A stretch of DNA of 64,000 bases from Acidobacteriota bacterium (GTDB taxonomy: Bacteria > Acidobacteriota > UBA6911 > RPQK01 > JAJDTT01). Where the stretch lies: positions 3,712,001-3,776,000 of the forward strand of contig CBDCJH010000002.1 in the NCBI GenBank assembly GCA_965217775.1. Direction: 5' to 3'. The notes beneath the pieces were generated by a model, which did not search any database, was not told the DNA's origin, and was given only the letters and a program-made list of their open reading frames with translations. The position numbers and the translations under genes were made by a program. The first letter of the stretch is position 1. Every line of letters begins with the position of its first letter. Shown in pieces: positions 1 through 64,000 of the stretch.

Positions 1-1752
1 AGGACCGGCAAGCCGGTGTCGTTCAATCGGGAGGCGACGCGGATTGTCGAATCCCTGCAGACGCCGGGCCGTTCCCCGGAGCAGTTGCTGGAGATCATGA
101 CGTTCCGGCGCGGCGACGGGCGGGAGATCTCCCTCACGGAGTTCCCCATGGCTCAAGCGATGCGCAACGCCGAGACCGTGCGTGCCGAGGAGATCGTTCT
201 CCAGGTCCCCGACGGCCGAAGCGTCACCACACTGGTCAACGCCACGCCGATCCGGACCGAGGACGGCACAGTCGAGTCCATGGTCGTCACGCTGCAGGAC
301 CTTGCACCCCTCGAGGAACTGGAGCGTTTACGGGCCGAGTTCCTGGGCATGGTGAGCCACGAACTGCGGGCTCCCCTGACCTCCATCAAAGGCTCGGCGG
401 CTACGGTGCTTGGGGCCTCTCCGGCCCCGGACCCGGCTGAAATGCTCCAGTTCTTCCGCATCATCGACGATCAGGCCGATCACATGCGCGGCCTGATCAG
501 CGACCTGTTGGACGCCGGGCGCATCGAGACGGGCACGCTGTCGGTCGCCCCCGAGCCCGCCAAGGTGGCCGGCCTGGTGGACCAGGCCAGAAACACGTTC
601 CTGAGTGGAGGCGGCAGGCATACCGTCCACATCGACCTGCCCTCGGAATTGCCTCGGGTGATGGCCGACCGGCGGCGCATCGTCCAGGTTTTGAACAACC
701 TCTTGTCCAACGCGTCCCGCTACTCGCCCGAGTCGTCCCCCATCCGGATCGCTGCGGTCCAGAACGGCGTTTACGTGGCGATTTCGGTATCGGACGAAGG
801 CCGGGGGGTGCCTCCGGAACTGCTGCCGCACCTGTTCCGGAAGCACGCCCGTGTGGGCGGCCGGGATCGCGGGCTTGGCGGGTCCGGCCTGGGGCTTGCC
901 ATCTGCAAGGGTCTGGTGGAGGCCCACGGGGGGCGCATCCGGGCCGAAAGTGGCGGACCGGGTCTGGGCTCGAGGTTCACCATCACGATTCCGGTGGCCG
1001 AAGAGGACGGGGCCGTCACCTCAGCCAGCTTCTCACGGAGCACTTCCCACCCGCCTCGAGAAGTGCGGGAGCGAACCCGCATCCTGGTGGTGGACGACGA
1101 CCCGCAGACGCTCCGCTACGTTCGGGACGCGCTGGCGGCGGCCGGCTACTCCCCGATCGTGACAGGCGACCCTCAGGAGGTGCCCCACCTGATCACGACG
1201 AAGCAGCCGCGGCTGGTGCTTCTGGACCTGATGTTGCCCGGGACCGATGGGATCGAGATGATGGAGCACGTCGCCGAGATGGCCGATCTCCCGGTCATCT
1301 TCATCTCCGGCTACGGAAGGGACGAGACGATCGCCCGGGCTCTGGGAATCGGCGCCGCCGACTACATCGTCAAGCCCTTCTCGCCGACGGAGCTGTTGGC
1401 GAGAGTCCAAGCGGCCCTGCGACGCCGCGATGAGCCGCCCGAACCCTTCCGGTTGGGGGATCTGGCCATCCAATACGCGGAACGCCGCGTGACCCTGGCC
1501 GGCCGTCCCGTGCAATTGACGGCTACCGAATACGAGCTGCTCCGAGTGCTCTCGGTCAACGCGGGAAGGGTAGTGACGTACGATTCCCTGCTGCGCCAAG
1601 TCTGGGGCCGGCAGGGGTCCGGCGACTTTCGTCCGGTGCGCGCCTTCGTGAAGAAGCTCCGTCGCAAGCTGGGCGACAACGCGACCGATCCAACCTATAT
1701 CTTTACCGAGCGCCAAGTCGGTTACCGAATGGCCAATCCAGGCGACTCTTGA
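1..1752 (+). CDS. Hybrid sensor histidine kinase fused to an OmpR-type response regulator (PAS-HisKA-HATPase-REC-winged helix); 5' end outside the window
   Basis: Frame is open from base 1. H-box (MVSHELRAPLTSI), N-box (VLNNLLSNA), G boxes (DEGRG, GSGLGLAI), receiver (ILVVDDD...LLDLMLP...KPF) and a C-terminal Trans_reg_C-like region (LTATEYELL...VWG...VKKLRRKL...GYR). Confidence 0.92.
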   Translation, partial: RTGKPVSFNREATRIVESLQTPGRSPEQLLEIMTFRRGDGREISLTEFPMAQAMRNAETVRAEEIVLQVPDGRSVTTLVNATPIRTEDGTVESMVVTLQDLAPLEELERLRAEFLGMVSHELRAPLTSIKGSAATVLGASPAPDPAEMLQFFRIIDDQADHMRGLISDLLDAGRIETGTLSVAPEPAKVAGLVDQARNTFLSGGGRHTVHIDLPSELPRVMADRRRIVQVLNNLLSNASRYSPESSPIRIAAVQNGVYVAISVSDEGRGVPPELLPHLFRKHARVGGRDRGLGGSGLGLAICKGLVEAHGGRIRAESGGPGLGSRFTITIPVAEEDGAVTSASFSRSTSHPPREVRERTRILVVDDDPQTLRYVRDALAAAGYSPIVTGDPQEVPHLITTKQPRLVLLDLMLPGTDGIEMMEHVAEMADLPVIFISGYGRDETIARALGIGAADYIVKPFSPTELLARVQAALRRRDEPPEPFRLGDLAIQYAERRVTLAGRPVQLTATEYELLRVLSVNAGRVVTYDSLLRQVWGRQGSGDFRPVRAFVKKLRRKLGDNATDPTYIFTERQVGYRMANPGDS

Positions 1753-1836
1753 GGCCCCGCCTTTCCGGGTCGAAAGAGACCGGCGTGCGAGCCCGCGAAC
1801 GGTATTGGATGCTGAAAGAGTCCTGCCGGCCCCCGA

Positions 1837-3261
1837 TCAAGACCGTACGCCGATAGGCAAAAGCTCCACGCCTTCCCCCTCCTCGGGTTTCTTGATGCGA
1901 AACCGCACCGAGGTCACCTCCGATCCATGGGGCCCGAATCGGTTCTTGAAGCCTTCCCGCTGGCCGACCATGAAGATGGAGCCGTCCTCCAGCACGCAGG
2001 CGCTGGGGTAGTAGGACTTGGGATCACACTTGAAGCCGCGCCCCGGCGCCGGTTTCACCCAGGTCTTCCCATTGTCGCGGCTGTAGATCACCTCACCGTT
2101 GTTCGGCACCTTGGGATCGTCGCCGCTGAGTCTGTGGCGGCCCCCAAAGACGACGGCGGTGACTCCGTCGGGCGTCGCCACCACGTCCCCCCGCCGGTAC
2201 AGTTTGGGGCCGAGAAGCTCGCTTCCAAAGTTGGGATCTTCGATGACCGGGTCGGTCAGGAGCAGACGCGGCGGGGACCAGGTCCTTCCGTCGTCGTAGG
2301 ACTGATACCAGGCCGACGTCGGCCGGCAGGGAAAACCGAGGCTGCCGTCCGGCAAGTAGGCAACTGTGCCTTCGTCCATATCGTAGTCATTGCTTCCGAT
2401 CACCGACACGGTCGACCAGGTGCCGCCCTTGTTCTCGGAGCGCATCAGGAGCATGAGCCAACGGGGGTGTTCGCTGGGCCAGCCCTTTCCCCCGGGAATG
2501 GGTGCGGCGGAGGCGAAGAGTTGCAGCGAGCCGTCCCTGCCCTCGAACATGCTGTAGGGAGCATCCATGTCGGCGAGCCCGACGAAGCGTGTCACCTCCT
2601 TCCAGGTGTGGCCACTGTCGTCGCTTCGAAAGATCAGGGTCTTCGATTGCCGGTTGACCGCAATTCGGGCGTACTCGAGGGCATTCATGGGCATCTGGTT
2701 GAAGTAGCCCCAATGGGGTTTCAGCCGGGCTCCCGCAATCATCGTCCCGTCACTCAGTTGCACCACGTCACCGACGTAGTAGGCGCCGGGCACCACCGGA
2801 AACGAGCGGGGCCGGCTCCAGGTCTTCCCCTGGTCCCGGCTGCGGATCCACATCATCCTTCCGCCCTCGGGCGCATCCCAATCCCCGAGCCATTTTCGAT
2901 CCGGCCGTAACAAGCGCTGCCGGGCCTCCGGAGGCATGTCCCAGGGGGTGGGCCAGGAAGCGTGCCAATAGCCGGCCGAGAAGGTCACGAAAAGATCGCC
3001 ATTCTGCAGCCGGCACACCGTCGGCCACCCGCAATAACCGCCGAACCCGCGGAAGGGCTCCGGCGGGTTGACGTCGGGAGAAACGATGATCTTTCGGTAC
3101 TTCTCGAAATCCACCCGGGGCTCGTCGCCCGTAATCAAGGCCATGACAGGTGGAATAGAAGCCGCGGCGGACTTCTTCTTGCCTGCTCCGGCGAGACCGG
3201 TGGTTGCCAATGCGGCTGCTGAAGTGGACAGAACATCCCGGCGGGTCAATTGGACGGCCAT
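1837..3261 (-). CDS. Tat-exported BNR/Asp-box (sialidase-like) beta-propeller protein
   Basis: Start ATG at 3261 after a GAGGAGG RBS; twin-arginine signal (LTRRDVL); repeated Asp-boxes SRDQGKTW, SDDSGHTW, SENKGGTW, SYDDGRTW, SRDNGKTW. Confidence 0.8.
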   Translation of the reverse strand: MAVQLTRRDVLSTSAAALATTGLAGAGKKKSAAASIPPVMALITGDEPRVDFEKYRKIIVSPDVNPPEPFRGFGGYCGWPTVCRLQNGDLFVTFSAGYWHASWPTPWDMPPEARQRLLRPDRKWLGDWDAPEGGRMMWIRSRDQGKTWSRPRSFPVVPGAYYVGDVVQLSDGTMIAGARLKPHWGYFNQMPMNALEYARIAVNRQSKTLIFRSDDSGHTWKEVTRFVGLADMDAPYSMFEGRDGSLQLFASAAPIPGGKGWPSEHPRWLMLLMRSENKGGTWSTVSVIGSNDYDMDEGTVAYLPDGSLGFPCRPTSAWYQSYDDGRTWSPPRLLLTDPVIEDPNFGSELLGPKLYRRGDVVATPDGVTAVVFGGRHRLSGDDPKVPNNGEVIYSRDNGKTWVKPAPGRGFKCDPKSYYPSACVLEDGSIFMVGQREGFKNRFGPHGSEVTSVRFRIKKPEEGEGVELLPIGVRS

Positions 3262-3353
3262 TTCTTCGCCTCCTCGCTGTGTCGAACGGAAACAATAAGG
3301 GCTTATATACTTGACTAGCCAAGACGTCACACAAGTGTTCGACAATTCTCACC

Positions 3354-4535
3354 ATGAAAGCTCGCGCCACTATCCAGTGCAGAGCCAAGCTGTCCAAGGG
3401 CGGAATCCGGCGGTTGGACTGGGTGAGGTCCATCCTGAATCGGCTGTACAACGCTGCACTGGAGGAACGCAGGACGGCCTGGGAGTCCGAGCAGCGCGGC
3501 GTGACCCTGTACGATCAGATGAAGGGGTTGACCTCCCAGAGGAAGGACGATCCGGAGGGGCTCGGGTCCGTGGCGGTCAAGGCGGAGCGTGGGATGTTGA
3601 TACGGTTGGACCGGGCCTTCAAGGCGTTCTTCCGTCGCTGCAAGGCGGGGGAGAAGCCGGGGTATCCTCGGTTCCGGGCCATTGCCAGGATGGAGACCAT
3701 CGACGTCGTCGACCCGAAGGCGACCCTGGTGAAGAAGCGGGCTCGAGGCTACGCCATCCGGCCCAAGGGCTTCCCGACGATCCGGATCTTTCCGTCCCGG
3801 CCGTTGCCGCACGGATGTCCGTTGAAGGTGTTGCGGATCGTCCGCAAGCCGAACCGGGTGTATGTGGACCTGACCTACGAGGTGGAGAAGCAGCCGCTAC
3901 CGAAGTGCGGGTCTTCGGTGGGGATCGACCTGGGAGTCCGCAAACGGGCGGTGCTGTCCACGGGTGAGAGGATCGAACGGAATCGACGGGACTGGGGAGA
4001 GATCCGAAAGCAGCAGCGAAAGGTGTCCCGGTGCCAGCGCGGGTCGAACCGGCGCCGGAAGCGGGTTCGACGGTTGGCGGCGATTCGGTTCCGGGAGGGA
4101 GTCCGAAGCCGGAACGCGTGTCACCGGGCCACGACCCGGATCGTCCGTGAGCACGGACGGATCGCCGTCGAGAAACTGAACATCCAGGGGATGACCACGA
4201 AGGGCCGGAACAAGAAGGGTCTGAATCGGGAGATCCTCACCCAATCCTGGGGACTTCTCCGCAACCAGCTCCAGCACAAGGCAGAGTGGGCCGGTCGGGA
4301 GTTCGTGGAAGTCAACGCGGCATACACGTCGCAGGACTGCCACCGGTGTGGCGCCAGGAACCAACCTGGGAGAAGCGAGACGTATCGCTGCGCTTCCTGC
4401 GGACTCAAAATGGATCGCGACCACAACGCCGCGATCAACATTCTCAGGGCTGGGGTTTCCGCCCTGGGCGCCGGAACGTGGGGCAGTGGCCCGAGCGTGG
4501 CGCCGGAACTGTGTACTGGAAGGCCCGGTGGCTAG
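3354..4535 (+). CDS. tnpB: RNA-guided endonuclease TnpB (IS200/IS605 OrfB family)
   Basis: N-terminal LYNAALEERR...GEKPGYPRF; RuvC-I GIDLG, RuvC-II IAVEKL, zinc finger CHRC...CASC, RuvC-III DRDHNAAINIL; all three catalytic acidic residues present. Confidence 0.95.
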   Translation: MKARATIQCRAKLSKGGIRRLDWVRSILNRLYNAALEERRTAWESEQRGVTLYDQMKGLTSQRKDDPEGLGSVAVKAERGMLIRLDRAFKAFFRRCKAGEKPGYPRFRAIARMETIDVVDPKATLVKKRARGYAIRPKGFPTIRIFPSRPLPHGCPLKVLRIVRKPNRVYVDLTYEVEKQPLPKCGSSVGIDLGVRKRAVLSTGERIERNRRDWGEIRKQQRKVSRCQRGSNRRRKRVRRLAAIRFREGVRSRNACHRATTRIVREHGRIAVEKLNIQGMTTKGRNKKGLNREILTQSWGLLRNQLQHKAEWAGREFVEVNAAYTSQDCHRCGARNQPGRSETYRCASCGLKMDRDHNAAINILRAGVSALGAGTWGSGPSVAPELCTGRPGG

Positions 4536-4552
4536 CCAAGTATATAAGCCCC
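4443..4552 (+). ncRNA. Putative TnpB omegaRNA scaffold overlapping the tnpB 3' end and the right TIR
   Basis: Nested stems just after the NAAINIL codons: GGGC/GCCC (4447-4464); GGCGCC/GGCGCC with ACG/CGT and GGGC/GCCC (4467-4504) followed by GAA; terminal hairpin 4512-4544. The location matches known TnpB omegaRNAs; boundaries are inferred. Confidence 0.6.
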
Positions 4553-4741
4553 AAACAATACGACCGAGCCCGACAAGGTCTCCGGTCCAAGACTTGTCTT
4601 TTATCGCATATCAGGATCCCCGCCTCTATCGGAGCGGTACAGCCAAGGCCTGATGACGGAAACGGAGGTGAGGGTCGGAGCCCGGAAATCACCGATGCAC
4701 CGGGAAGTCAATGTGGATTCGGAGGCGACTCTGGACCGGAT

Positions 4742-5428
4742 TTATCGGGTGGTCTCGGGAGCTTCGTAGATCACGACTGCCATACTTTTCATGCCGGCAT
4801 CGACACCTGCACCTAGCAGCCCGTGGCAAAAGTCGCCACGGCATCCGACCGTCCCTGCATCCCGGCGGACTGCGTTGCGATTCGATCACATACTCCCGGT
4901 ATGCTCCCGAATCGCGCCTTGTCCGGCGGGCGCAGGAACGGTCTCGGTGCTCGCGGGACTTTCACCACGGACTGCTAGTCCGGCGCCAATTGCCATTGCA
5001 ATCCCAGCAAATACCAGCGTGTAAAACACCACACCGGCCCCAGTCAGGTCGCCAGTTCCATTGCCGGCAAAATCGACCAAAGAAACCCCGGCGCCAACTC
5101 CAGCACCGACTGCCGCTCCCATTGCAGCTCCGTTAGCCAGACCATCCTTCGGCTGAACTGAGACTGTCCGGATGGCCTCTTTGGGGATGACCACTCGAAC
5201 GGAACGCGTTTCGATATCGACACCTGAGGCGGACAGACCTTCAAAATTTCCTTCGAGTGGATCCCCATTCTTCAATTCCAACGTGATGCGCGCTCCCAAG
5301 TCCAGATTTGCGACCTTCTCCCAACGTCCCGGAATCACCCCTGCCCGCACCGGCTGCAAGATCAGTCCCGCCAGGATCAATGAGACGCAGTGCATCCGGC
5401 ACGACCGCATCCACTTTCCGTTCATCAT
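4742..5428 (-). pseudogene. Small secreted/membrane glycine-zipper-like protein interrupted near its C-terminus by MITE copy 1
   Basis: ATG 5428 with GAGGAGG RBS, signal-like N-terminus, Gly/Ala-rich hydrophobic C-terminus. The current ORF stops inside the MITE at 4886; removing the MITE restores ...IGAGLGAGVDAGMKSMAVVIYEAPETTR* ending at 4742. Confidence 0.7.
4817..4974. mobile_element. Palindromic MITE family A, copy 1 (158 bp, CTAG TSD)
   Basis: Ends CAGCCCGTGGCAAAAGTC ... GACTTTCACCACGGACTG; CTAG on both sides; near-identical copies at 45889, 53050 and 57747. Confidence 0.9.
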
Positions 5429-5835
5429 GGCATCACCTCCTCGGAGTTCCTCCGCGACCCACGACCCGTCGGTGACGTTCACGGTTACCAACGAATCCTG
5501 GATCGTTTGTCCTCCTCAGGTTTCGAGCAACCGCGAAGAGAGACAGTGACTCGGTATCAGGAAATGTGATTTTTTTGCCGGAATGGGCTCAGCGAAGCCG
5601 GAATTGGTTGGGTTGTACAGAACGCAGGGTTGCTTGGAAAGGAAGGTCAACCCATCCGTGAGTTGTTGAAGTGAACCGATTTCGGCCGATCAGAACAGGG
5701 GAGAGCGGCGGACCGAGGATAGACCATCCAGGTCAGTGAACGGAGACCCGACCAAACCAATTGTTCAGGTGCTCGGCAAAGAAGTCTCCCACCGGCTGCG
5801 GGCCGGCGCAATCCGCGCAGAAAAAAGGGTGGCGT

Positions 5836-5905
5836 GGGAGCGGGGGCTTTCCAGCCGCCGGTTGCGGGTCGGCGATGAAGAGGGGGACAAAATGTCCCCC
5901 CTCCC
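5836..5905. repeat. Inverted pair of GGAG-type REP palindromes
   Basis: GGGAGCGGGGGCTTTCCAGCCGCCG and GGGGGACAAAATGTCCCCCCTCCC, just downstream of a minus-strand gene. Confidence 0.6.
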
Positions 5906-5914
5906 AGGTCGCCC

Positions 5915-6544
5915 CTATTTGTCGACCCACTGGCCTTTCCCCTCCACAAAGTGCGCTTCCGCAACCACGCGCCCGTCTCTGCGGGCGACCCACTTCCCGT
6001 GCTGTTTCCCCTCCAGATACGAGCCTTGATTGACGATCCCGTTCGCGTCGCGAATGACCCACTTTCCGTGCCGCTGTCCCTTCACATACCGGCCTTCGCC
6101 GACGGTCCCGTTCGCCCAGCGCTCGACCCAGCGCCCGTGCCGCTGCCCCCCCGAAAACGTGCCTTCCGAGACGCCCCCGTCCGCCCATTGCATGACCCAG
6201 CGCCCGTGCCGTTTCCCGGCGCGGAGGCGCCCCGTAGTTTCGATGGTTTCCTGGTCGCCGTCCCAGGCCCATTTCAGAGTTCCGGTCCCCTGAGCCATGC
6301 CCTCGGCACACTCTGCCGTCCAACTCACAGTCGCGTCCGGCCTGAGGTTCGAAGTCCGGACCTGGCATCCCGGTGGGTTGGACAACTCCCGCCAGCAGGC
6401 CGCGCCCTTCGGCCGGCCCGTGCACGTGGGTTCGCCGCGGAATAAGGCCACCGACCCCGCACGGGACTTCCGATCGGTATCCTTCTCGGCCTGGGAAACG
6501 CTCAACAGGACCAAGACAAGAACACTCGGAATCCCTGAGGGCAT
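5915..6544 (-). CDS. Secreted MORN-repeat-like protein
   Basis: Signal peptide; repeated motifs GKRHGRW, GQRHGRW, GQRHGKW, GKQHGKW at about 23-aa spacing. Confidence 0.75.
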   Translation of the reverse strand: MPSGIPSVLVLVLLSVSQAEKDTDRKSRAGSVALFRGEPTCTGRPKGAACWRELSNPPGCQVRTSNLRPDATVSWTAECAEGMAQGTGTLKWAWDGDQETIETTGRLRAGKRHGRWVMQWADGGVSEGTFSGGQRHGRWVERWANGTVGEGRYVKGQRHGKWVIRDANGIVNQGSYLEGKQHGKWVARRDGRVVAEAHFVEGKGQWVDK

Positions 6545-6609
6545 GGGAGTTATCTCCCGTGGGTCATTTTTGCAATCGAAGGTTGGTCAAGGGGATGGGT
6601 GGCATCGCT

Positions 6610-8706
6610 TCAGGCCAGGGGCGAGATCAACAGATTCCCGAAGCGGTCCACCTCCAGCTGAAAGCCCGGCTGGACCAGGGTCGTGGAATCGATCTCTTCC
6701 ACGATGGCGGGACCCTCGATCCGGTGGCCCGCCTTCAGTTGGGTCCGATCGTAGATGGCCGTCGGCACGAAATCTCCCTGGGATCCGAAGTACACCGGTC
6801 GCTGGTCCACGGCGGACGCTTGGGAACCGTTCGCTGACGAGATCTCCCGGAACCGCGGCTTCTGGATGGCCCCCAGCGCGGTCAGCCGGAAATTCACCAA
6901 CTCGATGGGTTGGTCCGGGTAACCGTGACCATAGGCTCGATCGTGCTCGACGTGGAACCGCTCCACCACGTCCTCCAGTTCCGCCGAGGTCACTTCTCCT
7001 CCCGGGCATTCGATGGGAAGCTCGTAGGACTGTCCCGCGTAACGCATCTCGATCTGACGCTGAAAGCTGATGTCCTTCTCCGCCAACCTCTCGCGCTTCA
7101 GACCTGCCCGGCCCTGATCCTCCATGGCGGCGAAGATGCGGTTGATCTCGTCGAAGTCCGTTCGGTCCTTCGGCATGATCCGGGTTTGGGAAAACTCGTG
7201 TTTGAGATCGGTGACCAGCAAGCCCAGCGCGGAGGCCGTCCCGGGACTCGGGGGCACGATGAGCAGCGGGATCTGCATCTCGGCGCAGAGGCGATTGGCG
7301 TGCAGCGGTCCGGCTCCGCCGAAGGCCACCATCACCAGGTCCCGGGGGTCGTAGCCGCGCCGAACGGTGGTGATCCGCAGGGCGTTGGTCATCTCGGCGT
7401 TGGCGATCTCCACGATCCCGTTGGCGCATTCCACCACCTCCATTGAGAGGCGCTGCGCGCACCGGCTGCGGATCCCTTCCCGGGCGTCGTCCAGGTCGAG
7501 ACCCATCTCCCCGCCCAGAAAGAACTCGGGATTGAGCCGGCCCAGAACCAGATTGGCGTCGGTGATGGTGGGATCCGTCCCGCCGTATCCATAGCAGATG
7601 GGCCCGGGATCGGCTCCCGCGCTCTGGGGCCCCACTCTCAGAATTCCTCCCGTGTCCACCCAGGCGACGCTTCCTCCTCCCGCGCCGATCTCCACCAGGT
7701 CGATGACCGGGGTCCGGATCGGGTATCCGCTGCCCCGGGACTGGCCGACTCCGGGCAAGGCCTGGGCGCCGACCTCGTACTCCTTGGTCACCTTGGGGCG
7801 CCCGTCCAGGATCAGACCCACCTTGGCCGTGGTGCCCCCCATGTCGAAGGAGATGACATCCTTGTGACCCAGGGCGCCGGCGATGAAGTTGGAGACGATC
7901 ACGCCGGCGGCCGGTCCCGACTCCACCATGTATGCCGGCTTCTCGGCCCCGGTTTCGAAGGTCAGCACTCCGCCGCTGGACTGCATGACCAGAAGCTCGC
8001 CCGACACCCCCTGTCCCCTCAACCGCCTCTCGATCCCCCGCAGATAGCGGGTGATCACCGGCCGGACGCAGGCGTTGATGACGGTGGTGCTGGCGCGGAA
8101 GTATTCCCGGAATTCCGGGCAGACGACGGAAGAGAGAGAGATGATCAGATTCGGATTCCGTTCCCGAAGGATTTCGCCGACCCGCAACTCGTGTGCCGGA
8201 TTCAGATAGGAGTGCAGGAGGCAGACGGCCACCGAAACCACGCCTTCCCGTTCCAGCTTGGCGGCGACCTCGCGCACCCGCTCCTCGTCCAGGGCCAGCA
8301 GCACGTTCCCCTCGGCATCCAATCGTTCGGGGACCTCGAAGCAGAGGTCGCGTGGAACCAGAGGCCGGGGCTTCTCGAAATGGATGTCGTAGAGGGAAGG
8401 CCGGACCTGCCGTGCGATCTCCAGCATGTCGCGGAAGCCTCCGGTGGTGATGAAGGCGCAGCGGGGCGTCTTCCCTTCGATCAGGGCGTTGGTGGCCACC
8501 GTCGTGCCATGCACCAGGTAGGAAATTTGCTCAGGTTCCAATCCGTCCGCCAGGATCCGGTCCACCGCGTTCACGAAACCGACCGCGGGATCGCTGGGAG
8601 TCGAGGGGACCTTGGCGGTCTGAGATTCGCCGGTCTCCTCCGAGATCAGGACCGCGTCGGTGAAGGTGCCTCCCACGTCGACGCCCACTCGAAATTGGGC
8701 TTTCAT
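6610..8706 (-). CDS. hyuA: Hydantoinase/oxoprolinase subunit A (N-methylhydantoinase A family)
   Basis: Motifs GVDVGGTFTD, HGTTVATNA, ESGPAAG, DMGGTT, GAGGGS, GPQSAGADPGP, FGGAGPLH. Confidence 0.93.
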   Translation of the reverse strand: MKAQFRVGVDVGGTFTDAVLISEETGESQTAKVPSTPSDPAVGFVNAVDRILADGLEPEQISYLVHGTTVATNALIEGKTPRCAFITTGGFRDMLEIARQVRPSLYDIHFEKPRPLVPRDLCFEVPERLDAEGNVLLALDEERVREVAAKLEREGVVSVAVCLLHSYLNPAHELRVGEILRERNPNLIISLSSVVCPEFREYFRASTTVINACVRPVITRYLRGIERRLRGQGVSGELLVMQSSGGVLTFETGAEKPAYMVESGPAAGVIVSNFIAGALGHKDVISFDMGGTTAKVGLILDGRPKVTKEYEVGAQALPGVGQSRGSGYPIRTPVIDLVEIGAGGGSVAWVDTGGILRVGPQSAGADPGPICYGYGGTDPTITDANLVLGRLNPEFFLGGEMGLDLDDAREGIRSRCAQRLSMEVVECANGIVEIANAEMTNALRITTVRRGYDPRDLVMVAFGGAGPLHANRLCAEMQIPLLIVPPSPGTASALGLLVTDLKHEFSQTRIMPKDRTDFDEINRIFAAMEDQGRAGLKRERLAEKDISFQRQIEMRYAGQSYELPIECPGGEVTSAELEDVVERFHVEHDRAYGHGYPDQPIELVNFRLTALGAIQKPRFREISSANGSQASAVDQRPVYFGSQGDFVPTAIYDRTQLKAGHRIEGPAIVEEIDSTTLVQPGFQLEVDRFGNLLISPLA

Positions 8707-10463
8707 TCTTGGCTTCCTCTTGCCTTCAGCTTTTCGCGCAGTCTTGCCGTCTCGCCCAGGTCGACCGTCCAGTTTTCCGTGTCTACGGACACCCCGTAGG
8801 CGTCACGGGCGCGGGCTGGAGAAATCTTTTCCTCCCGCACGTCGCGCAGCACGAGCTCCGGGTCCCGTTCCCAGGGGGGCCCGTATCCGCCGCCGCCGCA
8901 GGTCTCGATCCGGATGCGCTCACCCAGTCCCACCTCATCCGTTCCCTTGGAGGGCAGCTTTCGCGGGCTCCCGTCCAAAAACGACAGGTAACGCGCCGGC
9001 TTGCCCTCCCCGCCCTGAAACAGGCCCCAGGGAGGGAACTTGGCCCGGTCCGCCAGGGTCGTGAACACCGGTTCGTGTTCAGGAAAGACGTATTCCCGGC
9101 AGAGCCCGAGCCCACCCCGGTAGCGACCGGGCCCCTCCGAGTCCGGGATCAGGCTGTAACGGGTGATTCGGACCGGATAATTGAGCTCCGTCTCTTCGAT
9201 GGGCGCGTTCTGGGTGTTTTGGATGTGCGTCTGGACGGCGTCTGGTCCGTCGGAATTGAACCGGCCTCCGTAGCCGCCGGCCAGAGTTTCCAGATAGGTG
9301 TAGTAGTCGCCGGTTCGGGGATCCTCCCCGCCGAAGCCCACGTGGCAGATCATTCCCTTGGTTCCGGCGGGCACCCGGTCCGGAACCGCTTGGGACAGGG
9401 CTTTGAAGAGAACTTCACACAGGCGCATGGAGACCTCCCAGCCGCCCACGATGGCGCCCGGGTGGCGGGCGTTGAGGACCGACCCCTTCGGAGCGATCAC
9501 CTCGATCGGCTGGTAGAACCCCTCGTTGACCGGGATGTCCGGATCCACCAGGCACTTCAGAACATAGACGCAGGCGGTGAAGGTCTGGGTGAGGTTGCTG
9601 TTCATGGGGGCCGACCGCTGCTGGTCCGTCCCCCTGAAGTCGAATCTGATTTTTCGGCCCTCCAAAGTGACCTTGGCCTTCAGGTGCACGGGACGGTCCG
9701 TGATGCCGTCGTCATCGAGCCAGCCCTCCGCTTCGTAGGTCCCCTGAGGCAGTTTCTCCAGTTCCCCTTCGATTCGCCGCGCCGTGTACTCCAGCAGCCG
9801 GTCGACGTAGAAGTCGAGGGTCTCTTTTCCGTATCGATCCAGAAGCGCCGTCAGCCGCCGCATTCCCATGTTGTTGGCCGCGATCTGGGCCCGGAGGTCG
9901 CCGCCCACTTCCCGGTCGGCCCGCACGTTGGCCAAGATCATCTTCCAGAGGCCCGGATGGATCTCTCCGCGAGAGACCAGCTTCACCACGGGGAGAATGA
10001 TGCCCTCCTGGTAGATCTCCCGAAACGCTCCAATGCTGGCGGGAGCCCCGCCCCCCACGTCCACGTGGTGACAGCAGTTGCTCACGTAGCCCACCACCTT
10101 CCCCCGATAGAAAAAAGGAGCGATGAGAAAAATGTCGTTCAGGTGGCTACCCTGCCGGTGGGGGTCGTTGACCACCAGCATGTCCCCCGGCTCCAGATTC
10201 TCGCTGCCGTATTCCTGAACCGAGCGCGGGATCAGACGGCCGATGGTGACCAGATGCGCCGGCTGGCAGAAGGCCTGCGCCACCATCCTGCCCTGCGCAT
10301 CCACGAAGGCGCAGGAATAGTCGAGCCGAGTCTTGACGTTGGTGGAGAAGGCGGTTCGTTGAATGGAGACCGACATTTCCTCGGTCACCTCCACCAGCGC
10401 GTTTCGAATCACTTCGAAGAGAATCGGATCGACCTTGCGGTTTCCGGGTGCTACGGGTTCCAT
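8703..10463 (-). CDS. hyuB: Hydantoinase B/oxoprolinase family protein
   Basis: Motifs NDPH..HLND, HHVDVGG, EIYQEG, DLRAQ, GPGRYRGG, GGGGYG; overlaps the hyuA start by 4 bp. Confidence 0.93.
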   Translation of the reverse strand: MEPVAPGNRKVDPILFEVIRNALVEVTEEMSVSIQRTAFSTNVKTRLDYSCAFVDAQGRMVAQAFCQPAHLVTIGRLIPRSVQEYGSENLEPGDMLVVNDPHRQGSHLNDIFLIAPFFYRGKVVGYVSNCCHHVDVGGGAPASIGAFREIYQEGIILPVVKLVSRGEIHPGLWKMILANVRADREVGGDLRAQIAANNMGMRRLTALLDRYGKETLDFYVDRLLEYTARRIEGELEKLPQGTYEAEGWLDDDGITDRPVHLKAKVTLEGRKIRFDFRGTDQQRSAPMNSNLTQTFTACVYVLKCLVDPDIPVNEGFYQPIEVIAPKGSVLNARHPGAIVGGWEVSMRLCEVLFKALSQAVPDRVPAGTKGMICHVGFGGEDPRTGDYYTYLETLAGGYGGRFNSDGPDAVQTHIQNTQNAPIEETELNYPVRITRYSLIPDSEGPGRYRGGLGLCREYVFPEHEPVFTTLADRAKFPPWGLFQGGEGKPARYLSFLDGSPRKLPSKGTDEVGLGERIRIETCGGGGYGPPWERDPELVLRDVREEKISPARARDAYGVSVDTENWTVDLGETARLREKLKARGSQE

Positions 10464-10598
10464 GGATTGACCTTGTTCTCAGGATGTGGAAGTGGACTCA
10501 CCCGTCGCCGATCGATCTGCTGGGGCGGAAAAACCGCGCCCCGGCCGCAGGGGTCCGGCCCGGCGTTTCTGCGGCTGAAACACCCGTCGCGTTGAAGC

Positions 10599-12371
10599 TC
10601 ATTCTGGGCCCTTGGCGGGGATGACCGGAAGCAAAATATGGGACGGATAGCCTTCGTCGTGATAGACCGTCTGGGTGGCCACCACGATTTCCGGATCGAT
10701 TCCGAGGGCGCCGCCGTTGTTCAGATTGCGGTCGAAACGGGGGAAGTTGCTGCTGGAGACTTCGATCCGAATGCTGTGGCCCGGCAGGAAGGCGTGGCCC
10801 GTCACCCCCATCTTGACGTTGAATTCGTAGACCGTGCCCGGTGTCATCAGGACCGGCGTTTCGAATGATTCCCGGAAGCGAGCCCGCAGGATTCCCTCGC
10901 ACAGGTTGACGGACCGTCCATCGGGAAAGACGTCCAGCAACCGGACGGTCCAGTCGGTGTCCAACGCGGAGCTGCTGGCGTAGACCTTCGCGTTCACCGG
11001 TCCCGTGACTTCCAGCTCTTGCTCCATCTCACGGCTGGTATAGACCAACACGTCGTCTCTCCGCTCGATGGGACGGTGATCGGCGGGAGGATGAGACCCG
11101 TCCCGGATCCCGGTCACGAGAGGGACCGGGTCTTCGGGATCGTAGACGTAGGAATCTGCGGGCTGGTCCCCTTCCGGTTTCTCGACGCTGAGAGATCCGT
11201 CTCCGAAGAGCGTGTTGGCACGGCCTTCGCTGTGGAGATAGTAGGGCGTCCACCGGGTCTCGGGCAGCGGCCACTTCTCCGCCTCCTTCCACTGGTTCCT
11301 TCCCATGACGAAGAGCTTCAGCGGCGGCTCCTCCTCGATGCCGTTCTTGATCCCCTTCAGCCAGCGGTCCATCCACCCCAGCCAGAGTTCGTAGAGGTCG
11401 ACGACCGAGTCCTCGCCGAAGTCGATGATGCCGTACTTCTGCTGGGGCCGGTCGGTATGGACCCAGGGCCCCATGACGACCTTTTGAAGACGCTTCGCCC
11501 GTTCGGTTCCTTCGGTCTGAATGCCGTCGTAGTTGGCGAAGAGGGACACGCCATGGATGTCCCACCAGCCGGCGATTTGCAGAATGGGCAGGTCCATCTT
11601 CCCGAACTTGCCGTAGTTGCCGATCTTCTTCCAGTAGTCGTCCCAACTCGAATGGCGCACCCAGTCCCGGTAGAAGTCGATGGGCCGGCCGGTGGCCTCT
11701 TCGTCCGCGGTCAGGATCGGCAGGTGCCGGAAGAGCTTGTCCCAATCGTAGTGGCTGGTCGGCTGCCGGGTGACGGAACTGTTGGCCATGGCCCAGGGGA
11801 GGTTGATATGCAGTTGAAAGGCACCCCCCGTGTAGTTCATCCCGTAGAGGTAGTAGTCGGCCGGCGCCATCTGGGGGACGATGGTCTTGAGGTAGGGGGA
11901 TCCGGTGGGGGCCGCCATCCATTGGACCAGGCCCATGTAGGACATCCCGTTCATTCCCACGTTACCGTCGGACCAGGGCTGCGTGCCGCACCAGTCGAGA
12001 GTGTCCCTTCCGTCGTCGATCTCCGGGTACCAGGCGTACCATTTACCGTCGGAGTCGTTCCTCCCGCGGCAGTCCTGAATGACGTAGACGTAACCCCGCC
12101 GGGCGAAGTACATGGCCCTTTCCACGTACCAATTGCCGCCGTTGCCGTAGGGGGTCCGCTCCAGGATGACGGGCCACTTGCCCTCCTGGTCGGGCAGGTA
12201 GACGTCGGCGGACAACTCGACGCCGTCCCGCATGGGGACCCGGACGTCGATTCGTATCGCCACTTCGTGGTCGGGCTGGGAGAGGCGGTCCTTCCAACCA
12301 TGGTGCTCGGCGGGAAGTGCTGAAGTCCACGCAAGTGCGAGAAGTCCGGAGACGAAAAGGAACCTTGTCAT
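10599..12371 (-). CDS. CocE/NonD family serine hydrolase (secreted)
   Basis: Signal peptide; MRDGVEL, RTPY, QDCRGR, nucleophile GMSYMG, GWWD, GPWVH, SSSNFPRFDRN. Confidence 0.92.
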   Translation of the reverse strand: MTRFLFVSGLLALAWTSALPAEHHGWKDRLSQPDHEVAIRIDVRVPMRDGVELSADVYLPDQEGKWPVILERTPYGNGGNWYVERAMYFARRGYVYVIQDCRGRNDSDGKWYAWYPEIDDGRDTLDWCGTQPWSDGNVGMNGMSYMGLVQWMAAPTGSPYLKTIVPQMAPADYYLYGMNYTGGAFQLHINLPWAMANSSVTRQPTSHYDWDKLFRHLPILTADEEATGRPIDFYRDWVRHSSWDDYWKKIGNYGKFGKMDLPILQIAGWWDIHGVSLFANYDGIQTEGTERAKRLQKVVMGPWVHTDRPQQKYGIIDFGEDSVVDLYELWLGWMDRWLKGIKNGIEEEPPLKLFVMGRNQWKEAEKWPLPETRWTPYYLHSEGRANTLFGDGSLSVEKPEGDQPADSYVYDPEDPVPLVTGIRDGSHPPADHRPIERRDDVLVYTSREMEQELEVTGPVNAKVYASSSALDTDWTVRLLDVFPDGRSVNLCEGILRARFRESFETPVLMTPGTVYEFNVKMGVTGHAFLPGHSIRIEVSSSNFPRFDRNLNNGGALGIDPEIVVATQTVYHDEGYPSHILLPVIPAKGPE

Positions 12372-12502
12372 AGAATGTCTCGACCCGTTACGGAAAACCG
12401 GCTGGTAGCTCCATCGCTCTTCCCCTAAGAAATGGTCGTCAGGACCAGACGAAATGTAGGCCAGAGACTAACGCCTGCGGTGTGTTCGGTCAATGAGGGT
12501 AA

Positions 12503-12593
12503 GGAGCGGCGGCGGCGCGGCTTTCCAGTCGCCGAAACTCCCACCGCCGGATGGGCGGATGGAAGAGTGGGCGACTGGAAAGTCGCCCCTCCC
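12503..12593. repeat. Inverted REP pair
   Basis: ...GCGGCTTTCCAGTCGCCG and GGGCGACTGGAAAGTCGCCCCTCCC; same family as the REPs at 31547 and 43018. Confidence 0.65.
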
Positions 12594-12599
12594 GCGGGG

Positions 12600-15500
12600 T
12601 CAGTCTGTTGCCGAACCGGTCAGGAAGCTCAACAGGTGGGACATATCCGTCACGCTGATCTCCTGTTCCAGGCCTTCTGGCATGCCGGACACGCTGGAGA
12701 CGAACATGGCGCGGATGTTCTCCCGGGGAATTGCGGTTTCCGAGCCGTCTTCCCTGCGGAGCGTCACCGATACGGGAGTCTGCGAAGCGATGACCCCTTC
12801 CTGTAGAACTCCGTTGTTCAACTCCACCACGTACAGTTGATAGTTGTCCGCGATCGCCCGGCTCGGCAGCATGATGTCGGCCAGCAGCTCCTGCCGCGAC
12901 CGGTGCCGCACCGCCCCCAGATCGGGACCGAAGCCGGCGTCCGTGCCCTCGATCTCGTGACATTTTTCGCAGTTCTTCTCGAACACCGCGGCGCCCTGAA
13001 CCGGATCCCCCGCGACACCCAAAGCAGCCCGGTACCGCTCCAGGGCGGCGAGCCGGCGGTTGTCCAGCTTGCGCATCAGGTCATGCACCCGAGCCCGGAT
13101 CGACGCGTCCGCGTGCATTACCAGGCGCGACTTGTGCCTCTGGCTGATGGTCCAGAAGGGCACGTCTTCATTCTCGATCGCCGTCATCAGGAGCTCTACG
13201 GTCTCCGGCTTGGAAAGCAGCGTCGCGGCGGCTCCCAGGCGCACGCCGGTCGTCATTTCCCGCCATTGGGAAATCAGCAGTGTCCCTACCTCGTCGCTTT
13301 CCGTCTGCGCCATTGCCCGGACCGCGGCGACCTGGACTTCCTCCGGTTCCTGGGGATCGAGCAGTCCGGCCAACAGGTCGAACCTGGATTCTCCATCCAG
13401 GAGCGCCAGGAGACGCACCGAATCGGCCCTCAGTGCCGGGGCCAGCGCGCGGTCCTCGATCCTGGCCAGGACGCGATCCGGAAGGGACTTCGCCACCTGG
13501 TCCAGCGGCTTCGGCGCCAGATCCAACAGCCGTAGCGCCGCGCTGCGCAGCAGCGGTGAGGACGCCTCGGCCAACGCCAGCAGACGGCGGATCTCAAGGC
13601 CTCGAGTCCGGTCGTCTCCCGAGCCCTGCCGAATCCCCTGGGCCAGCCCCTCCAGGCCGGCCGCGCGCCACCAGTCGGAATCCGGCTTGCCCTGCCTGGC
13701 GACCCGTTCGAAGAGCCGCCGGACCGCCGAGGGATCGCCGGCCGCGCCGACGAGCGCACCGATCTGGCGAAAGAACTCGACCCTCTGTTTCGATGCCGAT
13801 TCGGAGAACTCGGACACGGCCAGATCGAGCAGCTCGAGCGGGCGGGGTGCGGATGCGCTCAGCGCCGCGAGCTGCACCCAGGGGTCCTCCATGTCCCGCA
13901 ACAACAACTGGCGGCGAGCCCGGCGCGCTGCCGGGGAATCCAGCCAACCCAGCGTGCAGAGCAACTGGAAGCGCACCGCCGGTTGGGCGTCCTCCGTCAT
14001 CGCCAGCAAGTCCTCCGCCAGACCGGGTTCCGGGTCCAATCTCGCCTCCGCCAGACGGATCCCGTTTTCCCGGATCCCGGGTTCCTGGTCCTTGAGAGCT
14101 TGCCGGATGTCGGAAGGCGCCAGACCGCCCAGACCATCGAGGGTCCACAGAGCATGCAGCCGGGTGTCGGGACTGGGACTCGAACCCAACATCTCTTTCA
14201 GCCGATCGGCAATGCCTCGACTCTGGCGGTCCACCAGCATTCGTTGCGCATGAGTTCTCCACCAGGCGTTGGGATGGTTCAGGGACTCCACCAGCACCAC
14301 GTCCGATGCCGGGCTCATCGCCAGGCTCGGATCCCAGGGAACGGGATTCTGCGACTCCGGAGTGATCCGGTAGATCCGGCCGTGCCGGCCGCCCTCGTAG
14401 AGAGCCTCCGGTCCCCGGCCCGGATCGTGAAACTCGTCCGACATCCATTCCGGATGCTCGATGATTCGACGGTAGTAGTCCACGACGTAAAGCGCTCCGT
14501 CCGGTCCCACGTAGACGAAGACGGGCCGGAACCAATGATCCGTGGAGGCCAGAAACTCCGTCTCCTCCTGGACCCGGCTGGCTTGCAGGGTGACCCCGCC
14601 CTCCTTGAGGAGGTCGCAGTGAACCAGGTTGTGGGCCGGGTCGGCCACGAAGGAGGCCTGTTCGTACGGGGAGGGAAAGAGGCCGCCGGAATAGACGGCG
14701 ATTCCGCAGGCCGAAGTGAAGTTTCCGATATCGGTCAGGATGCGATGTTTCGGGTTCAGCGTGACCGGATAGACGCGAGGCGGATGATCGGAGACGTCTT
14801 TGGAGGTGGAGGCGGCGCTCAGCGCAGGGTTCCGGATCAGATAGGGAGCTGCCACGACCTGTTGGCGGATGTGCCGGACGCTGTTCAGAGTCAACAGGCG
14901 TCCCCAGCGATCGAAACTCAAGCCGAAACCACTGCTTCCGGAAACAGTCTCCAGTTCGTGCGTGTCGGGCCGAAAACGGAGATTGCCGATTCGATTCTCC
15001 AGTCGAACGCCCTCTACCCGGCCGGCGAACCGGATCTTGGATCCCTCGTCGCCGAACTTTTCCTGGAAGATGACGGTCTTGATGGGGGGCTCGTGAGCCA
15101 GGTAGATCCAGTTGTCCAGCCCGTAGCGCGGGTTGCTGACCGTGTGCTGGGGGTTGCTCAGGGCGAAACCGGTCAGAACGGCGGACTTGATGTCGGCCCG
15201 GTTGTCGCCGTCGGTGTCCTCCAGATACCAGACGTCCGGGGCGTCGGTCACCAGCACCCCGTTTTTCCAACGCAGGACTCCCGTCGGCAGCACCAGCCCG
15301 TCGGCGAAGACGGTGCTGCGGTCCGGCAGTCCGTCGCCGTCGGTATCCTCCAGCAACTTCACGCGGCCGTTCCGTCCCGTATCCAGCGGGTAGCCGATCA
15401 TTTCGACCACGTAGATGCGGCCTTGCTCGTCGATCTCCATGGCGACCGGATCTTGAATCAGGGGTTCCGCGGCGAAGACCTCGATTCGAAAGCCCTCTTC

Positions 15501-15647
15501 CAGGACGAACGTCTCAAGCGCTTCTTGGGGGCCGAAAGGGGGTCCCGGCCGGGTGCATGCGGAGAGCAGCAGGGTCGTTCCCAGAAGGGCATAGAGTGCG
15601 CGCGGCCATGTCGGCGGAGCCGGTTTCGATACCGGTTGAATGAGCAT
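12600..15647 (-). CDS. PVC-type heme-binding (CxxCH) membrane-bound dehydrogenase-like lipoprotein with HEAT-like repeats
   Basis: Lipobox LLSAC; N-terminal propeller (FAAEP..DPVAM, EDTDGDG, GPDGALYVVD); C-terminal cytochrome c CEKCH...GPDL...SGMPEGLE. Start refined to 15647. Confidence 0.88.
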   Translation of the reverse strand: MLIQPVSKPAPPTWPRALYALLGTTLLLSACTRPGPPFGPQEALETFVLEEGFRIEVFAAEPLIQDPVAMEIDEQGRIYVVEMIGYPLDTGRNGRVKLLEDTDGDGLPDRSTVFADGLVLPTGVLRWKNGVLVTDAPDVWYLEDTDGDNRADIKSAVLTGFALSNPQHTVSNPRYGLDNWIYLAHEPPIKTVIFQEKFGDEGSKIRFAGRVEGVRLENRIGNLRFRPDTHELETVSGSSGFGLSFDRWGRLLTLNSVRHIRQQVVAAPYLIRNPALSAASTSKDVSDHPPRVYPVTLNPKHRILTDIGNFTSACGIAVYSGGLFPSPYEQASFVADPAHNLVHCDLLKEGGVTLQASRVQEETEFLASTDHWFRPVFVYVGPDGALYVVDYYRRIIEHPEWMSDEFHDPGRGPEALYEGGRHGRIYRITPESQNPVPWDPSLAMSPASDVVLVESLNHPNAWWRTHAQRMLVDRQSRGIADRLKEMLGSSPSPDTRLHALWTLDGLGGLAPSDIRQALKDQEPGIRENGIRLAEARLDPEPGLAEDLLAMTEDAQPAVRFQLLCTLGWLDSPAARRARRQLLLRDMEDPWVQLAALSASAPRPLELLDLAVSEFSESASKQRVEFFRQIGALVGAAGDPSAVRRLFERVARQGKPDSDWWRAAGLEGLAQGIRQGSGDDRTRGLEIRRLLALAEASSPLLRSAALRLLDLAPKPLDQVAKSLPDRVLARIEDRALAPALRADSVRLLALLDGESRFDLLAGLLDPQEPEEVQVAAVRAMAQTESDEVGTLLISQWREMTTGVRLGAAATLLSKPETVELLMTAIENEDVPFWTISQRHKSRLVMHADASIRARVHDLMRKLDNRRLAALERYRAALGVAGDPVQGAAVFEKNCEKCHEIEGTDAGFGPDLGAVRHRSRQELLADIMLPSRAIADNYQLYVVELNNGVLQEGVIASQTPVSVTLRREDGSETAIPRENIRAMFVSSVSGMPEGLEQEISVTDMSHLLSFLTGSATD

Positions 15648-15717
15648 GGACGGCACTCTTTCCCGAACTCGCAAAAGCTGATCGCCGACGCTACGAAGAG
15701 TCATTGTGCACGGGGAA

Positions 15718-16695
15718 TCACGGACTGAACGAGCCCGCCGCCTGAAGTTTCTTCCGCATCTTGCCGAGCATGTCGTCGACCATGGCGTCGATGTCGTATT
15801 CGGGGTTCCATCCCCATTCCCGCCGGGCGGCGCTGTCGTCGAGCGAGCGGGGCCAGGAGTCGGCGATCGCCTGGCGGAGCGGGTCGATCTCGTAGTCCAT
15901 CTCGAATTCGGGGATTCTCTTCCGAATGGCGCCGGCCAGTTCCGCGGGGGTGAAGCTCATGGCGGCGACGTTGAAGTCGGCATGGTGCCTGAGCCGGGCG
16001 AAATCGGCCTCCGCCAAGTCGATGATGGCCTTGACGGCATCCGGCATGTACATCATGGGGAGTCGGGTATCCGGCTTTAGGAAACAGGCGTACCGCTTCT
16101 CTCGAATGGCCCCGAAGAAGATCAGGACGGCGTAGTCCGTGGTGCCCGCGGTCGGTTCCTGATCCATGCAACTGACGATTCCAGGCAGCCGCAGCCCCCG
16201 AACGTCCAGGCCCACCTTCGTCGAGTAGTAGTTCCCCAGCAGCTCGCCGAACACCTTGGCGATTCCATAGAGGGTGTTCGGTTTTTGGATGGTGTCGTTG
16301 GGGGTGGGGTCGCGGGGCGTCTCCGGACCGAACGCCGCGATGGAACTGGGGGCGATGACCTTCTCCACTTGGCAGGAGTGGGCGGCCTCCAGGACGTTGT
16401 AGAGGCCGTTGATGTTGACCTCGTGCCCGCGCTGCCGCTCCTGCTCCGCCAGTGCGGAGAGGATGGTGCTCAGGTGATGGATGGTGCCGATCTCGTATTT
16501 CCGGATCGTGTCTACGATCTGCCCGTAGTCGGTCACGTCGACCACTGTGGAGGGGCCGCCGCTGATCGTGGAATCGGACAGGGGCGTCTTGTGGCCGGCC
16601 GCCACGACCGTCTCGCTCCCGTAACGCTTTCTCAACGCGGGGACCAGATCCTGGCCGATCTGACCGGCCGCGCCTGTGACCAGTATTCGCTTCAT
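15718..16695 (-). CDS. NAD-dependent epimerase/dehydratase, SDR-type L-threonine 3-dehydrogenase-like
   Basis: TGAAGQIG, PSSIAAFG, YGIAK (YxxxK), GTTDYAV, LPMMYMPDA, RQAIADSWP. Confidence 0.85.
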   Translation of the reverse strand: MKRILVTGAAGQIGQDLVPALRKRYGSETVVAAGHKTPLSDSTISGGPSTVVDVTDYGQIVDTIRKYEIGTIHHLSTILSALAEQERQRGHEVNINGLYNVLEAAHSCQVEKVIAPSSIAAFGPETPRDPTPNDTIQKPNTLYGIAKVFGELLGNYYSTKVGLDVRGLRLPGIVSCMDQEPTAGTTDYAVLIFFGAIREKRYACFLKPDTRLPMMYMPDAVKAIIDLAEADFARLRHHADFNVAAMSFTPAELAGAIRKRIPEFEMDYEIDPLRQAIADSWPRSLDDSAARREWGWNPEYDIDAMVDDMLGKMRKKLQAAGSFSP

Positions 16696-16785
16696 AGGCT
16701 CATCCCACAAGTGTCAGCAAATAGCATGTGGGACCTCACCTAATATTCATAGGTGGTGAGTCCTGTTCCGTTTGCATCCGTTTGA

Positions 16786-17058
16786 TCATCCAGAAGCGCA
16801 TTCAGCCGCCCGCTCGAAGCTGACAAGCCGCCGGATCAGCGCATTGTATTTTGAATGAGCCCCGTCAGGGTCGGAATCGGCAAGCCGCAGATACAGTTTG
16901 ATTTCCGGTGAACGGATGACCTGTCTGGGAACCGGAAGCCCAATTTGGCGCAATCGGGGTGCGCCTATCGAGACCAACAGAGCAGGCACCGTCGTCGCTC
17001 CGCGCTGGAGGTCCTCGATTCCCTCGCGGACGATCTCGACTCCTGGCAGTCTGTCCAT
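16786..17058 (-). CDS. Small conserved hypothetical protein
   Basis: Coherent ~90-aa ORF (LPG.EIV..GI.DL, ALLVSIGAPRLR, AHSKYNALIRRLVSFERA) resembling a family I recall lying upstream of DUF6036 nucleotidyltransferases; not verified by search. Confidence 0.65.
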   Translation of the reverse strand: MDRLPGVEIVREGIEDLQRGATTVPALLVSIGAPRLRQIGLPVPRQVIRSPEIKLYLRLADSDPDGAHSKYNALIRRLVSFERAAECASG

Positions 17059-17119
17059 GTCCACGACCTGAGTCTATCACCCGCCGGCAGGCTCGAATCG
17101 ACTCGTCGAGTCCGTTTTC

Positions 17120-18298
17120 TTACCGTTCCGCGGCCGCCGCACAGATCCGGCGCGCCGCTCCGGTCACCTCCTCATCGGTCCCGCCGAACAACAGCCGGAT
17201 GTGATCCTCGGAACCGAAAAGGTCGCCCGGTTCCGCCAGGACGCCCCAGTCGAAGAGGAGCTTTCGCGCGAACTCCGCTCCCGTCAGTCCCAGTCCGCTG
17301 GTGTTGACGAAGAGGAAGGGCGCGCCTCTGGGAACGACGTAGGAGAGGCCGGAAGCCGGCTCGAGTCCGGCCAGCATCAGATCACGGCTCCGCTGGTATC
17401 GGACGGAAATCTCATCGATCCACTCCTGCGGGCCCTCGATGGCGGCTTGGCCTGCCCGTTGGGCGACGTGCCCGCACTTGAGGACGCCCCATTCCAGGAT
17501 CTTCCGCATGTACCGGACCAGGCGCGGGGCCGCGGCGATGAATCCGAGTCTCCAGGGCTGCAGGGCGAAGGTCTTGGTGAAGCTGCAGATGGTGACGATA
17601 CGGTCCCTGTTGTCCGCGGCCGAGGCGAAGCGGACGTGCCGGGCGTCGTCGTAGAGCATGTTGTCGTAACACTCGTCCGATACGACGTAGAGATCATGCC
17701 GGGCCGCCACTTCCACGATCGCCCTCAGGTCCTCTTCGCTGGCCACGAACCCCGTCGGGTTGGCCGGCGAGCTCACGACGATCGCCTTGGTCCGGGGTGT
17801 GATCACGGCCTCCAGCGCTTCCGGAGTCCACTGCCAGTCGTCCTCCTCCCGGGTTCTGGCGTAAACGGGCACCGCTCCCGCCAGCTCGATCAGTCCGAAG
17901 AAGAAAAAACTGGGACTGAAGATGACCGCCTCGTCCCCGGGATCCAGCAGGGTGGTGAAGACGACGTCCAGCGCGTGCATCGCGCCCGCCGTCACCAGGA
18001 TCTCCGTTTCCGGATCGAAGGAGATTCCGTCCTGGTCTTCCAATCGTCCGGCAATCGCCCGGCGAAGTCCGGGGAATCCGCTGGACGGCGGCTGCTGGTT
18101 GCTTTGAGCCGCCCGCGTGGCCGCGTCGACGACATGCTCCGGTGGAGGCCAGAACGGAGCTCCCTTGAGAATGATGACGTCCTTGCCGTCCGCGATGAGC
18201 GCCCCGGCGATATCGGCCGCTTCGCTGGAGGGCACCCGTGGCAGTCTCGCCCGCCGGGCGACGTCCAAGGTCTTTCGCGCCGGTGCCGATTCTCCCAT
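17120..18298 (-). CDS. PLP-dependent aminotransferase class I/II
   Basis: Motifs SPANPTG, SDECY, SFTKTFALQPWRLG (PLP lysine). Confidence 0.92.
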   Translation of the reverse strand: MGESAPARKTLDVARRARLPRVPSSEAADIAGALIADGKDVIILKGAPFWPPPEHVVDAATRAAQSNQQPPSSGFPGLRRAIAGRLEDQDGISFDPETEILVTAGAMHALDVVFTTLLDPGDEAVIFSPSFFFFGLIELAGAVPVYARTREEDDWQWTPEALEAVITPRTKAIVVSSPANPTGFVASEEDLRAIVEVAARHDLYVVSDECYDNMLYDDARHVRFASAADNRDRIVTICSFTKTFALQPWRLGFIAAAPRLVRYMRKILEWGVLKCGHVAQRAGQAAIEGPQEWIDEISVRYQRSRDLMLAGLEPASGLSYVVPRGAPFLFVNTSGLGLTGAEFARKLLFDWGVLAEPGDLFGSEDHIRLLFGGTDEEVTGAARRICAAAAER

Positions 18299-18305
18299 CC
18301 CTGCC

Positions 18306-20402
18306 TCAGTTCAGTTTTCTCGGCACCGTGACCGACCAACTCTTCTGGAAATGCCGCGCGCCATTGACGGTCACCTCCACTCCCACCACATGGTGAAACG
18401 CCGCTTCGTCGCTGGAGGTGACCTCGTTCGCCTTGACGACGACTTCAGAATCCGGACGCTTGACCACGTACGTGGAAGTCGCCGCCAGAACGGCAGCGGC
18501 GGGATTCTCTTCGGAAACGGTGAATCTGGAGCGGGTCACCATGCGCTCCGATCCCTCTCCCCGAACGCCCTTGGTCTCGCGGCCGAGTCGCAGGGTCACC
18601 GCTTTCCCCACGAGATCGTGAGCAATCGAATACTCCAAGGGCGTTTTCAAGAGCTTGGGGTCGGCCGTGGGTAGTTCCACCAGGTCCGGTTTCGGGAGTT
18701 TGGGACTCTGCTCCGGAATCACCGGCAGCAGGATATGCGACGGGTGACGGCGGCTGCGGTGCAACGTGCTCACCGCCGGCTCCGGCGTCGGCCAGGCGTT
18801 CTGAATGTCGGCGCCTGCGATGGCCACGCGAATCCTGTGCCCGGCAGCGAACACGTACGACATTTCCTTCACGTCCACGGCCAACTCGTAGACCTCGCCG
18901 GGGACCATCGCCTCCGGCTCAAAATGCGAGTTCCGGTGAGTTCCGCTGAGACCGCCGTAGCGCACGAGTTTGGAGGTGCCGTCCGGCGCCACGTCGATGA
19001 GCTTGACTCGAAAGTAGGCCACTTCGGCCGTCGAGGAGACATGCAGCAGGGCCCGAGGGGCGCCCGACACCTCCACGTCCTTTTCCAGCGGAGAAGTGGT
19101 GTAGGTCAGGGAGTAAGCCTCGTCCGGGCGCTGGTCCACGGGCATGGCCCAGGGCAGAATTCCTCCTCCCCAATGGATGCCCGAGGTGATGCCGACGGTG
19201 GGCTTGTAGTCGAAACTGTCCGCGGCCGCCTCGAATCCGGTGGACGGCTCCCGGCTCAGCTTGCCGCCGCCGTGGAAGTGGAACCCGGTGGGCAGGGCCC
19301 GGGCGATGGGCCATTCGGCTTCGGAGCGCCAAGAGCCCGCCTCTTCCAGCGGCATCCGGGATGAGGGCGGCGTGTATTCCCGCACGAAAACGGTGACCGG
19401 CGGTTCCTCCAGCACCCCGTTCTCCATTCCCTTGAGCCAGTAGTCGAACCACTTCAGGTAGATGGGGCGGGTGTCGATGCGGGGCCCGGGGACGGCGTGT
19501 TTCTCTTCGCCGTACCAGTGTCCCCAGGGACCGACCAGCGCCTTCTTGAAGGGAACTTCCAACCGATCGAAGGCGCGCAGCAACGCGGTGGCATAGACGT
19601 CCGACCAGCCCGCTACCACGAAGACCGGACACTTGACCCGGCTGTAGTCCGCGGACAGGGAGCGGTCCTGCCAGTAGGGCCCCTCCGTCGGGTGAGAGAT
19701 GTAGCCGATCCCCCAGGGCCGATTGTTTTCCAGCCGGGTCCGCCAGATCTCACTCCATTTCGCGCCCGCGATCTCCGGGTCGGGAGGGGCGAAATTGAAA
19801 GCGGTCATATGAGGAGAATAGCTGTCGAACATGTAGGGGCGAAGCACGCCCCCGGGATAGGTCCATTCGGTGTAGACGCTGTCGTTGGCCGAGCGCACGA
19901 TGATGGTCTTGAGGTGGGGAGGATTCTGGACCGCAACCTGCCACTGGACCACGCCGCTGTAGGATTTCCCCAGCATTCCGACGTTGCCGTTGCACCAGGG
20001 CTGGGCGGCGATCCACTCCACCATTTCGTAAGCGTCTCGCCGCTCGTCGGCGGCGTAGATGTCCCGGCTCCACCCGCCGGAGTTCCCGGTGCCGCGCACG
20101 TCGAACTGCACCACCACGTAGCCCCGCTCCGCCAAGTAGGGAACGGCGGGTGGATACTCGTCCCGGTAGTCCGGCAGGGGAGCTTTGACCCGCCGGTAGG
20201 GGTTGTATTCCATGATGGCGGGGAATCTTCCCTCCGCGTCAGGCCGCGTGATTCTCAGGGCCAACTCCACGCCGTCCCGCATGGAGACGTACCGGTTGAT
20301 CACCTTGACCTTGCCCTCGTAAACGGGCGGGGAGAGTTTTGCCTTGGATTGACCGAAGATCCCGGTAGAAAATCCAATCATCATGAGAACAAAATAAAGC
20401 AT
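18306..20402 (-). CDS. CocE/NonD family hydrolase with C-terminal extension
   Basis: MRDGVEL, YNPY, DVRGTGNS, GKSYSG, GWSD, GPWGH; ends KSWSVTVPRKLN. Confidence 0.92.
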   Translation of the reverse strand: MLYFVLMMIGFSTGIFGQSKAKLSPPVYEGKVKVINRYVSMRDGVELALRITRPDAEGRFPAIMEYNPYRRVKAPLPDYRDEYPPAVPYLAERGYVVVQFDVRGTGNSGGWSRDIYAADERRDAYEMVEWIAAQPWCNGNVGMLGKSYSGVVQWQVAVQNPPHLKTIIVRSANDSVYTEWTYPGGVLRPYMFDSYSPHMTAFNFAPPDPEIAGAKWSEIWRTRLENNRPWGIGYISHPTEGPYWQDRSLSADYSRVKCPVFVVAGWSDVYATALLRAFDRLEVPFKKALVGPWGHWYGEEKHAVPGPRIDTRPIYLKWFDYWLKGMENGVLEEPPVTVFVREYTPPSSRMPLEEAGSWRSEAEWPIARALPTGFHFHGGGKLSREPSTGFEAAADSFDYKPTVGITSGIHWGGGILPWAMPVDQRPDEAYSLTYTTSPLEKDVEVSGAPRALLHVSSTAEVAYFRVKLIDVAPDGTSKLVRYGGLSGTHRNSHFEPEAMVPGEVYELAVDVKEMSYVFAAGHRIRVAIAGADIQNAWPTPEPAVSTLHRSRRHPSHILLPVIPEQSPKLPKPDLVELPTADPKLLKTPLEYSIAHDLVGKAVTLRLGRETKGVRGEGSERMVTRSRFTVSEENPAAAVLAATSTYVVKRPDSEVVVKANEVTSSDEAAFHHVVGVEVTVNGARHFQKSWSVTVPRKLN

Positions 20403-20428
20403 AGCCGTCTATCGAATGAATCTTGTCT

Positions 20429-21751
20429 TCAGCCGTGGCTCCAGTCGTACCGCCGGCGGTTCTTCCACTGGCCTTCAGTATAGTCGGGCACCTCCTGCGT
20501 GGCCCCGTTCTCACGGACGGATTTCGCCGAGAGCGGGATGAGGGAACTCCAGGTGACGGCGTCATAGACATCGATTCCCGGGGCCTTGTCTTCCATCAGG
20601 CACTTGTAGAAATGTTCGATGACGAAATAGTCGCCTCCGCCATGCCCGGTCCGCAATGCCGCCTTACCGTGCCGGGTCCAGAAGGGGTGATCGTAACGCT
20701 CGTAGTAGTTCGAAACGGGCTCCCAATCCTTCGACCTTCCATCCACGAACATCCCCGCTTCGTCGTCGTACGAGGCCTTGGTGCCCTGAAGCGTATAGAA
20801 ATCCATGTGGTGCGGACGCGGGGAACAGATGTCGAAGCGGAGGAAGATCACGGCTCCGCTCTCGGTCCGAATCAGGCTCACGGTGTTGTCCCCGTTCCAG
20901 GTCGCCGTGGCCCCTGGGGTGTCGCGACCGAACCGCTCGATGGCGTACTCCCGAAAGCTGTGGGCCGGAGTCATCATGCTCACGCATTGCCGGAGCTGGT
21001 CGCCCCGGGGGATTCCGAACCACATGGAGGTGGGGCCGAGGGCATGGGTCGGATAGGTGTTTGCGATCAGGTCCGTCCGGCTGTTGAGCGATCCGCGCCA
21101 GTTCAGCGAGCCGTCTCCATTGAACTGCAGGTTTCGAGCTTCGTGGATATAGCCGCACTCGGCGAAGGTGAGCGTTCCGAAGACCCCCTGCTCCACCGCG
21201 TTCAGGATCATCATGTTGCTGCGGATGAAACACAGGTTCTCTGCCATGAAGTACTTGGCGTCGGTTTCCTGGGCCGCCCGCACCAAGTCCCAACCTTCCT
21301 GGATGGTGTTGCAGGCCGGCACCTCGCTGAAGACGTGCTTGTGCGCCCGCAAGCTGTCGATCGCCATGGGGCCGTGCCACCAGGTGGGCGTGGTAATGAA
21401 GACGACGTCGACGTCGTCGCGCTTCAGCAGGCGCTTGTAGTCGCGGGGGCCCCCGGTGTAGGTGTCCGGCTTGTACCCGAGCTTCTCCTGCACCATCTTC
21501 GCTCCCCGCTGAGCCGCCTCTTCACGGAAGTCGCACAGCGCCGGGACGTCGACGTTGAACCGGTCGAGCGACGCCTTGAGAAAGAGCCTGCCCCGGTTTC
21601 CAACGCCGATGATGGCGATCTTGAATTTCTTCGATCCGTGCTTGCTGGCAGGCGCTGGCGGCTCTGCCGCGAGCGCGACCGGAGCCAGGGACGACGCCAA
21701 TGCGGTGCCGCTCCCCGTTTGCACGAATTCCCGGCGGTTCAATTTCTTCAT
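20429..21751 (-). CDS. Tat-exported Gfo/Idh/MocA oxidoreductase, GH109-like NAD-dependent glycosidase
   Basis: Tat motif LNRREF; IIGVGNRG, SEVPA, AENLCF, YPTHALGP, GHGGGD. Start refined to 21751 because the longer ORF runs through REP DNA. Confidence 0.85.
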   Translation of the reverse strand: MKKLNRREFVQTGSGTALASSLAPVALAAEPPAPASKHGSKKFKIAIIGVGNRGRLFLKASLDRFNVDVPALCDFREEAAQRGAKMVQEKLGYKPDTYTGGPRDYKRLLKRDDVDVVFITTPTWWHGPMAIDSLRAHKHVFSEVPACNTIQEGWDLVRAAQETDAKYFMAENLCFIRSNMMILNAVEQGVFGTLTFAECGYIHEARNLQFNGDGSLNWRGSLNSRTDLIANTYPTHALGPTSMWFGIPRGDQLRQCVSMMTPAHSFREYAIERFGRDTPGATATWNGDNTVSLIRTESGAVIFLRFDICSPRPHHMDFYTLQGTKASYDDEAGMFVDGRSKDWEPVSNYYERYDHPFWTRHGKAALRTGHGGGDYFVIEHFYKCLMEDKAPGIDVYDAVTWSSLIPLSAKSVRENGATQEVPDYTEGQWKNRRRYDWSHG

Positions 21752-21788
21752 CGTGGATGACCTTCTATCTGTTGGGGTGAAGATTCCC

Positions 21789-21923
21789 GTAGGAGGGGGG
21801 ACCGTCTTGTCCCCCACAATCCCAATAGGAGAGGGGACATTCCTGTCCCCTGCAAGCCTTGGAATCGGGCCGCGCCTTGCTCCGGTCTGGACCGAAGAGG
21901 GCACCCACAAGGGGCGCCCCTAC
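21789..21923. repeat. REP cluster (two GGAG-type and one GTAG-type palindromes)
   Basis: GGAGGGGGGACCGTCTTGTCCCCC, GGAGAGGGGACATTCCTGTCCCCT, GGGCACCCACAAGGGGCGCCCCTAC. Confidence 0.65.
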
Positions 21924-21988
21924 GTCGTCCATTTGCACAGGATTTTGCAAATAAGGAACTAATCCTCACAGGCAACGATCGCTTTCGT

Positions 21989-24067
21989 CTAATTCAACTG
22001 CCTGGGAACCGTGATCGACCAGCTCTTGTTGAAATGGCGGGCTCCGTTGACGGTGACCTCCACTTCCGCCACATAGCGGAACGAGGTCTCGTTACTTGTG
22101 GTCAGCTCATTGGCTGTCACTTGAATCGTCGATTCCGGACGATCCACCGTGTAGGCCGCCTTGGCCTTGACCGTGGCCCGGGCCGGATTCTCCGACGAAA
22201 CCGTGAACCGGGAATCCAAGAGCAGACTGCCTCTCGCCACGTGGATCCGGAGCGTGGTGGTGTTGTTCACAAGATCGCGGGTAATCGAGTACTCCTTGGG
22301 CTGAGACAGGTCGTCGGGGTCGGCATTGGGAAGACGCTTCAGTCCGGGCTCGGGCAGCTTCGGGTTCTGAGCGGGCACCACCGGAAGCACGAGATGGGAC
22401 GGACGCTCGCGGTTTCGGTGCAGCGTGATCTCCGCCGGCTTGGGCGTGGGCCAGGCGTTCGGCATGTCGGCACTGGCGACGGCGACCCGGACCCGGTGCC
22501 CTTTCGCGAACACGTAGGACATGGCCTTCAGATCGAACTTCAATTCGTGGACATCACCCGGTTGCAGCGGTTCCGGACTGGAGTGGGAGTTCCGATGGGT
22601 GGCGTTCAGTCCCCCGTAGCGGACCAGCTTGGCCGTTTCGTCCGGGGCGACGTCGATCAGCTTGACCCGGAAATAGGCCACGTCCGCAGTGGATGACAGG
22701 TGGAGCGCCGCGGTGGGATTGCCGGTGACCTCCAAGTCTTCTTCCAACGGCTCGGTCGTGTAGACGAGGGAGTGCGCCTGGTCCAGGCGCTGATCCACCG
22801 GCATTCCCCAGGGATTGATGCTCCCCCCGGCATGGATGCCCGAGGTGATGCCGACGGCCGGGTCGTATTCATAGCTGTCGGATCCGGACTCCGGCCCTGC
22901 CGGCTGTTCCCCGCTGAGCCGGCCACCCTCGTGAAAGTACATCGGCGTGTATTTTGTTCTCGGAACCGGCCAATCCATTTCGGACTGCCAGAAGCCCGGC
23001 TCTTCCAGAACCATCCGCGCCGAAGGCTTCTTGTACTGCCGCTTGAAGAGGGTCACCGGGGGTTCGTCCATCACCCCGTTGTCGATCCCCTTGAGCCAGT
23101 AGTCGAACCACTTCCGATACTCCAGGTGCCCGTCGATCCGGGGTCCGGGAACGGTGTTGTGAACCTCCGGCCACCAGTGTCCCCAGGGACCGACGAGAGC
23201 CCGCTTGGGAACTTTCAACTTGGAGAACGCTCGGAGCAGGGCGGTCGAGTACCAGTCGGCCCAGCCTCCGATCACGTACACGGCGCACTGGACTCGATCA
23301 TAGTCGGGCGCCAGGGATTGGCCGCGCCAGTAGGGACCGTCCACCATGTGTTTGATGAAACCATAGCCCCAGGGCCGGTTGTTTTGGAGATGCTCCTCCC
23401 AGATCTCGCTCCACTTCTCCCCGACCAGCTCCGGGTCGGGGGGAGCGAAATTCATGGCGGTCATCTGGGGCGCGTACCGCCACATGACGAACGGGCGAAG
23501 CACTCCGCCCGGGTAGATGAACTCGGTGTAGTTGTCGTCGTTTCCGGAGCGGACGATGATGGCCTTCAGGTGCGGAGGCGCCTGCTTGGCCACGTGCCAC
23601 TGCACCACGCCTCCGTAGGAAATGCCCATCATCCCGACCTTCTCGTTGCACCAGGGTTGGGCCGCGATCCACTCCACCATCTCGTAGCCGTCCTTTTGCT
23701 CGGCCGGGTTGTAAAAGTCCCGGGTGAAACCGCCGGAGTTGCCGGTTCCCCGGGTGTCGTACTGAACGATGGCGTAACCCTGGCCCGCCAGGTAGAGCAT
23801 GGGCTGGAAAGGCCACGGTTCTTCGTCGAAGTCGGGGGGGCCCTTCTTCAGAAAACGGTAGGGGTAGTAGATCATGACGGCCGGAAACCGGCCTTCGACA
23901 TCAGGACGAATGATGCGGGTCGCCAGCTCCACGCCGTCCCGCATGGCGACGCGGTCGTAGGTCACCTTGAGCTTGTCGCCGTATGGGGTTCCGGCCATGG
24001 GGTCGCCGGGCGGTTCGGCGGCAAGACTCACGGAAACGAGGGTAGCGAAGAGCAGGAGAAAGAACAT
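21989..24067 (-). CDS. CocE/NonD family hydrolase with C-terminal extension
   Basis: Signal peptide; YYPY, DTRGTGNS, GISYGG, GGWAD, GPWGH; close paralog of 18306-20402 and 53022-55313. Confidence 0.92.
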   Translation of the reverse strand: MFFLLLFATLVSVSLAAEPPGDPMAGTPYGDKLKVTYDRVAMRDGVELATRIIRPDVEGRFPAVMIYYPYRFLKKGPPDFDEEPWPFQPMLYLAGQGYAIVQYDTRGTGNSGGFTRDFYNPAEQKDGYEMVEWIAAQPWCNEKVGMMGISYGGVVQWHVAKQAPPHLKAIIVRSGNDDNYTEFIYPGGVLRPFVMWRYAPQMTAMNFAPPDPELVGEKWSEIWEEHLQNNRPWGYGFIKHMVDGPYWRGQSLAPDYDRVQCAVYVIGGWADWYSTALLRAFSKLKVPKRALVGPWGHWWPEVHNTVPGPRIDGHLEYRKWFDYWLKGIDNGVMDEPPVTLFKRQYKKPSARMVLEEPGFWQSEMDWPVPRTKYTPMYFHEGGRLSGEQPAGPESGSDSYEYDPAVGITSGIHAGGSINPWGMPVDQRLDQAHSLVYTTEPLEEDLEVTGNPTAALHLSSTADVAYFRVKLIDVAPDETAKLVRYGGLNATHRNSHSSPEPLQPGDVHELKFDLKAMSYVFAKGHRVRVAVASADMPNAWPTPKPAEITLHRNRERPSHLVLPVVPAQNPKLPEPGLKRLPNADPDDLSQPKEYSITRDLVNNTTTLRIHVARGSLLLDSRFTVSSENPARATVKAKAAYTVDRPESTIQVTANELTTSNETSFRYVAEVEVTVNGARHFNKSWSITVPRQLN

Positions 24068-24236
24068 CTCGGCACGCCTCCGTAAACGGGTGGCTTGAAG
24101 GGTCTCGACCAGAGGGAAAAAGATTTCGCGAGTCTATGCCCTGCCCCGACGCCGGTCAACCCGCCGAGTTGCCTCACAATCAATCGTCCTGAAACGGATT
24201 CGTCGCCTCGAAATAGAAACCTTCCCGAAATGCGGG

Positions 24237-25334
24237 TTAAGCGAGAACCTCCCGGATGACCCGCCCGTGAACGTCGGTCAGGCGGCGGTCGATGCCGTTG
24301 TGCCGGAAGGTCAATTTCTCGTGATCGATGCCGAGCCGTTCCAAAACCGTGGCATGCAGGTCATAGCAGTAGACGGGATTTTCCGCGGCTCTGTAGGACC
24401 ATTCATCGCTGGCTCCGTAGGTCACGCCGCCCTTCACACCGCCGCCTGCGAGCCAACTGGTGAAGGTGAACGGGTTATGGTCCCGCCCTCTGCTCCCCTG
24501 GCTGCAGGGCATACGGCCGAACTCGGTCGTCCAATAGACGATGGTGTCCTCCAGCAGACCGCGTGACTTGAGGTCTTTGATCAGCGCAGCCGCCGGCCGG
24601 TCCATTTCCGCGGCCATGTCTCCATGATCCTTTTCGATATTTTCGTGACTGTCCCAGTTCCTTCTCGGGAAGCCGTTGTCGGCCCCGCTCCAAACCTGAA
24701 CAAAACGGACGCCTTTTTCGAGAAGCCGGCGCGCGACCAGGCAGCGGGTCCCGAAATCCCGGGTGGCCGGCTCATCCACTCCGTACAGTTTCCGAGTGTT
24801 TGCGGACTCTCCCGAGATGTCCATGACTTCGGGGGCGCTGAGCTGGAGCTTGGCGGCCATCTCGTAAGAACGGATGCGCGCTTCGAGCCGCGAGTCGGCG
24901 CCCCGTACCTCCTGGTGAGCGCGATTCAGTTTCCGTAGCACCCTGAGGGTGTCAGCCTCGCCCGAAGCGGTGATGTATCGCGCGGATTCCGGCGGGAAGA
25001 GGTCGTGGATGGGATTGGGGCGTCCCACGCGAATCATGGTCCCCTGATGCGACGCGGGCAGGAAACCGGCCGCCCAGTTGCCCGGACCGTTGGGTGGGAA
25101 ACCGCGCACGTCCGGGAGCACGACCAAGGTCGGCAGATTGTCGTTCATGCTGCCCAGCCCGTAGGACAGCCAGGCCCCCATGCTGGGGAATCCCGGAAGC
25201 ACGAAACCGGTGTTCTGCATGAACGTCGCGGGGCCATGCACGTTCGATGTGGAAATCATCGAATGGAAGAAGGCAATTTCATCGACGCAAGTCGCCAGTC
25301 GGGGCACCTGGCTGCTGACCCATTTGCCGCTCAC
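24237..25334 (-). pseudogene. 5'-truncated DUF1501 family protein
   Basis: Begins abruptly at SGKWVS. It lacks the Tat signal and the ~120 N-terminal residues present in the intact paralog at 41580, but has PSMGAW, GVRFVQ, WDSH, TEFGRMP, GRDH, RRLTDVHG. Confidence 0.8.
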
Positions 25335-25605
25335 CTCTGATCTGTCGGATCAGCAGACTCTCTTCGGGACTTCCCGGCACCACGACGGGGCCGCTCCTGC
25401 CCCCATCCTGCAGATCCTGGTAGCTGGCCAGCGACAGGTTGGCCTGTCCCCCTTCGGCTGCGTGGCAGGTTTGACAGCGTTGCTCCAAGATGGGCCGCAC
25501 CTGCCTGTGAAAGCTGACCGGCGACTGCGCGGGTGCCATCTCGACGGCGAGAATCCAGATTCCAGCCAGTGACAACCAATGATGCAGTGTGCCCCGACCG
25601 TTCAT
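25335..25605 (-). pseudogene. N-terminal planctomycete cytochrome c fragment of a DUF1549/DUF1553-type gene
   Basis: Signal peptide, VSFHRQVRPILEQRCQTCH, GGRSGPVVVPGSPEESLLI; then runs out of frame into the DUF1501 fragment. Confidence 0.75.
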
Positions 25606-25682
25606 CTCTTAATCCCCGGATCAATCAAGGATTGTTTCCTGATTATGCTCTATAAGACCTTGGTCAATAAAGACGCCCGTCA

Positions 25683-25753
25683 GGGGCAGCGGTTTCCAAC
25701 CGCCGCACTCCCAATGGGGAAGGGGAATGGGGGACAGGGATGTCCCCCCTCCT
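25683..25753. repeat. Inverted REP pair
   Basis: GCGGTTTCCAACCGC and GGGGGACAGGGATGTCCCCCCTCC. Confidence 0.55.
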
Positions 25754-25829
25754 ATTCGCGTTGCGACGGGAAGCCTGCTAGCATTCCTGCAAACGACGAA
25801 CCCGCCTTTCTCGCCGGGTCGCTGATTGC

Positions 25830-27851
25830 ATGGTGACAAGATTCTTTTCTTCGACCCCTTACCGGTGTTTTTTCGCGGCTGGGCTCCTCCCGCAAACCTG
25901 CTTGTTTCTGCTGCTATCCACAGGCTGCGGCACGGGGCCGCGGACCACACTCTCCGTCGAAGTGAGTCCGGATCGCTGGCGGGTAGACGACGAAGGTCAA
26001 CTGCTTTTTCGCATCCGGGTCGAAGCGGGAGAGCTGTCGTCCGGCTCCCGTATCAGCCTGGCCCTGCCGGGGAGTTGGACCTGGCACACGATTCGCCCCA
26101 CCCGAAGAGAGGACGGCAAGCTCGGGCCGACCCTGCGTGTTCCAACCCAGGATTTGTTGGAATACTTCACTCTGCTTCCGCCTGAGAGAGCGGACCGGTG
26201 GCGACTGGAAATACTTGAGGAGCACCACGACGGGACCTATCACCGGTTCGACCGCCGGCTGGTGCTCACCTGCGTGTCGGACGAAGTGCCGGCCGGCCAG
26301 GAGATCGCCCTCCGGTACGGTGCCGACGCCCGGCCGATTCGGACCTCGCGTTTGGCCGAGACCGTCCGGATCCCGGCCCAATTCGACCTCGGCGACGGCC
26401 AATGGCGCGACGTCGAGAATCCCCCTCAGTTGACGTCGGTCGCCGACTCCTTCCACACCATCCTGGTCACCGCGGACTCCGTCGCTACCATGGGGCAACC
26501 GGTGGAAGTCCATGTCACGGCCCGGGACCGGCTGGGCAATTCGGCCGAGTTGCCGAGTGGCCTTGAACTCCGTTCGTCCGACGGCGGGGTCGAGACCGTC
26601 GGCCTCACCGTAGCGGGCGCCGTCCGGACGGGCACGGTTCGCTTCGCGACCCCGGGATTCCAGACCCTGGAGGTGGGAAACGACAGCGTCGGGTTCCATC
26701 GGTCCAACCCGATTCGGGTGACCGAAGAAGAACCACGCCTCAAGCTCTACTGGGGCGACCTGCATTCCCACTCCACCATGAGCAAGGATGCCTTGGGAGT
26801 CGATCCCTTCACCTTCGCCCGGGATCACGCCAACCTCGACTTCTTCGCCTCCTCGGAGCACTCCACGGGGGATCGGCGGGACGAGGGAATCACCGACTCG
26901 GAATGGCAGGCGATCCAGTCGAGCGTCAAGTCCTTCCACGATCCGGGGCGTTTCGTGACGCTGCTGGGTTACGAGTGTTCCCTTCCCGCTCCCTTCGGTC
27001 ATCACAACGTCTATTTCGCGGATGACTCGGCACCCCTATATCGCAAGCTGGAGGTGAAGACCCTGGAGGAGCTGTGGCGCCGCCTCTCCTCGCACCGGGC
27101 GTTTACGGTTCCGCACCATACGGGCGTCCACTGGGCAGCCGCCGTTTGGGACAAGAAACACCCTCTGCGACCGCTTTTCGAGGTCTTCTCCGTTCACGGA
27201 CAGAGCGAACTCTACGACCCGGACAATCCACTGAGCTACGATCAATTGATCGGCATGGCGCCGTACGGGACCTACCCCATCGGAAGCGAGCTGGTTCCCG
27301 AGGAGCATCGGGGCATGGTCCCCATTTCCAACAGCGCCAAAGGCCCCCACTATGCCCGGGATGCCTGGGCGGCCGGTCTTGAGCTGGGGACGATCGCGGC
27401 CTCCGACGACCACACCGCCCGGCCGGGACTGCCCTACTGGGGACTCGCGGCCGTCTGGGCGGAACGGCTGGACCGCGAATCCATCTTCCAGGCGCTCTCG
27501 AACCGGCAGACCTACGCCACGACCGGACAGCGGATCTACCTGGATTTTCGAGTCAATGGAGGGATGCCCGGGACCAGGGTCAACGCCGGCGGGCCTCCCC
27601 GGATTGAACTCGAGGTCCAGGGGACGGACGCCATCGCATGGGTCGAGCTGGTCGCCTTCGGCCGCGGGCAACGAGGCTATTCCGTCGTGAAGCGATGGAC
27701 TCCGGGCGGCCCCTACCTGCAGGAATCCTTCACCGACACGGGATACTCGGACCGGTCGTTCTACTACGTCCGCCTACGCCAGCGCGGCTTGGTCGAACAC
27801 CGGGCCGTGATGGCCTGGTCCAGTCCCATCTGGATCGAGAGCGGTCCCTGA
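25830..27851 (+). CDS. DUF3604 / PHP-like metal-dependent hydrolase, probable lipoprotein
   Basis: LYWGDLHSHS, SEH, LLGYE, GHHNVYF, VPHHT, ASDDH, YATTGQRI, YYVRLRQ, AWSSPIW; lipobox LSTGC. Confidence 0.85.
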   Translation: MVTRFFSSTPYRCFFAAGLLPQTCLFLLLSTGCGTGPRTTLSVEVSPDRWRVDDEGQLLFRIRVEAGELSSGSRISLALPGSWTWHTIRPTRREDGKLGPTLRVPTQDLLEYFTLLPPERADRWRLEILEEHHDGTYHRFDRRLVLTCVSDEVPAGQEIALRYGADARPIRTSRLAETVRIPAQFDLGDGQWRDVENPPQLTSVADSFHTILVTADSVATMGQPVEVHVTARDRLGNSAELPSGLELRSSDGGVETVGLTVAGAVRTGTVRFATPGFQTLEVGNDSVGFHRSNPIRVTEEEPRLKLYWGDLHSHSTMSKDALGVDPFTFARDHANLDFFASSEHSTGDRRDEGITDSEWQAIQSSVKSFHDPGRFVTLLGYECSLPAPFGHHNVYFADDSAPLYRKLEVKTLEELWRRLSSHRAFTVPHHTGVHWAAAVWDKKHPLRPLFEVFSVHGQSELYDPDNPLSYDQLIGMAPYGTYPIGSELVPEEHRGMVPISNSAKGPHYARDAWAAGLELGTIAASDDHTARPGLPYWGLAAVWAERLDRESIFQALSNRQTYATTGQRIYLDFRVNGGMPGTRVNAGGPPRIELEVQGTDAIAWVELVAFGRGQRGYSVVKRWTPGGPYLQESFTDTGYSDRSFYYVRLRQRGLVEHRAVMAWSSPIWIESGP

Positions 27852-27870
27852 CCCGGAGCAGGAAATCGAA

Positions 27871-29598
27871 TTGGCAGATCGATTCGATCCCATACTCTTC
27901 GAGGTGATCCGCAACGCACTGGTCGAGGCGACGGAGGAGATGTCGGTCTCGCTGCAGCGCACCTCCTACTCCACCAACATCAAGACGCGCCTGGACTACT
28001 CGTGCGCCTACGTGGACGCCCAGGGAAGGATGGTGGCGCAGGCGTTCTGCCAACCCGCCCATCTGGTGACCATCGGGCGGCTGGTCCCCCGGGCGGTCGC
28101 CGAGCACGGGGCGGAGAATCTGGAGCCGGGCGACGTCCTTCTGGTCAACGATCCCCACCGGCAAGCCAGCCACCTCAACGACGTCTTCCTCATCTCTCCC
28201 TTCTTCTACCGGGAGGAACTGGCCGGCTACGTCTGCAACACCTGCCATCACGTGGACGTGGGCGGAGGCGCCCCGGCCAGCATCGGCGCCTTCCGCGAGA
28301 TCTACCAGGAGGGCTTCATTCTGCCGGTGGTGAAGCTGGTCTCCCGCGGGGAGATCGACAGCGAGGTCTTGAAGCTGTTCCTGGCCAACGTGCGGGCGAA
28401 AAAAGAAGTGGCCGGTGATCTCCGGGCCCAGATCGCCGCCAACAACATGGGCATGCGCCGACTGTCGACCCTCTTCGATCGCTACGGACGCGAAACCCTG
28501 AACTTCTACATCGACAAATTGCTGGAGTACACGGAGGAACGCGCCCGGTCCGAACTGGAGAAACTGCCCCGCGGGACTTTCGAAGCGGAGGGCTGGCTGG
28601 ACGACGACGGGATCAGCGACCGCCCGGTGCATCTGAAGGCCAGAGTGACGCTGGACGGCCGCAGCGCCCGGTTCGACTTCACCGGATCGGATCGGCAGCG
28701 GGCGGCGCCCATGAACAGCAACCTGACGCAGACCTACACGGCCTGCGTCTATGTTCTGAAATGCCTGCTGGACCCGGACATCCCGGTCAACGAGGGCTTG
28801 TACCAATTGATCGAGGTGATTGCTCCGAAGGGCTCGGCCGTGAACGCCCGCCGGCCGGGCGCCATCGTCGGAGGCTGGGAAGTCTCGGTGCGGCTCTGCG
28901 AGGTGTTGTTCAAGGCTCTGGCTCCGGCTCTGCCCGACTCGGTTCCCGCCGGAACCAAGGGCATGATCTGCCAGGTCGGATTCGGGGGGAGAGATCCTGG
29001 CACCGGGGAGTACTATTCCTATTACGAGACTGCGGGTGGAGGCTACGGGGGCAGGAGCCGGACCGATGGGCCCGACGCGGTTCAGACCCACTTCCAGAAC
29101 ACGCAGAACGCGCCCATCGAGGAGATCGAGAGCAACTATCCGGTGCGGATCACGCGCTACGGCTTGATCCCCGATTCGGAGGGTCCCGGCCGGTTCCGGG
29201 GCGGACTGGGCCTCTGCCGGGAGTACGTTTTCGTGGGTCACGAGCCCTCCTACACCGTCCTTGCGGACCGGGTCCGATTTCCGGCGTGGGGGCTCTTCGG
29301 AGGCCGTTCCGGGAAAACGGCTCGCTACGTTTTGATCAGCGAAAACGGCGAAACGGACCTCCCGTCCAAGGCGACGGTGCAGCTCGAGGCGGGACAATCG
29401 GTTCGACTGGAGTCCTGCGGCGGCGGGGGATACGGATCTCCCTATGAACGGGACCCCGAACAGGTCCTGGCGGACGTGAGGCAGGAAAAGATCAGTCCCT
29501 TACGTGCGAGGGACGAGTACGGCGTCGTTATCGCGGGTAATGCAATCGATGGGGTGGAGACCGAACGTCTACGGACCCGGATGAAGGAACGGGCGTAA
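27871..29598 (+). CDS. hyuB: Hydantoinase B/oxoprolinase family protein (second copy)
   Basis: Same motifs as 8703-10463, with long identical stretches; TTG start. Confidence 0.92.
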   Translation: MADRFDPILFEVIRNALVEATEEMSVSLQRTSYSTNIKTRLDYSCAYVDAQGRMVAQAFCQPAHLVTIGRLVPRAVAEHGAENLEPGDVLLVNDPHRQASHLNDVFLISPFFYREELAGYVCNTCHHVDVGGGAPASIGAFREIYQEGFILPVVKLVSRGEIDSEVLKLFLANVRAKKEVAGDLRAQIAANNMGMRRLSTLFDRYGRETLNFYIDKLLEYTEERARSELEKLPRGTFEAEGWLDDDGISDRPVHLKARVTLDGRSARFDFTGSDRQRAAPMNSNLTQTYTACVYVLKCLLDPDIPVNEGLYQLIEVIAPKGSAVNARRPGAIVGGWEVSVRLCEVLFKALAPALPDSVPAGTKGMICQVGFGGRDPGTGEYYSYYETAGGGYGGRSRTDGPDAVQTHFQNTQNAPIEEIESNYPVRITRYGLIPDSEGPGRFRGGLGLCREYVFVGHEPSYTVLADRVRFPAWGLFGGRSGKTARYVLISENGETDLPSKATVQLEAGQSVRLESCGGGGYGSPYERDPEQVLADVRQEKISPLRARDEYGVVIAGNAIDGVETERLRTRMKERA

Positions 29599-29638
29599 TG
29601 GGTCGGCAAGGCGTTTCGTCCCGAGAGGAGACCTGAAC

Positions 29639-31546
29639 ATGAAAGAGTCGGCAATGGTGATCTCGATGATTGCGTTCTGTTTCGTCGGTTCGGTAATTCC
29701 GCAGGGGGCCGAAACCAGAAAAACCTGGGACGTGTCCGTGTTGAAAAACGTCATGATTCCCATGCGGGACGGGGTCAAGCTGGCCACGGACATCTACCTT
29801 CCCTCCGAGAACGGGCAGCCCTCCGATCGGAAGTTCCCGGTGGTCATGCAGCGGACCCCCTACGACAAAGAGGGCAAGTTCTTCAAGGAGGCCTCCGAGT
29901 TCTTTGTCAAGAACGGCTACGTCGCTGTGATCCAGGACTGCCGCGGCCGATTCCAGTCCGAGGGGGTGTTCTTTCCCTTCATCGACGACCCCGAGGACGG
30001 CTACGACACGGTGGAGTGGATGGCGAAGCACCCGTCCAGCAACGGGAAGGTCGGCACCTATGGAGTCTCGTACATGGCCTGGGTCCAGTTCCACCTGGCC
30101 GCTCTGAACCCACCCAGCCTGGTGACCATGATCCCCATGGAAGGCCCCATCAACGCCTATCACTACAGCATGCGCTCGGGCGGCGCCCTGCACCTGGGGC
30201 TTCTGCAGTGGATCGTCGCGGTGGCCGCCAGCAGCCAGGAAGCGAAGGACAAACCCTTCATCGCCGAACCCATCATGACCATGAGGACCGGGCAGAACTT
30301 CCTGGATTGGGCCTCCCGCATCCCCTGGCGGCGCGGCCAAACCCCCCTCGGCCTGACTCCGCAGTACGAGGACGCGGCTTTCAAGCTCTATTTCGACAAC
30401 AACGAATACACCGAATTCTGGCGCCAGCCCGGCCTGGGAATGGATGAGTACTTCGAGGACTACCCCAAGATGCCCATCCTGTGGGTGGTCGGCTGGTACG
30501 ACTGGTACCCCCGAACCATCAGCGACGGCTACCAGAAGATGGTCAAGCTGGGACGCGAGAACCAGTACCTGCTGATCGGGCCCTGGACGCACAACAACTT
30601 CGACCCCTCCCAGGGAGACCTCAATTTCGGCAACCAGGGGGACGGGATCGACACCTACGACAAGTTCCGCCAGTTGGAGCTGAAGTGGTTCGACCGCTGG
30701 ATGAAGGACGACGAGAGTGTCGATCTGGGGGAGCCGATCAAACTGTTCGTCATGGGCGGCGGGGACGGACGGAAGGCTCCGGACGGCCGCTTGAATCACG
30801 GCGGCGAATGGCACTACACGGATCGCTGGCCCCCGGAGGGGGTCCGGTCCACCAAGTTCTTTCTGCACCCGGACGGCAGCCTGTCAGACGAGAAGCCGGC
30901 CGCGTCCGGCTCATCCACCACCTACACCTACGATCCGAACGATACGGTATCGAGCAACGGCCGGTGCATCATCTCCTACGGTCCGGCTCTCAAGCTGGGC
31001 TTTCGGGGCATGGGACCCCGCGACCAGATCGAACTGGAGAGCCTGCCCGGACACGGCATACCGGGCTTGCCCATCTCCTCGCGCCCGGACGTTCTCGTTT
31101 ACCAGACCGACCCCTTGACCGAGGACGTGCGGATCTCGGGCAACGTGAAGGCAGTTCTCTGGGTCTCTTCGGATGCTCCCGACACCGACTTCTACGTCAA
31201 GTTGGTCGACCTGTACCCGGCCAGTGCCGACTACCCGGCCGGCTACGGCGTGCCCGTCTCGGAGGGAATCCTGCGGGCGCGATACCGGGAGAGTTTCGAG
31301 AAACCGGTCCTGATGGAGGAGGGGAAGAAATACCGGCTCGAGTTTCCGCTGCAACCGGCGGCCAACGTCTTCAAGGCGAACCACCGGATTCAGATCCAGA
31401 TCGCCAGCAGCAACTTCCCCAATTTCGACATCAATCGGAATACGGGGGATCCGCACGACCGGGGGTGGCGCATCGCCAACAATACGGTCTTCCACCAGTC
31501 GGAGAACGCGTCCTTCATCGAACTGCCGCTCTACCCGGTGAAGTGA
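29639..31546 (+). CDS. CocE/NonD family serine hydrolase
   Basis: MRDGVKL, RTPY, QDCRGR, GVSYMA, GWYD, GPWTH, SSNFPNFDIN. Confidence 0.92.
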   Translation: MKESAMVISMIAFCFVGSVIPQGAETRKTWDVSVLKNVMIPMRDGVKLATDIYLPSENGQPSDRKFPVVMQRTPYDKEGKFFKEASEFFVKNGYVAVIQDCRGRFQSEGVFFPFIDDPEDGYDTVEWMAKHPSSNGKVGTYGVSYMAWVQFHLAALNPPSLVTMIPMEGPINAYHYSMRSGGALHLGLLQWIVAVAASSQEAKDKPFIAEPIMTMRTGQNFLDWASRIPWRRGQTPLGLTPQYEDAAFKLYFDNNEYTEFWRQPGLGMDEYFEDYPKMPILWVVGWYDWYPRTISDGYQKMVKLGRENQYLLIGPWTHNNFDPSQGDLNFGNQGDGIDTYDKFRQLELKWFDRWMKDDESVDLGEPIKLFVMGGGDGRKAPDGRLNHGGEWHYTDRWPPEGVRSTKFFLHPDGSLSDEKPAASGSSTTYTYDPNDTVSSNGRCIISYGPALKLGFRGMGPRDQIELESLPGHGIPGLPISSRPDVLVYQTDPLTEDVRISGNVKAVLWVSSDAPDTDFYVKLVDLYPASADYPAGYGVPVSEGILRARYRESFEKPVLMEEGKKYRLEFPLQPAANVFKANHRIQIQIASSNFPNFDINRNTGDPHDRGWRIANNTVFHQSENASFIELPLYPVK

Positions 31547-31724
31547 GGAGGGGCGATATCCTTATCGCCCATGGAGGGGCGATTTCCAGTCGCCCATGGA
31601 GGGGCGATATCCTTATCGCCCATGGAGGGGCGATTTCCAGTCGCCCCGTGGAGGGACGATATCCTTATCGCCCATGGAGGGGCGATTTCCAGTCGCCCCG
31701 TGGAGGGACGACTTCCCATCGCCC
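31547..31724. repeat. Tandem array of seven alternating REP palindromes between convergent genes
   Basis: Units GGAGGGGCGATATCCTTATCGCCC and GGAGGGGCGATTTCCAGTCGCCC alternate with 2-3 nt linkers; a further REP lies near 31773-31798. Confidence 0.9.
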
Positions 31725-31799
31725 ATTCTCGACTGTAGAGCGAGGACTACCGTCCCCCCTCCCCCCCCTTTCGGCGGCAAGGATGCCGCCGCTCCTCCA

Positions 31800-33239
31800 T
31801 CAATCTTCATCCAGAATCAGTCTTCGGCGGTCTTTCTCACTGACCCCGGTGCGGACCTTGCGCGCAATCACCCAGAAGAACAGGCCCAGCAGCAGCCCCC
31901 CGATGAAGAGGGTCCACTCCAGAGGAAAACCGTCGGAACGCGTATAAGGCTCATACACCGTGATGGCGAGAAAGAACAGCGAGCCGACAATTCCCAGGCC
32001 TGCGGTGTAGACGCCACCGGGCACGCGGAAGGGACGCCGCCTTCCGGGCCGCTTCACCCGTAGGATCAGGACCCCCAGACAGACGAAAAAGAAAACGGTG
32101 GCCAGACACATGACTGCCATGCCGACAATGGGACCCAGACCTCCACGGCCCAGGAAACTGCCCAACGCGCCGATCAAGCCGACCAGGAGGACCGCGCGGC
32201 CGGGAGATCCGAACACGGGATGGACCGCGGCGAAGCCGGCCGGGATCATGCGGGCCCGGCCCAACGCGAAGACCAACCTCGAAGCCGCAATAAAGATGGG
32301 ATTGAGCGTCGTGATGAGACCCAGCAACCCCGTGAACACGATGATTCTTCCAAACAGCGGCGAATCGAATCTGGACTCATACGTGGCGGCCGTGGTCAGA
32401 CCCTCCAATCGGACGGCCTCCTGCCACGGCGTGGCCATGGACACGGAGAGAATCAGCAGACAGTAGAAAGCCCCACCCGCGGCGATGGAGGCGACCATCA
32501 TCAGGGCGGCCCTCCTCATGGGGGTTCCCGGCGACTTCTCCTCCATGACCTGGGGGATCGTGTCGAAACCCGCCATGAAGAACGGAGCCGTCATCAGCGC
32601 CGCCAGGATTCCGGGCCAGACCGATCCCATCCGGTCACGCTGGAAGAACGGTTCCAGGTTTCCCGTCTCTCCGAAGGCGATCCCGGCAATGATGAAAACG
32701 GCACAGGACACGATGAAGACGGCCGTGAGCACTTCCTGGAACCGGGCAGCCAGCTTCATCCCGCGATAGATCAGGGCCGTCATCAGGACCATTCCACCCA
32801 GCGCGATCAACAGGCTCCCTAAACGCACCGGATGTCCGCCCACCGAGTACAGTTCCGGTCCCGAAATGCCCGGGAAGAGGGCGTCCGCGATCAATGCCAG
32901 CGAGATCGCTTCCCAACTGGTCACGGCGATGTACTCGAAGGCCAGCAGCCAACCGCACAGGAAGGAGAGGCGGAGCCCGTAGACTTCATAGGTATACGCG
33001 ACCTCCCCGCCGGCGACAGGGAACATCCCCGCCATCTCCGCGTAGCAGAGCGCGATCACGAGCATGACCACCCCGCCCGCCGCGAAACCGGCGATGGCCC
33101 CCAGGGGCCCGGAGGTGGAGAGCCAGACGCCGGGATAGACGAGCCACCCGACCCCGACCACCGTGCCGTAGGCCAGCATGAAGAACTGGCGGGCGCTGAC
33201 CGCTTTCCTCAACTGCGGGCGTGGAATCGGATTCGTCAT
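31800..33239 (-). CDS. APC family amino acid permease
   Basis: About 12 hydrophobic segments; G.VVGVGW, YAEMAGMFPVAGGE, AGFD, SRLVFALGR, RPFRVPGG. Confidence 0.92.
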   Translation of the reverse strand: MTNPIPRPQLRKAVSARQFFMLAYGTVVGVGWLVYPGVWLSTSGPLGAIAGFAAGGVVMLVIALCYAEMAGMFPVAGGEVAYTYEVYGLRLSFLCGWLLAFEYIAVTSWEAISLALIADALFPGISGPELYSVGGHPVRLGSLLIALGGMVLMTALIYRGMKLAARFQEVLTAVFIVSCAVFIIAGIAFGETGNLEPFFQRDRMGSVWPGILAALMTAPFFMAGFDTIPQVMEEKSPGTPMRRAALMMVASIAAGGAFYCLLILSVSMATPWQEAVRLEGLTTAATYESRFDSPLFGRIIVFTGLLGLITTLNPIFIAASRLVFALGRARMIPAGFAAVHPVFGSPGRAVLLVGLIGALGSFLGRGGLGPIVGMAVMCLATVFFFVCLGVLILRVKRPGRRRPFRVPGGVYTAGLGIVGSLFFLAITVYEPYTRSDGFPLEWTLFIGGLLLGLFFWVIARKVRTGVSEKDRRRLILDED

Positions 33240-33244
33240 ATCCC

Positions 33245-34606
33245 CTATCTAAATAGCGAGTGGAGGGTCTTCAGGACTTCTTCGACCAGCACATCTCCCC
33301 CTTCGGGCCCGACCAGGAACTGGTCGGCGCTGTATCCGCCACCGGCCACCGCCTCCGTCGTCGGAAGGTAACCCGCCAACTGACTGGCCAACTGAACCGT
33401 GAAGGTCAACACGGCCGGGCTTCGCGCCTGAATGCGGATGGAATACTCCAGGTAGAGCTCAAAAGGGACGCTCACCAGCGCAACATCGCCCACGCGAATC
33501 ACGTGGACGCGAAACTTCCCGCCGCCGTCGATGGGATAGGGCGGTTTCCGCGACGGGTCGGCTCTCGGCAGGTCGAGATACAGGATCCTGTGCGTCAGTT
33601 GCAGCTTCCTCTTGATTCCGAACTTGGAGTACGGCAGGACGGCGTCCAAAGCGTCGGCGATGCGGAGGGCGATCTCCTGGCGGCTGGAAATGCCCTTACG
33701 CTCCAGCATGATCTGCTCGGCGCGTTTGCGAAACATCAGGTGCGGAGAAATGTCGCCTGAAGCGGCGCATTGAGGAAAGATGAACCAGTCGGCTTGATGC
33801 CGGTTTCGAACTTCCTGCCGGACCTCGTGCCAGAAGTCGGCGGAGACCTCCGAGATACCTTCGGTTTCCTGCGAGGGCGCGGCCAAATTGATCACGACGC
33901 CGGTGAGCTCCTCCTGGTTATTCCAGAAGAAGAGCATCGGCACCCCGGGATCCTCGAACCCTTCGATCCCCATGAAGTCTTCCCTGCTGGTGTCCCCGTA
34001 CATCACCGACTCGCCGCTGCGATAGACGGCGCGGCGGTTGTGTCCGACCACGGCTTGTCCCAGTCCCCAGCTCATGCCGGCCGGCTTGCGGCTCTGCCAT
34101 GCTTTCACCAGACCCTCGGACAGCCGGTTCACCAGCCACCGGCCGTACCCGGTTGAGCTCATGGCCACCGGCGGCGGTTCGTCGCCCCACCAGATGCTGA
34201 AGGTGCCGTCGACCTGACCCGGGGCGGTATGGGTGTGCGTGGCGTGAAGAAACACCTTCTCAGGGTCGAGATCCTTCACCTCTTGGGAGACCGAACGCCG
34301 CAGACCCTTTTCGGTGACCTGCCGGATGTAGCCGAGATCGCACGAGATCATGACGGCCTGTTCCAGCGAACGGCCGTCCTGCTTCGTTTCGAGAGCCAGA
34401 ACCGTCGCCGTTAGCGGATCTCGGGCCCGGCCAGCGATACGCGGACGTTTCTGACCCACGAGCGCCACTTCCCGGGGCGGCGTGATGACCACCTCGGCCC
34501 AGCCCACGTAGAGCGTCCCCTCGGAAGCAAGGGCCGGCACCGAAACCGCGGACAGAGTTATCGCAACAATGAGATGAAATGATACGGACGCTGGGAATGG
34601 CTTCAT
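33245..34606 (-). CDS. Secreted neutral/alkaline ceramidase-like amidohydrolase
   Basis: Signal peptide; VITPP, ATHTHTAP, HNRR, GDISP, PFELY, YLPT..A..GGGYS. Confidence 0.75.
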   Translation of the reverse strand: MKPFPASVSFHLIVAITLSAVSVPALASEGTLYVGWAEVVITPPREVALVGQKRPRIAGRARDPLTATVLALETKQDGRSLEQAVMISCDLGYIRQVTEKGLRRSVSQEVKDLDPEKVFLHATHTHTAPGQVDGTFSIWWGDEPPPVAMSSTGYGRWLVNRLSEGLVKAWQSRKPAGMSWGLGQAVVGHNRRAVYRSGESVMYGDTSREDFMGIEGFEDPGVPMLFFWNNQEELTGVVINLAAPSQETEGISEVSADFWHEVRQEVRNRHQADWFIFPQCAASGDISPHLMFRKRAEQIMLERKGISSRQEIALRIADALDAVLPYSKFGIKRKLQLTHRILYLDLPRADPSRKPPYPIDGGGKFRVHVIRVGDVALVSVPFELYLEYSIRIQARSPAVLTFTVQLASQLAGYLPTTEAVAGGGYSADQFLVGPEGGDVLVEEVLKTLHSLFR

Positions 34607-34666
34607 TATTATTCTCCGCTGGATAATCATAAGATACACAGTGAATTGACGACCTTCGAGAGTCTC

Positions 34667-35968
34667 ATGGAAGACAAGTGGAAGAAATCAAGGGAGTTCC
34701 TGGTTCGGGCCGAAGGATCCCTCGCCGGCGGCGTCAGTAGTCCTTTCCGGCGCAAGTCTCCGGTGCCCCTGTTCTTTCGGGATGGCTCGGGTTGCCGGCT
34801 GGAAGACGTGGACGGAAACCGCTACATCGACTACGGCCTGGGCTGGGGCCCTCTGATTCTGGGCCATCGCCACCCTGCCCTCTTGGAGACGCTTCGGTTC
34901 CAAGTGGAGCGTCCCTTTCACTACGGTGCCCAGCATGAGCTCGAGTCCCGTCTTTCCGAGCGAGTCCAACGGCTCGTCCCGTGCGCCGAACGGGTGGCCT
35001 TCACTTCCAGCGGAAGCGAAGCCGTGCAACTGGCCCTACGCCTGTCCCGAGCCTTCACCGGGCGCAAGCTCGTGGTCAAGTTCGAAGGCCACTACCACGG
35101 CTGGATGGACTCGATCCTGGCCAGCTACCACCCCCCGCTGGAAGAACTCGGGACTATCGAGCAACCTCGGACCGCGCCCGGCACGCGAGGACAACTGCTG
35201 ACGGCGCTGGATGATCTGCTGGTCTGTAGCTGGAACCGAACGGACCTGGTGAGGGACCTCTTTCGGCAGTATGGCGACCGGATCGCCGCCGTCATCATGG
35301 AACCGGTCCTCTGCAACAGCGGCTGTCTGCTGCCTCGGGAGGACTACCTGCGCAGCGTTCAAGAGCTCTGCGCCCGGCACGGCGCCCTCTTCATCTTCGA
35401 CGAGGTCATCACGGGCTTCAGGATCGCCCTGGGCGGCGCCCAGGAGCTTTACGGAATCACGCCCGATCTGTGTACCCTCGGGAAAGCCATCGGGGGCGGC
35501 CTGCCCTTCAGCGCGGTGGCCGGCCGCCGGGAAATCATGGAGCAACTGATGGACGGCGTCGCCTTCGGCGGGACCTACAACGGCAACCCCCTGTCCGTCG
35601 CGGCCGCCGACTCCACCCTGGCTGAACTCGAAAAAGACGGCGGCGCGGCACTGGCTCATGCCCGGGCCAGGGGAGAGAGGCTGATGGCGGGCTTGCGGGC
35701 ACTGGCCGCGAGCCGGCCGTTTCCGGTGAAGATCACCGGGCTGGGGGCGGCGTTCAGCGTCCACTTCACGAACAAAGACGACCTGGTCGACTATCGGGAT
35801 ACGCTGGGGGACGACACGGACCGTCTGAGTCGGTTCGTCATGGAAGCTCTGAAGGAGGGCATCTATCTCCTGCCCGACGGAAGATGGTACGTCTCGGCCG
35901 TCCACGGCGAAGAGGAAATAGCCGAGACGCTGGAAAAGATGGCACTCGTATTCCAACGCCTATGCTGA
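34667..35968 (+). CDS. Class III aminotransferase, glutamate-1-semialdehyde aminomutase-like
   Basis: GGVSSPFR, DVDGNRYID, SGSEA, KFEGHYHG, FDEVITGFR, LGKAIGGG, GTYNGNP. The catabolic context suggests a paralog rather than housekeeping hemL. Confidence 0.88.
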   Translation: MEDKWKKSREFLVRAEGSLAGGVSSPFRRKSPVPLFFRDGSGCRLEDVDGNRYIDYGLGWGPLILGHRHPALLETLRFQVERPFHYGAQHELESRLSERVQRLVPCAERVAFTSSGSEAVQLALRLSRAFTGRKLVVKFEGHYHGWMDSILASYHPPLEELGTIEQPRTAPGTRGQLLTALDDLLVCSWNRTDLVRDLFRQYGDRIAAVIMEPVLCNSGCLLPREDYLRSVQELCARHGALFIFDEVITGFRIALGGAQELYGITPDLCTLGKAIGGGLPFSAVAGRREIMEQLMDGVAFGGTYNGNPLSVAAADSTLAELEKDGGAALAHARARGERLMAGLRALAASRPFPVKITGLGAAFSVHFTNKDDLVDYRDTLGDDTDRLSRFVMEALKEGIYLLPDGRWYVSAVHGEEEIAETLEKMALVFQRLC

Positions 35969-38412
35969 ATCCCGCAGCACCGTGGAGGCTCTCGGCACTG
36001 ACCCTGAGGGCTGTTTTTTCGTTCTCGATTCTGCTGGCGTACGGGGCAGAAATTCGGGCGGCCGGCCAGGAATCCGTCTGCCAAGGGGAATATGAGGAAG
36101 CCCTGTCCCTGATTCTCCAGGCCCGGACGGTCGAGGCCAGAGACAAGCTCCGGAAGTGCCTTTCCGGGGACCGGGCCGACGCCGACCTGCATTATCAGCT
36201 CGCCCGCACCCACATCATCGACTTCAACCAGTCGCGCAATGCCGGCGAGGGTCGCCAGTCTCTGGGGAACGCCGTTCGTGAGCTGGACCGGGCGCTCGCC
36301 ATCGAGCCTGAACATCTCAACGCCCTTCGGCTGAAGTACCCGATCCACCGGGGAAAGGGCAGCATCCACTACGATCCCGGCGGCGCCTACGAGCTGGCCC
36401 GGAAGGTCATGGATCTTCAGCCCTCGTCCCACCCGTTTCTGCTGAACGTCGCCGAGTGGATGGGACTGAGCGGGGTCCGCTTCTACGTCGAGAGCGAAGA
36501 CCGGGTTCCGCATGATTCCATGATCGGACTCGATCGGGCCGCCTCCCTCCTGAAGCAAATGCTCGGAGAAACGGTGCCATTCACGCCGGACGAGGAGTCG
36601 GCGCTCATACTGCTGGGCAAGGTCCAGGCAAAGAGCGGCCGGCACGCGGAGGCCATCGAGACCTATCAGTCCGCGCTGTTGCGGCGCCTGTCGCCCGCTC
36701 AGCGGATCGAAGCCTTCCGCGGAGCCGGAACCAGCCATTTTCACCTGGGCAACTATCCCGCGGCCGGCAAGTCCTTTCTCAATGCTCTGCAGATTCGAGT
36801 CGATCCGTTCAGTCAGTGGCTGTTCAAACTGGTCCTGGACCGGTTGGGAAGACTGCCTGTCGATTTTCCGCCCGAGCTGCTCTTTCCACTTCGCCGGGAG
36901 CCGACCCATCCGGCGAACCCACCCCTCCTGGAATTCACCGACGTGGCCGCCGAACTGGGTGTCAACCGGCGGGACGGTCACGGCACGTGCGCCTGGGGAG
37001 ACTACGACGGAGACGGGGACCTGGACCTGCTCCTGGGCGGGAGGGACACCTTCATCGCGCTCTACCGCAATGACGGGCGTCGGTTCGTGGAGGTCACGGA
37101 TCGGGCGGGGCTGGCGAAGGTTCCATCGGGCTACAGTCTCAACTTCGTCGACTACGACGACGACGGAGCGATCGACATCTACTTGTCCCTCAACGGCTGG
37201 AGCGGCCCCATGGCCAACCGGCTTTTCCGCAACCGGGGAGACGGAACCTTCGAAGACGTCTCGCAACGGGCCGGCGTGGCGGATCGGGGCTCCGGGTTCG
37301 TGTCCCTGTGGGGAGATCTCGACAACGACGGAGACCTGGACCTGGTGGTGGGCAACGGGGTTCTGAGGGACGGGTCGACGACTCGGATCTACCGAAACAA
37401 CGGCGACGGGACGTTTTCCAACGTGACTCGACAAGCCGGCTTGGCGGAGCCTCCCGAATTCGGGACCATCGGAATCGCGCTGGGCGACTACGATCGGGAC
37501 GGAGACCTCGATCTGTTCATCAACGGCTGGGCTCCCGCTCCCAACCGCCTTTATCGCAACAACGGCAATCTCAGCTTCACCGAGGTGGCCCGGCAAGCGG
37601 GGGTCGTTCAGCCCGCCCACGCCGGATACGTCTGTTTCTTCTTCGACTACGACAACGATGCCTACCCCGACATCCTGGCCACCAGTCTGGGGACCTGGCC
37701 GGCGGTGCTGGCCGGTCTGCAGCGGTCATATTCCATCCCCAACCTGGAGGCGGTCGATCCCAACGCCCCCCGCCTCTTTCGAAACAACCGGGACGGGACC
37801 TTCACCGATGCGACCTGGGAGGCCCGGCTCCACTATCCGGTGGGCAGCATGGGCGCCGGCGTGGCCGACGTGGACAACGACGGTTACATCGACATCTTTT
37901 TCGGGACGGGAGACCCGCAGCTTTCCCGCCTGGAGCCCAACCGTTTCTTCCGCAACAACGGTGACGGGACTTTCTCCGACCTGACCATGACCTCGGGGCT
38001 GGGGCACATCGGAAAAGGTCACGGCGTGACCTTCATCGACTACGACGAGGACGGCGACCTCGACATCTACGCCCAGATCGGGGCGGCCGATCCCGGGGAC
38101 ATGTGGGAGAACGCCTTCTACAAGAACCAGAAGGGGAACCGGAACCACTGGCTTCAGGTTGATCTCGTCGGAACCCGAAGCAACCGCTACGGCGTGGGAG
38201 CGACGCTGGTGGCCCGTGCCGGCGGCTTGATCGTGCACCGCGAAGTGAAGGGCAGCGAGGGATTCGGATCCACCAACCCCTATCGGGTGAGCTTCGGGTT
38301 GGGTCGCAGGACTCGGGTCAACACTCTCGACGTCATCTGGCCGAGTGGGCAGAAACAGACCCTCCAAGACCTGCCGGCCGACAGGCAGATCGTGGTGAAG
38401 GAAGGCGAATAG
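35962..38412 (+). CDS. TPR plus FG-GAP repeat CRTAC1/ASPIC-UnbV family protein
   Basis: N-terminal TPR-like helices; multiple DYDGDGDLD / YRNNGDGTF repeats; C-terminal NHWL...FGLG...WPSG. Confidence 0.9.
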   Translation: MLNPAAPWRLSALTLRAVFSFSILLAYGAEIRAAGQESVCQGEYEEALSLILQARTVEARDKLRKCLSGDRADADLHYQLARTHIIDFNQSRNAGEGRQSLGNAVRELDRALAIEPEHLNALRLKYPIHRGKGSIHYDPGGAYELARKVMDLQPSSHPFLLNVAEWMGLSGVRFYVESEDRVPHDSMIGLDRAASLLKQMLGETVPFTPDEESALILLGKVQAKSGRHAEAIETYQSALLRRLSPAQRIEAFRGAGTSHFHLGNYPAAGKSFLNALQIRVDPFSQWLFKLVLDRLGRLPVDFPPELLFPLRREPTHPANPPLLEFTDVAAELGVNRRDGHGTCAWGDYDGDGDLDLLLGGRDTFIALYRNDGRRFVEVTDRAGLAKVPSGYSLNFVDYDDDGAIDIYLSLNGWSGPMANRLFRNRGDGTFEDVSQRAGVADRGSGFVSLWGDLDNDGDLDLVVGNGVLRDGSTTRIYRNNGDGTFSNVTRQAGLAEPPEFGTIGIALGDYDRDGDLDLFINGWAPAPNRLYRNNGNLSFTEVARQAGVVQPAHAGYVCFFFDYDNDAYPDILATSLGTWPAVLAGLQRSYSIPNLEAVDPNAPRLFRNNRDGTFTDATWEARLHYPVGSMGAGVADVDNDGYIDIFFGTGDPQLSRLEPNRFFRNNGDGTFSDLTMTSGLGHIGKGHGVTFIDYDEDGDLDIYAQIGAADPGDMWENAFYKNQKGNRNHWLQVDLVGTRSNRYGVGATLVARAGGLIVHREVKGSEGFGSTNPYRVSFGLGRRTRVNTLDVIWPSGQKQTLQDLPADRQIVVKEGE

Positions 38413-38532
38413 AGCCGCTGTGAGAGGGGAGTGCCAATCCCCCGCTCCCCGGATTCGGGGATTGAAAACCCCCGCCCCCATAGATCGAGATTGGAGCGGC
38501 GGTTGGTGTAGAATTGTCGGCAGGTCCCTCTC

Positions 38533-41500
38533 TTGAAAAGAAACAGAACCAGCGTCGTCTTCCTGTCCATCGCCGGACTGGCATTGGTGACCCAGACTCG
38601 TTCGGAGGTCGGCCCTTCGGACTTGGAGTCGCGGGCTACCGAACTGATCGCGGCCGAATGCCTCGGATGTCACAACCCGGAACTGGCGACTTCCGGTCTG
38701 AACCTGACGCGGCGCGAGAGCGCTCTTCGCGGCGGAGACCACGGGCCGGTTCTGGTTCCGAGTCACCCTGAGGCCAGCCTCCTGTGGTCCAAGGTGTCCT
38801 CCGGCGAGATGCCTCCGGGGAGTCCGCTGTCCGCACCCGATCGTGAAGTCTTTCGAGATTGGATTGCGGCGGGCGCGCCATGGGACCATCCGATCGGGTC
38901 CAAATCGCCGGCGAAACGGAGCGACTCCAACTGGTGGTCCTTCCAGCCCTTGCAAGAGTCACAGCCACCATCGGCCGAGACGGCTCCCGAGCACTGGCAG
39001 ACCTCGCCCATCGACCGTTTCGTTCACGCCCGGATGGAGGAAGCGGGTCTGGAACCCAATCCGCCGGCCGACCCCCGGACCCTCATTCGCCGCGCCAGCT
39101 ACGATCTCATCGGCCTGCCGCCCGACTTCGAGGAGGTCTCGGCCTTCCTGGACGACCCCTCGCCTGCAGCTTACGAGAAGCTGATCGACCGGCTGCTCGC
39201 TTCTCCCCGCTACGGGGAGCGCTGGGGACGCCATTGGCTCGACGTGGTGCGATTCGCCGAGAGTGAGGGGTTCGAACGGGACACGCTCCGGGAAAACGCC
39301 TGGCCCTATCGCGACTACGTCATCGAGAGCTTCAACCGGGACAGATCCTACCTGGATTTCGCGCGGGAACAGATCGCCGGCGACGTGTTGGCGCCAGTTA
39401 CCCGCGACGGCCTTGTCGCCACCGGTTTTCTGGTGTCCGGACCATCCGACACCGTCGGATTCATGTCGAGCGTGCCCGTGCAGCGTGAGATGGTTCGCCA
39501 AGACCAGATGGAGGAGATGATCGGGACGGTTTCGCAAACTTTCCTGGGCCTGACCGTCAACTGCGCTCGCTGCCACGACCACAAGTACGATCCCATCCCG
39601 CAGCGCGAGTACTACCGGATGAAGGCCGCCTTCGACGGTGTCTGGCAAGGCGACCGGGACCTGCTGACGCTCGACGAACAGCGCGCGCGCCGGCAACGGG
39701 TTCAACCGCTCGAGGGGCGTATTGCCGAGCTCGAGGACCGTTTGGCTGCCTTCGAGGTTCCCGCCCGCCGGCGGTTGTTGTCACAGAAGGCTGGTCCTAA
39801 AACGAGCGCCGTCGCGCCCTCTCCCTTCGGCCAGTGGACGTTCGATCTCGACAGCCGGGACTCGGCCGGGTCTCTTCACACCGAGATGTCGGAAAAAGTG
39901 GTCCTGGCTGAGGGGCGCCTGCGGGCGGCCGCTGGCACCAAGCTTACGGAGTCGGTCGCCAGGACGGTCCCGCTTGCACGGGAATTGCGTGAGAAAACGC
40001 TGGAGGCATGGATCCGGGTGAATCGCCTGCCGGAAAAGCAGGTCGGCGTCTTCAGGATCCACAATACGAAAGCGTTTCTGGGCGCCGTCCTGGACGGCAT
40101 CATGTTCTCCGGCGGCGACGCCAAGGAGTGGCGGAATATCAGCTCGAGCTCATTCCGCACCGCCGAAGGGAACGGGACGCCGGAAGCGGCTGAGGAAAAC
40201 CGGCTCGTCCATATCGCCATCTGCTACGCCGCCGACCACAGCATTCGCCTCTACCGCGACGGGAAACCGTACGGAAAAGCTTACACCCCCGATCTGAGGA
40301 TCGAGGAGGGTCGGTTGCAGACGTACTTGGCCGGGGAAGGCAAAGTAGCGTTCAACGTCTCCGAGGATCTTGAACTCGAAGAGGCGCGGCTCTACGACAT
40401 GGCCTTGACCGGAGAACAGGTCGAGGCCTCCTACCTCACCGGGGTTCTCAATGTCCGGCGGGAAGAATTGGACGAAGTCATGACTCCCGCCGAAAGGTCG
40501 AGCGCGCTCGAACTGCGCGCCGAGCTGGGACGATTGCGGGACCGGCGGGAGGTGATTCCGGACCCGCAGAAGATCTATGCTGCCGCCGTCAGACAGCCCG
40601 GGGCCACCTACCTGCTGGAACGCGGCGACCCGAACGCGAAGCAGGAGAAGGTTTCCGCCGGCGGCTTGTCCTGCGTCCCGACCCTGTCGCCGGAGTTCGG
40701 ACTGGAGGTGGACGCTCCCGAAGCGAAACGCCGGATGCGGCTGGCCGAGTGGATGGCGAATCCCCGAAATCCCATCTTTGCCAGAACCATGGTGAACCGT
40801 GTCTGGCACTACCTTTTCGGAAGGGGCCTGGTCGAGAATCCCAACGATCTCGGTTTCAATGGCGGTCCACCGACGCACCCGGAGCTGCTCGACTGGCTGG
40901 CCGGCGAGTTCGTCCGGGGCGGTTGGAGTGTCAAGAAACTGCACAAGCGGATCATGATGTCGCAAACCTACCGGCAATCCTCCGACTGGAGGAAGACGGC
41001 CGCCGCCAACGATGCCGGCAATCGGCTTCTCTGGCGTTACTCTCCGAGGCGCCTCGAAGGGGAGGCCATTCGCGACGCGATGCTGCTGGTCAGCGGACAG
41101 ATCAATTGGGAAATGGGGGGCGCCAGCTTCCGTCCTTTCCAGGAAGAAGAGAAGTTCAACGCCTTCGAGATGTATACGCCGGTCGACTCCGATGAGCCCG
41201 CGCACAACCGGCGCACCGTGTATCGCATGAACGTCGCCTCGGCTGCGAGTCCGTTGCTCGATTCGTTCGATTGCCCCAATCCCAATGTCAAGACTCCCAA
41301 GCGAGTGGTCACGACGACTGCACTGCAGGCACTGAGCCTCATGAACAATGCTTTCGTCCTGCGGCAGGCCCGGGCGTTCGCCGACCGGATCGAGCGGGAA
41401 GTCGAATCAGACCGGGAGCGCCACGTCCGGCGTGCTTTCGAAATCGCGCTCGGACGGACGCCGGGGCGTGAGGAGATGGCGTGGAGTGAAGATCTGGTCG

Positions 41501-41568
41501 GTGAACACGGCCTGTCGAGCCTCTGCTGGGGTCTCTTCAACACCAGCGAGTTTCTCTACCTGAATTGA
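38533..41568 (+). CDS. PSD1/planctomycete cytochrome c protein (DUF1549 + LamG-like insert + DUF1553)
   Basis: CLGCH, PIDRF, YGERWGRHWLD, CARCHDHK, NRVWH..FGRG, HPELLDWLA, QALSLMN. Confidence 0.92.
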   Translation: MKRNRTSVVFLSIAGLALVTQTRSEVGPSDLESRATELIAAECLGCHNPELATSGLNLTRRESALRGGDHGPVLVPSHPEASLLWSKVSSGEMPPGSPLSAPDREVFRDWIAAGAPWDHPIGSKSPAKRSDSNWWSFQPLQESQPPSAETAPEHWQTSPIDRFVHARMEEAGLEPNPPADPRTLIRRASYDLIGLPPDFEEVSAFLDDPSPAAYEKLIDRLLASPRYGERWGRHWLDVVRFAESEGFERDTLRENAWPYRDYVIESFNRDRSYLDFAREQIAGDVLAPVTRDGLVATGFLVSGPSDTVGFMSSVPVQREMVRQDQMEEMIGTVSQTFLGLTVNCARCHDHKYDPIPQREYYRMKAAFDGVWQGDRDLLTLDEQRARRQRVQPLEGRIAELEDRLAAFEVPARRRLLSQKAGPKTSAVAPSPFGQWTFDLDSRDSAGSLHTEMSEKVVLAEGRLRAAAGTKLTESVARTVPLARELREKTLEAWIRVNRLPEKQVGVFRIHNTKAFLGAVLDGIMFSGGDAKEWRNISSSSFRTAEGNGTPEAAEENRLVHIAICYAADHSIRLYRDGKPYGKAYTPDLRIEEGRLQTYLAGEGKVAFNVSEDLELEEARLYDMALTGEQVEASYLTGVLNVRREELDEVMTPAERSSALELRAELGRLRDRREVIPDPQKIYAAAVRQPGATYLLERGDPNAKQEKVSAGGLSCVPTLSPEFGLEVDAPEAKRRMRLAEWMANPRNPIFARTMVNRVWHYLFGRGLVENPNDLGFNGGPPTHPELLDWLAGEFVRGGWSVKKLHKRIMMSQTYRQSSDWRKTAAANDAGNRLLWRYSPRRLEGEAIRDAMLLVSGQINWEMGGASFRPFQEEEKFNAFEMYTPVDSDEPAHNRRTVYRMNVASAASPLLDSFDCPNPNVKTPKRVVTTTALQALSLMNNAFVLRQARAFADRIEREVESDRERHVRRAFEIALGRTPGREEMAWSEDLVGEHGLSSLCWGLFNTSEFLYLN

Positions 41569-41579
41569 CGGAGTGCCCT

Positions 41580-43016
41580 ATGCTCATCCCATCAGCGGTC
41601 CAACGCCGATTTTCCCCGCTCTCCCGCCGCCGGTTGCTCTTCGATGCCGGAGCGGGATTCGGCTGGGTTGCCCTCTCTTGGTTGACCCAACGGGAAGCGT
41701 TGGCTGGGGCGGCTGTGCGGGGGGCCGACCCAACTTCCAGAACGGGTCAGGTGCCGCACTTCGCGCCCAGAGCCAAGCGAGTGATCCAGATATTCGCGGT
41801 CGGCGGCATGAGCCACGTCGACACCCTGGATTACAAACCGGAACTCTCCAGGCGAAACGGCACGCCGTTCAATATGACGACCTTTTTTGGCCAGGCGGGC
41901 CACCTCTACGGGAGTCCGTTCGAGTTCCGCCGGAACCGTGAGAGTGGACTGTGGGTGAGCAACCTGCTGCCGCATTTGCGCGGTTGTGCCGACAAACTCG
42001 CGCTGATTCAGTCGATGGTCTCCAACAGCGCCAACCACATGCCCGCCGTGGCTCAGATGAACACCGGATTCGCGCTGAGCGGCTTCCCCAGCATGGGTGC
42101 CTGGATCAGCTACGGGCTGGGCACCGAGAGCGAGGACCTGCCGGCGTTCGTCGTCCTGCCCGACCCCGCCGACCACCCTTGGGGAAGCGGCCTGCAATGG
42201 GGTGCTTCATTCCTGCCCGCTTCTCATCAGGGGACGCCGTTTCGGACGTCCGGCGACGCCTTGGCTGACCTGACCACGCCCGAGTCCGTCCGTCCCGCAC
42301 AGCGGAGTGCGAGCCTGGAGTGGCTGGCGCGAATGAACCGGATCTACCAGCGGGAACATCCGGGCGACAGTTCGTTGCAGGCGCGCATCAGCTCCTATGA
42401 GCTGGCGGCGCGGATGCAGTTGAGCGTCCCCGAGATTGCCGATATCGAGCGCGAAAGCGAGAGTACTCGCCGCCTCTACGGCCTCGAGTCAAAAGAAACC
42501 GAAGCGCTCGGCCGCCGCTGTCTGCTGGCGCGCCGCTTGCTGGAGCGAGGAGTCCGATTCGTTCAGGTGTATCACGGCGGCACCAAGAAGACTTGGGACG
42601 CCCACTCCAGACTGGAGAAACACCACACCAAGATGGCGCTGGAATACGATCGTCCGGTGGCCGGCCTGCTCCAGGACCTGGATTCGCGCGGCATGCTGGA
42701 GGATACCCTGGTATTGGGGGTGACCGAGTTCGGCCGGACGCCCGTCGCCCAGGGAGGCAGCCTGGGACGCGACCATCACCCCGAATGCTTCACCTGCTGG
42801 CTGGCCGGGGCCGGTCTCAAGCGGGGTTTCATCTACGGAGCCTCAGACGAACTGGGCTACAAGCCGGCGGAGAACCCGGTCACGATCTACGACTACCACG
42901 CCACGGTCCTCCACCTGCTGGGGATCGACCACAAACGCCTTACCTATTACCACAACGGCATCGAACGCCGCCTGACCGACGTCCACGGGCGAGCCGTCAC
43001 CGAATTGTTGGCGTAG
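41580..43016 (+). CDS. DUF1501 family protein (Tat signal)
   Basis: LSRRRLL, GGMSHVDTLDYKP, PSMGAW, WDAH, TEFGRTP, GRDHH; directly follows the DUF1553 gene. Confidence 0.92.
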   Translation: MLIPSAVQRRFSPLSRRRLLFDAGAGFGWVALSWLTQREALAGAAVRGADPTSRTGQVPHFAPRAKRVIQIFAVGGMSHVDTLDYKPELSRRNGTPFNMTTFFGQAGHLYGSPFEFRRNRESGLWVSNLLPHLRGCADKLALIQSMVSNSANHMPAVAQMNTGFALSGFPSMGAWISYGLGTESEDLPAFVVLPDPADHPWGSGLQWGASFLPASHQGTPFRTSGDALADLTTPESVRPAQRSASLEWLARMNRIYQREHPGDSSLQARISSYELAARMQLSVPEIADIERESESTRRLYGLESKETEALGRRCLLARRLLERGVRFVQVYHGGTKKTWDAHSRLEKHHTKMALEYDRPVAGLLQDLDSRGMLEDTLVLGVTEFGRTPVAQGGSLGRDHHPECFTCWLAGAGLKRGFIYGASDELGYKPAENPVTIYDYHATVLHLLGIDHKRLTYYHNGIERRLTDVHGRAVTELLA

Positions 43017-43017
43017 T

Positions 43018-43042
43018 GGGGAGCGGCGATTTCCAGTCGCCG
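43018..43042. repeat. REP palindrome
   Basis: GGGAGCGGCGATTTCCAGTCGCCG immediately after the DUF1501 stop. Confidence 0.65.
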
Positions 43043-43054
43043 AATTCCGGAGTT

Positions 43055-43605
43055 ACAAAGAAGCTTTGTGCGCGCTTTTATGCGGAGCGGCTGGGTCGCC
43101 CGAGTCTACGGCCCGGACGGTACTTTCGGCTGCTGCTGGTAGGGTACTTCGAGGGGCTGAACTCGGAGCGGGCCATCGCCTGTCGGGTGTCGGATTCGGC
43201 GAGCGTGCGAGCCTTTCTGGAATACGACCCGGAGGAGGCGCCGCCGAGTCATTCGACCTTGTCGCGGACGCGACGGCGGATCGACGTGGAGACGCACGGA
43301 GAGGTGTTCACCTGGGTGCTGAAGCAGTCGGCGGAAGCGGGACTGGTGAAGGGGAAGACGATCGGGATCGATGCGGCGATGCGGAGCATCGTGCGCCGGG
43401 ACACGGGCAAAGACTATGAGACGTTCGTGAGGGGATTGGCGGAGGCGTCGGGGGTGAAGACGCCGACTCGGGAGGAACTGATTCGGAGCTATCCGTCGGA
43501 AACGGATCGGGGCCGGCGGAATTGGAAGGGGAACAACAAAAAGTACCAAGCGCCAGCGTTCGAAAAGAACATAAACCCGAGAAATCCGGATCTTGCCACG
43601 GACTG
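43055..43605 (+). pseudogene. Decayed IS1182/IS5-like (DUF772) transposase remnant with intact right end
   Basis: GRPSLRPGRYFRLLLVGYFEGLNSER, HSTLSRTRRR, IGIDA; no start codon and apparent internal deletions; ends TTGCCACGGACTG followed by CTAA. Confidence 0.8.
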
Positions 43606-43697
43606 CTAAGCTAACACCTTGCTTGGGGGTCGATTCCCGACTTCGGGAGGCACGGCGCTGACAGGCCCAATGAGTATCTACCAGATCCCGGGAGCGC

Positions 43698-44003
43698 TCA
43701 TCCTGGGGTATGCAGGCCTCTGCCGGCATCCAGGGTCGGCAATCGGGCGATCGCCGGGCCGCTTTTCCGCGCCGCAAGCCGCAATTCGTAGAGCTTCTGA
43801 AGGTTGAGCCAGAACTCCCCCGAGGTGCCGAAGAAGCGCCCCAGACGCAATGCCGTATCGCCGGTGATCGAGCGTCGGCCGTTGAGTATCTCGGTAATGC
43901 GGTTAACCGGCACCTCGATGCGTCGCGCAAGCTCCGTAGCGCTCATGCCGAGCGCATCGAGATCCTCGCGCAACGTCTCGCCCGGATGGATGGGGTCGCG
44001 CAT
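43698..44003 (-). CDS. higA: HigA family addiction-module antitoxin
   Basis: PIHPGETL, HTH (ELARRIEVPVNRITEILNGRRSIT), ALRLGRFFGTSGEFWLNLQ; GAGGAGG RBS. Confidence 0.93.
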   Translation of the reverse strand: MRDPIHPGETLREDLDALGMSATELARRIEVPVNRITEILNGRRSITGDTALRLGRFFGTSGEFWLNLQKLYELRLAARKSGPAIARLPTLDAGRGLHTPG

Positions 44004-44019
44004 GACTTGCCTCCTCAAA

Positions 44020-44300
44020 TTAATGGTAGTCCACGATTTCCACTTCGGTCGGGCCCGGACTTCCGTCCGGCCACTTGAAGCAGATCCGCCATTGGTCGTT
44101 GATGCGGATGCTCCACTGCCCCTTGCGCCGGCCCTTGAGTGCCTCCAGACGGTTGCCGGGCCTCGCCAGATCGCCCAGGCTCATGGCCGCGTCAAGCTGG
44201 TCGAGCTTGCGCGAGGCGGTCCGGGCGAATCCGGAAAATGACGCGATCCGGCGACCCTCGTATACGCTTCGGTTTTCCTGTCCGAGAAACCGACGATCAC
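44020..44300 (-). pseudogene. higB: HigB (RelE/ParE) toxin with an N-terminal 1-nt frameshift
   Basis: Core PGNRLEALKG..KGQWSIRINDQWRICF..VEIVDYH. The family-like N-terminus VIVGFSDRKTEA (GTG 44300) is out of frame with the core (281 nt to stop). Confidence 0.75.
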
Positions 44301-44662
44301 AACGCATTCCGTTCCCGGAGCAACCGCATCAGCTCCACACTTGCGAAAACATCCGCATTACGTCAAGCATAACGCATTTTGCTTCGCTGCCCGGTTTCAC
44401 GTCGTGGAGAGGGCGAGTCTGGCCGTGAGCGGGACGGCGGTCGGCACTCTGGAGGGGGCTGCCATCGCCCTTTCTTTTCACCCGACCGGAGGAGCATGGC
44501 ACGATGCAGGCGGCACTCGCACCGCGCGGCGACGCGCGCACCTTTCTCACCCATTTCGTCGGCAGCGGCCTGGACGACGACCGCTACGTCATTACCAAGT
44601 GCGGAGTTTTACAGTCACACCCGACGCAGGGCCGGGACTCCAACCAGCGCCAGACGGTCTCG

Positions 44663-44771
44663 CTCCACCTGCTGGGGATCGACCACAAACGCCTCACCTA
44701 CTACCACAACGGCATCGAACGCCGCCTGACCGACATCCACGGGCGCGCCGTCACCGAATTGCTGGCGTAGT
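44663..44771 (+). repeat. Second copy of the DUF1501 3' end (direct repeat of 42909-43017)
   Basis: 109 bp with 5 mismatches; encodes [35 protein letters not shown]. Confidence 0.9.
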
Positions 44772-44867
44772 AGAGGCGACCCTTGTGGTCGCCCTTTTCC
44801 TGCCGGCAACCATTTTCAGGAGATTGCGACGAAAGAGGGCACCCAAACACACAAGGGGTGCCCCTAC
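44770..44867. repeat. GTAG-type inverted REP pair (REPIN-like)
   Basis: GTAGAGGCGACCCTTGTGGTCGCCC ... GGGCACCC(aaacac)ACAAGGGGTGCCCCTAC. Confidence 0.7.
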
Positions 44868-44922
44868 GGGTTCGATTCGATGCCCGAGATGGTGTGCTCC
44901 ACGGGCGTCAAGCAGTTGACGT

Positions 44923-45549
44923 TCAGGGAGTTGATCCGTGGCCATCACGTGGGTGTCCAACTTGCAACAATCCGCGCAGAAAGTCTCTGAGCGGAGCGAT
45001 GGACTGATCGTGGTCAGCGAACCTCAGATGGCCGACATACTCATCCCGGGTCTGTCGAATCATCTCAGGGAGAATTGGATCTCCTCCCGGGAAACCACCT
45101 ATTTTGACGCAAAGGACGTAGTAGCAGAGAGCCCGAGCAGTACGGCCATTCCCGTTGACGAAGGGATGTATGTGGTTCAACTTCCACAGGCATACGGCCG
45201 ACAGGGAGACTGGGTCAGCGGAAGACCACACGCCGTTGACTCCTCTGACGAATTCACCCATGAGACGAGGAACATGAACCGACGGGGGAGGAGTGTGAGG
45301 TCCCACACGTACTTCAGATGCGCGGTATGTACCGGCTGGATGGTCAAGACAAGCGATGGCGTGGAAATTCAGGGCTTTGACGATCGTCTCGGTGAGCTTC
45401 TCGTCGAGGTCCCGGCCGAGCATACGCTCAGCTGAAAGAGTGGCACGGATTATCGAGGTGAGAAAGTCGTATTGCCGGTTGAGATTGTCACGGGCGAGAT
45501 TCTTGTATACGTCGTGGTTTTCGCCGCCACACAGATCTCATAGGATCAT
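44923..45549 (-). pseudogene. Fic family protein with in-frame TGA at codon 4
   Basis: Canonical Fic motif HPFVNGNGRTAR. Upstream in-frame reading is MIL*DLCGGENHDVYKNLARDNLNRQYDFL from ATG 45549, with TGA at 45540-45538. Confidence 0.75.
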
Positions 45550-45556
45550 CCACGGA

Positions 45557-45751
45557 TTATCCCATGTCTCTCAGATGCTGCTCGATCTCCTCCCGAGTGA
45601 AGTGCATCTCCTTTGGCTGGTTGCCGTAGACAAAGGAAACCCGTTGTTGAAAGCGTTCTTCCGGAGTTCTTGGCCTTCGGGCCGCTTCCTCTAGTTGACG
45701 GGTGAACTCCGGGTCAGTCTCTCTCAGTTCTGCGAGCAACGCTCTCTCCAT
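45557..45751 (-). CDS. Small (64 aa) protein upstream of fic, putative antitoxin/partner
   Basis: GGAGG RBS; charged helical sequence (TPEERFQQRVSFVYGN...TREEIE); stop lies 7 nt before the fic ATG. Confidence 0.65.
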   Translation of the reverse strand: MERALLAELRETDPEFTRQLEEAARRPRTPEERFQQRVSFVYGNQPKEMHFTREEIEQHLRDMG

Positions 45752-45888
45752 GGCTGAACCTCCGCGGTTGCTTTGATCAAACTGTTGCGAAATTGTCAAG
45801 CGCGTGCGCACAAGAGTAGACGTAATACGATGACCTGGATTCGGGTTGGTCCGTACCCGCCCGTTCCCTTTATCAGTTTGCCTTGTAC

Positions 45889-46046
45889 CAGCCCGTGGCA
45901 AAAGTCGTCACGGCATTCGACCGTCCCTGCATCCCGGCGGACTGCGTTGCTATCGGCTCACATACTCCCGGTATGCTCCCTCATCGCGCCTTGTCCGGCG
46001 GGCGCAGGAACGGTCTCGGTGCTCGCGCGACTTTCACCACGGACTG
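45889..46046. mobile_element. MITE family A, copy 2 (GTAC TSD)
   Basis: 158 bp, same TIRs; GTAC at 45885-45888 and 46047-46050. Confidence 0.9.
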
Positions 46047-46106
46047 GTACGACCGGCACAAACCTTCTGTGCGCTTACGATTCAGCGACCCACTGAGGAA
46101 TTCGGG

Positions 46107-49100
46107 CTAAAAGTCGTAACGCAGTCCGAACTGGACCTGACGGGCATCGCCGGCGTTGCGGATGCGTCCGAACGACGCCGAGCCGAAGCTGGTGTTGGGA
46201 TTCCCGAAATTCACGTGGTTGAAGGCGTTGAAGAGCTCGACGCGGAACTGCACCCGCTGTTCTTCGGCCACGTAGAAATCCTTGTGCAGTGAAATGTCCC
46301 AAAGCTGCAGTCCGGGCCCCACGATCGTCCCCGTTCCGGCATTCCCGTAAGTGTACGGGGCGGTCCGTGCGAAGAACCGGTCGCCGGTATTGAAGAACTG
46401 ATTGATCATCTGGTCCCGGGACGAGTGACCGAGGTCGTTGGGATTGCGCAGCAGGTTGGGACGGCTGCCCCCTGCGTTGGAGACATTGAAGATATCCCTC
46501 GGCGTCAGGAACGCTCCGGATTGGAAGGTGCCGATCCCTCCCAGTTTCCAGCCGCCGAAAATCAAGTCCGCCGTCCGGCCGATGTCGCCGCCCAGCGGTT
46601 TCCCCCGCCCGAAGGGCAACTGGTAGACCCAGCTGAGGGAAGCGAGGTGGCGAGTGTCGTATCTGGTGGGGCCAGTGTCCGCCTTCCAGTTCCGGTTCCA
46701 GTCGCGAATCGGCTGGCCTTCCCAGAGCTGGGGTCCGGCGATGGAGGTGCCCAGGACCTTGCCCCAACTGTAGGCGCCCAGCAGCATGAGTCCATCCGGT
46801 CCCATCTCTTTGCGCAGCTTGACCTGAAGCGCATTGTAGTTGCTGGTACCCCAGTTGACCGGCCCGCTGATGCCGGAAAGATCGCAGATGTCGGCGTTGC
46901 GGCAGAGAGCCCGGCGTTGCGCCGTGGGTTCCGGTCCCGGATAGGGATTGTTGAGCCCGAAATTGAACACGTTCTTGCGGCCCGCGTTCCCGACGTAGGC
47001 GACTTCGACGCCCATGGTGGGAAGCAGCTCCCGGTCGAGGCTGAGCGAGTACTGCTGCAGGTAGGGGGTCCGGTTGTCGCGGATCAGCCCCCGGCCTCCC
47101 GTGGCGGGCACGACGGTCGTCCCGAAGGGACTGCCGAAACTGATGGCGGGAACGTCCCGGTCGCTGGCGATGCTGGTCGGCGGCACCCAGGGCCGGCCCA
47201 GCCCCATGGTGATGGGGATGTCCAGGACCTGCCAACTGTAGAAGACGCCGTATCCACCCCGGAGCACTGTCTTGTTGTCGCCGAACAGGCGCCAGGCAAG
47301 ACCGACCCGCGGGCCCCAATCGTTCATTTCAGACCCGCCGACTTTCTGCAGGCTGCGGTCGTAGTCGAAGGCGTCATTGGTGACGGCATTGCTGGGCGTG
47401 CCCGGCAGGGTCGGAATCGACTCCGCGAACACCCATTGGCCGGATGCGATGTCGATGCCGGTGATCCGGTTCTCGGCGTCATAGGGGCGCTGCCAGATCT
47501 CGTATCTCATCCCCAGATTCAAGGTGAGGTCCGGATGAACGTGCCAGTCATCCTGGAGGAAGAACATCCACCAGGTCTGCTTGGTGTTGAGCTGTAGCAG
47601 AGCGCCGTTTATGCCGGAACTGGTGACCGCCCCCAGCAAGTAGTCGGCCCAAGCGTTGAACTGATCTCCGGGGGCTCCGACACTGGCGACGCTGAACCGG
47701 GGCGAGAAACTGATGACGCCTCGGCTGTTGGCCTCGAACGCCATGTCCATGGCGTTGCGAATGACTTCGATCCCGACCTTCCAGGAATGGTTTCCCTGAA
47801 CCTTGTTCAAGGTGTTGGAGTACACGTAGTTGTTGTAGGGATTGTCCAACGGCGCGAAGGTGTCGTCGGCAATGGTTCTCCAGCCGCTGATGTTGATGGT
47901 CGGAATTCCCGCCTGTTGCCGTTCGGGGGCCACTCCCGTGATGCCCGCCCCCGCGAAGAATTCGGGTCCGGTGACGGCGCCCCGGCTGCCGCCCTGCACG
48001 TAGAGGTCCGGCAGCGTGGTCTCGTTGTCCCGAATCTGGTGGTACTGGCTGAAACCGAAGTTGAAGGAGTTGATGGTGGTGGGGCTGAACGTGTGCGTCC
48101 ACCCCAACTTGTGATTTTCGCCGTTCAGGTCCTGATTCTGCCGAAAACCGACGAGGGGTGTCGTGCTGCCCCGCGGCTGGGGCTCCAGGAACTTGCGGTC
48201 CTGGTAGGTGAAGCGGAAGGTGATGGCGTCACTGTCGGAGAAGTCGCGATCGTAACGAATGGAGTACTGGTCCTTGTCTCGAATCCGATCCGGACTGGCG
48301 ACGAAGTTCCCCGTGAATCCCGCCTGGGTCGGATCGGGGAAGAACTGGTTGATGAATTTTGCCTGCTGTGTGATCCGGTCGGTGGGAATGATGTTGTTGG
48401 GGAACGGTTGCCGCATGCCGGTCGCGGGATCCAGGGTGGCCGGGTCGTAGATGCAACCCTTGTTGTTGCTGTGGTCCATGCAGTTGGCGCCCGGAGCCAG
48501 CAGGCTCGAGAAGTCGCCGTTCCTTATTTCCGGCGTGGGCACGCTGATGGGAACGGTCAAACCTCGAGCCGCCCGCTGGCCTTCGTAGTTGAAAAAGAAG
48601 AAATCGTTCTCGGAGCCCGGAATATGGCCGCCGAACGAACCTCCGAACTGACTCCGGCGGAACTCGGGAATCCTCCTGGCGAAGAAGTTCCTCGCCTCGT
48701 GGTTGTCGTTGCGGTGAAACATGTAGATGGCGCCGTGGTAGTCGAGCGATCCGCGCTTGGTGACGATGTTGATCTGGGCTCCACCGCTGCGGCCGAATTC
48801 GGAGTCATAGACGTTGGTCTGGATCTTGAACTCCTGAATCAGGTCGATGCTGGGGGAGAAGTTCATGCGGGCGGCGCCGCTCTCCTGATTCATGACCCCG
48901 TCGACCATGGTGTTGTTGGCGTGGTCCGACATCCCGTTGGCCGAGATGCTTCCTCCGCTGTATTCCATGTATCCGACGGTGGTCCTCTGGACGCCCGGCG
49001 TCAGTTCCGCCAACTGCAGGAACTGGCGCCCGTTCAGAGGCAACTCCAGCACCTTCTCCCGCTCGATGACTTCGCCGACCGTCGCCTGGTCGGTGGCGAT

Positions 49101-49496
49101 GATGGGCGTGACCCCTTGGACGGTCACCTCATCCGCGACCTCGCCGACCTCCAGTTCAACGTCGATCCGCGCTCTCTGGTCCACCTGGAGGATGATTCCC
49201 TGAACGGTCTTGGGCTTGAATCCGGGCAACATGGCCCGAACCGAATACTCGCCGGGATCGAGATTCACGATCCGGTAGTTGCCATCCTCGCCGGTGACCA
49301 TGACCCGGGCCACGCCGGTCCCGACGGCGGTGACCTCCACTTCGGCGCCCGGCATGACTGCTCCGGTCTGGTCGCTGACGGTGCCGAGGATGACACCCTT
49401 GCTGACCTGGGCCAGCGACACGGTGTTCAGCGCGAGCCCGAAGGCGAACGCTACTGCCAACACCCAAAGTGATCTGATGGTTGGAAACTTACTCAT
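46107..49496 (-). CDS. Oar-like TonB-dependent receptor with N-terminal carboxypeptidase-regulatory-like domain
   Basis: Signal peptide, ILGTVSDQTGAVMPGA, LPLNGRQFLQL, IQEFKIQTN, QDDWHV, GPRVGLAW, ELFNAFNHVNF, C-terminal RQVQFGLRYDF. Confidence 0.93.
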   Translation of the reverse strand: MSKFPTIRSLWVLAVAFAFGLALNTVSLAQVSKGVILGTVSDQTGAVMPGAEVEVTAVGTGVARVMVTGEDGNYRIVNLDPGEYSVRAMLPGFKPKTVQGIILQVDQRARIDVELEVGEVADEVTVQGVTPIIATDQATVGEVIEREKVLELPLNGRQFLQLAELTPGVQRTTVGYMEYSGGSISANGMSDHANNTMVDGVMNQESGAARMNFSPSIDLIQEFKIQTNVYDSEFGRSGGAQINIVTKRGSLDYHGAIYMFHRNDNHEARNFFARRIPEFRRSQFGGSFGGHIPGSENDFFFFNYEGQRAARGLTVPISVPTPEIRNGDFSSLLAPGANCMDHSNNKGCIYDPATLDPATGMRQPFPNNIIPTDRITQQAKFINQFFPDPTQAGFTGNFVASPDRIRDKDQYSIRYDRDFSDSDAITFRFTYQDRKFLEPQPRGSTTPLVGFRQNQDLNGENHKLGWTHTFSPTTINSFNFGFSQYHQIRDNETTLPDLYVQGGSRGAVTGPEFFAGAGITGVAPERQQAGIPTINISGWRTIADDTFAPLDNPYNNYVYSNTLNKVQGNHSWKVGIEVIRNAMDMAFEANSRGVISFSPRFSVASVGAPGDQFNAWADYLLGAVTSSGINGALLQLNTKQTWWMFFLQDDWHVHPDLTLNLGMRYEIWQRPYDAENRITGIDIASGQWVFAESIPTLPGTPSNAVTNDAFDYDRSLQKVGGSEMNDWGPRVGLAWRLFGDNKTVLRGGYGVFYSWQVLDIPITMGLGRPWVPPTSIASDRDVPAISFGSPFGTTVVPATGGRGLIRDNRTPYLQQYSLSLDRELLPTMGVEVAYVGNAGRKNVFNFGLNNPYPGPEPTAQRRALCRNADICDLSGISGPVNWGTSNYNALQVKLRKEMGPDGLMLLGAYSWGKVLGTSIAGPQLWEGQPIRDWNRNWKADTGPTRYDTRHLASLSWVYQLPFGRGKPLGGDIGRTADLIFGGWKLGGIGTFQSGAFLTPRDIFNVSNAGGSRPNLLRNPNDLGHSSRDQMINQFFNTGDRFFARTAPYTYGNAGTGTIVGPGLQLWDISLHKDFYVAEEQRVQFRVELFNAFNHVNFGNPNTSFGSASFGRIRNAGDARQVQFGLRYDF

Positions 49497-49807
49497 GAGG
49501 CTTCTCCGGCGGCGGGGTTTTACGCCCCTTTTCTTAGATTACGTCCGACGCACGATACGTGTAGGACTGGTTGGCAGTGTTATAAGCAATGCAAGTTCCA
49601 GCGTCAAGAAAGCCTTCGGTCAACTCCGGCAATTCACTGACATGTATAGAGTTAGGACCTCACTTCAGATTGCGGCGGCGGGGTGTAGGCGAGGTTCTGT
49701 CCAAAAAGATGGATTCGGCCGCAGGGTGATTCCAGGTTTTTGGACTGAATAGGCCGGCAAACGGTCGCGGACCCACCCACGGCGAGGCGCCTGATGGTGA
49801 CGGCCGT

Positions 49808-51442
49808 TCACTCCGCCTCGCGAGTGACGGTCAGGAATCGATTTACGGGGAGGTCTTCCAGGACCTGCTCTTTTCCGTCCGGCCACCGAACCAGCAGGTG
49901 GTCGAGACGTTGCGCCGTTCCCAAGCCGAAGTGCAGGCGCAGGTCGTTTTGCGAGAGGTAGCTCCCGCCGCTCCGAACTTCTCTCGTGAGCTTGCGCCCC
50001 GGGGTGGCCGCCGTAACCCGAGCGCCGATGGCCGGTACGTTGAGGCTCTTCCCCACGAGCTTCACCGTCAGCCAGTGTCCTCTTCGAGGCGTGTCGTTCC
50101 GGAGAATGGTCGGGGAATCGTCCACGTTGTTGACCACCACGTCGACGTCGCCGTCGTTGTCCAGATCGCCGAACGCGGCCCCGCGGCTGGATTTGGCCAA
50201 CGCCATGCCACGACCCGTGGAATCCGGTTCCAGAAACCTTCCCGACCCCGTGTTGAGGAACAACTGGTTGCGCTGCGCGTAGCGCTCGTCCCATTCGCGT
50301 TCTTCCACCTGGGGGTAAGTGTGCCCGTTGGCGACGAAGAGGTCCTGGTCGCCATCGGAGTCGACGTCGAAGAACTGCGTGCCCCAGGCCACGAAGGGGA
50401 AACTCGGCCGCCCCAAGCCGATCTGTGGGCTCACGTCGGAAAAGAGGTTCCCTGCCGTGCTCTTGTAAACGGCGTTGTATTCGCGTGAAAAGTTGGTCAC
50501 GACGATGTCCGGCTTCCCGTCCGCATCGACGTCGCCGATGTCCACTCCCATGCAGGCCTGAGTCTGGCCGTCCCACCCCACGGCGACGCCGCTCAGCAAC
50601 CCGGCCTCTTCAAATCCGCCACGGCCGTCGTTCCGGTAGAGGTAGTTTGGAGTCCTGTCGTTGGCGACGAAGAGGTCGAGATCGGCGTCGTTGTCGATAT
50701 CGGTCCAGATGACGCCCAGACCATAGTACATCGCCGCGTCGGCGACGCCGGCGGCTTGGGAAACGTCCGTAAAGGTGCCGTCGCCGTTGTTCCGGTAGAG
50801 AAAATCGGGCGCTCCTTCGAGTCCCCGGGGCCCGCAACCCACCCGCAGCCCGTAGTAGTTGCACACCCGGTCCTTCCGGTTGGGATCGGTATGTTCGACG
50901 GCGACGTAGTTGGCCACGAAGAGATCGAGATCCCCGTCGCCGTCGTAGTCGGCGAAGGCCGTCCCGGTGCTGAACAGGGGACACGAAACTCCGGCTCGTT
51001 CCGCGACCTCGGTGAAGGTGCCGTCCCCGTTATTGCGATAGAGCAGGTTGGGTCCCAGATTGGTGACGTAGAGGTCGAGGTTCCCGTCGCCGTCGTAGTC
51101 CCCCACGCAGGCTCCCATGCTCCACCCTCGGAAGCCGACTCCCGCCGACTCGGTGGCGTCGGTGAACGAACCGTCGCCGTTGTTGCGATAGAGCCGGTTG
51201 CCGAGCGTCGCGGACGGAACGGCGGCCGGACCGGTCAGCAGGTAGATGTCGAGCCAACCGTCACGGTCGTAGTCCAGGAGAGCGACCCCGCTCCCGATCT
51301 GCTCGCGGATGTTGGTTTTCCCGGGAGAACCGGAGCCATGCTTCCAGCGGATGCCGGTGGCGGCGGTCGCGTCGGTCAGACGAATCTCCGGCTCGGGTCC
51401 GAGTCCGATCAGGAGGAAAAAAACTCCGAGGAATCCCATCAC
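49808..51442 (-). CDS. CRTAC1 family (FG-GAP repeats, ASPIC/UnbV) protein
   Basis: Repeated DYDxDGxLD and YRNNGDGTF; SRGAAFGDLDNDGD; YLSQND.RLHFGLG. Confidence 0.92.
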   Translation of the reverse strand: MMGFLGVFFLLIGLGPEPEIRLTDATAATGIRWKHGSGSPGKTNIREQIGSGVALLDYDRDGWLDIYLLTGPAAVPSATLGNRLYRNNGDGSFTDATESAGVGFRGWSMGACVGDYDGDGNLDLYVTNLGPNLLYRNNGDGTFTEVAERAGVSCPLFSTGTAFADYDGDGDLDLFVANYVAVEHTDPNRKDRVCNYYGLRVGCGPRGLEGAPDFLYRNNGDGTFTDVSQAAGVADAAMYYGLGVIWTDIDNDADLDLFVANDRTPNYLYRNDGRGGFEEAGLLSGVAVGWDGQTQACMGVDIGDVDADGKPDIVVTNFSREYNAVYKSTAGNLFSDVSPQIGLGRPSFPFVAWGTQFFDVDSDGDQDLFVANGHTYPQVEEREWDERYAQRNQLFLNTGSGRFLEPDSTGRGMALAKSSRGAAFGDLDNDGDVDVVVNNVDDSPTILRNDTPRRGHWLTVKLVGKSLNVPAIGARVTAATPGRKLTREVRSGGSYLSQNDLRLHFGLGTAQRLDHLLVRWPDGKEQVLEDLPVNRFLTVTREAE

Positions 51443-51687
51443 CGCACCTTAGCTATCGGCTGTTTCGATTAGTTTCGTCTATTCCGAATCCCGAAACCAT
51501 TCGGATCTCCGACGGCACTCTTCCCTTTTCAAGCGGCTTCCTTCACAATTTAGAAAACTATAGCTAATTTCAGCAAACCAACGACCCGAATGATTCACAA
51601 CAAAAATATAAATAAATGTGAATATATCAATATATCCGTGTCGAATCAGGATATTGCAGAACTCATCTCATGCCGGAGGGAAATCGT

Positions 51688-52911
51688 ATGGACTCCAAGT
51701 TGCCGACACTCAATCGCAGGGACTGTCTGAAGACGCTGTCTCTGGCGGCGTTCGCCGGAACCGCGGCCGGTGCCCTCTCAAGTTGCCGGCGGGATGGACT
51801 CGGGGTCCCCGAGTGGGTCACCTATCCGGAGGCAGAATGGGTGAAGATCGATCCGGCCGACGCAGGTCTGGATGCGGGACGAATGGATCGCATCTTCGCC
51901 GCCGCCGATATTCACCCGGGAGGCTTCGGCGGCACGGCTCCCGGCGATGACGAGTGGGGCGCCGTCCTGACCCGCGGAGGCTACCTGGTCTACTCTTTCG
52001 GGGATCCCACCTACAAGACGCAGTCGGCTTCGTTGGGGAAATGTCTCGTCCGCGCCATACTGGGGTTGGCGGTGGATGACGGCCTGGTCGACCCGGACGA
52101 ACCCATCTGGAAGACCTGGACCGGGCGGGATGAGCTGTCGCATCCCCACAAGTACCTGGATCAAGGGCATCACAAAACCCTCACCTGGCGGAAACTGGTC
52201 AACCACCGGGGAGGATTCATCCTGGAGAGCGGGTACCACTGGCGGAACAAGCCTGGAGAGCGGGATCCGGAGGTCGCGGCGCATTGGATCCACGGCAACA
52301 TTCCGGACTGGGCGAAATGGACGGGCGACCCGATCCATGACAACTATTCCCATACGGAACCGGGCACCGTCACTCGATACAGCAGCGGAGGCTACGTGAG
52401 GCTGGGCCAGGCGTTGACCGCCCTCTGGGACCGGGACCTCAAGGAAGTCATCGACGAGCGGTTGTTCAGCCGCATGGGGATCCCCCCCGACCGATGGGAA
52501 TGGAAGCCCGGCAAGGTGCTGCAGGACACGAAGGGCTTCTATCCCGCCATTCCCCACTATGGCGAGTACGTCGATCCGCCTTACGAGATCAACGGGAACG
52601 TGGTTCGGGGCGGTCCCGGCTGGTTCCTGATCAGTTCGGAAGATCTGGCCCGCTTCGGCCTGTTGATCGCGACTCGGGGGATCTGGCGCGGCGAACGGCT
52701 CATCAGTCCCGAGTGGCTCCGGGGTCATGCCGGATTGGACATCCACGTGACGGGCGGCGATCCCGACACTTATGTCTCCCTGGGCAAGACGAACACGAAG
52801 AACTTCCCCTTCGGCAGGGAGGTCGGCGCCCGGGGGTATTTCTCCTTTCCCAAGGATCTCGTCACGGGCCCGGTCTCGCCGCCTCAGGCACCGTCCTATA
52901 GTGCATACTGA
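51688..52911 (+). CDS. Tat-exported serine hydrolase (beta-lactamase/transpeptidase-like fold)
   Basis: LNRRDCL Tat motif, SxxK (SLGK), YSS, DLARFGLL; GGAGG RBS before ATG 51688. Confidence 0.75.
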   Translation: MDSKLPTLNRRDCLKTLSLAAFAGTAAGALSSCRRDGLGVPEWVTYPEAEWVKIDPADAGLDAGRMDRIFAAADIHPGGFGGTAPGDDEWGAVLTRGGYLVYSFGDPTYKTQSASLGKCLVRAILGLAVDDGLVDPDEPIWKTWTGRDELSHPHKYLDQGHHKTLTWRKLVNHRGGFILESGYHWRNKPGERDPEVAAHWIHGNIPDWAKWTGDPIHDNYSHTEPGTVTRYSSGGYVRLGQALTALWDRDLKEVIDERLFSRMGIPPDRWEWKPGKVLQDTKGFYPAIPHYGEYVDPPYEINGNVVRGGPGWFLISSEDLARFGLLIATRGIWRGERLISPEWLRGHAGLDIHVTGGDPDTYVSLGKTNTKNFPFGREVGARGYFSFPKDLVTGPVSPPQAPSYSAY

Positions 52912-53005
52912 AATAAATAAGATAACTATTGATATAAAATAAATTATACTGAAATAATCTATTTTATAAATGTTATCGATGCCCGTTCGTTAGATAAAAT
53001 TCATT
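52912..53005 (+). promoter_or_regulatory. Very AT-rich intergenic stretch, probable promoter/regulator-binding region of the downstream CocE gene
   Basis: Strong AT enrichment against the GC-rich background; ATACTGAAATAA occurs twice (about 52905 and 52947). Confidence 0.4.
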
Positions 53006-53021
53006 GATGGAGAAAATGCAG

Positions 53022-55313
53022 ATGGAATCAGGCAACAATACTTGCATATCAGCCCGTGGCAAAAGTCGTCACGGCATTCGACCGTCCCTGCATCCCGGCG
53101 GACTGCGTTGCGACTCGGTCACATACTCCCGGTATGCTCCCTCATCGCGCCTTGTCCGGCGGGCGCAGGAACGGTCTCGGTGCTCGCGGGACTTTCACCA
53201 CGGACTGATATGCTGGACCCTCACGAAACGCAAGGAGTGCGCCCGGCCCCTATTTATTGCACTAATTCTGCTTTTCCTGTCCCCCTCAATCGTTCATTCA
53301 AAAGGAAAGATGTCTGAACCAAAATATAAAAACAATCTTAAAGTGGAATTCGTACGGGTTCCCATGCGGGACGGCGTCGAGCTGGCGGCCAAGATCGTGC
53401 GGCCCGACGCCGAAGGCCGGTTTCCCGGAGTCATGATGTACTACCCGTATCGTTTTCTGAACGACTCGGAGGACCTGGGCTTCCCCTGGCCCGTCGGGCC
53501 CACCCCCTACCTGGCGGCGAGGGGCTATGCGGTCGTGCAGTACGAAGTCCGCGGGACCGGAAATTCGGGGGGCTGGACGAAAGACATCTACTCCGCCGAC
53601 GAGAGGCGGGACGGCTACGAGATGGTGGAGTGGATCGCCGACCAACCCTGGTGCAACGGCAACGTGGGCATGATGGGGATCTCCTATGGAGGCGTGGTGC
53701 AGTGGCACGTCGCGGTGCAGGCGCCTCCCAGCCTGAAGGCCATCATCGTCCGCTCCGCCAACGACGACGTCTACACCGAGTGGACCTACCCCGGCGGCGT
53801 CCTGCGGCCGTACATGTTCGACACCTTCTCTCCCCTGATGACGGCCTCCAACCTGCTGCCGCCCAATCCGGACATCACCGGCCCCAAGTGGAGCGAAATC
53901 TGGCAAGAGCGACTGCAGAAGAGCGAGCCCTGGGGCATCGGATACATTTCCAACCAGCAGCACGGTCCCTACTGGCAGGACCGTTCGTTGTCGAAGGATT
54001 TCAACCGGGTCAAATGCGCCGTCTACGTCATCGGGGGCTGGTCCGACTGCTACCCCACTGCGCTGCTGAGAGCCTACTCGAACTTGAAGGTTCCCAAACG
54101 GGCGCTGATCGGTCCCTGGGGCCACTGGTGGCCGGAAGTGGAACGGGCGGTCCCGGGACCCAGGATCCAGGGCGGTATCGAGTACGTGAAGTGGTTCGAC
54201 TACTGGCTCAAGGGGATCGACAACGGCGTCATGGACGAACCGCCGGTGACCATCTTCGTCAAGAAGTACAAGAAACCGTCGGCTCGGATGTATGTGGAGG
54301 AACCCGGGGAGTGGCGGTCGGAGCGGGAGTGGCCCATCGCCCGCACCCGGCCGACGCCGCTCTACTTCCACTCCGGCGGCCGGCTGAGCCGCGAGGAAGA
54401 CGCTGCCGAAGGGCGCGACGAGTACGAATACAACCCGATCGCGGGCCTCACATCGGGGATGCACTGGGGCGGCGGTGTTCTCCCCTGGGGAATGCCCATC
54501 GATCAGCGGCTGGACGAAGCCTTCTCCGTGACCTATACGACGCCCCCGCTGGAAGCGGAACTGGAAGTGACGGGGACCCCCACCGCGGTGCTGAACATCT
54601 CCTCGAGCGCCAAGGTCGCCTACTTTCGAGTGAAGCTCATCGACGTGGCCCCCGACGGGACGTCGAAGCTGGTCCGTTACGGGGGACTCAATGCGACTCA
54701 CCGCAACTCCCACTTCGAACCCGAACCCCTGGTGCCGGAACGGACCCACGAAATCAAGGTCGAGTTGAAGACCATTTCCTACGTCTACGCTCCGGGACAC
54801 CGGATCCGGGTGGCCGTCACCAGCGCCGACATCCAGAACGCGTGGCCGACGGCCCAGAGCGCCACCAACACCATCCACCGAGGAGGGAGTTTTCCGTCCC
54901 GGATCATCCTCCCAGTCGTTCCGTCGCAGAGCCCGAGCCTCCCGCCGCCGGATTTGAAGATCCTGCCCCCTGCCGATCCCGACATCCTCGCCAAGCCCAC
55001 GGAATACTCCATCACCCACGACCTGGTGAACGAGACCGCAACGGTCCGGTTGTCCGTGGACGATCGGGAGTACGGCCGGCTCATCGAGTCCAGTTTCACG
55101 GTGTCGTCGAAAGAGCCCGCCAACGCCGTGCTCAAGGCCCGCGCCATCAGGTCGATGAACCGCCCCGGCATGGAGGTTCGGGTGGAGGCGAACGAGGTCA
55201 CCACGAGCGACCCGGAGGCCTTTCACCATGTGGGCCAGGTCGAGGTCCGGGTCAACGGCAAGCGTCACACCAACAAGAGCTGGTCCGTGACCGTGCCCAG
55301 GAAACTGAACTGA
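53022..55313 (+). CDS. CocE/NonD family hydrolase carrying an in-frame MITE insertion in its N-terminal signal region
   Basis: GGAG RBS 9 nt before ATG 53022; a 162-bp MITE+TSD read through in frame; then hydrophobic signal PLFIALILLFLSPSIVHS; GISYGG, GPWGH; ends KSWSVTVPRKLN. The start choice is inferred. Confidence 0.88.
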   Translation: MESGNNTCISARGKSRHGIRPSLHPGGLRCDSVTYSRYAPSSRLVRRAQERSRCSRDFHHGLICWTLTKRKECARPLFIALILLFLSPSIVHSKGKMSEPKYKNNLKVEFVRVPMRDGVELAAKIVRPDAEGRFPGVMMYYPYRFLNDSEDLGFPWPVGPTPYLAARGYAVVQYEVRGTGNSGGWTKDIYSADERRDGYEMVEWIADQPWCNGNVGMMGISYGGVVQWHVAVQAPPSLKAIIVRSANDDVYTEWTYPGGVLRPYMFDTFSPLMTASNLLPPNPDITGPKWSEIWQERLQKSEPWGIGYISNQQHGPYWQDRSLSKDFNRVKCAVYVIGGWSDCYPTALLRAYSNLKVPKRALIGPWGHWWPEVERAVPGPRIQGGIEYVKWFDYWLKGIDNGVMDEPPVTIFVKKYKKPSARMYVEEPGEWRSEREWPIARTRPTPLYFHSGGRLSREEDAAEGRDEYEYNPIAGLTSGMHWGGGVLPWGMPIDQRLDEAFSVTYTTPPLEAELEVTGTPTAVLNISSSAKVAYFRVKLIDVAPDGTSKLVRYGGLNATHRNSHFEPEPLVPERTHEIKVELKTISYVYAPGHRIRVAVTSADIQNAWPTAQSATNTIHRGGSFPSRIILPVVPSQSPSLPPPDLKILPPADPDILAKPTEYSITHDLVNETATVRLSVDDREYGRLIESSFTVSSKEPANAVLKARAIRSMNRPGMEVRVEANEVTTSDPEAFHHVGQVEVRVNGKRHTNKSWSVTVPRKLN
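53050..53207. mobile_element. MITE family A, copy 3 (ATAT TSD)
   Basis: 158 bp, same TIRs; ATAT at 53046-53049 and 53208-53211. Confidence 0.9.
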
Positions 55314-55398
55314 GCCCAAGTCTCCATCGACTGTCGGGCTCCGGCCATTTCGGGAGCGCCAGTGTCGAAACTTCATTCGTCCAGCGGAGGAATCCCTG

Positions 55399-57729
55399 AT
55401 GCGGAGCAGAATATTCGGTGCCTTGCCCCTTGTCCTCTCTGCCAACCTGGTTGGTCTGACGGTGCACTCGTCCCCTCAAAGTGAGAGCTCCCGGACGGCG
55501 CTTATGGGATACGCCGACCCTTTGAGCGTCCAGCCAGGCCAGTCGGTTCGTTTCATGGTCAGCTGCGACTTTGCGGAATATCGAGCCGACATCGTTCGAC
55601 TCATCCACGGTGACATCAATCCAAAGGGGCCCGGATTCAAGGAGGAGTTCATTCACACTCGGGTCAGTGGAGAATACCCGGGGCGACGTCAGGATCTCCG
55701 CGCCGGATCGCACGTCACCGTCCCCGACAGCCTTGCTCTTCGCCTGAGTGGAAGCCTGACGCTTCAGGCGTGGATCGCCGCGAGCACACCCCAAAAAGGC
55801 GTTCAGGGCATTGTCACCAAATGGTCTCCGGCGGACCGTGCCGGCTATGGATTGTTTCTGGACGAGGACGGCAGCCTCGCTCTCTGGCTCTACGACGGCC
55901 GAGGCCGCCTCGTCAAGGTCAGAACGGGGCGGCCTCTTCGGGCCTCGATTCCGGCCAGTTCATATCGTCGCGGAGACAAGTCCAGTGGAATCCGGATGCA
56001 CCAGATGGTCAATCAGACCGACTGGTATTTCGTAGCCGCCACTTTCGACTCGGAAACCGGCAAAGTCGTCCTCTACCAGGATCCGGTCACCTCGTGGCCG
56101 TTGGAGGACACCCGCAGCCGGACCGAAGAGGAGACTTCGGCCCGCTCCGTGCGCAGCAGCCGAGCCGACCTCCTGCTGGCAGGCTACCGAACGGAAGACT
56201 CGGTCGAAGGCGTGTTCAACGGCAAGCTGGAGAGCCCAAAAATCTTTGACCGCGCCCTGAGCCGCCCTGAGATCGAAGCCCTCAAGGAGGGTCAGGAAAT
56301 AGCAGAACCGGTGGCCGCCTGGGACTTCTCGGTCGGAATCTCCACCCGTGATGTAAGAGATACCTCCTCCAACCAACTGCACGGCAAGACAGTGCAGATG
56401 CCGACTCGCGCCGTGACCGGCCACAACTGGACCGGGGCGGAAACGAACTTCAGACTGGCCCCTCGACAATATGGCGCCATTTATTTTCACGACGACGATC
56501 TGGACGACGCCGGGTGGGAGGTTGATTTCGAGTTCAGGATACCGGCCAATCTAAGAAGCGGTGTCTACGCCGCCCGGTTGCGGTCCGGTACTGCGGAAGA
56601 CTACATCCCCTTTTTTGTCCGGCCCGCACCAGGATCTTCGACCGCACCCATCGCCCTTTTGATGCCCACCTTCAGCTACCTGGCCTACGGCGCTTCCGGA
56701 CCCCCTGTCCTGAGTCTCTACAGCTTCCACTCTGACGGAAGCGGCGTCTGCCATGTCTCTTCACGACGTCCGATTCTGAACCTGCGCCCCAAGGTCGTGG
56801 AGAACTGGCAGGGAATCGATCTGGTGCATATGTTCAACGCCGATCTCCACCTGGTGGACTGGCTGGAGGCCAAGGGCTTCCGATATGACGTCATCACCGA
56901 TGGGAACCTCCATGCCGAGGGGGAAGAACTGCTGGCCCCGTACAACGTCGTCATCACCGGCTCCCACCCGGAATACTGGTCCGAGCAGATGCTGGATGGA
57001 CTGCAGGACTATCTGTCCCGGGGCGGCCGGCTGATGTATCTGGGCGGCAACGGCTTCTACTGGGTGACTTCGGTCGACCCCGTCGGAGGGCACACGCTCG
57101 AGGTCCGGCGCAAGGACGGGACCCAGATGTGGGAAGCCGCGCCGGGTGAGTACTACCACAGCACCACCGGGGAACTCGGAGGTCTCTGGCGTTTTCGGGG
57201 CCGGCCTCCCCAGAAGCTGGCAGGGGTCGGATTCACTTCCGTTTCCGCACTTCGGCCGGAGCCGGGAAGACCGTTTCGGCGACAGCCCGGCAGTTTCGAC
57301 CCACGTGCTGCCTTCATCTTCGAGGGTATTGGACCCGACGAGGTGATCGGAGACTTCCCTTCACTCCTTGTTTATGGGGATTACGGGGCTGGCGGATTCG
57401 AGATTGACCGCCTGGACTATCGGCTCGGCACCCCTCCTCACGCACTCCTGCTGGCTACCGCCTCAGGCTACTCCGATGTCTATCAGCACGTCGTGGAGGA
57501 AGTCATGCAGGCGGACTCGATGCAATCCGGGTCCGTCAACCCGTGGGTCCGATCGGATATGGTGTACTTCGAGCATCCCAACGGGGGAGCTGTCTTCTCG
57601 GTCGGTTCAATTGCCTGGGATGCCAGCCTGTCCTACAACCGGTATGACAACAACGTCTCGCGCATCACGGAGAATGTCCTGAAAAAATTCGCTTCGGACG
57701 GATGGTCTCCTGAAGACAACTCGAATTGA
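55399..57729 (+). CDS. N,N-dimethylformamidase large-subunit family protein with LamG-like domain
   Basis: GYADPLSV, TRAVTGHNW, AIYFHDDDL, SGVYA, PTFSYLAY, SLY..HSDGSG, GSHPEYWS, YLGGNGFYW, VFSVGSIAW. Confidence 0.88.
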   Translation: MRSRIFGALPLVLSANLVGLTVHSSPQSESSRTALMGYADPLSVQPGQSVRFMVSCDFAEYRADIVRLIHGDINPKGPGFKEEFIHTRVSGEYPGRRQDLRAGSHVTVPDSLALRLSGSLTLQAWIAASTPQKGVQGIVTKWSPADRAGYGLFLDEDGSLALWLYDGRGRLVKVRTGRPLRASIPASSYRRGDKSSGIRMHQMVNQTDWYFVAATFDSETGKVVLYQDPVTSWPLEDTRSRTEEETSARSVRSSRADLLLAGYRTEDSVEGVFNGKLESPKIFDRALSRPEIEALKEGQEIAEPVAAWDFSVGISTRDVRDTSSNQLHGKTVQMPTRAVTGHNWTGAETNFRLAPRQYGAIYFHDDDLDDAGWEVDFEFRIPANLRSGVYAARLRSGTAEDYIPFFVRPAPGSSTAPIALLMPTFSYLAYGASGPPVLSLYSFHSDGSGVCHVSSRRPILNLRPKVVENWQGIDLVHMFNADLHLVDWLEAKGFRYDVITDGNLHAEGEELLAPYNVVITGSHPEYWSEQMLDGLQDYLSRGGRLMYLGGNGFYWVTSVDPVGGHTLEVRRKDGTQMWEAAPGEYYHSTTGELGGLWRFRGRPPQKLAGVGFTSVSALRPEPGRPFRRQPGSFDPRAAFIFEGIGPDEVIGDFPSLLVYGDYGAGGFEIDRLDYRLGTPPHALLLATASGYSDVYQHVVEEVMQADSMQSGSVNPWVRSDMVYFEHPNGGAVFSVGSIAWDASLSYNRYDNNVSRITENVLKKFASDGWSPEDNSN

Positions 57730-57746
57730 TCTTCCAACCCCCTTAC

Positions 57747-57905
57747 CAGCCCGTGGCAAAAGTCATCACGGCATTCGACCGTCCCTGCATCCCGGCGGAC
57801 GGCGTTGCGATTCGGGCACATACTCCCGGGTATGCACCCGAATCGCGCCTTGTCCGGCGGGCGCAGGAACGGTCTCGGTGCTCGCGCGACTTTCACCACG
57901 GACTG
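57747..57905. mobile_element. MITE family A, copy 4 (159 bp, non-matching flanks TTAC/CTAA)
   Basis: Same TIRs; lies between convergent genes. Confidence 0.88.
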
Positions 57906-57918
57906 CTAACGGGCACGA

Positions 57919-59448
57919 CTAGTTCCCGAGCGCATTCTCACTCCGTCGAGACTTCAAGGCTTCGAGCATCTCAAGTAACTTGCCCACGACCTTGCGCTCG
58001 GCTTGGACTTCCAGATAGCTGTGCTCGCCCCGCCAAGTCTCGAAACCGCCCAGCGGATGGTGTCTGGGCGGGGGAAGATAGCTTCTTCCGCCCGCCAGGG
58101 AAATCGTGAACGTCGACCCGAAAGGGCTCTTCTGCTTCAACTCCAGACCGGTCTCCGCGAAGACTTCATTGGGGATCGCGAGGATTGCCAGATCACCCAT
58201 TCGGACGACCTGCAACGGCCGCATGAGCGTCTCGGGATATTGGCTCAGCAGGGTCGTTTCCAACGCGAAGTACTGCTTCAGCGCCTGGTTCCTGTTGCCG
58301 GGTGAGATCTTGATCGGATACTCGGTCTGGTCCACGATTTGCTGGGCTCGCTCGACTTCGTCCGGACTGGGAAGGCGGACCCCCAGCTCCAACTCGGCGT
58401 TGATCACGTCCAGCGATACCCAGTCCTGGTACTCAAGGGTCTGGTGAACTCGAAAGACCTCGGCGGCCACGACTGCGGCGATCCGATCCACCCAATGATA
58501 CCGGTCCGCCTTGGGCAGGGTCCGCCGGAGGTTTCTCCAGCCGACATCTCCGCTCGTACCGTTGGAGAGTATTCCCACGAACGGCGGATCCTGACGCCGG
58601 ACCTCCAGCAGGCGCTCCATGTGATCGGCGAAGGCTCCGAAGTAGTCGGAAGAAACGTGGCCCGCCGGCACTCCCACGTAGTGCAGCGAATAGTTGGCGA
58701 GGAGAGCGATCGGTCGACCTTCCAGCGACTCGACCGCAACAAATGAAACGTCCGGGTCGACCGGACCGGCCGGTTCCAACAGGTCGGGACTGCCTGCCGG
58801 TGGGTGCATCACGACCTGATCGAATCCCCCCAGGGGATTGTGCACAACGGTTCCGGGCTTCATCTTCCATCTGCGATTGAAGACGAACTCGGGAACCTGG
58901 CCCACACCCCAGGCGATCCGGGCCGGCACCAGATGGTTGATGGCAAGCTGAACCCCGTCCGCGATCTTCAACTTGAGCAGCCGCAGGTAGTCCTCATCCG
59001 GCTCCATCTGGTTGGCCTTGACCAGCGCCGGAGCCGAATGGGTGTGGGTCGCCGACATCAGCATGTGTTCGACGGGGATGCCGGTTCGCTGATGGGTCAG
59101 TTGCTTGATCTCCCACCAGAGCTGCTGGGAAACAATCGTGTTGTCGACGACGACGATCGCCAGTCGCGTCTCGCCGTCGTCCAGGACGAGGCAACGAGCC
59201 TTCAACTCATCGTGAATGTGTTCCGCTCGCCGGTCATGGAGCGCACCGGCCAGGGAAATTCCCAGCCACGGCGTGATATTGCCGGTGGCGGCCCCAGCCT
59301 TGAACTGTCTGGCCCCCTGCGCGGCAAGGAGTTGGTCTGACTGAATCCAGCAGGTGACTGCCAGAGCCACGCCCGACAGGTAGAGAAATCGCCACAACGT
59401 TCCGCGACGCCCGTTTGCCGATGACTTCCCTGCTCCCGCAGCATTCAT
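57919..59448 (-). CDS. Neutral/alkaline ceramidase-like amidohydrolase
   Basis: NITP, IHDELKARCLVLD, SATHTHSAP, FNRR, NYSLHY, SSDYFG, GTSGD, PNEVF. Confidence 0.8.
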   Translation of the reverse strand: MNAAGAGKSSANGRRGTLWRFLYLSGVALAVTCWIQSDQLLAAQGARQFKAGAATGNITPWLGISLAGALHDRRAEHIHDELKARCLVLDDGETRLAIVVVDNTIVSQQLWWEIKQLTHQRTGIPVEHMLMSATHTHSAPALVKANQMEPDEDYLRLLKLKIADGVQLAINHLVPARIAWGVGQVPEFVFNRRWKMKPGTVVHNPLGGFDQVVMHPPAGSPDLLEPAGPVDPDVSFVAVESLEGRPIALLANYSLHYVGVPAGHVSSDYFGAFADHMERLLEVRRQDPPFVGILSNGTSGDVGWRNLRRTLPKADRYHWVDRIAAVVAAEVFRVHQTLEYQDWVSLDVINAELELGVRLPSPDEVERAQQIVDQTEYPIKISPGNRNQALKQYFALETTLLSQYPETLMRPLQVVRMGDLAILAIPNEVFAETGLELKQKSPFGSTFTISLAGGRSYLPPPRHHPLGGFETWRGEHSYLEVQAERKVVGKLLEMLEALKSRRSENALGN

Positions 59449-59505
59449 AATCCGTCTCCCAACCCGACAAATGATCCGCTGAACACAGGGCGGCGGAGCC
59501 TAGGA

Positions 59506-61970
59506 CTGCCCTTTCCCCACATCTCGTGCCGGGCGCATCAGCCTGGGTCTGATTTCATTCATCCGTCTTCTCGTAGAGCGAAGCCCAGACACATGCCGTA
59601 GAGCGTGACGTAGCCTTGCCACATCAGTTGATGCCCGGGTGGGGGGTCGTGTTTACGAGCCAGATATCCCCCCAGGCGGGCCAGCACGAGCACGGCCGCC
59701 CCCAAGTCTTTCGGCGCTGGGAATCCTCGCGACGCGGCAAACGCCCCCAGGACCCGGATTTCCAGATCGGAAAACAGCAACTGCGCCGGCAGGTCCGGGT
59801 CCTCTCGCCCCAGCAGTGTCATCAGCATGATCCGCCAAGCGATGACGGCGTGCATGGCGATGGCCCGTTTCAGACGTTCGGCGGATTGGTGCTGGAGCTG
59901 TTGCACCCGGCATCCGGTCTTGAGCACCCGGAAATAATCCTCCACCCGCCAACGCAGGGCGTACCATCTCAGCAGTTGCTGCGCCGTCTCGACATCGGTC
60001 ACGGGCAAAGTGGTGAGCAGGAACCATTCCAGGCGCTTCCCGTTCGCCGGCGGCGCGACCTCCCGCGCGTGAACCACCGACAGTCTCAGCGACGGGATGC
60101 CGCTCGGGTTCCCGCGCGGCGCCGGAATCGTCAGGGTCTCGTAGCGCAGTTCCATACGAGCCACCCGCGCCGGCCGCGCCGGGCGGGCCGCCTGCTTGCT
60201 GGCCTTGATCCGCGCACTCTGACGCTTCACCTCCAGCAGCATCTGGGCCCGCACCGGCGCCGATCGCAGACGCCCGAACAGCTTCCGCTTCTGCTCCTGG
60301 TCCGGATCCGCGCCTTTCCCGGCCGTCTTCGCCCGGGTCTTCCGCTTCAGCACCCGATCCTGCTTCGCACGCACCACCAACTCCACCTCCGGAGTCGCTC
60401 GTTGCTCGGCGAACAGGGCGAAAAAATCCGCCGCCCGGTCCACCACGCTGACCACCCGCACTCCGTCCAGTGACCGCGACACCTCGGCGCAGTCCCGAAG
60501 TCCCTCGATCCAGCGATACGTCTTCTTCTTTTTCTGCGTGGCCGCCGGTCCCGGCTTCGGCGCGTCCATCTTTGCCCGCAACACCCCCAGCGGCAGCCCC
60601 GTCTCACTCACCACCAGCGTCGCGTGCAGATGCAGTCCCCGCGCCGTCGCTCCCGTCTGGTTGCGCCCGATCACCCCCAGTCCCTCACACTGGCCGTGCC
60701 GCGTGAAGTTCAGATCGCTTCCGTCCTGGATGCACAGCACCGTCCGCTGCCCCTGCATCCGCTGTCGCGTCCGCTCCCGGTGCGGGGCCAGGATGTTCTC
60801 GACCGTCACCGCCGAGGCTTCCGGCTGGTCAATCAGCCGGTAGTATCCCTTGACCGCCGCCGGATCGCCCCGCGCCACTCCCGTGAACGCCCGCCCCGGC
60901 TCCTGCGCCTGACGCTCCGCACTCTCCACCAATCGCCGACTCAAGCGCCGGTCTCCCAGCGGCGCCCCGCCCAACTCCTGCTGAGCCCAGCCCTCTCCCT
61001 CCAGTCCCTCGCCCTCCGACATCGGTTCCACTCCCCGCCTCGGCGCCGGTCCCACCCCCAACCGCCGCCGCCAATCCCGGCACAACTCATACCCATAGAT
61101 CGCCTTGCTCGTCTCCGCCGCCCGGTGCGCCCGATCTTGCCGGCCTCGACCTTGCGTCTTCCCCAGAACCCTCCAGTTCGAGGCGCGCAAACTGGCCCCA
61201 TCGTGGCGGTCCGTCTCCACGAAGGTCTCCACCAGCCAGGGCCGGTAGCCGTAGCGCGCTTGGAACTCCGGACCCAGCCGCCGCAACGCCTCCCCCAGCA
61301 CCCGGGAGGCCAGATTACGACATCTCACCGACGGACGGATCAGAAACCGGCTCAACCCCACCACCCGGTGCAGGTGCGCCCGGCGTTGTTCCTCATCCCA
61401 ACCGATCCAGCGGTCCCGGTCCCGCAACCGCAACGCCGCCGCCCCGAAGCCCAAGCCCCCCAGCCAACCGTGGGCCGAGCCCACCAGATAGCGTAACTGA
61501 GCACCCACCAACGGCCCCGCGCCCCGCGGATGCTCTCGCGCCATCAACTCGTTCCAGAGCGCTCGCAGCGGACTCGTCTCCACCAGAATCAATTCCAGCT
61601 CCCGCACGCCGTCCACCGTCGCGGGCACTCCCACCGCCTCCGGCACCGCTCGGCCCAGTCCTCGGGGCCCGCAATGTTTCACCCGCCGTCGCGGCGTCGG
61701 CAGACGAATCCGTCCGCGCGCCTCCAACTCCCGTAGCGCCTTCAGGCAGCCGCTGCGTTGCGCCCGCCCTCGGGCATCGTGAAATCCAAACTCCGAGCAG
61801 ACCCGGTCTGCCAGCGCCGTCCGGTGGGCGAACTTCTCCCGCCTCATCACGGCGTGTAAACGATCCAACTCTCGGCTCAAAGTGCGCTTGATCTGGTTCT
61901 GAACTACCATGTCGTGGAGACTACGACAGGCAATCTTGTTTGTCCAGCATTACTTGTGGGTATAGGGCAG
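59506..61970 (-). mobile_element. IS4-family insertion sequence with 16-bp TIRs and 8-bp TSD
   Basis: CTGCCCTTTCCCCACA (59506-59521) vs reverse complement CTGCCCTATACCCACA (61955-61970); GCCTAGGA at 59498-59505 and 61971-61978. Confidence 0.92.
59559..61910 (-). CDS. IS4 (IS50/Tn5-like) DDE transposase fused to an N-terminal DUF4338 (DruA-like) domain
   Basis: N-half: GAQLRYLV, RDRWIGW, SRFLIRP..NLASRVL, VETFVE, NWRVLGKTQGRGRQD. C-half: LGDRRL..RL, IQDGS, DRAAD, YALRWRVEDYFRVLK (YREK), ARLGGYL..PPG...W.G. Confidence 0.92.
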   Translation of the reverse strand: MVVQNQIKRTLSRELDRLHAVMRREKFAHRTALADRVCSEFGFHDARGRAQRSGCLKALRELEARGRIRLPTPRRRVKHCGPRGLGRAVPEAVGVPATVDGVRELELILVETSPLRALWNELMAREHPRGAGPLVGAQLRYLVGSAHGWLGGLGFGAAALRLRDRDRWIGWDEEQRRAHLHRVVGLSRFLIRPSVRCRNLASRVLGEALRRLGPEFQARYGYRPWLVETFVETDRHDGASLRASNWRVLGKTQGRGRQDRAHRAAETSKAIYGYELCRDWRRRLGVGPAPRRGVEPMSEGEGLEGEGWAQQELGGAPLGDRRLSRRLVESAERQAQEPGRAFTGVARGDPAAVKGYYRLIDQPEASAVTVENILAPHRERTRQRMQGQRTVLCIQDGSDLNFTRHGQCEGLGVIGRNQTGATARGLHLHATLVVSETGLPLGVLRAKMDAPKPGPAATQKKKKTYRWIEGLRDCAEVSRSLDGVRVVSVVDRAADFFALFAEQRATPEVELVVRAKQDRVLKRKTRAKTAGKGADPDQEQKRKLFGRLRSAPVRAQMLLEVKRQSARIKASKQAARPARPARVARMELRYETLTIPAPRGNPSGIPSLRLSVVHAREVAPPANGKRLEWFLLTTLPVTDVETAQQLLRWYALRWRVEDYFRVLKTGCRVQQLQHQSAERLKRAIAMHAVIAWRIMLMTLLGREDPDLPAQLLFSDLEIRVLGAFAASRGFPAPKDLGAAVLVLARLGGYLARKHDPPPGHQLMWQGYVTLYGMCLGFALREDG

Positions 61971-61976
61971 GCCTAG

Positions 61977-62135
61977 GAGCCTGCGCCGTAGAAATGATCG
62001 TAGCGAGAAAGTGGGGAATCGAGGCCAGATTTTCTCGATTTGGAGGTGCATAGTCGTTCTATTCGCCGAGAAATCGAGGAAATCTGGACCGATTCTACCG
62101 CTTTCGCAGTAGATTGATTTCTGCGGCGCAGGCTC
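61977..62135. mobile_element. Palindromic MITE family B (159 bp, CTAG TSD)
   Basis: GAGCCTGCGCCGTAGAAAT ... ATTTCTGCGGCGCAGGCTC; CTAG at 61973-61976 and 62136-62139; interior is self-complementary. Confidence 0.85.
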
Positions 62136-62159
62136 CTAGGACCAACAGTGTCGCGACCT

Positions 62160-63545
62160 CTATGGTTGCGGTTCCTTCACCTGCCCTACGAGTTGGTGAA
62201 TCTTGCGTACCACGATCTCTTCGATCTCAGGGGCAAAGGGCCCGGGCAGCCCGACCAGCAACATCGATCGTTCCGGCTCGTATCCACCTTCCTGCAACAC
62301 CCGCCGCGAGGGAATATAGGTCGTAATGTCATTCGAGTAGCCGACGATCCACACGTCTCGATCGCGGGCGGCCAGTTCCTTTCTCAACCGCACCGCGTAG
62401 TCGGCGACCACTTCACCGCCCAGGGCGATCAGGGTGAGAGAAGGCCCCAGTCGAATCGCTTGGAGCGGCAACCGGTGGTGGCTCACGAGCTTGCCGTCCC
62501 GCTCCAAACGAGACAGCGAGTACTCGGCATGCCGGCGGACGTAGTCTTTTTCCGCAGAAAGTCTCTTCTGAAGGAACTCACGCGTCGGAGGTGGACCGAA
62601 CGGAACCGGGACGATGGCCAGCGCGCTGTCCAGGTTTCCGCCAACCGGCCGGCCGCCGTCCGACATCGCCTCTGAAACCGCGGCCGCCAGCGCTCCTCCA
62701 TGCCGGCGAGCCAAATCGAGGCTGCCTCGTTCACCGGGTTGGGCATCTCCTCCACAACCCTGCATGAACAGGGCCACCGCCCCCGAATGAGCCGCTTCCA
62801 GATCACTTTGCGCAAAGCCCGGATAGTCGCCACTGATTTGGTGAAAATCGCCTCGAAGGGTGGTGGGATGGCAGGCGTAGCTGAAGAGAATCGCTTTGAC
62901 GCCCCCATTCTCGCGGGAGACTCGAAGCAGGGGGACTCCGTGGTCCACCAGGCCCTCAGGATTGGGGGCCAGCTTGACGCCCTCGGGTGTGGGCAAGCGG
63001 CGATTCATCGCGAAATTCGCCTCACCCCGGTGAAAGGAGAAGCGGGCCGGCGCCAGGTCCGCCAGGGCCTCACTCACCGCCCGCACCATTCGTTCCTGCA
63101 CCAGCCGGGTGTAACGACGCAATCCGGCAAGCTGATCCTGGTCGAGAACGTACATCATCTCCAGCGGACGCCGAACATGCTCGACCAGAGGTCCCGTATG
63201 GGTGTGAGAGGCGTTGAACAACAACTGCCGGCGCTGGAGTGCGTGCCGCCTTTCGATTCGCGCGGCCACGGGTTCGATCATCTCCCCCTCGAACCCGGCC
63301 AGGTCGGAGGTCACGATCACGACCCGGTTCCCCGCCGGATCCTCTATCGCCAGAGCCCGGACATGGATCTCATGTGCGATGCCCTCAGAGAAACGGACTC
63401 CCACGTATCCCCACATGCAGACCGGCTCTTGCGGCGTAATCGAGACTCTGGCGACTCCTGCCTTCCAATCCGCCGCCCGGAGCGCCGACGGGGCGTTCAG
63501 CGCACTCAGAGCGAAGCACAGAACCACAAAGACCGTCCTGGTCAT
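62160..63545 (-). CDS. Secreted neutral/alkaline ceramidase-like amidohydrolase
   Basis: Signal peptide; SITP, NASHTHTGP, MNRR, YACHPT, SGDYPG, QGCGGD, GEVVADY, YIPS..VL.EGGYE. Confidence 0.82.
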   Translation of the reverse strand: MTRTVFVVLCFALSALNAPSALRAADWKAGVARVSITPQEPVCMWGYVGVRFSEGIAHEIHVRALAIEDPAGNRVVIVTSDLAGFEGEMIEPVAARIERRHALQRRQLLFNASHTHTGPLVEHVRRPLEMMYVLDQDQLAGLRRYTRLVQERMVRAVSEALADLAPARFSFHRGEANFAMNRRLPTPEGVKLAPNPEGLVDHGVPLLRVSRENGGVKAILFSYACHPTTLRGDFHQISGDYPGFAQSDLEAAHSGAVALFMQGCGGDAQPGERGSLDLARRHGGALAAAVSEAMSDGGRPVGGNLDSALAIVPVPFGPPPTREFLQKRLSAEKDYVRRHAEYSLSRLERDGKLVSHHRLPLQAIRLGPSLTLIALGGEVVADYAVRLRKELAARDRDVWIVGYSNDITTYIPSRRVLQEGGYEPERSMLLVGLPGPFAPEIEEIVVRKIHQLVGQVKEPQP

Positions 63546-63724
63546 GAGCCTCACATTCCTCCAACCTTCCTTCGGGATGCCTCTCGACTCCGGAACGTCT
63601 GCTCCCACCGGTCAACGGCGTCAACAGAACGCGGCGAGGCGCATTTTCCCTCCCGGTTCGCGGGATTCGATCTCGTTGACCGAAGAGGAGACAATCGCTA
63701 TTCTGACCGCGATTCAACCATCTT

Positions 63725-64000
63725 ATGTCAACCCTGGCACTCATCACCATTCTGCTTCTGTCCCATGGACTTGTATGTGCCCAGGACGTGCGGGACGAAG
63801 AAGTCGACGACTACTTCAATAAATGGCTCCGCGAAGACACCGTGTACATCATTTCTCCCGAGGAAAGATCCGTCTTCGAAAAGCTCTCGAGCCCGGAAGA
63901 GAAGGAACGCTTTATCGAACAATTCTGGTTTCGTCGTGATCCCGATCCTGGAAACGCGTTTAACGAGTTCAAGGAGGAACACTACCGGCGCATCGCCTAT
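63725..64000 (+). CDS. GWxTD domain-containing protein (3' end outside the window; absent from the ORF track)
   Basis: Manual translation: MSTLALITILLLSHGLVCAQ...KWLREDTVYIISPEERSVF...ERFIEQFWFRRDPDPGNAFNEFKEEHYRRIAY, the typical GWxTD N-terminal motif. Confidence 0.85.
   Translation, partial: MSTLALITILLLSHGLVCAQDVRDEEVDDYFNKWLREDTVYIISPEERSVFEKLSSPEEKERFIEQFWFRRDPDPGNAFNEFKEEHYRRIAY

Follow-up and report, generated by a model that had tools for sequence, protein, structure and literature searches.

The DNA analyzed here is a 64,000-nucleotide window from an Acidobacteriota MAG. It contains an element of about 1.25 kb, spanning positions 3298-4552, in which tnpB is the sole gene with a Pfam family match between the terminal inverted repeats (TIRs). 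The TIRs, the flanking target duplication (TSD) and the gene are arranged as follows:

3289, + strand: G directly 5' of the left TSD, in a TAM-like position
3290-3297, unstranded: left TSD copy, AAACAATA, 8 bp; present as a single copy, AAACAATT, in the empty site of genome G013
3298-3321, + strand: left TIR, 24 bp, the outer 13 bp of which are common to the IS1595-family elements of this genome
3322-3353, + strand: 32-nt leader that joins the left TIR to the start codon of tnpB
3354-4535, + strand: tnpB, 393 aa, with the RuvC D-E-D residues and zinc finger intact and its stop codon inside the right TIR
4529-4552, - strand: right TIR, 24 bp, located by direct reading, an inverted-repeat search and a genome pattern search

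A preliminary description of this DNA had reported 24-bp TIRs with 22 of 24 identical positions, flanked by an exact 8-bp direct repeat, and all three approaches confirmed these boundaries. Read directly, positions 3298-3321 and the reverse complement of 4529-4552 are identical at 22 of 24 bases, and the right TSD copy (4553-4560, AAACAATA) is an exact match to 3290-3297. When the interval 3100-4800 was searched for inverted repeats, the best pair consisted of the arms 3299-3321 and 4529-4551 (23 nt, 96% complementary); the runner-up was 20 nt long and 80% complementary. Across the 6.43-Mb genome, the TIR pattern with up to three mismatches occurs at two sites, both of which are the ends of this element, and the reversed pattern used as a control occurs at none.

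The same locus is unoccupied in G013, the genome of a sister species in the same genus. There, at locus L062, the sequence reads ...GTGTCGAACGG-AAACAATT-CGACCGAGCCCGG..., with one copy of the 8-mer, almost exactly the empty allele that had been forecast. The empty site shows that the 8-bp repeat arose by target duplication. The element entered an AT-rich target through a DDE-type reaction in which 8 bp were duplicated. Whereas IS200/IS605 elements have no TIRs and no TSD and use a Y1 TnpA with subterminal hairpins, according to a 2026 review (PMC13565253), this one has 24-bp TIRs, 8-bp TSDs and an empty site, and so lies outside the IS200/IS605 definition. In the leader, a crude promoter scan detected nothing resembling a sigma-70 site on the + strand. 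ORFs of at least 50 aa in other reading frames also overlap tnpB, which is expected at high GC content.

The tnpB ORF matches Pfam families OrfB_IS605 (PF01385, 2.4e-17) and Cas12f1-like_TNB (PF07282, 2.9e-25), and both matches pass the cut-offs. In an alignment of 17 sequences, D192, E273 and C349 are invariant, and D354, C329, C332 and C346 are conserved in at least 90%. Residues 31-373 also match the structure of ISDra2 TnpB (PDB 8ex9, 8exa and 8h1j) with an E value of 6.5e-30. The alignment and the structural match uphold the earlier statement that neither the catalytic triad nor the zinc finger is damaged. Among the 13 full-length copies of the element in this genome, 11 have an intact tnpB ORF and two are broken. 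The dN/dS ratio is 0.21-0.25 between the window tnpB and the main subfamily of copies and 0.32 within that subfamily. We predict that TnpB is an RNA-guided nuclease, and the G found 5' of the target in nearly all insertions of such elements hints indirectly at TAM-dependent cleavage.

The 13 full-length copies fall into a main subfamily of 12 and a second subfamily represented by the window copy only. As had been anticipated, copies with the same type of TIR are flanked by different 8-bp TSDs: 11 of the 13 have perfect duplications, no two alike, while one duplication matches at 7 of 8 positions and one copy has no match. Further copies are present in five of the eight other genomes of the genus. 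All 16 tblastn matches to TnpB in this genome belong to this element family, and in its copies here the stop codon lies 12-17 bp from the element end. A genome search for Y1_Tnp (PF01797) returned only three weak matches (best 3.3e-9), in frames of 225-316 aa at 2.63, 4.67 and 5.64 Mb of contig C2, and none of them is beside any tnpB copy. One of the tnpB copies in this genome is interrupted by a separate MITE (C2:4647527-4647690).

The genome also carries autonomous IS1595-family elements with 8-bp TSDs, namely five copies of a family designated A and two diverged elements. The autonomous transposase matches Pfam DDE_Tnp_IS1595 (1.8e-38) and has an N-terminal Zn_ribbon_IS1595. Two sister genomes hold 12 more A copies at 98-99% identity. 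A transposase with this domain and zinc ribbon is absent inside the tnpB element and found in trans only, and the element is therefore a derivative of IS1595 rather than an IS in its own right.

The preliminary description had also called for an autonomous IS1595 with matching TIRs. For the main subfamily, this expectation was borne out. The autonomous ends, GGGGATTATATACGAAAGTGCCGAAA, nearly equal those of the main subfamily, GGGGATTATATACGTAAGTGCCGAGA; its left end is identical to the A-family ends at 24 of 26 bases, and its own left and right TIRs differ from each other at two positions. The 1762-bp A element is the likely helper of the 12-copy main subfamily. In the window copy, only the outer 12-13 bases match the autonomous ends. 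Its inner TIR, TTGACTAGCCA, has no exact counterpart in any autonomous IS of the nine genus genomes; IS1595 variants in G007, G009 and G011 have partly similar ends (TTGACTA...), none a good match to the window-type TIR. Since no autonomous IS1595 found in these nine genomes shares its inner TIR, the window copy may no longer be mobile. Apart from the window copy, the search for the window-type inner TIR yielded only one G009 copy at another site (TSD ATTGACTC), a 288-bp deletion derivative in G008 and two solo ends in G000 (C2:1550806 and C2:5866526).

Elements built in this way are present in four phyla (Acidobacteriota, Chloroflexota, Binatota and Pseudomonadota), which together supply 36 independent insertions in addition to the window copy. 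Among 49 unique insertions outside the window for which both ends were found, 30 have perfect TSDs and six have TSDs matching at 7 of 8 positions. Elements in these 36 insertions are 1102-1406 bp long, which leaves no room for a transposase. In most relatives, 29-132 bp lie between the end of the TnpB match and that of the element; the figure is 269 bp in one truncated copy. When an IS1595 transposase was compared by tblastn with all fetched tnpB loci, a search that a divergent transposase could escape, the only match was a 110-aa partial one in L098, outside the element. Since no sampled member holds a transposase inside the element, the IS1595-type TnpB clade appears non-autonomous throughout. 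Related elements have jumped many times, in this genome, in this genus and in other phyla.

A tree of TnpB proteins divides into groups of 49 and 29 rows with 100% SH-aLRT support. On the larger side, 44 of the 48 tested rows have at least one correctly oriented IS1595-type terminus and 32 have both; on the smaller side no row has both termini and two of 29 have one. Wrong-strand controls for this test gave 4 of 96 and 1 of 58. The TIR-bounded TnpBs, whose grouping as a clade had been put forward for testing, fall on one side of this split; as the loci were picked by similarity to the query, "clade" here denotes a split within that sample. The proposal of capture by an IS1595-like element is supported by the multiple copies, the autonomous IS1595 elements, the empty allele and the tree, and from the same evidence we infer mobilization in trans. 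It is very likely that the element is a non-autonomous IS1595-family derivative in which tnpB and an omegaRNA replace the transposase gene and which is mobilized in trans.

The right end of the element is predicted to encode the guide-RNA scaffold, with the following features:

4445-4466, + strand: predicted omegaRNA hairpin 1 (arms 4445-4450 and 4461-4466)
4452-4457, + strand: predicted 5' strand of a pseudoknot, the loop GGGGTT of hairpin 1, at -101..-96 from the element end
4478-4496, + strand: predicted omegaRNA hairpin 2, with 95% of cells paired and compensatory changes in three of five pairs
4510-4546, + strand: predicted terminal omegaRNA hairpin, 5' arm at about 4510-4519 and 3' arm at about 4536-4546
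4547-4552, + strand: right TIR tip AGCCCC, predicted 3' pseudoknot strand, where the scaffold is predicted to end and the guide to follow
4553-4572, + strand: predicted guide template, consisting of the right TSD (4553-4560) and flank, as deduced from the scaffold layout

In the terminal hairpin, the 3' arm falls on the right TIR, covering its inner and middle portions. In this hairpin, 95.5% of cells are paired and four of seven pairs have changed on both sides; because many of its pairs are G-U, we favor the reading that it acts as RNA on the + strand. The pseudoknot covaries as well, with GGGGUU/AGCCCC replaced by GGGAAU/AUUCCC in other subfamilies. Over 14 diverse elements, 89.8% of cells in the whole structure are paired, compared to 77.7 ± 1.4 after shuffling; none of 500 shuffles reached 89.8%. 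Sliding the same alignment reduces pairing to 35-50% of cells, while in the true register 12 pairs have changed on both sides. A free search for pseudoknot partners in 22 sequences found that a sequence's own tail pairs at six of six positions in 12 of the 22, compared to 26% for other tails; this search is weaker than the alignment-based count, partly because its window missed the loop in Caldilineaceae. An Rfam scan of 3200-4700 with E values up to 1 matched nothing.

Overall, covariation supports a scaffold made up of the last ~110-170 nt of the element, right TIR included. In protein family, catalytic residues, predicted omegaRNA layout and a predicted pseudoknot adjoining the guide, the element resembles ISDra2 and the IS1341-type elements. 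The ISDra2 pseudoknot is described as pairing -6..-2 with -102..-106, with the guide following directly (PMC10097598), and the one predicted here occupies nearly the same place (-6..-1 with -101..-96). With the right TIR inside the scaffold, the guide should begin in the flank, and it is probably taken from there. We assumed a guide length of ~16-20 nt. The G013 empty site matches 4553-4572, with a G 5' of the match.

Could the TIRs and TSD instead belong to a MITE into which an IS605- or IS1341-type tnpB element had nested once? Elements carrying only tnpB (IS1341-type) are common, mobile elements often nest, and a separate MITE does interrupt another tnpB copy in this genome. At the window locus, however, the stop codon of tnpB lies inside the right TIR and the gap from the left TIR to the start codon is a mere 32 nt. 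The predicted RNA scaffold pairs and covaries with the TIR, and the architecture is repeated in 36 further independent insertions in four phyla. The recurrence and the covariation between TIR and scaffold refute a one-off nesting, to which we give next to no weight. It is also very unlikely that TnpB has stopped serving the element as a nuclease, whether as a decaying passenger or as a domesticated TldR-like regulator. The two broken copies and the single-copy state of the window-type subfamily would fit such a history, but the protein retains its catalytic triad and zinc finger, dN/dS is 0.2-0.3, 11 of 13 ORFs are intact and the gene remains in a mobile unit with many recent insertions. A different target is suggested by a conserved CCAGAAC-GTAT motif 25-45 nt before the element end, after which the next ~24 nt are the TIR. 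In that case the right TIR would be a fixed guide and the nuclease would cut transposon ends, its own or those of autonomous IS1595 elements, instead of empty sites; such a guide would have few mismatches to the element's left end and to the ends of the A family. This is highly improbable given that the TIR appears to be base-paired within the scaffold, as hairpin arm and pseudoknot strand with compensatory changes, and that the conserved flank G would be left unexplained. Moreover, the pseudoknot is placed as in ISDra2, whose guide follows it directly (PMC10097598).

The flank G bears on how a guide taken from the flank would be used. G occupies position -1 in 36 of 37 independent tnpB-element insertions, compared to 7 of 17 insertions of the autonomous A elements, a control set from a single IS family (Fisher p = 7.6e-6). 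TSD position 1 is A in 31 of 37, and the mirror position of the G is C in just 14 of 37. The TAMs known from characterized TnpBs are much longer than the one-or-two-base G(A) signal seen here. From this pattern, we consider the chances that the left-flank G is a TAM to be slightly less than even. An orientation-specific preference of the transposase, or shared ancestry of the sites, could create the G/A bias with no involvement of TnpB. IS1595 insertions favor AT-rich 8-mers bordered by G/C, G and then A stand on the transposase-proximal side in 5 of 17 autonomous insertions, and the two-base difference between the TIRs of the main subfamily makes its ends asymmetric. Yet the A family, with nearly the same ends, lacks the strong bias. 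The G/A signal also appears in subfamilies with two like TIRs (L040 and L074), and the 37 sites have different flanks and come from several phyla, so that a bias unrelated to TnpB seems rather unlikely. Lastly, the guide might begin after the 8-bp TSD, with the 8-mer as spacer or scaffold and the TAM within the TSD. This is the layout reported for Fanzor1, in which the TSD belongs to the scaffold and the guide starts past it (PMC10711439), and if it held here, the flank G would be too distant from the target to be a TAM. The TIRs and TSDs of Fanzor1 and Fanzor2* are predicted there to be parts of the scaffold, with RNAs reaching ~15 nt past the TSD (PMC10711439), and A/T occupies TSD positions 7 and 8 in 37 of 37 and 30 of 37 tnpB insertions, respectively. 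But this A/T bias is common to the autonomous elements (17 of 17 at position 7) and therefore reflects the transposase. The 8-mer, with the consensus AWWNNNWW, is too variable to be a fixed scaffold, and the two features peculiar to the tnpB elements (G at -1, A at 1) are found at its 5' border. A guide starting past the TSD is thus improbable.

We therefore return to a flank guide that starts with the TSD itself. An IS1595-family transposase made elsewhere in the cell would bind the 24-bp ends and move the element. In the RNA, the inner part of the right TIR would form the 3' arm of the terminal hairpin, and the tip AGCCCC would form the pseudoknot with the upstream loop. The guide would be transcribed from the flank, from the right TSD copy onward (4553), and would match the unoccupied site only, where a single 8-mer and the right flank are preceded by the left-flank G as a minimal TAM. 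At an occupied site, ...CCCC precedes the target sequence, which would be spared. TnpB would cut empty alleles, either those never occupied or those arising by precise loss between the 8-bp repeats, and repair from an element-bearing copy would restore the element. A DDE transposon would in this way gain the function that has been proposed for TnpB in IS605 elements, namely retention or homing. To our knowledge, the natural role of TnpB has been worked out only for IS605 elements, whose excision is scarless, and IS1595 excision as such has not been characterized.

We advance tentatively, as a possibility falling somewhat short of probable, the combined view that a deep, multi-phylum TnpB clade is wholly an IS1595 hitchhiker, that its guide RNA is fused with the transposon end and that G(A) is its TAM. 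If so, the right TIR would be at once transposase binding site, omegaRNA terminal stem and pseudoknot strand, and the left TIR, right TIR and RNA loop would therefore co-evolve. It would also be the first sign, in natural genomes, that TnpB-driven retention or homing influences where a DDE transposon is located. In addition, the OMEGA strategy would prove to suit transposases that make TSDs, by way of the empty site with its single TSD.

In outline, the design has been reported before: Altae-Tran et al. (2023, PNAS; PMC10691335) describe DDE-associated TnpBs (DDE-1 to DDE-6) with inverted terminal repeats, as well as solo TnpBs with the same ends that are presumed to be moved in trans by the DDE transposase. 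That work makes two claims of the preliminary description outdated, that bacterial TnpBs travel without TIRs and that this is an undescribed system. The elements studied here share with these DDE-associated TnpBs the inverted terminal repeats and a tnpB 3' end less than 250 bp from the transposon end (13-132 bp here). In contrast, some members of the branches described there have a DDE transposase beside tnpB, which no element in our sample contains. The main text of that paper names IS630 as the sole DDE family and contains the term "IS1595" zero times; the 2026 review gives ISL2, IS630 and IS1031 as the DDE families with TnpB (PMC13565253). Judged by title or abstract, no paper retrieved for TnpB with IS1595 or its subgroups, or for non-autonomous TnpB with TIRs and TSDs, describes the pairing of TnpB with IS1595. 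Because the clade appears non-autonomous, a gene-neighborhood survey could miss it. What the present case offers is an intact, multi-copy family for which a likely helper and an unoccupied target site can be pointed to.

The IS1595 family, a prokaryotic relative of eukaryotic Merlin (PMC8101967), is characterized by 8-bp TSDs, TIRs starting with GG and an AT-rich target (Siguier et al. 2009, summarized in PMC8101967). The tnpB element shares all three properties and has cognate autonomous elements in the same genome. It differs in having no transposase inside and in its cargo, an RNA-guided nuclease whose predicted RNA is interwoven with the right TIR. Cargo cassettes that derive from ISs and lack a transposase are likewise among its closest known counterparts. 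The locus is also a bacterial counterpart to the capture of Fanzors by TIR transposons, as Fanzor1 and Fanzor2* are carried by cut-and-paste TIR transposons of eukaryotes (Yoon et al. 2023, PMC10711439; Bao & Jurka 2013, PMC3627910). In both cases, the non-autonomous element, with TIRs and TSDs, has a single gene, for a TnpB-family nuclease; the TIR is recoded into guide-RNA scaffold and the guide reads into the flank (both predicted here). However, the element here is bacterial and its TnpB is near the ISDra2 type (E 6.5e-30). It has a predicted pseudoknot, a feature reported as absent in Fanzor1 (PMC10711439), and its TSD is variable and seemingly part of the guide, not the scaffold.

The 2026 review attributes the rarity of OMEGA systems among prokaryotic DDE transposons to two factors: a break is left by excision in any case, and target recognition is inflexible (PMC13565253). 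The locus described here is a tractable counter-example: the family looks active, 11 of its genes are intact and a probable helper transposase is encoded in the same genome. It also offers an empty site, a predicted scaffold adapted to a DDE end and a TAM prediction. Cas12 descends from TnpB, which is itself a compact genome editor. The clade supplies nucleases of ~390 aa that perhaps need only a very short TAM, a property that would, if confirmed, be attractive for editing.

Related elements were also sought in environmental data. A metagenome scan with the TnpB alignment yielded 80 loci, of which nearly all fall outside the clade, at 31-43% identity; resemblance to the element was limited to L210 (both ends) and L215 (one end), and the flank statistics are unchanged. 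Four runs of sponge metatranscriptome libraries contain contigs of related copies at 90-99% identity, which demonstrate presence rather than transcription. As these contigs reveal neither transcript ends nor strand, they are no evidence of omegaRNA. One contig of 201 nt spans 4362-4554 and then continues into 8 nt of a different flank.

The preliminary description had tnpB bounded by 24-bp terminal inverted repeats (TIRs) and an exact 8-bp direct repeat, and the sequence is as it stated, with 22/24 positions identical between the two TIRs. Read directly from the sequence, the boundaries are:

3290-3297, left target-site duplication (TSD), AAACAATA
3298-3321, left TIR, AGGGCTTATATACTTGACTAGCCA
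4529-4552, right TIR, TGGCTAGCCAAGTATATAAGCCCC
4553-4560, right TSD, AAACAATA

A repeat search of 3100-4800 placed these TIR arms (23 nt, 96% complementarity) well above all other inverted repeats, and the TIR pattern occurs at only two places in the 6.43-Mb genome, the element's own ends (reversed control, 0). The ORF at 3354-4535, whose stop codon falls within the right TIR, encodes a TnpB with OrfB_IS605 and Cas12f1-like TNB domain matches. It matches the ISDra2 TnpB structures (E 6.5e-30) and conserves D192, E273, D354 and four zinc-finger cysteines.

When the left and right flanks of this copy were blasted separately against the fetched loci of the genus, they were found to abut in another genome (G013, locus L062) with a single 8-mer between them: ...GTGTCGAACGG AAACAATT CGACCGAGCCCGG... 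The predicted empty allele therefore exists, and the 8-bp repeat is a real target-site duplication.

The element lies 36 bp upstream of the ATG (3261-3259) of a BNR/sialidase-like gene (1837-3261, minus strand) and 23 bp upstream of its GGAGG, with 3262-3297 intervening, a position that cuts the gene off from its upstream region. The gene product has a twin-arginine-type N-terminus. A 502-aa frame at 1837-3345 reaches into the TIR and was rejected as an artefact.

Further copies with the same kind of TIR and different TSDs had also been predicted. BLAST of the element's own genome (two contigs, 62% GC; the window is C2:3712001-3776000) recovered fragments and 12 more full-length tnpB copies at 81-88% nucleotide identity. 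These form a "main" subfamily with left end GGGGATTATATACGTAAGTGCC and right end (read inward) GGGGCTTATATACCTAAGTGCC. A perfect 8-bp direct repeat flanks 11/13 full-length copies, every one different; one of the remaining two has a 7/8 TSD. The other, in the main subfamily (C2:1186780-1188023), has an intact ORF between unrelated flanks (AATGGATT versus AAACATAT), which suggests post-insertion recombination between two copies. ORFs of 391-393 aa are intact in 11 of the 13, one of the broken pair being split by a 165-bp repeat and one carrying a stop codon. Comparing the window copy with ten main copies gives a dN/dS of 0.21-0.25; comparisons among main copies give 0.32 (45 pairs, 95.2-98.7% identical). 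All 16 tblastn matches to TnpB in this genome belong to this single family, and a genome search for the Y1 transposase family gave nothing beyond three weak matches, all in unrelated reading frames at other places.

The ~165-bp repeat, also present in the window (4812-4980), is found in every one of the nine genus genomes, at well over 100 places in total, with 92-99% identity among the ~150 matches listed and 174 further matches. The copy that interrupts a tnpB element lies at C2:4647527-4647690.

Scanning the genome with the terminal 13-mer (at most 2 mismatches) gave 73 matches and further end pairs without tnpB between them. There are five "A" elements of 1760-1762 bp (one frameshifted) and two diverged elements of 1531 bp and 1627 bp. 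Matching 8-bp TSDs flank every A copy and the 1627-bp element, but not the 1531-bp element. The 331-334-aa ORF of these autonomous elements matches DDE_Tnp_IS1595 (1.8e-38) and Zn_ribbon_IS1595, the two domains by which, along with 8-bp TSDs, most of the IS1595 family is defined (PMC8101967). In the A ends, GGGGATTATATACGAAAGTGCCGAAA, 24/26 positions agree with the main tnpB subfamily's left end. A copies also occur at 98-99% identity in two other genus genomes (G014 and G011), the first of which holds main-subfamily tnpB elements as well. A is the likely helper of the main subfamily. The expectation of an autonomous IS1595 element with matching TIRs held, nearly to the base, for that subfamily. 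The inner TIR of the window copy, TTGACTAGCCA, differs from that of the A family; no autonomous IS1595 in the nine genus genomes matched the window-type ends well, though variants with partly similar ends occur. Across nine genus genomes the window-type inner TIR has three forms: the window copy, a copy at another site in G009, and a deletion derivative in G008.

This last form (G008:C344:348-635, L174) is a 288-bp window-type TIR pair with nothing between able to encode TnpB, as if a member of the window subfamily had been reduced by deletion to a MITE-like remnant. All five A copies, such as C2:445385-447146 of the window's genome (L143:501-2262), carry ~700 bp of extra DNA after the transposase gene; a 110-aa ORF there matches NA-iREase1 and Mrr_cat restriction-endonuclease-like domains (1.4e-7, 2.3e-4) and may be all or part of a passenger gene.

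A motif common to the right ends, CCAGAAC..GTAT, persists in elements whose ORF stops before it. Aligning the last 170 nt of 14 diverse elements, with RNAalifold and pair counts, supported four features of a predicted guide RNA:

4445-4450 / 4461-4466, predicted hairpin 1
4452-4457 with 4547-4552, predicted pseudoknot, the hairpin 1 loop GGGGTT with AGCCCC, the element's last six bases
4478-4496, predicted hairpin 2
~4536-4546, 3' arm of a predicted terminal hairpin, the TIR itself; the 5' arm covaries with the inner TIR

Paired cells reach 89.8%, against 77.7 +/- 1.4 when shuffled (0/500) and 35-50% when slid. Both sides change in 12 pairs of the predicted scaffold, and the pseudoknot pairing covaries to GGGAAU/AUUCCC. 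The abundant G-U pairs fit a sense-strand RNA. In ISDra2, a pseudoknot joins -6..-2 with -102..-106 and the guide follows directly (PMC10097598). Here the predicted pseudoknot joins -6..-1 with -101..-96, so by analogy the guide should begin at 4553, within the duplicated 8-mer. A TIR inside the predicted scaffold also recalls Fanzor1, whose TIRs are predicted to be built into the guide-RNA scaffold (PMC10711439).

One contig of 201 nt (sponge metatranscriptome library X17, record 4) matches 4362-4554 with 5 differences and continues into 8 nt of different flank, so its source is a related copy at another site; RNA ends are not readable from such contigs.

Flanks were compared for 37 independent tnpB-element insertions with a TSD of at least 7/8. 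G directly precedes the left TSD in 36/37 and A is the first TSD base in 31/37, while their right-hand mirror positions are unconserved (C in 14, T in 13). We infer that this G, perhaps together with the A, may be a short TAM. In the empty site it stands immediately 5' of the sequence that a flank-derived guide would match; at the occupied site that sequence is preceded by ...CCCC. The main rival is that the transposase itself makes the G|A bias. A/T at TSD positions 2 and 7, shared by both kinds of element, is attributed to the transposase. Among 17 A-family insertions oriented by their transposase, however, G is at -1 in only 7 and G|A in 5 (Fisher p = 7.6e-6 for G at -1 against the tnpB elements). 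Unique tnpB insertions with decayed TSDs still have the G in 10/13.

We propose that an IS1595 transposase supplied in trans, likely that of A for the main subfamily, moves the element, with tnpB and its RNA riding along. The RNA would acquire a guide from each new flank, TnpB would cut the matching empty allele, and the occupied copy would act as repair template, restoring or spreading the element, a role in retention. What the sequences show directly is the insertion footprint, the ends, the presence of the probable helper and the covariation of the RNA.

TnpB elements of several subfamilies occur in 5/8 other genus genomes, and where both ends were found they have GGGG(A/C)TTATA... ends and their own 8-bp TSDs; 0/6 genomes searched in the sister genus had a match. 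A search of a genome collection yielded 80 loci. TnpBs of 36-54% identity are enclosed by these ends, again with 8-bp TSDs, in Bryobacterales/Terriglobia, Caldilineaceae, Binatia, an unclassified gammaproteobacterial MAG, Boseongicola and Arenicellales. Of 111 locus rows in which TnpB matched over a long stretch, duplicates counted, 60 have both termini; 49 of these are unique insertions, with 30 perfect TSDs and 6 of 7/8. Elements with a TSD of at least 7/8 are 1102-1406 bp long, so a transposase would not fit inside.

A quick IQ-TREE of 78 non-redundant TnpBs, picked like the loci by similarity to the query, split 49 from 29 with 100% SH-aLRT. A lenient criterion, a single correctly oriented IS1595-type terminus, was satisfied by 44 of 48 tested rows in the first group, 32 of which have both ends; the second group gave 2/29, each with one end (wrong-strand controls, 4/96 and 1/58). 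TIR-bounded TnpBs thus group on one side of the split, as anticipated. The capture of tnpB is therefore old, and within this similarity-chosen sample the clade is consistently non-autonomous.

Altae-Tran et al. 2023 (PMC10691335) described six branches of TnpB that are associated with DDE transposases and bounded by inverted terminal repeats, as well as solo TnpBs sharing those ends, IS630 being the sole DDE family named; a 2026 review added ISL2 and IS1031 (PMC13565253). IS1595 is named neither in the main text of the former nor in the text of the latter, and literature searches pairing TnpB with IS1595 or its subgroups turned up no relevant title or abstract. To these, the window locus adds an intact multi-copy family with a probable helper, an empty site, TIR-in-scaffold covariation and a flank signal.

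Two sister-group TnpBs from Acidimicrobiales/Acidimicrobiaceae MAGs (L114:2884-4139 and L116:2854-4104) lie within a different inverted repeat, GGTAGTGGGTC(A/G)GTT, the L114 unit additionally having an 8-bp direct repeat, CCGCACGC. Here tnpB may have been captured by a TIR transposon a second time, independently.

Follow-up and report, generated by a model that had tools for sequence, protein, structure and literature searches.

The 64,000-nt window contains a 1255-bp element (3298-4552) whose single gene is tnpB. An inverted repeat search pairs 3299-3321 with 4529-4551 (23 nt, 96% complementary), and adding the terminal base to these 23-nt terminal inverted repeats (TIRs) places the element ends at 3298 and 4552. 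An identical 8-mer, the target-site duplication (TSD), adjoins both ends. The element and its borders comprise the following features.

3289, plus strand: G 5' of the left TSD, candidate last TAM base, from insertions compared across lineages
3290-3297, no strand: left TSD copy, AAACAATA, the same 8-mer as at 4553-4560
3298-3321, plus strand: left TIR, IS1595 type, which pairs with the right TIR and resembles the TIR of an IS1595 element in genome G190
3354-4535, plus strand: tnpB, 393 aa, with RuvC residues D192/E273/D356 and a CxxC...CxxC motif, from profile matches and alignment A1
4529-4552, plus strand: right TIR, inside which lie the tnpB stop codon and the 3' sides of stem 3 and of the pseudoknot

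The tnpB product carries the Pfam OrfB_IS605 and Cas12f1-like_TNB domains and exceeds the cut-offs of the TnpB profiles: 211.5 bits against 100 for NF040570 (guided_TnpB), 88.6 against 26.3 for PF07282 and 63.7 against 30.5 for PF01385. D192 and E273 are invariant among the 25 homologues of alignment A1, and D354/D356 and the cysteines C329, C332, C346 and C349 are at least 90% conserved; all are present in the window protein. We take the D/E/D columns to be the RuvC catalytic motifs. A 391-aa ORF is retained in 10 of the 12 full-length paralogs, and the keeping of ORFs together with the conserved catalytic D/E/D and zinc-finger cysteines suggests that the element family is active. The TnpBs of TIR-type elements all lie on one side of a tree branch with support 100/99. 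As the original prediction stated, the tnpB stop codon (TAG, 4533-4535) falls inside the right TIR (4529-4551), and 110 nt separate the NAAINI codons, which end at 4442, from the element end. Scans revealed no sigma-70-like promoter on the plus strand and no terminator after the element.

Eleven of the 12 full-length paralogs in the same genome are flanked by an 8-bp duplication of their own, distinct from the others, and the sister genome G200 is empty at this site, where the 8-mer is present once, AAACAATT. The TSD of the window element is therefore real. TSD sequence varies from insertion to insertion, both among the paralogs and among the 33 insertions that could be delimited, while positions 2 and 7 are W (A or T) in 33/33 each. 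In the passages concerned of a 2026 review (PMC13565253), IS200/IS605 elements of the IS1341 group are defined by the lack of TIRs or a TSD, by subterminal hairpins and by insertion 3' of a fixed tetra- or pentanucleotide. The window element, by contrast, has a 23-nt TIR, belongs to a family with variable 8-bp TSDs and has a corresponding empty site. The absence of a canonical TCAC-type right end had been noticed from the letters and is borne out: no end of this type is found at the window element, although its canonical relatives do have one.

The same genome also holds five copies of a 1762-bp insertion sequence with the TIR GGGGATTATATACGAAAGTGCC and 8-bp TSDs, whose transposase is of the IS1595 family (NF033547, 177.2 bits, cut-off 75). 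The TIR of the paralog subfamily is identical to that of the 1762-bp insertion sequence at 21/22 positions, and the TIR of the window copy is identical to that of the G190 IS1595 element, which likewise encodes an NF033547 transposase, at 19/22 and 22/26. The left end of the TnpB element corresponds to the transposase-proximal IS1595 end. Motif-anchored delimitation yielded 22 of 72 IS1595 loci; the TSD measures 8 bp in these 22 autonomous copies as well as in the 33 TnpB elements, and the two sets share one A/T profile, with a preference for A/T at TSD positions 2, 3, 6 and 7. An 8-bp TSD is typical of IS1595-family elements in ISfinder. Searches with tblastn found an IS1595 transposase in none of 177 TnpB loci, and none of five cargo-carrying IS1595 elements held tnpB. 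The element is non-autonomous, since it has no transposase of its own, and on sequence grounds it is a non-autonomous derivative of the IS1595-family DDE insertion sequences, with which it shares both TIR type and TSD type. An IS1595 element with the TIR subtype of the window copy itself was not found in the same genome, and this copy may thus be immobile now. The original prediction did not mention an IS1595 origin of the TIRs and TSD.

The last part of tnpB, together with the right TIR, is predicted to encode an omegaRNA, arranged as follows.

4437-4552, plus strand: 116-nt scaffold of the predicted omegaRNA, beginning at the NAAINI codons and reaching the final element base, from covariance model R1
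4445-4466, plus strand: stem-loop 1, arms 4445-4450/4461-4466, loop 4451-4460 (covariation helix 1)
4452-4458, plus strand: 5' strand of the pseudoknot, GGGGUUU, in the stem-1 loop, which pairs with 4546-4552
4467-4504, plus strand: stem 2, 4467-4472/4499-4504, 4476-4478/4496-4498 and 4481-4484/4489-4492 (helices 3-5)
4505-4511, plus strand: single-stranded linker GGAACUG (consensus AGAAnnG), from alignment A2
4512-4544, plus strand: stem 3, with 4512-4519 pairing with TIR 4536-4544, and an apical GGCC 4522-4525/GGCU 4530-4533
4546-4552, plus strand: 3' strand of the pseudoknot, AAGCCCC, the TIR terminus, from covariation in the model alignment
4553-4572, plus strand: predicted guide, the right TSD copy (4553-4560) and about 8-12 nt of host flank, both length and first base being putative

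Relatives were gathered by local alignment and a TSD-anchored search, which replaced a TIR finder with 11-nt seeds that had missed many loci. Three loci (L028, L039, L098) that had no terminal symmetry or were of the canonical type were dropped before counting. A first covariance-model search drew on 100 sources and weakly matched the canonical IS605-type loci L066, L075, L085, L089 and L119; loci of this type were excluded from the second search, which covered 42 of those sources together with L003, L015 and L016. L037 and L099 were supplied to the second search and were not found at E <= 1. A metagenome scan returned mostly distant relatives (at most 41% identity), of which only L102 and L103 were used for RNA analysis. 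The automated picker of stem 1 chose the wrong hairpin in L041, L042, L046, L047, L069 and L099, where there are extra hairpins or competing helices, and for this reason we relied on the covariance-model alignment.

Model R1 matches the window at 4437-4560 with 111 bits (E 1e-28). A search of Rfam with window positions 3200-4700 at E up to 10 gave no omegaRNA family, only a chance miRNA match. Across the alignment, 87.1% of the nested structure is paired, versus 35-50% with slid partners, and 16 pairs are changed on both sides versus 5.9 in shuffles (0/500 as high). Folded as a single sequence, the window copy has a z of -1.89, and 7/200 shuffles fold as well. The signal extends over each of the stems. 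Stem-loop 1 is 83.3% paired, with three of its six pairs changed on both sides (CAGGGC/GCCCUG versus GGCGGC/GCCGCC). Helices 3-5 of stem 2 are 85.6%, 86.7% and 94.2% paired, with seven pairs changed on both sides, and the stem at 4467-4504 that had been read from the letters is thereby supported. Linker columns 69-72 and 75 of alignment A2 are invariant or nearly so. The basal 6 bp of stem 3 (helix 6, 4512-4517/4539-4544) are 95.2% paired, with four of six pairs changed on both sides. Two further pairings proposed at the outset, TGTACTGG (4512-4519) with CC-A-AGTATA (4536-4544) and GGCC (4522-4525) with GGCT (4530-4533), both occur in the minimum-free-energy fold of the window copy; covariation extends to the basal 6 bp of the former, and the apical part of stem 3 is seen in that fold only.

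The last bases of the TIR lie in the pseudoknot. It was counted on an alignment from a covariance model built without the pseudoknot. In this alignment 85.2% of its cells are paired, 32 cells are changed on both sides versus 15.2 +/- 4.3 in shuffles (0/500 as high), and the covariation score is 0.188 versus 0.097 (0/500 as high). Two other measures give no excess over shuffles: pairs changed on both sides (2 versus 2.2, 424/500 as high) and further pair types (5 versus 6.8, 500/500 as high). At position 4, 20 rows have G-C and 16 have A-U; at position 5 the counts are 13 for A-U, 12 for U-G and 4 for C-G. The covariation spans four phyla, with the loop/terminus classes GGGGUU/AAGCCCC, GGGAAU/AUUCCC, GGGACU/AGUCCC and GGGGAU/AUCCCC, which partly track clades, so that rows are not independent. 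L037, whose pairing was assigned by the stem-1 picker alone, combines a different TIR with AGACGAU/AUCGUCU. A seventh pair holds in only 10/32 cells, and sliding the pseudoknot by -1 still leaves 78% paired because of the runs of G and C. Loop and terminus pair poorly in L033, L035, L036 (2575-2659), L062 and L055. Permutation over the TIR set gives a small effect (helix 5.69 versus 5.20, 2/2000), and among canonical relatives the mean loop-to-terminus helix is 5 versus 4.05 in shuffles (0/2000). The last element base is C in 44/44 rows of alignment A4.

In ISDra2, five guide-flanking nucleotides are described as paired with the apical loop of stem-loop 1 (passages of PMC10711439). The predicted pairing of the stem-1 loop with the TIR terminus is the canonical TnpB pseudoknot, placed where the known one flanks the guide. 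The original prediction had reached for a similar contact with a different partner, pairing AGCCC (4547-4551) with GGGCT (4447-4451); GGGC, however, belongs to the 5' arm of stem 1, and the partner that covaries is the loop at 4452-4458.

The stem-1 loop is also identical to the 6-7 nt with which the left TIR begins, and the complementarity might be taken for a DNA feature, a short internal duplicate of the TIR tip with a function for the transposase, in which case constraint on TIR-tip-like motifs would mimic covariation. We consider this very unlikely. A stretch of 6-7 nt is far below the 22-26-nt TIR common to transposase ends, and the motif always sits in the apical loop of a hairpin homologous to canonical TnpB stem-loop 1. 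Canonical TnpB RNAs, which have no TIR, pair this loop with the unrelated terminus GUUGUC, and the U-G wobble in 12 cells at position 5 is sensible in RNA only. Returning to the RNA reading, TIR bases supply the 3' sides of both stem 3 and the pseudoknot in the predicted scaffold, which thus appears to use the right TIR as a structural part. The earlier claim that the scaffold includes the right TIR and co-evolved with it is supported by a predicted RNA structure that reaches the last element base, 4552.

Sequence likeness among the 12 paralogs ceases exactly at the TIR terminus. Because the pseudoknot reaches this terminus, and flanks the guide in known TnpB RNAs, the guide by analogy most likely starts at the TSD. 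TnpB RNAs end in a guide of about 16 nt. This matches the guide of TSD plus host flank originally proposed (AAACAATACGACC...), with a structure that ends at 4552 and the empty allele in G200 as the predicted target; as also foreseen, the empty site matches the guide in full and the filled left junction over only 8 nt. A start within the TIR, with sibling element ends as targets, had been offered as an alternative. The TIR is common to all copies and would provide many targets, but its terminal bases are occupied by stem 3 and the pseudoknot, the element would target itself, and the variable region begins right after the TIR, as in other TnpB loci; such a guide seems to us barely credible.

The boundary could also lie further downstream, as has been suggested for the RNAs of Fanzor1 and Fanzor2*: the TSD copy would be scaffold or spacer, the left copy would be the TAM or part of it, and the guide would start after the TSD. 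The relevant passages of Yoon et al. 2023 (PMC10711439) describe reRNAs that reach about 15 nt past the TSD, and predict both TIR and TSD in the scaffold, in eukaryotic TIR/TSD transposons; the A/T pattern of the TSD here (W at 2 and 7, 33/33) could likewise be a motif. Autonomous IS1595 TSDs show the same pattern, however, which points to transposase preference. The TSD differs at every insertion, so that a role as a fixed structural part of the scaffold is unlikely, and the pseudoknot ends on the last TIR base with zero spare nucleotides. A TAM within the TSD would leave the filled right junction with both TAM and target, exposing the element to self-cutting, and the one-sided G at -1 would go unexplained. 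Taken together, we judge this boundary improbable.

A guide that starts at the TSD would place the TAM upstream of it. The original prediction named AACGG as the candidate and suggested comparing the bases 5' of the left TSD across insertions. One base proved conserved: the last G, at -1, is present in 32/33 delimited insertions from Acidobacteriota, Chloroflexota and Pseudomonadota with several TIR subtypes, and also in the empty site of G200, while positions -2 to -6 are mixed. The bias is one-sided, with C at +9 in only 9/33. As a control we used autonomous IS1595 copies in matching orientation, under the stricter assignment of orientation, where G occupies -1 in 12/22 against a background G of 0.28; the difference from 32/33 is significant (Fisher p = 1.8e-4). 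The near-invariant G is a TAM-like signature and a candidate TAM.

Part of this signal is probably transposase preference, since G already seems to be favoured in autonomous IS1595 copies that share the TIR type. The RNA model could then be right while the G reflects the choice of target by the IS1595 transposase at the transposase-proximal end, or some other selection, and the TAM lies elsewhere; a TAM of one base is, moreover, unusual for TnpB. Besides the excess over the autonomous copies and the one-sidedness, this explanation is opposed by the persistence of G across three phyla and different TIR subtypes, and by the equivalent position of the right junction, which is non-G at every TIR terminus, as self-avoidance would require. 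We think it unlikely that the G has no part in the TAM.

Expression was approached through assembled metatranscriptome contigs from two runs. These belong to sibling copies 93-97% alike, not to the window copy, and continue through the right TIR into the flanks of those copies, by 8 and 52 nt; being contigs with neither strand nor ends, in which DNA carry-over is possible, they give a weak hint of RNA expression.

We propose that the locus is probably an IS1595-type transposon with tnpB, in which the scaffold ends at the TIR terminus, the TSD and flank form the guide, and the empty site is cut. The tnpB gene would occupy the place of the transposase gene, and an IS1595-family DDE transposase would mobilise the element in trans by recognising its TIRs, making 8-bp A/T-rich TSDs. 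The scaffold, encoded by the end of tnpB together with the right TIR, would consist of stem-loop 1, bipartite stem 2, a conserved AGAA-type linker and stem 3, with the middle of the TIR as the 3' arm of stem 3 and a 6-bp pseudoknot between the stem-1 loop and the last TIR bases; this structure is supported by covariation. A transcript through the TIR would carry as guide the right TSD copy and adjoining host DNA, presumably beginning with the first TSD base, though a need for two linker bases could shift the start to base 3. Such a guide would match the empty site in full and direct its cutting if the required upstream base or bases are present. At the filled site, the right junction would be spared because the TIR ends in C at the position that needs G, and the left one because it matches over only 8 nt. 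The homing and retention logic of IS605 would in this way be transferred to a TSD-forming transposon.

The homing of TnpB is understood from work on IS605 and IS607, where excision is scarless and there is no TSD. Yoon et al. 2023 (PMC10711439, in the passage concerned) asked why bacterial TnpBs seem limited to IS605/IS607 while Fanzors entered many transposons with TIRs and TSDs. Together with its relatives, the locus offers a sequence-based view of a bacterial TnpB RNA residing in the end of a DDE transposon: the transposase-constrained TIR tip would become the 3' strand of the pseudoknot, with the loop following it, and the TSD the first part of the guide, while a single flanking G may tell the empty from the filled site. 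More tentatively, and with rather less than even confidence, we suggest a single capture of one TnpB clade (Acidobacteriota, Chloroflexota, Binatia, Pseudomonadota; many sponge-associated) by IS1595-type DDE transposons, after which the stem-1 loop was retuned to the TIR tip of the partner, keeping the obligatory pseudoknot, with a minimal TAM (G, or G-A-W across the TSD border) outside or astride the TSD. If true, the clade would set a prokaryotic precedent for the way in which Fanzors adapted to transposons with TIRs and TSDs, and would supply compact nucleases that a TAM hardly constrains. The natural loop/TIR pairs form a set for engineering, and should the TAM prove to be that short, such nucleases of 390 aa would be of interest for genome editing.

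The known systems share different parts of this arrangement. IS200/IS605 TnpBs (ISDra2 type; IS1341-group solo TnpBs) are alike in protein family, intact RuvC triad and zinc finger, in a scaffold that overlaps the tnpB 3' end with three stem-loops and a pseudoknot between loop 1 and the guide flank, and in a guide taken from DNA past the right end, with the implied logic of cutting the empty and sparing the filled site. The window element differs in having 23-nt TIRs and an 8-bp TSD in place of subterminal hairpin ends or ...TCAC, and in its partner transposase, which is DDE (IS1595 family) rather than the Y1 HUH TnpA. Here the TIR supplies the 3' sides of both the pseudoknot and stem 3, the guide would open with the 8 nt of the TSD, and the candidate TAM precedes that duplication. 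The IS1595 insertion sequences are alike in TIR (21/22, 19/22), 8-bp TSD and A/T at TSD positions 2, 3, 6 and 7. In place of their transposase gene the window element has a tnpB oriented the same way. Its two TIRs disagree at position 5, the right one doubles as part of the RNA, and the base at -1 is almost always G.

DDE-linked TnpBs, and Fanzor guide RNAs that contain TIRs, are already published. In the passages concerned, Altae-Tran et al. 2023 (PNAS, PMC10691335) report such DDE-linked TnpBs in elements bounded by inverted terminal repeats, with the tnpB 3' end within 250 bp of the transposon end, and solo TnpBs that share ends with transposase-bearing elements, implying mobilisation in trans. 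The DDE partners named there include IS630, and those in the 2026 review (PMC13565253) ISL2, IS630 and IS1031; IS1595 is absent from the main text of both as far as these sources were available to us, and their supplements may list it. The RNA structure, the pairing of the pseudoknot with the TIR and the flank analysis given here are absent from those passages of PMC10691335. The Fanzor1 and Fanzor2* reRNAs (passages of Yoon et al. 2023, PMC10711439; Saito et al. 2023, PMC10432273) are alike in belonging to a TnpB-family nuclease on non-autonomous elements of the cut-and-paste type, with TIR bases in the scaffold. They are eukaryotic or viral, and their short, largely fixed TSDs are counted as scaffold and TAM, whereas the host of the window element is bacterial and its TSD is 8 bp long and variable. 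Fanzor1 has lost the pseudoknot; in the IS1595-type element it would have been kept by a loop that matches the TIR tip.

The element is 1255 bp long. Its features and the neighbouring gene are as follows (window coordinates).

3298-4552: the element
3299-3321 and 4529-4551: inverted repeat, 23 nt, 96% complementary
3290-3297 and 4553-4560: direct repeat AAACAATA, flanking the element on both sides
3354-4535: tnpB, 393 aa, the sole long gene of the element
1837-3261 (-): gene with product MAVQLTRRDVL... (twin-arginine-like signal)

The TnpB protein matches Pfam OrfB_IS605 and Cas12f1-like_TNB as well as the NCBIfam model guided_TnpB (211.5 bits, cut-off 100), and its RuvC D/E/D residues and four zinc-finger cysteines are conserved across 25 homologues. 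As noted in the original prediction, the tnpB stop codon (4533-4535) lies within the right terminal inverted repeat (TIR), and 110 nt run from the NAAINI codons to the element end. The orthologous site in the sister genome G200 is empty and holds the 8-mer once only (...gtcgaacgg AAACAATT cgaccgagccc...); the 8-bp repeat is a genuine target-site duplication (TSD). The insertion is located upstream of the minus-strand gene, some 30 bp from its start codon (3262-3297 between), and thus parts this gene from whatever DNA preceded it in the empty arrangement of G200. The genome carrying the window (G000; 6.43 Mb, 2 contigs) harbours approximately 12 more full-length paralogs with 81-88% identity, plus fragments. 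The full-length paralogs form a subfamily whose inner TIR differs from that of the window copy; 11 of the 12 have their own, differing 8-bp duplication, and 10 retain an intact 391-aa ORF. One paralog, near 4647536 of contig C2, is interrupted (element of 1406 bp vs 1244), and the sequence at the break, ending ...TTTTGCCACGGGCTGATATAC, recurs twice elsewhere in the genome (near 112046 and 1287263) and may be another small mobile element.

A search of G000 with the TIR tip revealed a second element family, with five 1762-bp copies, the TIR GGGGATTATATACGAAAGTGCC and 8-bp TSDs. The copies are located on contig C2:

312985-314744: IS1595-family copy
445385-447146: IS1595-family copy (locus L019, 501-2262)
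803163-804924: IS1595-family copy
836929-838690: IS1595-family copy
1567488-1569249: IS1595-family copy

Their transposase, of 316-334 aa, is a DDE enzyme of the IS1595 family (NF033547, 177.2 bits; cut-off 75). Each copy has about 700 bp of extra DNA, in which a 146-aa open frame lies on the strand of the transposase gene. In related IS1595 elements of five other genomes (G170, G190, G186, G015 and G112), cargo of 1.6-3 kb separates the transposase gene from the far TIR. The left TIR of the TnpB paralog subfamily is identical to GGGGATTATATACGAAAGTGCC at 21 of 22 positions. The TIR of the window copy (inner part CTTGACTAGCCAAG) resembles IS1595 of related genomes, with 19/22 and 22/26 matches to the G190 element, and the TIR-tip search found no IS1595 of this TIR subtype in G000. 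By subterminal similarity the left end of the TnpB element corresponds to the transposase-proximal end of IS1595, so that tnpB occupies the place of the transposase gene in identical orientation. The element is almost certainly derived from IS1595. No IS1595 transposase is present in any of the 177 TnpB loci, each taken with ~1.5 kb of flank, which makes the elements non-autonomous, with mobilisation presumably in trans.

The RNA scaffold was examined in an alignment of 15 non-redundant 3' regions, extending from the NAAINI codons through 8 nt beyond the element end. The tested structure comprises the following parts.

4445-4450 / 4461-4466: stem 1
4467-4472 / 4499-4504, 4476-4478 / 4496-4498, 4481-4484 / 4489-4492: stem 2, bipartite
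between stem 2 and stem 3: conserved AGAA-type linker
4512-4517 / 4539-4544: stem 3, its 3' arm being the middle of the right TIR
4452-4458 / 4546-4552: pseudoknot

In this alignment 87.1% of cells are paired, against 35-50% after sliding the 3' partners, and 16 pairs show changes on both sides where shuffled alignments give 5.9 (0/500 as high). The single-sequence fold of the window RNA yields the same three stems, with z = -1.89 only, and contains both the TGTACTGG/CC-A-AGTATA and the GGCC/GGCU pairings proposed at the outset. The proposed pairing of AGCCC with GGGCU, by contrast, is replaced by that of AAGCCCC with the stem-1 loop GGGGUUU. The idea that the scaffold co-evolved with the TIR is largely borne out: the 3' arm of stem 3 and one strand of the pseudoknot consist of TIR bases.

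To keep the alignment from being fitted to the pseudoknot idea, the covariance model was built from the nested helices alone; it was run on 100 sources and then on 42 TIR-type sources, giving a 44-row alignment for the pseudoknot counts.

Pseudoknot counts in the 44-row alignment, with shuffled values and shuffles as high.
Cells paired: 85.2%; shuffled 77.6%; 0/500
Cells changed on both sides: 32; shuffled 15.2 +/- 4.3; 0/500
Covariation score: 0.188; shuffled 0.097; 0/500
Pairs changed on both sides: 2; shuffled 2.2; 424/500 (shuffles not beaten)
Further pair types: 5; shuffled 6.8; 500/500 (shuffles not beaten)

At position 4 the pair is G-C in 20 rows and A-U in 16, with 4 rows unpaired; at position 5 it is A-U in 13, U-G in 12 and C-G in 4, with 9 unpaired. 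Support for the seventh pair is weak (10/32 cells). Sliding the pseudoknot by -1 still leaves 78% paired because of G and C runs, pairing is poor in L033, L035, L036 (2575-2659), L062 and L055, and the loop and terminus classes follow clades in part. Loop and terminus nevertheless switch jointly among close relatives (GGGAAU/AUUCCC in L040, GGGGUA/AAGCCCC in L038 and L045), and in L037, which has an unrelated TIR (AGACGATTTCA...), the loop AGACGAU faces the terminus AUCGUCU. In canonical relatives the loop pairs with their own ...GUUGUCAC terminus (mean helix 5 vs 4.05 shuffled, 0/2000). Covariation thus makes a pseudoknot between the TIR tip and the stem-1 loop very probable, and the predicted scaffold ends at the final TIR base. 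In ISDra2, five guide-flanking nucleotides are described as forming the pseudoknot with the stem-loop 1 apical loop, and compensatory mutation in an IS607 TnpB revealed that the pseudoknot is required there (Yoon et al. 2023, PMC10711439).

Similarity among paralogs ends precisely at the TIR terminus, as expected if the variable guide begins after the TIR. The predicted guide of the window copy, AAACAATA followed by CGACCGAG..., differs from the G200 empty site by one base, TSD base 8; the original proposal of a guide made of TSD and host flank is largely right. The guide would probably start at TSD base 1-3. If two linker bases were needed, like the AC found in canonical relatives, it would begin at TSD base 3, and a motif G-A-W would span the border. 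Of 33 independently delimited insertions, 24 have A as TSD base 1, and all 33 have A/T at TSD positions 2 and 7.

Of the bases 5' of the left TSD, one is conserved across insertions: the adjoining base (-1) is G in 32/33, whereas positions -2 to -6 are mixed. Of the AACGG proposed as the target-adjacent motif (TAM), only the final G holds. Just 9/33 have C at the mirror position beyond the right TSD. The single non-G insertion (L054, a Gammaproteobacteria MAG) sits in another IS1595-type TIR, with the left flank ggggattata. Among autonomous IS1595 copies, delimitable at 22 of 72 loci, TSDs display the same A/T profile, but the -1 base in matching orientation is G in only 12/22 (Fisher p = 1.8e-4 vs TnpB elements) and on the other side in 7/22 (p = 1.9e-7). 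The transposase therefore appears to favour G in part at this position, and in TnpB elements the base is near-invariant. At the equivalent position of the right filled junction, the final TIR base is C in 44/44 aligned rows, so a G requirement would let the empty site be told apart from the junction of the element itself. On balance, we lean towards the -1 G as the last base of the TAM.

Among 80 loci from species genomes and 80 from metagenomes, a TIR and 8-bp TSD surround tnpB relatives from Acidobacteriota, Chloroflexota (Caldilineaceae, Dehalococcoidia, SAR202), Binatia, and Alpha- and Gammaproteobacteria. A 49-protein maximum-likelihood tree places 26/26 TIR-type rows together behind one branch (100/99 support), along with L022 (TIR-type, not pre-listed) and L026 (degenerate end), and all 18 canonical IS605-type rows (...TCAC ends) on the opposite side. 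This unrooted tree, with the Binatia loci left out, fits a single capture of tnpB by TIR-type elements. Three loci, L036 (164-266, -), L039 (1226-1323, +) and L059 (368-477, -), have a second omegaRNA-like right end no more than 1.5 kb from the first element, indicating that elements of the TIR type cluster or nest. The right flank of L032 resembles a tRNA gene start (GGGGTAGCTCAGCTGGTTAGAGC...) ~15 nt past the TSD. Many of the TIR-type loci belong to MAGs with isolate names that read like those of marine sponge symbionts; similar TIRs across four phyla of a sponge-type community suggest horizontal spread. Parts of the stretch were found in four sponge metatranscriptome runs, labelled sponge metagenome, in contigs 93-97% alike and hence from sibling copies. 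One contig each in runs X1 and X4 passes through the right TIR and extends into other flanks, by 8 and 52 nt; as contigs show neither ends nor strand and library DNA is possible, this hints only weakly at read-through.

Taken together, the observation behind the original prediction is confirmed, and its interpretation largely stands as to scaffold co-evolution and the guide, but not as to the AGCCC/GGGCU pairing and most of the TAM. We consider the combined model, an IS1595-derived element with a TIR-built scaffold, a guide from the TSD and a G TAM, a likely one. Among papers retrieved for TnpB and IS1595, no title or abstract opening concerns such a link, and literature searches on Fanzor/Merlin and on TnpB pseudoknots with inverted repeats and transposon ends turned up no account of this arrangement, although supplements may list the clade. 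The new features are the IS1595 partner, the TIR-tip pseudoknot with its co-varying loop, the one-base flank signature and the TSD opening the guide. TnpBs associated with DDE transposases and inverted terminal repeats have been reported, with IS630 named in the main text and solo TnpBs held to be probably mobilised in trans (Altae-Tran et al. 2023, PMC10691335); a 2026 review lists ISL2, IS630 and IS1031 (PMC13565253). IS200/IS605 elements are described there as having neither TIRs nor TSDs, so the window element does not belong to that family, although its nuclease and RNA would appear, from their sequences, to work like theirs. Fanzor RNAs, as described, include both TIR and TSD in the scaffold, whereas the window element has a variable TSD and retains the pseudoknot.
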